From NCBI GenBank assembly GCA_018402095.1, contig JAGYJO010000001.1:1-45261 (forward strand): DNA of 45,261 bases, given 5' to 3'. Position 1 is the stretch's first letter. Each line of letters begins with the position of its first letter. Positions 1 through 45,261 of the stretch are shown one piece after another. Source of the stretch: a bacterium. Its GTDB lineage: Bacteria > Margulisbacteria > Marinamargulisbacteria > SXXA01. Below the pieces are notes generated by a model, which worked only from the letters and a program-made list of their open reading frames with translations, searched no databases and had not been told where the DNA came from. The translations under genes and the position numbers were made by a program.

Positions 1-17202: not shown

Positions 17203-17246
17203 ATAGCCCTTTCAAAAAAAAAACACTTTCTCGCCGAAGGCGAGAA
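17203..17246 (-). terminator. Family A REP copy placed as a terminator for the minus-strand gene ending at 17248.
   Basis: The minus strand reads ttctcgccttcggcgagaa followed 4 nt later by a run of 10 T. It lies between convergent genes (vapC stop at 17198, GT9-remnant stop at 17248). Confidence 0.5.
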
Positions 17247-17247
17247 C

Positions 17248-18850
17248 TCAAAGTATTGCTGTTGCCGTGGGCTTAAACGTGTTGTGGTACAGGTCCGTGA
17301 GGGTATCTATCTCCGTGGCTATGGCGGGTGTCCACACAGGGGGGACGTACATGCCCAGCGCCGCGATTTGACGGAGTAGTGCCCATCCCCATGGTTTGTG
17401 TTGGCTGTGGATGACGCAGAGATCATGGGCCCAGATGCGTTGTAGGAGGGCCAGTGGTGAGCGTGGTGTGCGGAGTACCCAGACTTTGAACCCAGATTTT
17501 TTGAGAAAATCATAGAACGCTTGGTAATGCAGCCTCTCGGCATCATTATGGATGAGGATGCCAATGTGGAGGCTGCTAGGCATGAGGGAGCCCACCCCCA
17601 ACCCTTCATGAATCTGCCTTTGGGCAGATCCAGCCGGGCAGCCTACATCTCTGCCGAACCAGCCTACCCGGCAGGTTCTTTTCCTCCTTGCAGTCGGCGA
17701 GATTCCGGTTACGTCGCAAAGCCGACTCACCTCCCAGGAGGGGCTTTTTTTATTGTCGAGGGTTTCGTGTGCCTGTGGCAGACTCACCCTCGAGCTCCCA
17801 GGTTTTGGTAGGGGTGGGACAGTCATCAGCGATACCAATGCCTCAAACGCTTGTTCGATGGCAATTGCATCGAGACATGTCGTCACTGGGCATTTGTAGG
17901 GACGACACACCAGGTCTTTTTTGCTCGTCTGTTCGCTGGCGATCATCAATCCGGGTTTCCCAAGGACCCCAGCGCAGTGATTGGCTCAGATTTTGTTGGG
18001 GAGATACAGAGAACCGGTCGCTTCAATGCTGCTGCGATATGGGTGGGGCCTGTATCTGCCGCCGATCCTAACGCTATCATTTTGTCCGATAGGGGCCATG
18101 GGGGTGCGTAGTGATGTTTGGTTTACGGTGGATATCACACGTGTCTTGTCTGCTGACGCTGCGCTGGCGGCTGGGATCTCCGGCGACTTTCTTTGCTTCG
18201 TTTTTGCCCGCGCCGGTGAGGACGACTTGCAAGGTGGTTTTGTCAAAATCATGGTGTCGTACAGCATGTTGGTCACGAGACCATAGGCGATTGCCGCCAC
18301 CGGATGCAGGGTGGATGATGATAAAGTCGGAACCTATGCCGAGCGTCGTCTCAGGCGTCGTAGCGGCCTCGCGATCGTCATGAGAGATAGAAGTCCACGC
18401 CAGTGAGACAAAGGCTGCTGTGTCTGAACGCCATTAACGGTTAGCCATTTGTTTCATTCCCATAGCGCATAACGTTACGATAATCGAGTGAGATGGGGTG
18501 GGCAGCCATGGGCGCAACAATACTTTTTGGCCATCGCCGATACGAATGGGAATGCCAGCCGCCCACATGAGTCGGGCATGGTAGGGCTCAGATAAGGCAT
18601 AGTGACGTCAGAGCGCTGGCTGCGCAACTCCCCTTGGCAGCCTGACGAAATCCCCGAAACCTGCTGGCCTCTCCTGACTTTTTGCGGTCAATACCAGGAC
18701 GCTGGTGATCGCTGGGTGATGGGCCAGTAGTGGGGCTATGTGGCCTTGTTGGAGGTGTGGATTTCCGGCGTGGGGTAGTGGTGTTTGAGCGTGTTGATGA
18801 GGGGGATCCTGGGGACCCATGTCTCCGGCCAATGGCGCGTCAGGGCGGAG
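17248..18850 (-). pseudogene. Second GT9 (heptosyltransferase-family) glycosyltransferase, decayed. Tandem paralog of 18940..20403.
   Basis: GT9 motifs are scattered over three frames: LGDM..IPLINTLKHHYPTPEIH, APLLAHHPAITSVLVL, IPIRIGDGQK, FIIIHPASGGGNRLW, VVLTGAGKNE, VNQTSLR..MAPIGQNDS, AADTGPTHIAAALKRPVLCISP, WGPW. The C-terminal extension LHIGILIHND...FKVWVLR parallels the extension of the intact paralog. A repeat element is inserted at 17585..17800. Confidence 0.7.
17585..17800. repeat. Family C element (reverse orientation), inserted in the GT9 remnant and read through in frame by ORF 17248..17949.
   Basis: It contains the reverse complement of the cores shared with 28750..29035 and 37638..37913: ggctttgcgacgtaaccggaatc and gctgaatctgcc.aaggcagat. 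Confidence 0.75.
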
Positions 18851-18856
18851 GGTGAA

Positions 18857-18890
18857 AGTAGTTTCAAAGGCAAAGCCCTTTGAAACTACT
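18857..18890 (-). terminator. Perfect 14-bp stem hairpin ~50 nt downstream of the GT9 stop.
   Basis: agtagtttcaaagg caaagc cctttgaaactact. No T-run follows on the minus strand, so terminator function is uncertain. It may be a REP relative instead. Confidence 0.35.
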
Positions 18891-18939
18891 ACTGACCCAC
18901 ACAGGCTTGACCCCAGGCCCCCGATTGCTGAAACGTCGA

Positions 18940-20403
18940 TCACGCCCACAGCTTCCGATACAGAGACATCAATTGTTTGAGGGATGTCTCTGGCAAAATG
19001 CCGGCTTTGACCCACAACGGGCTCGGGTACTTGTACCAAACACCCATGATGAGACGGACCAATCGCATCACAGACCCCGATATGAAGGGGCCATGAATGA
19101 CGTTGATGTTCCGTGCTTTGATGATTTTGACGAGCAAAAAAGCATCTTTGAGAGAGGTGGTTTTGGAATAGAGGACCCAACTTTGGACATCTTGTTTGGC
19201 CAGCGCCTCTCTGGTGTGATTGGCGATTTCCCATTCGGTGACACTGTGGCAGACGATGAGAATTCGGAGTGTGTGTTTGAAACGGACTTGGGCGCTTTCG
19301 GCGGGGGTCCAGAGGAGATGTGGGTGTAATTGCTCACGGAGGTTGCAGAGCTCGGCATAGAGACGGTCTCCGGTCAAAAAGTCAAAACAGCTGCTCCGGC
19401 AACCGTCTGTCGCACAAAATCTGGGGCATGTGTATTCCTCACGGATGATACGAAATGCAGTGCTGAGAGGCCCCCAATAGGCTGGGGGGTTGGGTTTGAC
19501 TGGTGAAAAGAACACAATGGGTTTGCCCATCATGGAGGCTATTTGTGTGGGCCCCGTGTCGGGTCCGACATAGATGTCGGATTGGCGTACCCATGCGATG
19601 AGCTCGGGTAGATTGGTTTTTCCGATGAGATTGGTCACGTTTTCTTGTGTCAGTGACATGAGTGCGGGTGTTGCCGCCTGACCACAGAGAAAAATGCGGT
19701 ACTGATTGTTTTGGGTGAGTAATGTGATAAACCGCAAAATAGCAGATTCTGGAATCGGAAAATTGGTGCCACCTGTACCCACGAAAATAGCGACCCGAAT
19801 GCGTGGATCCCTGTTTCTGTCGCCAGCGGTGATATCAATGCGATGCTCGATGCTAGGGTGGCCATGTACGCCAACGGATATGGGGTATTTCGGTGGCCAG
19901 GACTTTGTCGTCAATGCGGTATTTGGCGTGGGTGTTGTGGCCAAGTTTTGGCGGTGTTTGTTTACCAATGGACTGAGCAAGGACAGATTGAAGGATGACC
20001 AATGGGTAGTCATGTTGGCCCAGTTTTGGCGAACAGAATGGGTATAGAGCCACCGCAAACTGGGGTTGCTGGCATCGCCGATCCGAAGTGGGATACCTGC
20101 GAGTTTGCCGACCCATGCCATTTCGGGATTGTTCCAGACAGAGAGGTAGAGGGTGTAGTTTTCTGCTTTGAGTATTTTTGATAATTGCCATAGGGAGGAG
20201 AGCCCTTGGCCGACGCTGTAGGTATGTACTTTGCGAATGTCGGGGTGGAGACTGAGTATTTCAGCGCCAACGGGAGAGGTGAGCGCGTGAATTTCTGCGG
20301 TTGGATAGAGCTCTCTCAGTGCGGCGACCATGGGGAGGATGAGGACGGTGTCGCCGAGTTTGTCACAGCGTTGTAAGAGTATTTTGTGAGGGCGCTGGTT
20401 CAC
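18940..20403 (-). CDS. GT9-family glycosyltransferase (heptosyltransferase-like) with an extra ~140-aa C-terminal domain.
   Basis: I prefer the GTG at 20403, which overlaps the GNAT stop as GTGA, giving MNQRPHKILLQRCDKLGDTVLILPMVAALRELYP.... The nucleotide-sugar motif is GPDTGPTQIASMMGKPIVFFSP...YWGP. The upstream 81 codons of the track ORF (to 20646) overlap the GNAT gene. Confidence 0.75.
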   Translation of the reverse strand: MNQRPHKILLQRCDKLGDTVLILPMVAALRELYPTAEIHALTSPVGAEILSLHPDIRKVHTYSVGQGLSSLWQLSKILKAENYTLYLSVWNNPEMAWVGKLAGIPLRIGDASNPSLRWLYTHSVRQNWANMTTHWSSFNLSLLSPLVNKHRQNLATTPTPNTALTTKSWPPKYPISVGVHGHPSIEHRIDITAGDRNRDPRIRVAIFVGTGGTNFPIPESAILRFITLLTQNNQYRIFLCGQAATPALMSLTQENVTNLIGKTNLPELIAWVRQSDIYVGPDTGPTQIASMMGKPIVFFSPVKPNPPAYWGPLSTAFRIIREEYTCPRFCATDGCRSSCFDFLTGDRLYAELCNLREQLHPHLLWTPAESAQVRFKHTLRILIVCHSVTEWEIANHTREALAKQDVQSWVLYSKTTSLKDAFLLVKIIKARNINVIHGPFISGSVMRLVRLIMGVWYKYPSPLWVKAGILPETSLKQLMSLYRKLWA

Positions 20404-21314
20404 AAACGGAACTCCGAGAAGTGTTCGACTTCGAGAAAATTGAGGTCTTTGTAGAGGTTCATTGCGGTGGTATTGGTGCTGGTGACAGAGAGTCCGACCA
20501 TGGGGTACTTCATGTCTTGGAGGACGGCCAATGTGTATCTCAAGAGGTGTTTGCCATAGCCTTGTCCGTGATAGTCCGGGTGGACACTGATATCGAAAAT
20601 CCAAGGGATTTGGGGCTCTCCCCAGCAGGCAATTCCGACATAGCAAATATAGCCAACAGGTTTGCCTGACACCAAGAGGAGTAAGGTTGCTGGACGTAGG
20701 ACGGGTCCGTAGAGTTCGCCAAAGACGGCGGCTTCGAGATCTGTTCTGTTTTTGGGGTTTTCCAGATCGGCATAGCCAGGGTAGTCCTGACTTTGTTTGT
20801 GACCGGCGGCGCTGATCTCACCGACGATGTCAAAGACATCACTGTCAACGGGGCGAAAACTGATGTCGCTGCGCCATCTGGGATAAGATACGGGTGTGTC
20901 GAGGTAGCGTACCAGTCGTTGGCGAGGGAGTTCTTGGATGTTTTTTTCTAGGAAAATTTTGCGAAAAGGATTGTTGGGATAATACTGGATGAGCTCCATA
21001 AAGCTGCCACTACAAAGCGGGTGTTGGGTGGCAGCATCTGTCAGTGCTTCGATGGCGTCTATGTCATCTTCTCTGAGTGCATGGCAGATAAAATTGCCAT
21101 AGCTCGCAGTGCTTTTTTCGATGATGGCCATACAAACAGGGTGATCATCTCTGTAGCCAATGATGGTGACGAGGGTGATGTCGAGGTTGAGATATTTTGC
21201 GAGAATAGCGTCTTTGATACTATCGTTTTCGTACTCAGTGATACAGATGTTGTGAATAGACTCGATGAGCACATCACGGTCTTGGGCCGGGGCATCTGTT
21301 TTGAATGTAATCAT
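20400..21314 (-). CDS. GNAT-family N-acetyltransferase.
   Basis: I prefer the ATG at 21314 (MITFKTDAPAQ...). The first 44 codons of the track ORF are made of a family D repeat. The C-terminal half has the GNAT core: GKPVGYICYVG...ISVHPDYHGQGYGKHLLRYTL...GLSVTSTNTTAMNLYKDLNF. Confidence 0.75.
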   Translation of the reverse strand: MITFKTDAPAQDRDVLIESIHNICITEYENDSIKDAILAKYLNLDITLVTIIGYRDDHPVCMAIIEKSTASYGNFICHALREDDIDAIEALTDAATQHPLCSGSFMELIQYYPNNPFRKIFLEKNIQELPRQRLVRYLDTPVSYPRWRSDISFRPVDSDVFDIVGEISAAGHKQSQDYPGYADLENPKNRTDLEAAVFGELYGPVLRPATLLLLVSGKPVGYICYVGIACWGEPQIPWIFDISVHPDYHGQGYGKHLLRYTLAVLQDMKYPMVGLSVTSTNTTAMNLYKDLNFLEVEHFSEFRL

Positions 21315-21398
21315 GCCTGAAAGGTAGCACATAGCGGCGATGTTGCAGAAATAGGTTCTGCTGCGACATACCCCATGGCATCGCGACCTTTTTGGAGT

Positions 21399-21478
21399 GG
21401 GGGCTTGGGGGACGCTAGTTTCAAAACAAACAAACTTGCTCGCCAAAGGCGAGCAAGAAAAAGTCTCAAAGGCTTCTG
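21399..21478. repeat. Hairpin-train REP-like element (family D).
   Basis: ggggcttgggggacgctag..caaaac..cttgctcgccaaaggcgagcaag aaaaagtctcaaaggcttctg. On the minus strand the central hairpin is followed by tttgtttgtttt. Confidence 0.65.
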
Positions 21479-21521
21479 TTTCTGGGATTTCGATGTAAGC
21501 ACTTCCTAGACGGGGGGTGCT

Positions 21522-21630
21522 GGGGCGACACTTCGGCTGCGCTCAGTGACCCAAAAACACCGAAAAAGATATTCTGCCTGCGCTTTGCTGAGCGAAATAT
21601 AGATTAAAGGGCTGACGCCTTTTAAATCCC
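21522..21630. repeat. Partial family C element (5' module only).
   Basis: ggggcgacacttcggctgcgctcagtgacccaaaaacaccgaaaaag...attaaagggct matches 37638-37735 (ggggcgacactttggctgcgctcagtgaccctaaaaccccgaaaaac...attaaagggct). Confidence 0.65.
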
Positions 21631-22008
21631 TGTTAAGCCTCCTGGCGTAGGAAGTGGTTACATTTAGATCTCTCTACACATTGTGAATTGCGACAGGGGT
21701 CCCTGAGGTCCTAATTTGATTTCGTGTTGGTATCTTGCGGTGACTGGTTGTCTTCCTGGTCATCGTTATCCTGAGGGCCTGCTACCGCATAGTCATCTTC
21801 TCGTCGCTCAGGACCCGACGAAGCAGTGGTAGCTGCCGGCGCCTACTGCGAGACCTATGATGATGCGATCGCAAGTCCTGTGAAGAGACTACTGGTATCA
21901 CTTTCTGCGGCACTTGATGCAGAGGGGTTTGTGCTGTTGCCGGTATTCGCGTGATCGTCGTTTTGAGTGTCGATGGTGATGTTGTTTGTGTTGAATTGTC
22001 GATACTTT

Positions 22009-22374
22009 TCAAACAATGCCCAAAACCAATGATGTGATACTCAATAGAGTGCTGGTCGTGGGGAGTCCGTAGTCTTTGAAATAGGTGCCTTTTGTCTCTG
22101 CGGGTATGGTGCTTGTGACTGCATCGGACAGGGCTTTTAATTGTTTTCTGGTTTGGTCTCCGGAATTCTGAATGGCAGCTGTGATACCTGCGACATCGGT
22201 AGCTGTGGGGAGTTTTGGATTGTTTTCTGTCCAGGTAGAGAGTGCTGTGAGTGCTTGTTCGAGCTTAGCGTCTGACGCGGGGTTGGCGATGGGTGTTTTG
22301 AGTGTCTCGATCAGTGTTGCGAATTGTTGGTCACTGAATGTGATGGTTGTGGCGACTTGTTTGTGGTGTTTCAT
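22009..22374 (-). CDS. Hypothetical protein with a C-terminal hydrophobic segment.
   Basis: 121-aa ORF with no recognisable motif. The downstream 21700-22010 shows coding-like stretches in other frames, including an acidic tail (...EDDYAVAGPQDNDDQEDNQSPQD). The gene may therefore be a truncated remnant. Confidence 0.4.
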   Translation of the reverse strand: MKHHKQVATTITFSDQQFATLIETLKTPIANPASDAKLEQALTALSTWTENNPKLPTATDVAGITAAIQNSGDQTRKQLKALSDAVTSTIPAETKGTYFKDYGLPTTSTLLSITSLVLGIV

Positions 22375-22448
22375 AGCGGGGTAGGCCTTTCTGGAGGTGT
22401 TTGGTGATTTTGGTATTGGGCGGTGGTAGGAGATTTAAAGGGCAACGC

Positions 22449-22796
22449 TTAGTGAATCGCTTCCAAATGGGCTTGGTTGATACCATTAATAGCGGTGATG
22501 CCGTGATTTTTGAGTTGTTTGACGGCTTGTCCGCTGCGGTTGCCACTACGGCAATACACAATCAACAGCTTGTCTGTCTTGAAGGCATCGATACGGGAGG
22601 GTACTTCGGATAGGGGAATGTTGATGGCGTCTTTGAAATGGCCAGCTGCAAATTCAGCGGGTGTACGGACATCGACGATCATCGCCGTTTGGAGTTGTTG
22701 GAGAGAGAGGGGTTCTCGCTTTTTTGGCATAAATAGGGTGATGACGAGGTAGGCTGTGAACGCGATGAGGGCAACTGTGATCGTTGATTTGAACAT
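22449..22796 (-). CDS. Membrane-anchored single-domain rhodanese (sulfurtransferase-like).
   Basis: N-terminal TM segment (ITVALIAFTAYLVITLF), IVDVRTPAEFAAGHFKDAINIP, and the active-site loop YCRSGNRS. Confidence 0.8.
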   Translation of the reverse strand: MFKSTITVALIAFTAYLVITLFMPKKREPLSLQQLQTAMIVDVRTPAEFAAGHFKDAINIPLSEVPSRIDAFKTDKLLIVYCRSGNRSGQAVKQLKNHGITAINGINQAHLEAIH

Positions 22797-22861
22797 AGGG
22801 GGCTCCTGTTATTGATAGTAGGGGTAGATGATAACACGCTGTCTACTAAACGTGAGCCCCT

Positions 22862-25028
22862 CTATAGTGACGTCCGCGAAGCCAATACCAAATACACGCT
22901 GTCATAGCCAATTTCAGGGGGGAGTTCGCGTTTGATAGCACCGACGGCAGTGGTGTTGAGCCTATCGATGACGGCATTGATTTGGGCGGACTCTTCTGGG
23001 TTCACCCATGCACTACAATCAATGGCTTCACCTTGTTGAATCAAGGCCAAAATGTGACCCGTTATGGTAGATTTGGCCAGGCCACGAATCTGGGCGATTT
23101 CGTCCAAATCGTTGGTGGTTTGCAAGAGTCGAAAGGTTTCGCTCATCGATTCGTTGCGACTGGATTTTTTGGGTTTTGGTGCAGGTTTTGTGTTTTGTGC
23201 CGTTTTCGCGATTTCGGCCAGGCCATGGGTTTGGCAATAATCTTCGATTTTGGCCACAAAGGGCTCCCCATACTTGGCCCATTTTTGAGGACCGACACCA
23301 TTGATATCGCAAAACCGTGTTTCGGATTGGGGAAAATAGGTTGCCATTTCGATGAGACTGCGGTCGGGGAAAATGACATAGGGAGGAACGCCTTCGAGAT
23401 CTGCCAGTGTTTTTCGGAGGTCACGCAGGGTATCAAATAGGGCGCTGTCATGGCTGGTAACGGCGACCGTTTCTTCTTGGACATGGCGTTGGCGGATGAT
23501 GACCGTTTGTTTGCCGGTGAGGACGTCTCGGGAGTTGGCGGTCAGTGCCAGCGTGGGGTATTCGTTGCCACTGAGCATGAGCAGCTTTTGGTCGATGAGA
23601 CTATGAATCATATGCTTGAGGACGTTTTTGTTGTACTCGGGCATCAGATTGTAAGTAGAGAGTTTGTCGTGACCACGTCCCAATACCTGTTTGCTCTTGG
23701 AGCCACGTAGGACATCGATGACGTAGGCGATGCCAAATGCTTGGTTCAGCCGATACACGCAGGACATGATTTTTTGGGCAGGGATAGTGATATCGACTTC
23801 TTCGAGAACGTCACAACAATTGTCGCAGTAGTCACATTTTTCTTTCTGATAGGTTTCTCCAAAATACTGGAGTAGGTTTTTGCGGCGACAGCTGGTCTGT
23901 GAGCAAAACATACCCATATCGGTGATTTTGCGCTGCATATGACGGCGGATGCTCATATCGGTGATGTCATCGAGAAAACGCAGATGCATCATCTGGTCTT
24001 GGTCGCCATAAAACATGGTGCATTCTGAGGGCAAGCCATCCCGTCCTGCACGCCCGATTTCTTGGTAATATTGCTCGATATTTTTTGGCATATCGGTGTG
24101 GATGACATAGCGAATGTCTGGCTTGTGTATGCCCATGCCAAAGGCGACGGTGGCGACCATGAGTTGGGTGGCATCGGTGATGAATTCCCGTTGCGCAGTG
24201 ATCCTAGCCTGATCTGTCATACCAGCGTGATATTTCGTGACGCGATGTCCTGCTTGGCTGAGAAAGGCATGAATGTCATCGACTTTTTTGCGGGTGCCGA
24301 CGTAGATGATGCCGCTTTCTTTGGGTTTGCTGGCGATAATGGTGGTGAGTTGTTTGTAGAGTTCGTCGCGCTTTGCGATACGGATGAAGAGGTTTTCTCG
24401 GTCAAAGCTGCCCTGTACACGTACAGGGTTCTCCATAGAGAGTTGTTGCTCGATGTCTTTGGCGACATCGGCGGTGGCGGTGGCGGTGAGCGCGGCAATG
24501 GGTTTTTGAAACAGTTTTTTGAGGTGGCCGAGTTGGCGGTATTCGGGACGGAAGGCGTGCCCCCATTGGGAGATACAGTGGGCTTCATCGACCACAAAAA
24601 AAGAAATATCGGCTTCACGCAAGGTCTGAATGAAGTGCTGATCCGAGAGACGTTCGGGTGCAATATAAATGAGTTTGTAGGCGGACAGTGACGATAGAAC
24701 ACCTTGGATATCATAGGGGTCCATGCCGCTGTGGATGCCTGTGGCGGGAATGCCGTTTTGGATGAGGCTATCGACTTGGTCCTGGATCAGCGCGATAGAG
24801 GAGATGACGACAGCGGTGCCGGGCATCATAGCGACCGGTAGCTGATAGCAAGCGACTTTCGGATCCTGTAGGCAACACGGTCATAACATCATAGCCATCA
24901 AAGGCAATCCTTGGATGATGCTTTCCTGGTAAGGACGAGTGTTTGTAGCCAAAATGTTGTTTAGGGAGGGTTTCTGAGGCTTTAGAAAATACCTTACCTG
25001 ATAGGTGTGTTTTTGAGGATAAGAACAT
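22862..25028 (-). pseudogene. recQ: RecQ-family DNA helicase. The body is intact (ORF 22862..24829) but the 5' end, including Walker A, is frameshifted.
   Basis: The intact part shows [23 protein letters not shown], the zinc-binding CRRK..C..CDNC, and a C-terminal HRDC-like region. Upstream, the N-terminus is split over frames: ETLPKQHFGYK / RPYQESIIQG / [14 protein letters not shown] / [28 protein letters not shown]. The expected GSGKSLCYQ needs two separate 1-nt restorations. Confidence 0.75.
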
Positions 25029-25560
25029 TGCAAAGATGCAGCATACGTATAGCCCCAAAGTACCCTCCCGCTCCTATCGTCGCTGTAATTTTTTGGGGTC
25101 CTAAAAATCCTCATTACGCTCAATGTTGATTTTTGAGATAAAAGCCTTCAGCGATCAATGACGGCAGTTCATGGACTGCAAATCCCTTACCTGATACATT
25201 TTGCAACAGATCCTTCCTTGAATCACATTTTTTTTTTGATTGAGGGTTCACCCCTCAAAATCCGAGAATAAAATACCCTACAGAATGATGAGGCCTAAGA
25301 ATAGTTGGGGCAGGAGTTACTTATAAAATAATAGTAACTATCAGCCCCCACTCCAGTGCAAAGCGGTATCAAGAAAACCCCGTGTCAAGAGGCAATTTCA
25401 GGTAGCTTTATTTCACGTGCAAAATATTGCCCATGTATTAGGTGACTGGTATTTGGCTACAAAAGAGTTTTCAAATAAAAGGTATGGCCAAAAGAGGGTC
25501 TTAAAATGAGCGGAGTTACCTCAACTGGGGGTGTTCAAAGTGGTTTGCTATAATGTAGGT

Positions 25561-26985
25561 ATGGAATTAGTAAAGAAGAAGGAACTGAAGAAGCTCAGCA
25601 AGAACCAACTCATAGAGGTCATCTTGTTGCAAGACAAACCAGTTAAACTGCAGCAAGAACAGATTAGAATGCAACAAGAACAAATCAAAACCCAACAGGG
25701 ACTGTGGATCCAGGCAGCACTGGAAGGCAGATAAACTCCTTATAGAAAGGATAATTAAGGACAGGCTCAAAGCCACAAACAGTGATCCCGAATAAGGCAA
25801 ACCAGAGCCAGTCTTTGCACAAGAAAAGCGGAAACGGCCTGGCAGGCAAGCCGGCATCCGAGGAAAACACGTCAGCAGAACCCCCAGATGAAGTGGTCAA
25901 GTGTCGGCCGGCAGATCAATGCTCGGGCTGTGGTGCCGGAGCTGGATATCACCTAATCTGAATGCGTGGAACACATCAAGAAATCGATATTCCACCTATA
26001 AGCATATGTCACAGAATATCAAAATGGGAATCACCTGTCAGTGTGGTCAGCGACATGTGGGTCAGTTTCCAGACCGGCATCACCTGGCCCACCTACAACT
26101 TGCACAACGACTCAAGTCATTCCTGGTATACCTCAATGTTGCTCACGTTCTGCCCTATGCCCGCCTGACACATTGATGAACGATTTGTTTGGTGTACAGA
26201 TCTGCAAACGCAGCATTGAGAACGCCCTTAAGAAACAGCAGCAAAGCGATGCCAGTTTATCATCAGATTATGACCTTAATCAAGCAGGGGTAAAGTGGGT
26301 TGGATCTGATGAAACAGGCTGTCGGGTTGAGGGAAGGCGATGGTGGCAATGGACATGGCAAAGTGATCTTGGGGGCTACTATGCCATCGATCAACGTCGC
26401 GGATACAACGTTGTCAAAACCCATTTTGGTAGAATTATCAAGGCACCCCTGTGCCACGACTGCTGGTCTGCGCACAACAATACTGTTGCCGCAAGTCGGC
26501 CATCGAAAGCAATCACCCCCACATACAACGAATCTCATGTTTTTGGTAAAGACATATAAATGTAATTGGGCCTAGCCGTTGGATAGCACTATTGGCATCC
26601 CAAAGCCCGTGATCCATCTTTTCAAGTTGTGAGATTCAGACGTCTGTGATTCAGGAATATCATCAAACTAGGCTGTTTTAACGTCAAAACAGGACCAATG
26701 ACAGTATTGAAACTTCAAAAGCGGATCATCAAACATCAGGATTCTATTTTACTTTTTATGTCAGACCCAGCACATTCTTTTCCATAGCAACAGCTCCAGA
26801 CTTGGGCATTCCATATCAGCCAAAGGTTAAGCAAAAAATATCGGGTGGCTTTAGAAGTCGGAGGGGCTCAGCGTCATGCTATATTGCTCTCCATTATTGA
26901 AACCGCTAAAAAGCAACGCCTCAATATCTTATCCACTATTCAGGACACCCTCAATCAGTCCCTCGTATTTGCGGGGGCTAGATAG
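25561..26985 (+). mobile_element. IS66-family transposase gene remnant, multiply frameshifted.
   Basis: The motif order fits IS66-type transposases as I recall them:
- N-terminal leucine-zipper-like region: MELVKKKELKKLSKNQLIEVILLQDKPVKLQQEQIRMQQEQIK.
- KRKRPGRQAG..G.
- PDEVVKCRPADQCSGCG.
- GSDETGCRVEGRRWWQWTWQ.
- CHDCWSAHNN.
- C-terminal KVKQKISGGFRSRRGAQRHAILLSIIETAKKQRLNIL.
Many stops and shifts lie between the blocks. Element ends were not found. Confidence 0.7.
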
Positions 26986-27765
26986 TTCTAAATAATATTG
27001 CCTTCATCATTTTTGCGTTGATGCGTTTTTTTTTGGTTGAGTGCACGAAGTACCCATATAGGGCTTCGCCATCCTTGGAGTATGTCCGATTGGTTGCCTT
27101 TGATCTTCCCCTGTTTGTGGATGCTTTACTGAGAGTGAGATCAGATAATTATCAACACAAAATTTGATTTCCTTACAAAGATAGCCTCTTCGTCTGTTTT
27201 TGCAACACAAGATATAAGTCGACCGGTACCTTGGGTATAAAGGTGCAGTATTGCGCTTGATTTATTTTAGTTTTAGATCTGTTTCGGGCAGACCAACCGA
27301 GATACAGATGCTCGCCTTATTTAGTTTTCGTGGTGCGTTTCCGAGGAGCCATGGAGGCCGATAACTACTGAATCCTCTGGAAGACTTTGGCGAGATAGTC
27401 TCCGAGGATGTTTGGGCGACATAATGCTTTGTTTGTTTTGACGATAGTAGACAAGCGGTATTGGTCTGCACAATGGTCAAGAAATCTGACCTTTGGCGCG
27501 ACCCGGTAAACGATGGGCGAGTCGTGTGGCATCATTGAGAATGCGACGTGGATTTATGGATGGCGATGTTGAGTGGGCGAGATCGCCGCTTTGTGTATAC
27601 AACGGTGTGTATGGCATTCGTCGTAGATTGTGATGGGTGTGGGGCGGTTTGTCTGTTGTGCGGCGCGACTGCCGATCGTGTTTTTGTTGCCGGAACAGGA
27701 TGGTGTTGCTAATAGAAACATAGTCATAGGCTCCTCACTAATGCGTTGGTTATTTTATCAACGGA

Positions 27766-27877
27766 TATACCCATTCAAAATAAAACCTGGACCGAGGACT
27801 TTCCAAGTCGCTATGGTCACATATAAAGAATACTCCGTCACGATTTGAAACCCATATTTTATTTTGGAACGGGTATA
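27766..27877. mobile_element. MITE (112 bp), same family as 16243..16358.
   Basis: tatacccattcaaaataaaacc...ggaccgaggactttccaagtcgctatggtcacatat...attttattttggaacgggtata. Confidence 0.8.
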
Positions 27878-28749
27878 CAAATCCAGTTATCAAAAAAACA
27901 AAAGAAATTGCAGTTTTTTTTAACGTTTATTAACAGGCTATCCCACAACGCAATCCCATTGCAGATAATGCGCGTGTTGCTGCGTCTTCAGCGATTGTCA
28001 AGCGTCAGTGTTTGCCTGCCACTGTTGTCGGGAGCCTCATCGCCATTGGCCCATGATCGTCGCCATCCAGTTCGGTATGGCGTTCCAAATCGGGGTTGTA
28101 AGGGAGCGACGCAGCAAGGATCTGTTTCGTAGTGGTGTTTGACCGATGCACGAACATGTCGGGATGACATCTTACGCGACCCAATGCAAAGGCCGCGGCA
28201 ATCGCTGGCTGTGATCCAGACTGCTTACGATGTCCCATATTGGTCAATTGATGTTTTTGCGGCTTCAGGCTTCCGTTTTCTCTGTGACAGTAAACGAAAC
28301 GCCTTGGCAATTCGGCCAACATCGATGATAGGGGTGGTGTTGGCGCCCATTGTATACCTCAGCGTCGACAAAATTAAATGGCTGGTGGCCACCATCAGTA
28401 GTGTCGGATTCTTCTGCCGGACAATTTCATTAATCATTCGACGGGCTTGGGTATGTGTCGGCAGGAATCCACGGAACCGTGACACATGTTATGTGTGTTG
28501 CAGTGACTTAGGAGAAACATAAATCCCAAACCAGACGATGCAGTGTTTCCACCGTTGTTGGAGGTCTGAGGTTTGTTAGCTGCGTACATGGGGTGGGTTT
28601 GTGAGCGTGGTAGAGGCTCTAATTTGCACACAGGAGGCTGTTTGTTTTGGGGTTCCTTATTGGTGTAATGCACATTAGTATAATCTGTTTTTTTTGAGTT
28701 GGGAGTCCCAAATCACCCGTCGTTTGCTGCAAAACCTTCTGGCAGAGGT

Positions 28750-29035
28750 AACAGGGATTCAAAGGGCGTCAGCCCTTTGTAAATCTCTGGCTGGGGGCAG
28801 AGCCCCCGAAAAACATTATTCGCTCCAGCTTCGCTAGGCAGATATGAGTTAATAAAGGGCTTCGCTGGTCCACAAGGGTTTCTCCTCCGAAGGTGGGGGG
28901 CTTTGCGACGTAACCGGAATCCATAAACTGTAAGGAGGAAAAAGGCGTACACGGGAGGTGCGCTGTCAGAGATCTGGCCACGGCCAGCTGAATCTGCCAA
29001 GGCAGATTTATGAGAGTAGATCCCTATTAGCCCCC
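28750..29035. repeat. Family C element (~285 bp), apparently full length.
   Basis: It shares with 37638..37913 the blocks ccccgaaaaac, cagcttcgct, taaagggctt.gctggtcc, ggctttgcgacgtaaccggaatcc, ctgtaagga, gctgaatctgcc(c)aaggcagatttatga, and atccct.ttagcccc. Confidence 0.75.
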
Positions 29036-29151
29036 TGGCCTGGTAAACTGGTTACCGTCGTTTACCTATATGTATATATCTACTGTTAACTGGTCGCCAA
29101 TCGATAGCGGTGTCGGTTTGCCGGTGAATGGAAGTGGAAAGGAGGTCGACG

Positions 29152-29921
29152 ATGATCAGAGGTGCTGATCGCTATATTCGCTATTTTCAAAAAAGTATGC
29201 GATGGTTTCATTCCTTAATATTGTGGCTAGTCTTGTCCTCACAGGATGGCTTTTGATATCTGTGCCACTCAGGCATCTTGGTTCTAGTTATGTCTATATG
29301 ACCCCCAATACAGCGATAGGCATCCATCTTTGTGGTGCGATTCTTTGGCTCTCTGTGCATTGGATTGTCGCGTACGATTATGCGACGATTGGCGCAACTG
29401 GGCGCTGCTTTGTTTGTGCTGTTGTCTTTTGGGGCTCTTTGGTCACTATCTGGTATGCCCTGATTGGGGCTTGTCTGACTTTATTATTTTATAGCCTGCT
29501 TCGGTATCCCTGCGGATATGAGCGGGCAGGTTTCGCCACCGACAGCCATGTCTTTTGTTTTCTTTAGGGAACCTCTCCTTTGGCCAACCATCACGCAACA
29601 GACGCTGTCATTACTGAGTCACAACCCTTGGTTTTGATCATTATGTTTTATCTGTTTAGTGATGGCGATTTTGGCTATGTGTATGGTGTTTTGTTGTTTG
29701 TTCGGTGTCTGCATTTGACAGGTATGGCCATTCCTTTTGGCTATCTCTTTGCTCTGTGCCTCTATCAGGGTTTGTGCCCATCCGACTCAGGACTGTTTGC
29801 GCTTGGTGTTGAGCAAAAGAGGTTGGGTGGCAAAGTTTTCGTCGTACAGCGCCTTTTGCAGTACTGGTTCCCTTCATTTTTTAGGTGGGCAAGTCTGTCA
29901 ACATCGACTTGGTGTTTTTGA
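29152..29921 (+). pseudogene. Frameshifted N-terminal membrane sensor region of the histidine kinase.
   Basis: An AGGAGG SD precedes the ATG at 29152 (MIRGADRYIRYFQKS). Hydrophobic sensor segments then follow in different frames: MVSFLNIVASLVLTGWLLISVPL...YMTPNTAIGIHLCGAIL (29202..29567), then ...GMAIPFGYLFALCLYQG...LGGKVF (29580..29921), then the frame of 29737..31533. Confidence 0.55.
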
Positions 29922-31533
29922 CTCAAATTCACAGGTAGCTTTTTTTCTTCTTATTTATGTGTGTTTACTGTTGGTTTTGTTGTACTGGACAGCTTCTGAG
30001 ATCAATCACGTTGAGAAAAAACGGTTTGAAATAGAAATTCAGCACAATCTGGCATTGTCTGCGGCCTCCGTCGGTACATGGTCCTGGGACTTAGAGCTGG
30101 ATAAGCTATCTTTTGATGCGCATGTGCAGATGCTGTTTGGGTTGCAAGGAAACTCGTTTTCCAGCAATTTGGCGGGTTTTTTGGCTTTGGTGCACCCGGA
30201 CGATCGTGAGTCTGTGGGCAATGTCCTCATGTCTGTTCGTGATGGGGCCCAAGATTATCATCTGTCTTATCGGGTGAATTTACCTGATGGGGGACTCCGT
30301 ATTGTGGAAGCCAGAGGCAAACGTTATCCAAATTATTCAGGTCGAGGATCCCGGTTGGTGGGTGTTTGTTTTGACATTACGGAGCGTACATTGCCTGAAG
30401 ACCGTATCCGTGATCTTCTGGTATATCAAGAAACACTGATTGATGCGGCCGGTTATTCTGTGATTTCGACGGATGTGTCCGGTGTTATTAAGGTGTTTAA
30501 TCCAAAAGCGTCGTCGATGTTGGGTTATTCTGAAGAAGAAATGGTGGATAAACAGACACCCGCACTGATTCATTCTGGTGATGAGGTGGTGGCCCGTGCC
30601 GCACAGTTTTCCGAAGAATTGGGTGTGTCCATTACACCGGGTTTTGAGGTTTTTGTGGCCAAATCCAATTTGAATTTGCCCAATACCCATGAATGGACCT
30701 ATGTGCGAAAAGACGGCAGTACTTTTCCTGTTTTGTTGACGGTGACGGCATTGCGAGACCATACGGATACCATTATTGGTTATTTGGGTTTGGCTTCTGA
30801 TATTTCAGTTTTGAGCGCGGCGCGAGAAGAGTTGAAGCGATCCAATCAAGAGTTGGAACAATTTGCCTATGTGGCTTCGCATGATTTGCAGGAACCCTTA
30901 CGGATGGTGGCGAGTTTTTGTCAGATTTTGGACAAAAAGTACACGCATGTCTTGGATGAAGATGGCAAAGAATATATCCATTTTGCGGTAGATGGTGCGA
31001 AGCGCATGCAGGGGCTTGTAGATGCCTTGTTGCGTTATGCACGGGTGGGCAAAAAAGATGTTGTCTTGAGTGCTGTGGATTTGAATCAGGTTTTATCGGA
31101 AATTCAGCGTGATTTGAGTGCGGTTATCCAAGAAAATGCTGTTGTTTTGGAGATCGGTGAATTGCCGACTATTCTGGCGAATCATTTGCAGATGTATCAG
31201 TTGTTTCAGAATTTTGTGACGAACGGGATCAAGTTTAGGGGTGAAAAATCGCCGCTTATTCGTATTGCCGCAGAGTGCAATAATGGGCTTTGGACTTTTG
31301 CTGTGTCAGACAATGGTATCGGCATTGATGAGGCGTATTTTTCGAAAATATTTGTTATCTTTCAAAGGTTGCATGGCAAAGATGCGTATCCGGGGACAGG
31401 TATAGGTCTATCTTTGTGCAAAAAAATCGTAGAAAATTTTGGGGAACGATTAGGGGTGACATCTAAGAGTGGAATTGGGGACCACTTTTGTACACATTAC
31501 AGGCAGAGGAGCTATTGGTATGAGGCCTATTGA
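29737..31533 (+). CDS. PAS-PAS-HisKA-HATPase sensor histidine kinase (the cytoplasmic portion is an intact ORF).
   Basis: Two PAS-like modules (WSWDLELDKLSFD...; LIDAAGYSVISTDVSGVIKVFN...), the H-box FAYVASHDLQEPLRMV, the N-box NFVTNGIKF, and the G-boxes SDNGIGID and GTGIGLSLCKKIV. Confidence 0.85.
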   Translation: MAISLLCASIRVCAHPTQDCLRLVLSKRGWVAKFSSYSAFCSTGSLHFLGGQVCQHRLGVFDSNSQVAFFLLIYVCLLLVLLYWTASEINHVEKKRFEIEIQHNLALSAASVGTWSWDLELDKLSFDAHVQMLFGLQGNSFSSNLAGFLALVHPDDRESVGNVLMSVRDGAQDYHLSYRVNLPDGGLRIVEARGKRYPNYSGRGSRLVGVCFDITERTLPEDRIRDLLVYQETLIDAAGYSVISTDVSGVIKVFNPKASSMLGYSEEEMVDKQTPALIHSGDEVVARAAQFSEELGVSITPGFEVFVAKSNLNLPNTHEWTYVRKDGSTFPVLLTVTALRDHTDTIIGYLGLASDISVLSAAREELKRSNQELEQFAYVASHDLQEPLRMVASFCQILDKKYTHVLDEDGKEYIHFAVDGAKRMQGLVDALLRYARVGKKDVVLSAVDLNQVLSEIQRDLSAVIQENAVVLEIGELPTILANHLQMYQLFQNFVTNGIKFRGEKSPLIRIAAECNNGLWTFAVSDNGIGIDEAYFSKIFVIFQRLHGKDAYPGTGIGLSLCKKIVENFGERLGVTSKSGIGDHFCTHYRQRSYWYEAY

Positions 31534-31948
31534 AATTTTGTTGGTAGAAGACAATTTGGGAGACATTCGTCTGACATTGGATGCCTTTAAAGATGCGCGT
31601 GTTGCGAACGTCATTCACGTGGTCAAAGATGGGGCGGCTGCGATGTCCTACCTTTTGCAGACGGGTGATTACGTAGATGCGGTTCGACCAGATATTGTGT
31701 TGTTGGATCTCAATCTTCCCAAAAAGAATGGGCGAGAGGTGCTGCAAGAAATCAAAACCAATGAGCAGCTCAAGCGTATTCCTGTCGTGATATTGACGAC
31801 ATCTGAAGCGGAAGAAGATATTGATATGGCCTATGGTCAGCATGTCAATTGCTTTATTCGTAAACCGGTTGATTTTCATGCGTTTATGGAGATCATCAAG
31901 CAGATAGAAACGTTTTGGCTGACCATTGTGCGGTTGCCCCATGTCTAG
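31520..31948 (+). CDS. Single-domain response regulator (CheY/Rcp1-like receiver).
   Basis: The ATG at 31520 overlaps the kinase stop by 14 nt. Motifs: MRPIEILLVEDNLGDIRL, PDIVLLDLNLPKKNGREVL, IPVVILTTS, FIRKP. Confidence 0.85.
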   Translation: MRPIEILLVEDNLGDIRLTLDAFKDARVANVIHVVKDGAAAMSYLLQTGDYVDAVRPDIVLLDLNLPKKNGREVLQEIKTNEQLKRIPVVILTTSEAEEDIDMAYGQHVNCFIRKPVDFHAFMEIIKQIETFWLTIVRLPHV

Positions 31949-32315
31949 TGAGCGGAAGACGGTTCTGGTCTTGGATGATGATCCTGCGTTGTTGATGATT
32001 GTCAAATATGCGTTGGCTGATTTGTTGGGCCAGATTTCATTTCATACGTGTACGCGGATTCATGAGGGGTTGCGGGATTTGAATCCAGATGTGGTCGTGT
32101 CGGATATTCATTTTCCACGTATTTATGGTGAAGAAACCGTCCGTGTATTGCGGACATTTTTCCCCAAAATCCCGATGGGTATTATGTCCGGTGTGACGCC
32201 ATTGCAATTGCCAGATTTGATTGCGACGTATCGCATCGAATTTATTTCAAAGGACAATTTACTGGGAGAGCTGGGTCCTTTTGTTTCCAGTTTATTGGCG
32301 CAATCGACAACTTAA
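31941..32315 (+). CDS. Receiver-like domain protein (divergent).
   Basis: The ATG at 31941 overlaps the previous stop by 8 nt. Motifs: KTVLVLDDDPALL, PDVVVSDIHFP, IPMGIMSG. The acidic pocket is present, but the remaining receiver motifs are weak. Confidence 0.55.
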   Translation: MSSERKTVLVLDDDPALLMIVKYALADLLGQISFHTCTRIHEGLRDLNPDVVVSDIHFPRIYGEETVRVLRTFFPKIPMGIMSGVTPLQLPDLIATYRIEFISKDNLLGELGPFVSSLLAQSTT

Positions 32316-33516
32316 CTGTTTGCCAGCTCCAAATAAATACGAATGCTAAATATATTTCCCTTTTCCGTGTCGTGTGCAAAGTGCAACTGGCCTTGCATCA
32401 TTTCTGCCAATTTTTTGGAGAGGGTTAATCCAAGACCTGCTCCCTGGAATTGGTAGGTTTTGTCTCCTCCTTGAATAAAAGGCGCCATAAGTTCCTGTGC
32501 TGTTTCTTCGGAGATAGCGGGACCTGTATTGGCAACTTCGAACGTTAGCTCGACAGTATTTTCGGTGCTTGGTTTGGCGGCGAATCTCACGGAAACGATA
32601 CCGAATGGTGTGTAGGTGGACGGCTGTATATCTTTTCGAGAAGTGTTTGACCATTTGAGGACCATGGTAGGTGTCTCTTTTGCATTACCTGTTAGGTGTC
32701 TTGGATACGATTGCAGATTTGAGGGTGACGTTACCGGTGATTTGGTGACCGTTTGTGCGTAAGGTCATCAGTCTCTTTTTGTAGGGTTTTTGTATCAAGG
32801 GTTTGTTGATCAAACGACTACCGTCTGATTGTGTCAGGTGTAGTCCAAATACAGATTCAGAAAATGGTGAATTTGGATGCTGGACTCTGAATGATCCCAA
32901 ACAATAGCGCCACATCGTCGGCCAAATCGCGGCTTTCGAGGAGTTGTATGGCGCCCAAAATGCCGGTGAGTGGGGTGCGCACTTCATGGGTGATGTTGCG
33001 AATGAAATTTTCCCGTATATGGAGATGTTTGATCAATTCTTTTTGGCTATCTGCCAGGTCTTGTGTGCGTTCTAGGACTTTGTTTTCCAATGCTTTGTTG
33101 AGTGTCGTGATTTTGTGGTTGGCTGTATCCAACCGTTGCAAAATGGCATAACGTTCCAATGAAAACAGAATGCTTTTCTCCAATATGCGTTCATCGAATT
33201 CCCCTTTTCGCAAAAAGTCTTGAAATCCTTGCTGGATGCTGCGAAGTGCGATGTCCTGATTGTTGTGACCGGTGAGGACGATGATGGGGATGTTCTTGGC
33301 CATTTTGGAGACGATCTGAAGTGTGTCTGTGTCCAAAGAGTCGGGAAGATTGAGGTCCAATAGCATCATGTCTGGTGTTTGGTGGTTGACCACGATTGGG
33401 CTTCTGTGAGAGATTCGCAAAAGTGTGGGGTGACGGGTGTTTTGAAGGCTTGGATATATCGGCTGATGATTTCGGTCTGCGGGGTTGTCTTCCACGATTA
33501 AAATGGTTTTTTTCAT
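32312..33516 (-). pseudogene. Receiver-HisKA-HATPase hybrid kinase, frameshifted.
   Basis: Motifs: MKKTILIVEDNPAD..., MMLLDLNLPDS, IPIIVLTGH, a coiled linker, the H-box ITHEVRTPLTGILG (ORF 32857..33852), and after frame changes the HATPase end FEVANTGPAISEE...GAGLGLTLSKKLAEMMQGQL (ORF 32312..32665). Confidence 0.7.
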
Positions 33517-34245
33517 GAAAAAATCTCCTGTTCTTGGGGTATCGTAAAGTAGATCGTGGTGCCTTCCCCAGGTGTCGATTGGAGATACATTTTCCCCCGA
33601 TGGACTGTGATGATCTGTTTGGCGATGAGGCCCTACCCCATCATCCTGTACTGCGATTTGGGATGCAATTGTCTGAACAGCGTACCTATTTCTAGATGGT
33701 TTTTTCTGGGATGCCGATGCCGTTGTCTCGCACAAAAAGGCTGTTTCTTGGTCAATCGTGGTGCTGCCAATTTGGATACTTGGCTTATCTTGGGTCCTGA
33801 ATTTGATGGCATTTGAGATGAGGATTTTGAACAGCGTGCTTATTTTGTCCACATCACAGATTAGATTGGGAGATCTGCTTGGATGCTGATATCGCTATTG
33901 GTGAGGGTTTCGTTATTCCTTAATGGTCCTTGACGATTTCCTGCAGTGAGGCTAGTTGAAAGTGTGGTGGCGTGGTCCAGTTGTGTCCGACTTGCAATAG
34001 CCCTTGGAGTAGTGTTTCCAGTGATTGTGCTGCTTTTGGATTTCTAAAGTATGGTCTTTGCTATCGCTGTTGAGAGTTGGGTTGTCTTTGTCTAAAAAGG
34101 TTGAAAACGTCAGAATGTTTCGGATAGGGGAGCGTACATCATGTGCGATGGTGTGCAGTGATTTCTCAAAATCTTGCGGTGTTGTGCTTGTTTTTAGCGC
34201 GATGGGATAGGGTAGGGCGTCGCTGGTATAATTTAGGTTCATCAT
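33513..34245 (-). pseudogene. Short HisKA-HATPase histidine kinase, frameshifted.
   Basis: The motifs lie in three frames, with at least one in-frame stop: H-box HTIAHDVRSPIRNIL, AAQSLETLLQGLLQV, N-box LFKILISNAIKF, AFLCVRDNGIGIP, and IAKQIITVHRGKMYLQSTPGEGTTIYFTIP. The stop overlaps the next gene's ATG (ATGA). Confidence 0.65.
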
Positions 34246-34370
34246 CGTTGGTCGGTGATGTGCTCAAAATACCCCCTTAAAATGGCGTCTTCATAATGAG
34301 CTAGTTTAACAGTTTGTGGAAGACATGCCAGACCCTTGTGGATGAGACATGATATTCTTTTTTTCCTGCC

Positions 34371-34447
34371 GGGCGGTTAGCTCAGATGGTTAGAGTACTT
34401 GCTTGACATGCAAGAGGTCGTTAGTTTCGATTCAATACCGCCCACCA
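34371..34447 (+). tRNA. tRNA-Val (anticodon GAC), CCA encoded.
   Basis: Hand-folded cloverleaf:
- Acceptor stem GGGCGGT/ACCGCCC.
- D arm GCTC..GAGT.
- Anticodon stem CTTGC/GCAAG with loop TTGACAT.
- 5-nt variable loop.
- The T arm GTTAG-TTTCGAT-TCAAT has an A:C mismatch and an atypical loop. Confidence 0.8.
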
Positions 34448-34568
34448 TTATTCTTCAGGTTTTTACGTTCAAGACAGGTTTTGATTCCAATGAAACTGGT
34501 GAATTTCTAGGGTTTTTGTTTTTCATAGCAGTGTACCGCTTCTTTTCGAGACCGTCTGATGCTGTTGA

Positions 34569-35300
34569 CTATTGTTTAGCCGTATTGGTCTTATCCCCAT
34601 CACCAAAAAGATGAACCTGAACATCGGCTAATTCATCAAGCATGACGGTGCCATGTTTGATTTTGAGCGCTAAAACATATATCACCATCATCTGAAATGA
34701 AATGTAAATGGAATCCCAGTACAATGACTTCCCGAGGTAAGCGGGGATGTAATAACAAATAATGTGCCAGTGATATCTTTTTCTCAAAAATGGATTGATC
34801 GTAGATGGCGTCCTTTAATGAGGGGTATGGTTTGGTTTTGTGTTTTGGACTTCGTAATGTGATGGCTGGCAGCACATCTTGGCGATTTAGTGCGGTAAAC
34901 CGGTTTGGATACTCAGTGCGCGGTTAATGTTGCTTTCAATGCGTCAAAATCTTCAATCTTAGAAATCTTGTGTCGTGTCTGTATGAAAAAAAATGGACGG
35001 AGGCATAGGGTGTTATTTGGGTGGGCAGTGGCTCTGAAATGAGTGCCATCGGATTTACTTAGTAAAATTCCCATTCGGCAGCCATTTCACCATCGATTTT
35101 ATCAAAAGTGCCAAGTCCAAAATCGCCATATTGTTTCACTTCCCGCATAGGACATCTTGTCCATCATAAGCGCCTTGAATAAGCGGTGCAGGTGCGATCT
35201 GATGCAGGATGTTGATGTTTTTCGTTTGGCAAGCGCTTAATAGGGTGATCAGTAAAATGCCAGTAGCTAGCTGTATTAAGCGTGTGTGTTGGTTGTTCAT
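34569..35300 (-). pseudogene. alsD: Alpha-acetolactate decarboxylase (AlsD/BudA-like) with a lipoprotein signal, frameshifted.
   Basis: Motifs are spread over three frames: ATG at 35300 giving MNNQHTRLIQLATGILLITLLSAC..LIQGAYDGQ; then VKQYGDFGLGTFDKIDGEMAAEWEFY; KPYPSLKDAIYDQSIF; VLGFHLHFISDDGD; HGTVMLDELADVQVHLF. Confidence 0.7.
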
Positions 35301-35601
35301 TGTTGAATGGTTTCATTATTTTCTTTTGCGAGAGCAAGAGGGGGGCGCTTCGTGGGAACAGAACCACCCCGTCACCTGCAGTGACACCCCCTTATAAAGG
35401 AGGCTTTTCCGAAGGCACCTCAACTTCCCAAAGAAGACAAGTTCTTCAGGGACGGCCCTTCGGCTACTCTCAGGGACCAGCGATAGCCCCCGCACCCCTC
35501 GTGTAGAAATCGATTACACAGCGAACCTTGTGACTTTGTACCTGTAGCCGATTTATGGCATGATATCTCCAAAATCACTCTACCAAATCAGGAGTATCAC
35601 T

Positions 35602-36290
35602 ATGGGCCGTATGTTCGAAAAAAGAAAACACAAAATGTTTGCGCGTTATGCCAAGATGGGCCGCGTTTTTGCCCGTATTGGGAAAGAGGTCGCGGTTGCG
35701 GTCAAACTGGGTGGGCCTGATCCCGATGGCAATCCGCGCTTGCGTATGGTTTTGGCCAAAGCACGGACGGCAAATATGCCGAAACAAAACGTGGACTCGG
35801 CTATCAAGCGTGCGGTGAGCAAAGGGGATGGCGATCTCGAAATGTTAGCCCATGAGGAAAGGCCCTCACGGCATTGGTCATGATGAAACGGCGACCAATA
35901 GCAACCCGTACGGTGGGAAATCTACGGGCTATTTTAATAAAGGTGGCGCTTTGGGGACCAAAGGGTCGATGACATTTCTATTCAGGCTGAGGAGTACAAG
36001 TAGCGATTCAGAAGGTGATTTGGATCGGAATTTGAGTTCAAATGATTAGTCATGGTGCCGAAGAAATCAATCGTGATGAGGCTATCTATATGCGACATCG
36101 TTTGAAGATTTTTGGCCGTATGCAAAAGCATTGGAAGACCAGGAGTTGTACGATTTTGCATGCAGAACTCACCAGAGAGCCAACCACGACGATGCAATTG
36201 AATGATGAGCAAGAGGCTGAGTTTAATGCCTTGCTCGAGCTCATCGAAGATGACGATGATGTGACGAATGTGTTTACGACACTGGCCTAG
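35602..36290 (+). pseudogene. yebC: YebC/PmpR-family protein, frameshifted.
   Basis: The sequence starts intact as [71 protein letters not shown]. The middle is out of frame. The C-terminus resumes in ORF 36042..36290 (...LNDEQEAEFNALLELIEDDDDVTNVFTTLA). Confidence 0.7.
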
Positions 36291-37637
36291 ATTGTTTTGG
36301 GATAGCGGATTGCTCCCTAAGGTCCCAAAGGGGCTCCTGTAATCGCTTCAAAAGTCCCATGTTTTGGATGACATGATTGAAACATCGTACCCAATGCAGG
36401 TTTATTTTCCCTAAGGGTCGGAGAAGAGTGGAATTATTATGAATGCAAGGTAAATCATCTATTTTAGTCATAATATCTTTGGTTGAGACAGACTGGCGCC
36501 AAAGTGGCATCGCCAAAGTTCCCTCCATGTCTGTTTCTGAAGGTCTAATTATGTTGCAAACGGGTAAGGCTGATAAGACCACAGACCCTGCTGTGGAGTT
36601 CAAAACAAGATAATCCAACTACGTGCAGAGTGACATGGACGACCGCTGAATCAGAAGAGGCCGAGGGGAAGGAGTAAACCTGCCAAAACTGGTCGCTCTT
36701 GTAGATGATGTCGTGTCTATGGATTCTCCACCGCATGTGCAGGTGGGCAGTAAACGTCATTCTCAATGAAGCTATTTGGTAGGCTCTGATTCAGTAGCGT
36801 CTCATTGTCCTTCATTTTGTCTCAGAGTTTACAATTATGCTCAAGATAACCCCGGCACGGCAAAAACAGCTATTCTCGAGATGCCTTGAGGGTCACCTTG
36901 TCAGCTTACCCGTGTTGACTACCCTTGATGGGTCCTATGACTCCGTCAGGCGCCGAAAGCGCAAACCCATTTTGAAGGTACGCTGGTGAAAACTATGGCC
37001 TGCAGATTGGTGATGGTCTGGTAGATCGCGTATATCTTCGACAAAGACCGTTCTGGAGGGCCCGTATATCCCGGCTGATATGACGGGAGGTGGTCTCACA
37101 TGCCAGCCACAGTATTGTCTGGTGGCAATACAAACCCCTACTTCTCGGAGAATAGTTTGACATTTTGCAGGAAGAGATACATAAGGTGAAGCTTTGGACC
37201 CCAGATAACGCGACGTATGACCTATGAAAATTTTGAAAAAAATGATTTGAAATTGAATCTGGGTGGAGATGGTCCACTCAGAATACCTATACGGTTTTGG
37301 GGCTGCCTACAAACGTGGATTCTGGAAGATTGTCGAAACTCTCGAATCACCATCGGGGTATGTTGACGCTAATTCTGATAGCAAAGGTCAAACTCATGTA
37401 TTCCAGAATTACGCTTTTCAATTACAGACGTCTGAAGGTAAAGCTGTCTATGATTTATATTTGCAAGAAAGGGCGCGCCGGGTGCAGTACACAGGCTCAG
37501 AGAAAATGGGGTATCTGAGGCCGGATTACGGTGATTTTGGTACCGCACAGGGGTATTCCGCTTTGGGGCTTTGCGTCATTGCATCACGAAGCGATGGATG
37601 CAATTCAGGTAGGGGTGTCCGTAATCGATTCCCTAGA

Positions 37638-37913
37638 GGGGCGACACTTTGGCTGCGCTCAGTGACCCTAAAACCCCGAAAAACTGCTTTCGCTCAGCTT
37701 CGCTGAGCAAAGTGGAAGGATTAAAGGGCTTAGCTGGTCCCTGCAGAGGCATCTCGGAAAGTGAGGAGGCTTTGCGACGTAACCGGAATCCGCCGACTGT
37801 AAGGAAAGAAGCCAATCACATTTTTCCCAGGAGGTGTACGCTGTATCAGAGATAGTAGGCTGACCAGCTGAATCTGCCCAAGGCAGATTTATGAAGGTGA
37901 ATCCCTTAGCCCC
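37638..37913. repeat. Family C element (~275 bp), apparently full length.
   Basis: See 28750..29035. The 24-nt core ggctttgcgacgtaaccggaatcc is identical in both copies. Confidence 0.75.
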
Positions 37914-37990
37914 ATAAGCGTGAAACGCTTACGGGTATTTGGCCACAGAGTCATGACTTCTCAGGTAGAAAAGCCACTATTCTTGTGATT

Positions 37991-45261: not shown

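Follow-up and report, generated by a model that had tools for sequence, protein, structure and literature searches.

The window analysed here, a stretch of 45,261 nucleotides, belongs to an assembly of 1.80 Mb in 398 contigs that is 77% complete. Repeat finding together with covariance modelling delimits a core of about 140 nt that is common to three copies in the window. The best preserved of them, at 17602-17740 on the minus strand, scores 153.6 bits with model R1 and 131.5 bits with model R2, and its fold has a z-score of -4.3. It is composed, in order, of a 5' extension (GGTGAGTCGGCTTTGCGACGTAACCGG), helix P1, the P2 hairpin, GGCTGCCCGGCT, the P3 hairpin and CATGAAGG. The second copy, at 28882-29017 on the plus strand, is more diverged (96.1 bits with R1 and 67.2 bits with R2), and the third, at 37751-37898 on the plus strand, has an enlarged and diverged P2 region (109 and 82.2 bits, respectively). 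Repeat D9 joins 28896-28936 to 37765-37805, while I2 and I3 join both of these stretches, inverted, to 17701-17740. The motifs quoted in the original prediction could all be located in the sequence, that is, the 24-mer at 28899-28922, at 37768-37791 and, on the minus strand with one mismatch, at 17700-17723, CTGTAAGGA at 28928 and 37797, and the GAATCTGCC..GGCAGATT hairpin at 37870-37889, variants of which occur in the other two core copies.

The sequences that surround the core are of a different kind. Core copy 2 is preceded by a mosaic of REP-like hairpin modules (28749-28881, plus strand; TAACAGGGATTC, AAAGGGCGTCAGCCCTTT, GGGGGCAGAGCCCCC and AAAGGGCTTCGCTGGTCC), which are members of separate repeat families and include I4, an inverted repeat with 21606-21635. 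When the element of core copy 2 was compared with the whole assembly by BLAST, its query positions 1-39 matched more than 20 sites that carry no core. On its 3' side lies AGATCCCTATTA (29018-29030, plus strand), a degenerate remnant resembling a T-loop and T-stem, comparable to the GAATCCC and TTCGATCCCC flanks found elsewhere. Similarly, core copy 3 follows 5' modules at 37638-37750 on the plus strand (the D5 repeat GGGGCGACACTTTGGCTGCGCTCAGTGACC, the hairpin CGCTCAGCTTCGCTGAGC, and AAAGGGCTTAGCTGGTCC), and is followed by another T-loop-like remnant, GAATCCCTTAG, at 37899-37909 on the plus strand. The element had been proposed as a 250-290 bp family with four copies, and three of the four are borne out at the positions given above. 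The putative fourth copy, at 21522-21635 on the plus strand, consists of core-less REP-like 5' modules (D5, the AAAGGGCTGACGCCTTTT hairpin and AAATCCCTGTTA) and gives no match to the core covariance model; what its 21522-21630 part shares with the others is the 5' modules, namely GGGGCGACACTTCGGCTGCGCTCAGTGACC (D5) and the AAAGGGC..GCCCTTT hairpin (I4). The original prediction noted the likeness of the 5' modules to REP sequences but missed that they are repeat families in their own right. The statement that terminal inverted repeats and duplications are lacking is not quite right either. The copy at 28749 has TAACAGGGATTC (28749-28760) on its left and an imperfect inverted copy of it past the core near 29020-29030, and the element of core copy 3 is bounded by an imperfect direct repeat, GATTCCCTAG (37627-37636) and GAATCCCTTAG. 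The boundary repeats of these copies, at 28749 and 37627, are short, and their significance is uncertain.

A BLAST search of the four claimed copies against the assembly separates the two components. The 3' part of about 140 nt recurs as a unit on about 15 other contigs, while the 5' part of 40-130 nt recurs widely without the core, for example as GGGGCGACACTTCGGCTGCGCTCAGTGACC, as AAAGGGC..GCCCTTT hairpins and as CGCTCAGCTTCGCTGAGCG. Since the 5' pieces and the 3' core recur independently, the supposed 250-290 bp family is a composite, of which only the core is coherent. Some other small repeats in the window (at 16117-16426, 17208-17252, 21417-21461 and 27776-27881) are independent of the core; they comprise hairpins of the CTCGCCGAAGGCGAG type after runs of A and an element of about 110 nt (16254-16362 and 27776-27881). 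In addition, an intact ORF for a PIN-domain (VapC-like) protein is located at 16785-17198 on the plus strand, about 400 nt from core copy 1.

The genomic alignment of the core gives the consensus AAGGTGAGGAGGCTTTGCGACGTAACCGGAATCCCGCCGACTGyAAGGAGGAAAAGG-[hairpin]-TCCGTCAGGGATGTAGGCTGCCCGGCTGGATCTGCCCAAAGGCAGATTCAyGAAGG. Based on 13 paralogous copies, RNAalifold predicts helix P1 (AAUCCC/GGGAU), the P2 hairpin and a long P3 hairpin closed by CCC/GGG, with double changes at 11 pairs. The covariation check proposed with the original prediction turned out strongly positive, both within the genome and across the class. Within the genome, where a MAFFT alignment independent of structure was used, 95% of the cells are paired, compared with 34-43% when the partners are slid by 1-3 columns, and 10 pairs are altered on both sides, a number equalled in one of 500 shuffles. 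Across the class, 91% are paired compared with 32-38% in the slid controls, and both sides have changed in 27 of 30 pairs, in an alignment of 31 sequences from 16 genomes (30 distinct rows) that was fitted to the model and is hence biased toward the structure. The core is a structured module with three covarying helices, P1, P2 and P3, and carries the compensatory base changes that distinguish a structured non-coding RNA. G-U and U-G pairs together number 39, whereas A-C and C-A number 8. This excess indicates that the strand shown is the one that folds, and suits RNA better than DNA.

The conserved module spans about 100-140 nt, and short forms exist from which the entire P2 domain is missing. 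Among the joining bases, G.AAC.G, CGCCGAC.G, A.GGAGG, GCUG.CCGGCU and A.GAAGG are at least 80% conserved class-wide, and a Shine-Dalgarno-like stretch (UAAGGAGG or UAGGGAGG) is conserved in the junction. A pseudoknot between CGCCGAC and CCGGC was also considered and rejected, the single informative variant (L016) being not compensatory. As for protein coding, the ORFs that cross the core (a sense one at 17248-17949 in the window, and an antisense one in G002) have no Pfam match, the frames differ among copies, which are separated by indels of 1-2 nt, and the short ORF after the Shine-Dalgarno-like stretch is unconserved and missing from the short forms. Given ORFs on either strand without Pfam matches, the indels and the forms without P2, the core does not look protein-coding.

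The core corresponds to no RNA family in Rfam 15. At the gathering threshold the window yields only a tRNA, and at E <= 10 the region 28650-29150 has no match at all, the HEARO, IS605-orfB and retron families included. For the loci of five relatives, a search at E <= 1 returned tRNAs and chance hairpin matches on the hairpin formed by tRNA tail and arm. Likenesses to hammerhead, twister, SRP, tmRNA, RNase P, cobalamin and FMN RNAs were considered, and none is backed by Rfam. The search for mobility genes in the assembled part of the genome, where at 77% completeness an absence is no proof, gave no match to the TnpB zinc ribbon (PF07282), the Y1 transposase (PF01797), the reverse transcriptase (PF00078, RVT_1), the IS110 transposase (PF01548) or the resolvase domain, and tblastn with the large serine recombinases of the class found none; two tyrosine recombinases of XerC/D size are present. 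Reverse transcriptase is likewise unmatched in five other carrier genomes (G007, G021, G028, G039 and G044), three of which are at least 90% complete. No tnpB or iscB, Y1 or reverse transcriptase gene was found beside any of about 60 core copies in the phylum. In the comparison of neighbours at about 35 loci, genes of the IS200/IS605 kind were likewise missing, the IS110 transposase was not among the recurrent neighbours, and no conserved downstream gene or ORF was found. A supposed relic of a serine-recombinase zinc ribbon 5' of 17602-17740 is unsupported by Pfam and tblastn. The literature searched contains no account of such an element.

These results bear directly on the specific candidates named in the original prediction. 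Its general idea of a multi-copy, non-coding mobile module resembling a structured RNA holds; its examples do not. With the guide RNAs of IS200/IS605 (TnpB/IscB) elements and with retron RNAs, of which it was proposed to be a relic, the core shares a conserved scaffold followed by variable sequence. However, this genome gave no match to the TnpB zinc ribbon, the Y1 transposase or the reverse transcriptase, the copies in the phylum are not accompanied by such genes, and the Rfam families in question give no match even at the permissive threshold used. For the genomes examined, this origin is effectively refuted. The autonomous copy expected next to tnpA, tnpB, iscB or a reverse transcriptase gene was not encountered, and the only recurrent neighbour is a large serine recombinase, which is considered below.

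A covariance model derived from 13 copies matches this genome at 18 sites, of which 13 are full length. Several contigs end in or beside a copy, and therefore the true copy number is probably higher. The copies are flanked by differing mosaics of small hairpin repeats, and among 16 of them there is no common terminal inverted repeat and no consistent target duplication; that is, the shared terminal inverted repeats and the target-site duplication of fixed length by which a MITE is recognized are both absent. Of the 14 tRNA genes in the assembly, not one has any of the 18 copies in its vicinity. In about half of the copies, however, a T-loop-like stub (TGAATCCC, TTCGATCCCC, CGAAGCCCC or AGATCCC) directly follows the terminal ...GAAGG, which suggests that they descend from ancestors inserted in tRNA genes. 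A different kind of spread is seen in the G021 genome (L042, L045 and L047), where a short core variant lies inside an element of about 250 nt that alone has true terminal inverted repeats (17 bp, TAGAGSCCATCTCATAA), ends in ...TCTA, is devoid of the CGCCGAC..GGGAGGA domain and is present in about 10 near-identical copies. This is a true MITE with a captured core module, and the capture indicates that the core readily joins dispersed repeats.

The core is distributed patchily. It was detected by covariance model in 14 of the 55 genomes of the class, which falls within Candidatus Margulisiibacteriota, and model R2, built from diverse copies, detects it in 23 of the 146 genomes of the phylum. 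The copy number is 1-6 in most carriers, 12 in one of them and 17-18 in the present genome. Such patchy occurrence and variable copy number point to a mobile element rather than a housekeeping RNA. The core-bearing contigs are labelled as Candidatus Marinamargulisbacteria or 'UBP8' MAGs, apart from a few MAGs labelled otherwise. In metagenomes the core motif pattern occurs in 14 stretches, on 13 of which the model confirms the core, and the viral contigs of IMG/VR contain no exact match to the pattern. The placozoan Trichoplax sp. H2 is recorded as having a Marinamargulisbacteria symbiont (PMC6784892). That a host-restricted lifestyle led to the repeat expansion in the present genome can be offered as a lead only.

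Outside this genome, the core is found in a distinctive setting. Among about 31 copies with enough upstream sequence to be assessed, 20 are preceded within 200 nt by a tRNA gene of the same orientation, and the core shares the strand of the tRNA in all the tRNA-linked copies. The order in these relatives is a full tRNA gene, a short spacer, an antisense arm, the core and a second tRNA 3' end, and three metagenome contigs also show tRNA, core and tail in this layout. The tRNAs concerned include those for Asp, Arg(TCG), Arg(TCT), Val, Met, Lys, Ser(GCT), Ser(TGA) and Ser(GGA). For example, five different tRNAs of G028 (Asp, Arg, Val, Met and Lys) are followed by copies of the core, which are about 90% identical to one another when compared by eye, and in the single-cell genome SCGC AG-343-D04 (L030) two 196-nt units are arranged in tandem. 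The tail copy usually starts 21 nt from the CCA, between T55 and C56 (TT|CGAATCC...CCA). For 18 of the 20 genome copies and the 3 metagenome copies that are linked to a tRNA, there is an exact repeat of 18-26 nt that starts 21 nt from the 3' end or, at four loci, 22-27 nt from it. An intact tRNA gene followed by a direct repeat of its 3' end from a fixed position in the T-loop is what characterizes an integrative element of tRNA T-loops. The left edge of the repeat is fixed, while its total length varies from 10 to 72 nt; it often overruns the CCA by 13-49 nt into the downstream spacer, and at some loci it runs through the antisense arm.

The 5' arm consists of 9-21 nt that are antisense to the T-loop and 3' strand of the local tRNA, and is longest, at 21 nt, in L030 (TGGTGGAGAGAGAGGGATTCG). 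Examples of arms and the flanks that they match are GGGAATCGAA with TTCGATTCCC, GGGACTTGAA with TTCAAGTCCC and GATTTGAACC with GGTTCAAATC. The predicted duplexes of the arms average -18.9 kcal/mol with their own 3' flank, compared with -14.4 kcal/mol with the flanks of other copies, and the own-flank mean was reached in none of 20,000 permutations (p < 5e-5). Since an arm pairs best with its own flank, the arm covaries with the local tRNA. Folding of the 154-nt unit of L030, from the arm to the CCA of the tail copy, gives a closing stem of 20 bp and a z-score of -9.5.

Several loci depart from this arrangement. On the metagenome contig MDSY01030592.1 (L090), an island of about 8.8 kb with seven ORFs lies between the full tRNA-Arg(TCT) gene and a 47-nt partial copy that begins in the anticodon loop, after which the core follows. 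The stretch is an unrelated anticodon-loop island that integrated later at the same tRNA. At another locus (L103, G011:C156:1400-3000), tandem repeats fuse the 5' part of tRNA-Ser (acceptor and D-arm) to a core fragment, unlike the T-loop units. In G029 (L011), tandem coding repeats of about 70 nt (of the ...EYASxELKGDREVVLEAVK... type) follow the tRNA-Arg unit; G018 (L111) has more of them, and the locus is rearranged between these close relatives.

In an all-vs-all comparison of the ORFs around about 35 copies, one neighbour family alone recurs, that of large serine recombinases in which Resolvase, Recombinase and zinc-ribbon domains are combined. In G002 the recombinase gene is intact and the core, in divergent orientation, lies about 20 nt from its start, in G007 the gene is a pseudogene with the core about 50 nt upstream, and in G039 the order is core, tRNA-Ser and recombinase. 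The recombinases of the class, which are 40-46% identical, are nearly always convergent to a tRNA or tmRNA gene. At some of the loci L048-L063 (15 genomes), a mere 18 nt or so separate the stop codon of the recombinase gene from the end of the tRNA. The family is present in 10 of 13 carrier genomes and in 17 of 41 non-carriers. A search of 16 recombinase-gene regions for a full-length master element yielded one additional core only, five extended regions (73.8 kb in total) contain no core, and the recombinase islands have no tRNA-tail repeat within 20 kb. The link between recombinase and core, which involves three genomes with a pseudogene in one of them, is therefore weak, and the proximity of the two could reflect a common preference for tRNA genes. 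A precedent for such enzymes at RNA genes exists in Dehalococcoides, whose ssrA islands are moved by a CcrB-like large serine recombinase and have their target site midway in the tmRNA T-loop. Their insertion gives rise to a 20-bp repeat that is immediately preceded by a conserved motif, and the islands occur in tandem arrays (McMurdie et al. 2011, PMC3146451).

We therefore propose that the core belongs to a miniature mobile element which inserts into the T-loops of tRNA genes by means of an enzyme acting in trans, and which has become dispersed like a MITE in this genome, a tentative reading to which we assign a probability of about 0.45. This small, patchily distributed element of Marinamargulisbacteria-type bacteria is best filed as a miniature tRNA-T-loop integrative element built around the core. 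Integration would proceed by site-specific recombination in the T-loop, with the complete tRNA preserved. As the unit contains no gene, it would rely on an enzyme provided from elsewhere, for which the large serine recombinases beside tRNA and tmRNA 3' ends would be the best candidates. The core would be transcribed from the tRNA strand, and its ends may be clamped by pairing of the arm with the tRNA-tail copy. In the present genome the element has lost its link to tRNA genes and has been amplified, to at least 17 copies, as a module of mosaic REP-like repeats. Some observations speak against parts of this proposal. A simple attP x attB event does not account for repeats that extend 13-49 nt past the CCA, the match between the arm and its own tRNA is left unexplained by the mechanism, and the sequence of P3 is variable next to the junction, a poor fit to a double-stranded site for protein binding. 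As for the role of the recombinase, the present genome, the richest in copies, is without a serine recombinase in the 77% that is assembled. In the relatives no orthologous locus was found for an empty-site comparison, and neither empty sites nor excised circles nor polymorphic insertions were observed.

Could the core instead be purely a repeat of the REP, MITE or attC type, whose helices are hairpins of single-stranded DNA recognized in transposition or recombination, with no functional RNA involved? Integron attC sites and the ends of IS200/IS605 elements are structure-specific recombination sites that also covary on one strand. The core copies of this genome are surrounded by REP-like hairpin modules, the G021 variant resides in an element with terminal inverted repeats, and the arm and the tRNA-tail copy form an inverted repeat around the core. 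However, about 35 near-invariant unpaired bases in a multi-helix junction are more typical of a folded RNA, the ratio of G-U to A-C (39 to 8) is high for DNA, which tolerates G-T but less well, no Y1 (HUH-type) transposase was found, and every tRNA-linked copy lies on the transcribed strand of the tRNA. A DNA-only repeat is thus unlikely. Another, quite unlikely explanation is a small RNA that is retained by the host and co-transcribed with tRNAs, where the tail copy would be a tRNA-like 3' end for processing or stability and the spread would be due to ordinary recombination between T-loops. At several loci the core does abut the CCA end directly, the pair of tRNA-Arg(TCT) and core has been kept in several related genomes and metagenome contigs despite the 8.8-kb island upstream, and the Shine-Dalgarno-like UAAGGAGG or UAGGGAGG is conserved in the junction. 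A host function of this kind is difficult to reconcile with presence in only 14 of 55 class genomes at 1-18 copies, with tRNAs that differ between genomes, with the common decayed copies, and with the failure to find any conserved gene or ORF downstream.

The antisense arm invites two further explanations. The core and arm may constitute a new guide RNA that pairs with the T-loop and 3' strand of tRNA genes and steers a recombinase to them, possibly one of the tRNA-linked large serine recombinases, as the bridge or seek RNAs do for IS110/IS1111. The covariation of the arm with the local tRNA and the conserved, structured scaffold are consistent with this, as is the position of the core directly upstream of the large serine recombinase gene in G002 and G007. 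Nevertheless, we know of no RNA-guided serine recombinase and of no way in which the arm could be reprogrammed, a recombinase gene is missing next to most copies, the search of this genome for an IS110-type transposase was negative, and the arm may merely close the RNA on its own 3' flank, so that we regard a guide function as very unlikely. Alternatively, the arm could be the primer-binding site of a SINE-like retroelement primed by tRNA, with the variable repeats as duplications from target-primed reverse transcription. The arm indeed opens with TGG, the complement of CCA, in L030 (21 nt) and L016 (9 nt), and the repeat length does vary between 10 and 72 nt. Such an element is weakened by the lack of any RVT_1 match in this genome and the five other carriers searched, and the repeat has a constant left edge in the T-loop, in contrast to duplications from target-primed reverse transcription; a SINE-like origin is accordingly highly improbable. 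Integration in tRNA T-loops with an enzyme in trans thus remains our preferred reading.

The element adds an undescribed family resembling a structured RNA to a little-studied phylum that is sister to Cyanobacteria. A gene-less unit of 150-200 nt is unusually small to bear the footprint of T-loop integration, and its arm is matched to its own tRNA. If the arm acts in the choice of target, it would represent a new way to aim recombination at tRNA genes, and if the guide reading were true, it would amount to RNA-programmed site-specific recombination unrelated to the bridge RNAs of IS110. If the arm has no part in target choice, the element is still a clear case of a tRNA-linked element becoming a dispersed repeat, here in a genome that is decaying and may well be host-associated. 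For annotation, it should be noted that these units yield partial tRNA copies and break assemblies.

Among known systems, the ssrA islands of Dehalococcoides (PMC3146451) resemble the core element in the 3'-end repeat of about 20 bp, the element-borne motif directly upstream of it, the tandem arrays and the recombinase gene convergent to the 3' end of the RNA gene. However, those islands are 10-30 kb long and carry their own recombinase module, whereas the core unit has about 150-200 nt and no gene, and in place of a 15-bp motif beside the repeat there is a covarying fold of 100-140 nt. The core element further differs in its antisense arm and in its use of many different tRNAs, and a dependence on the recombinase is in its case only inferred. 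The bridge or seek RNAs of IS110/IS1111 are alike in being structured non-coding RNAs that are encoded terminally in a mobile element and contain a stretch able to pair with the target site, the RNA being predicted in the case of the core. The latter has no DEDD transposase, a different fold and one complementary arm that matches its own 3' flank, and the likeness does not imply a common function. As in the omega RNAs of TnpB and IscB, the conserved scaffold extends exactly to the boundary of the element, beyond which the sequence derives from the flank. Unlike them, the core has no tnpB or iscB nearby and no Rfam match, its flank is always the tail of a tRNA, and an antisense arm lies upstream. 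Finally, the core shares with MITEs and REP or BIME mosaics its short, non-coding, multi-copy and intergenic nature, and its copies break the assembly. In contrast to MITEs, it has neither fixed terminal inverted repeats nor a target duplication of fixed length. Its strand-specific covariation, G-U pairs and invariant junction, which set it apart from MITEs and REP sequences alike, point to a folded single strand, and its ancestral site, unlike that of MITEs, would be the T-loop of a tRNA gene.
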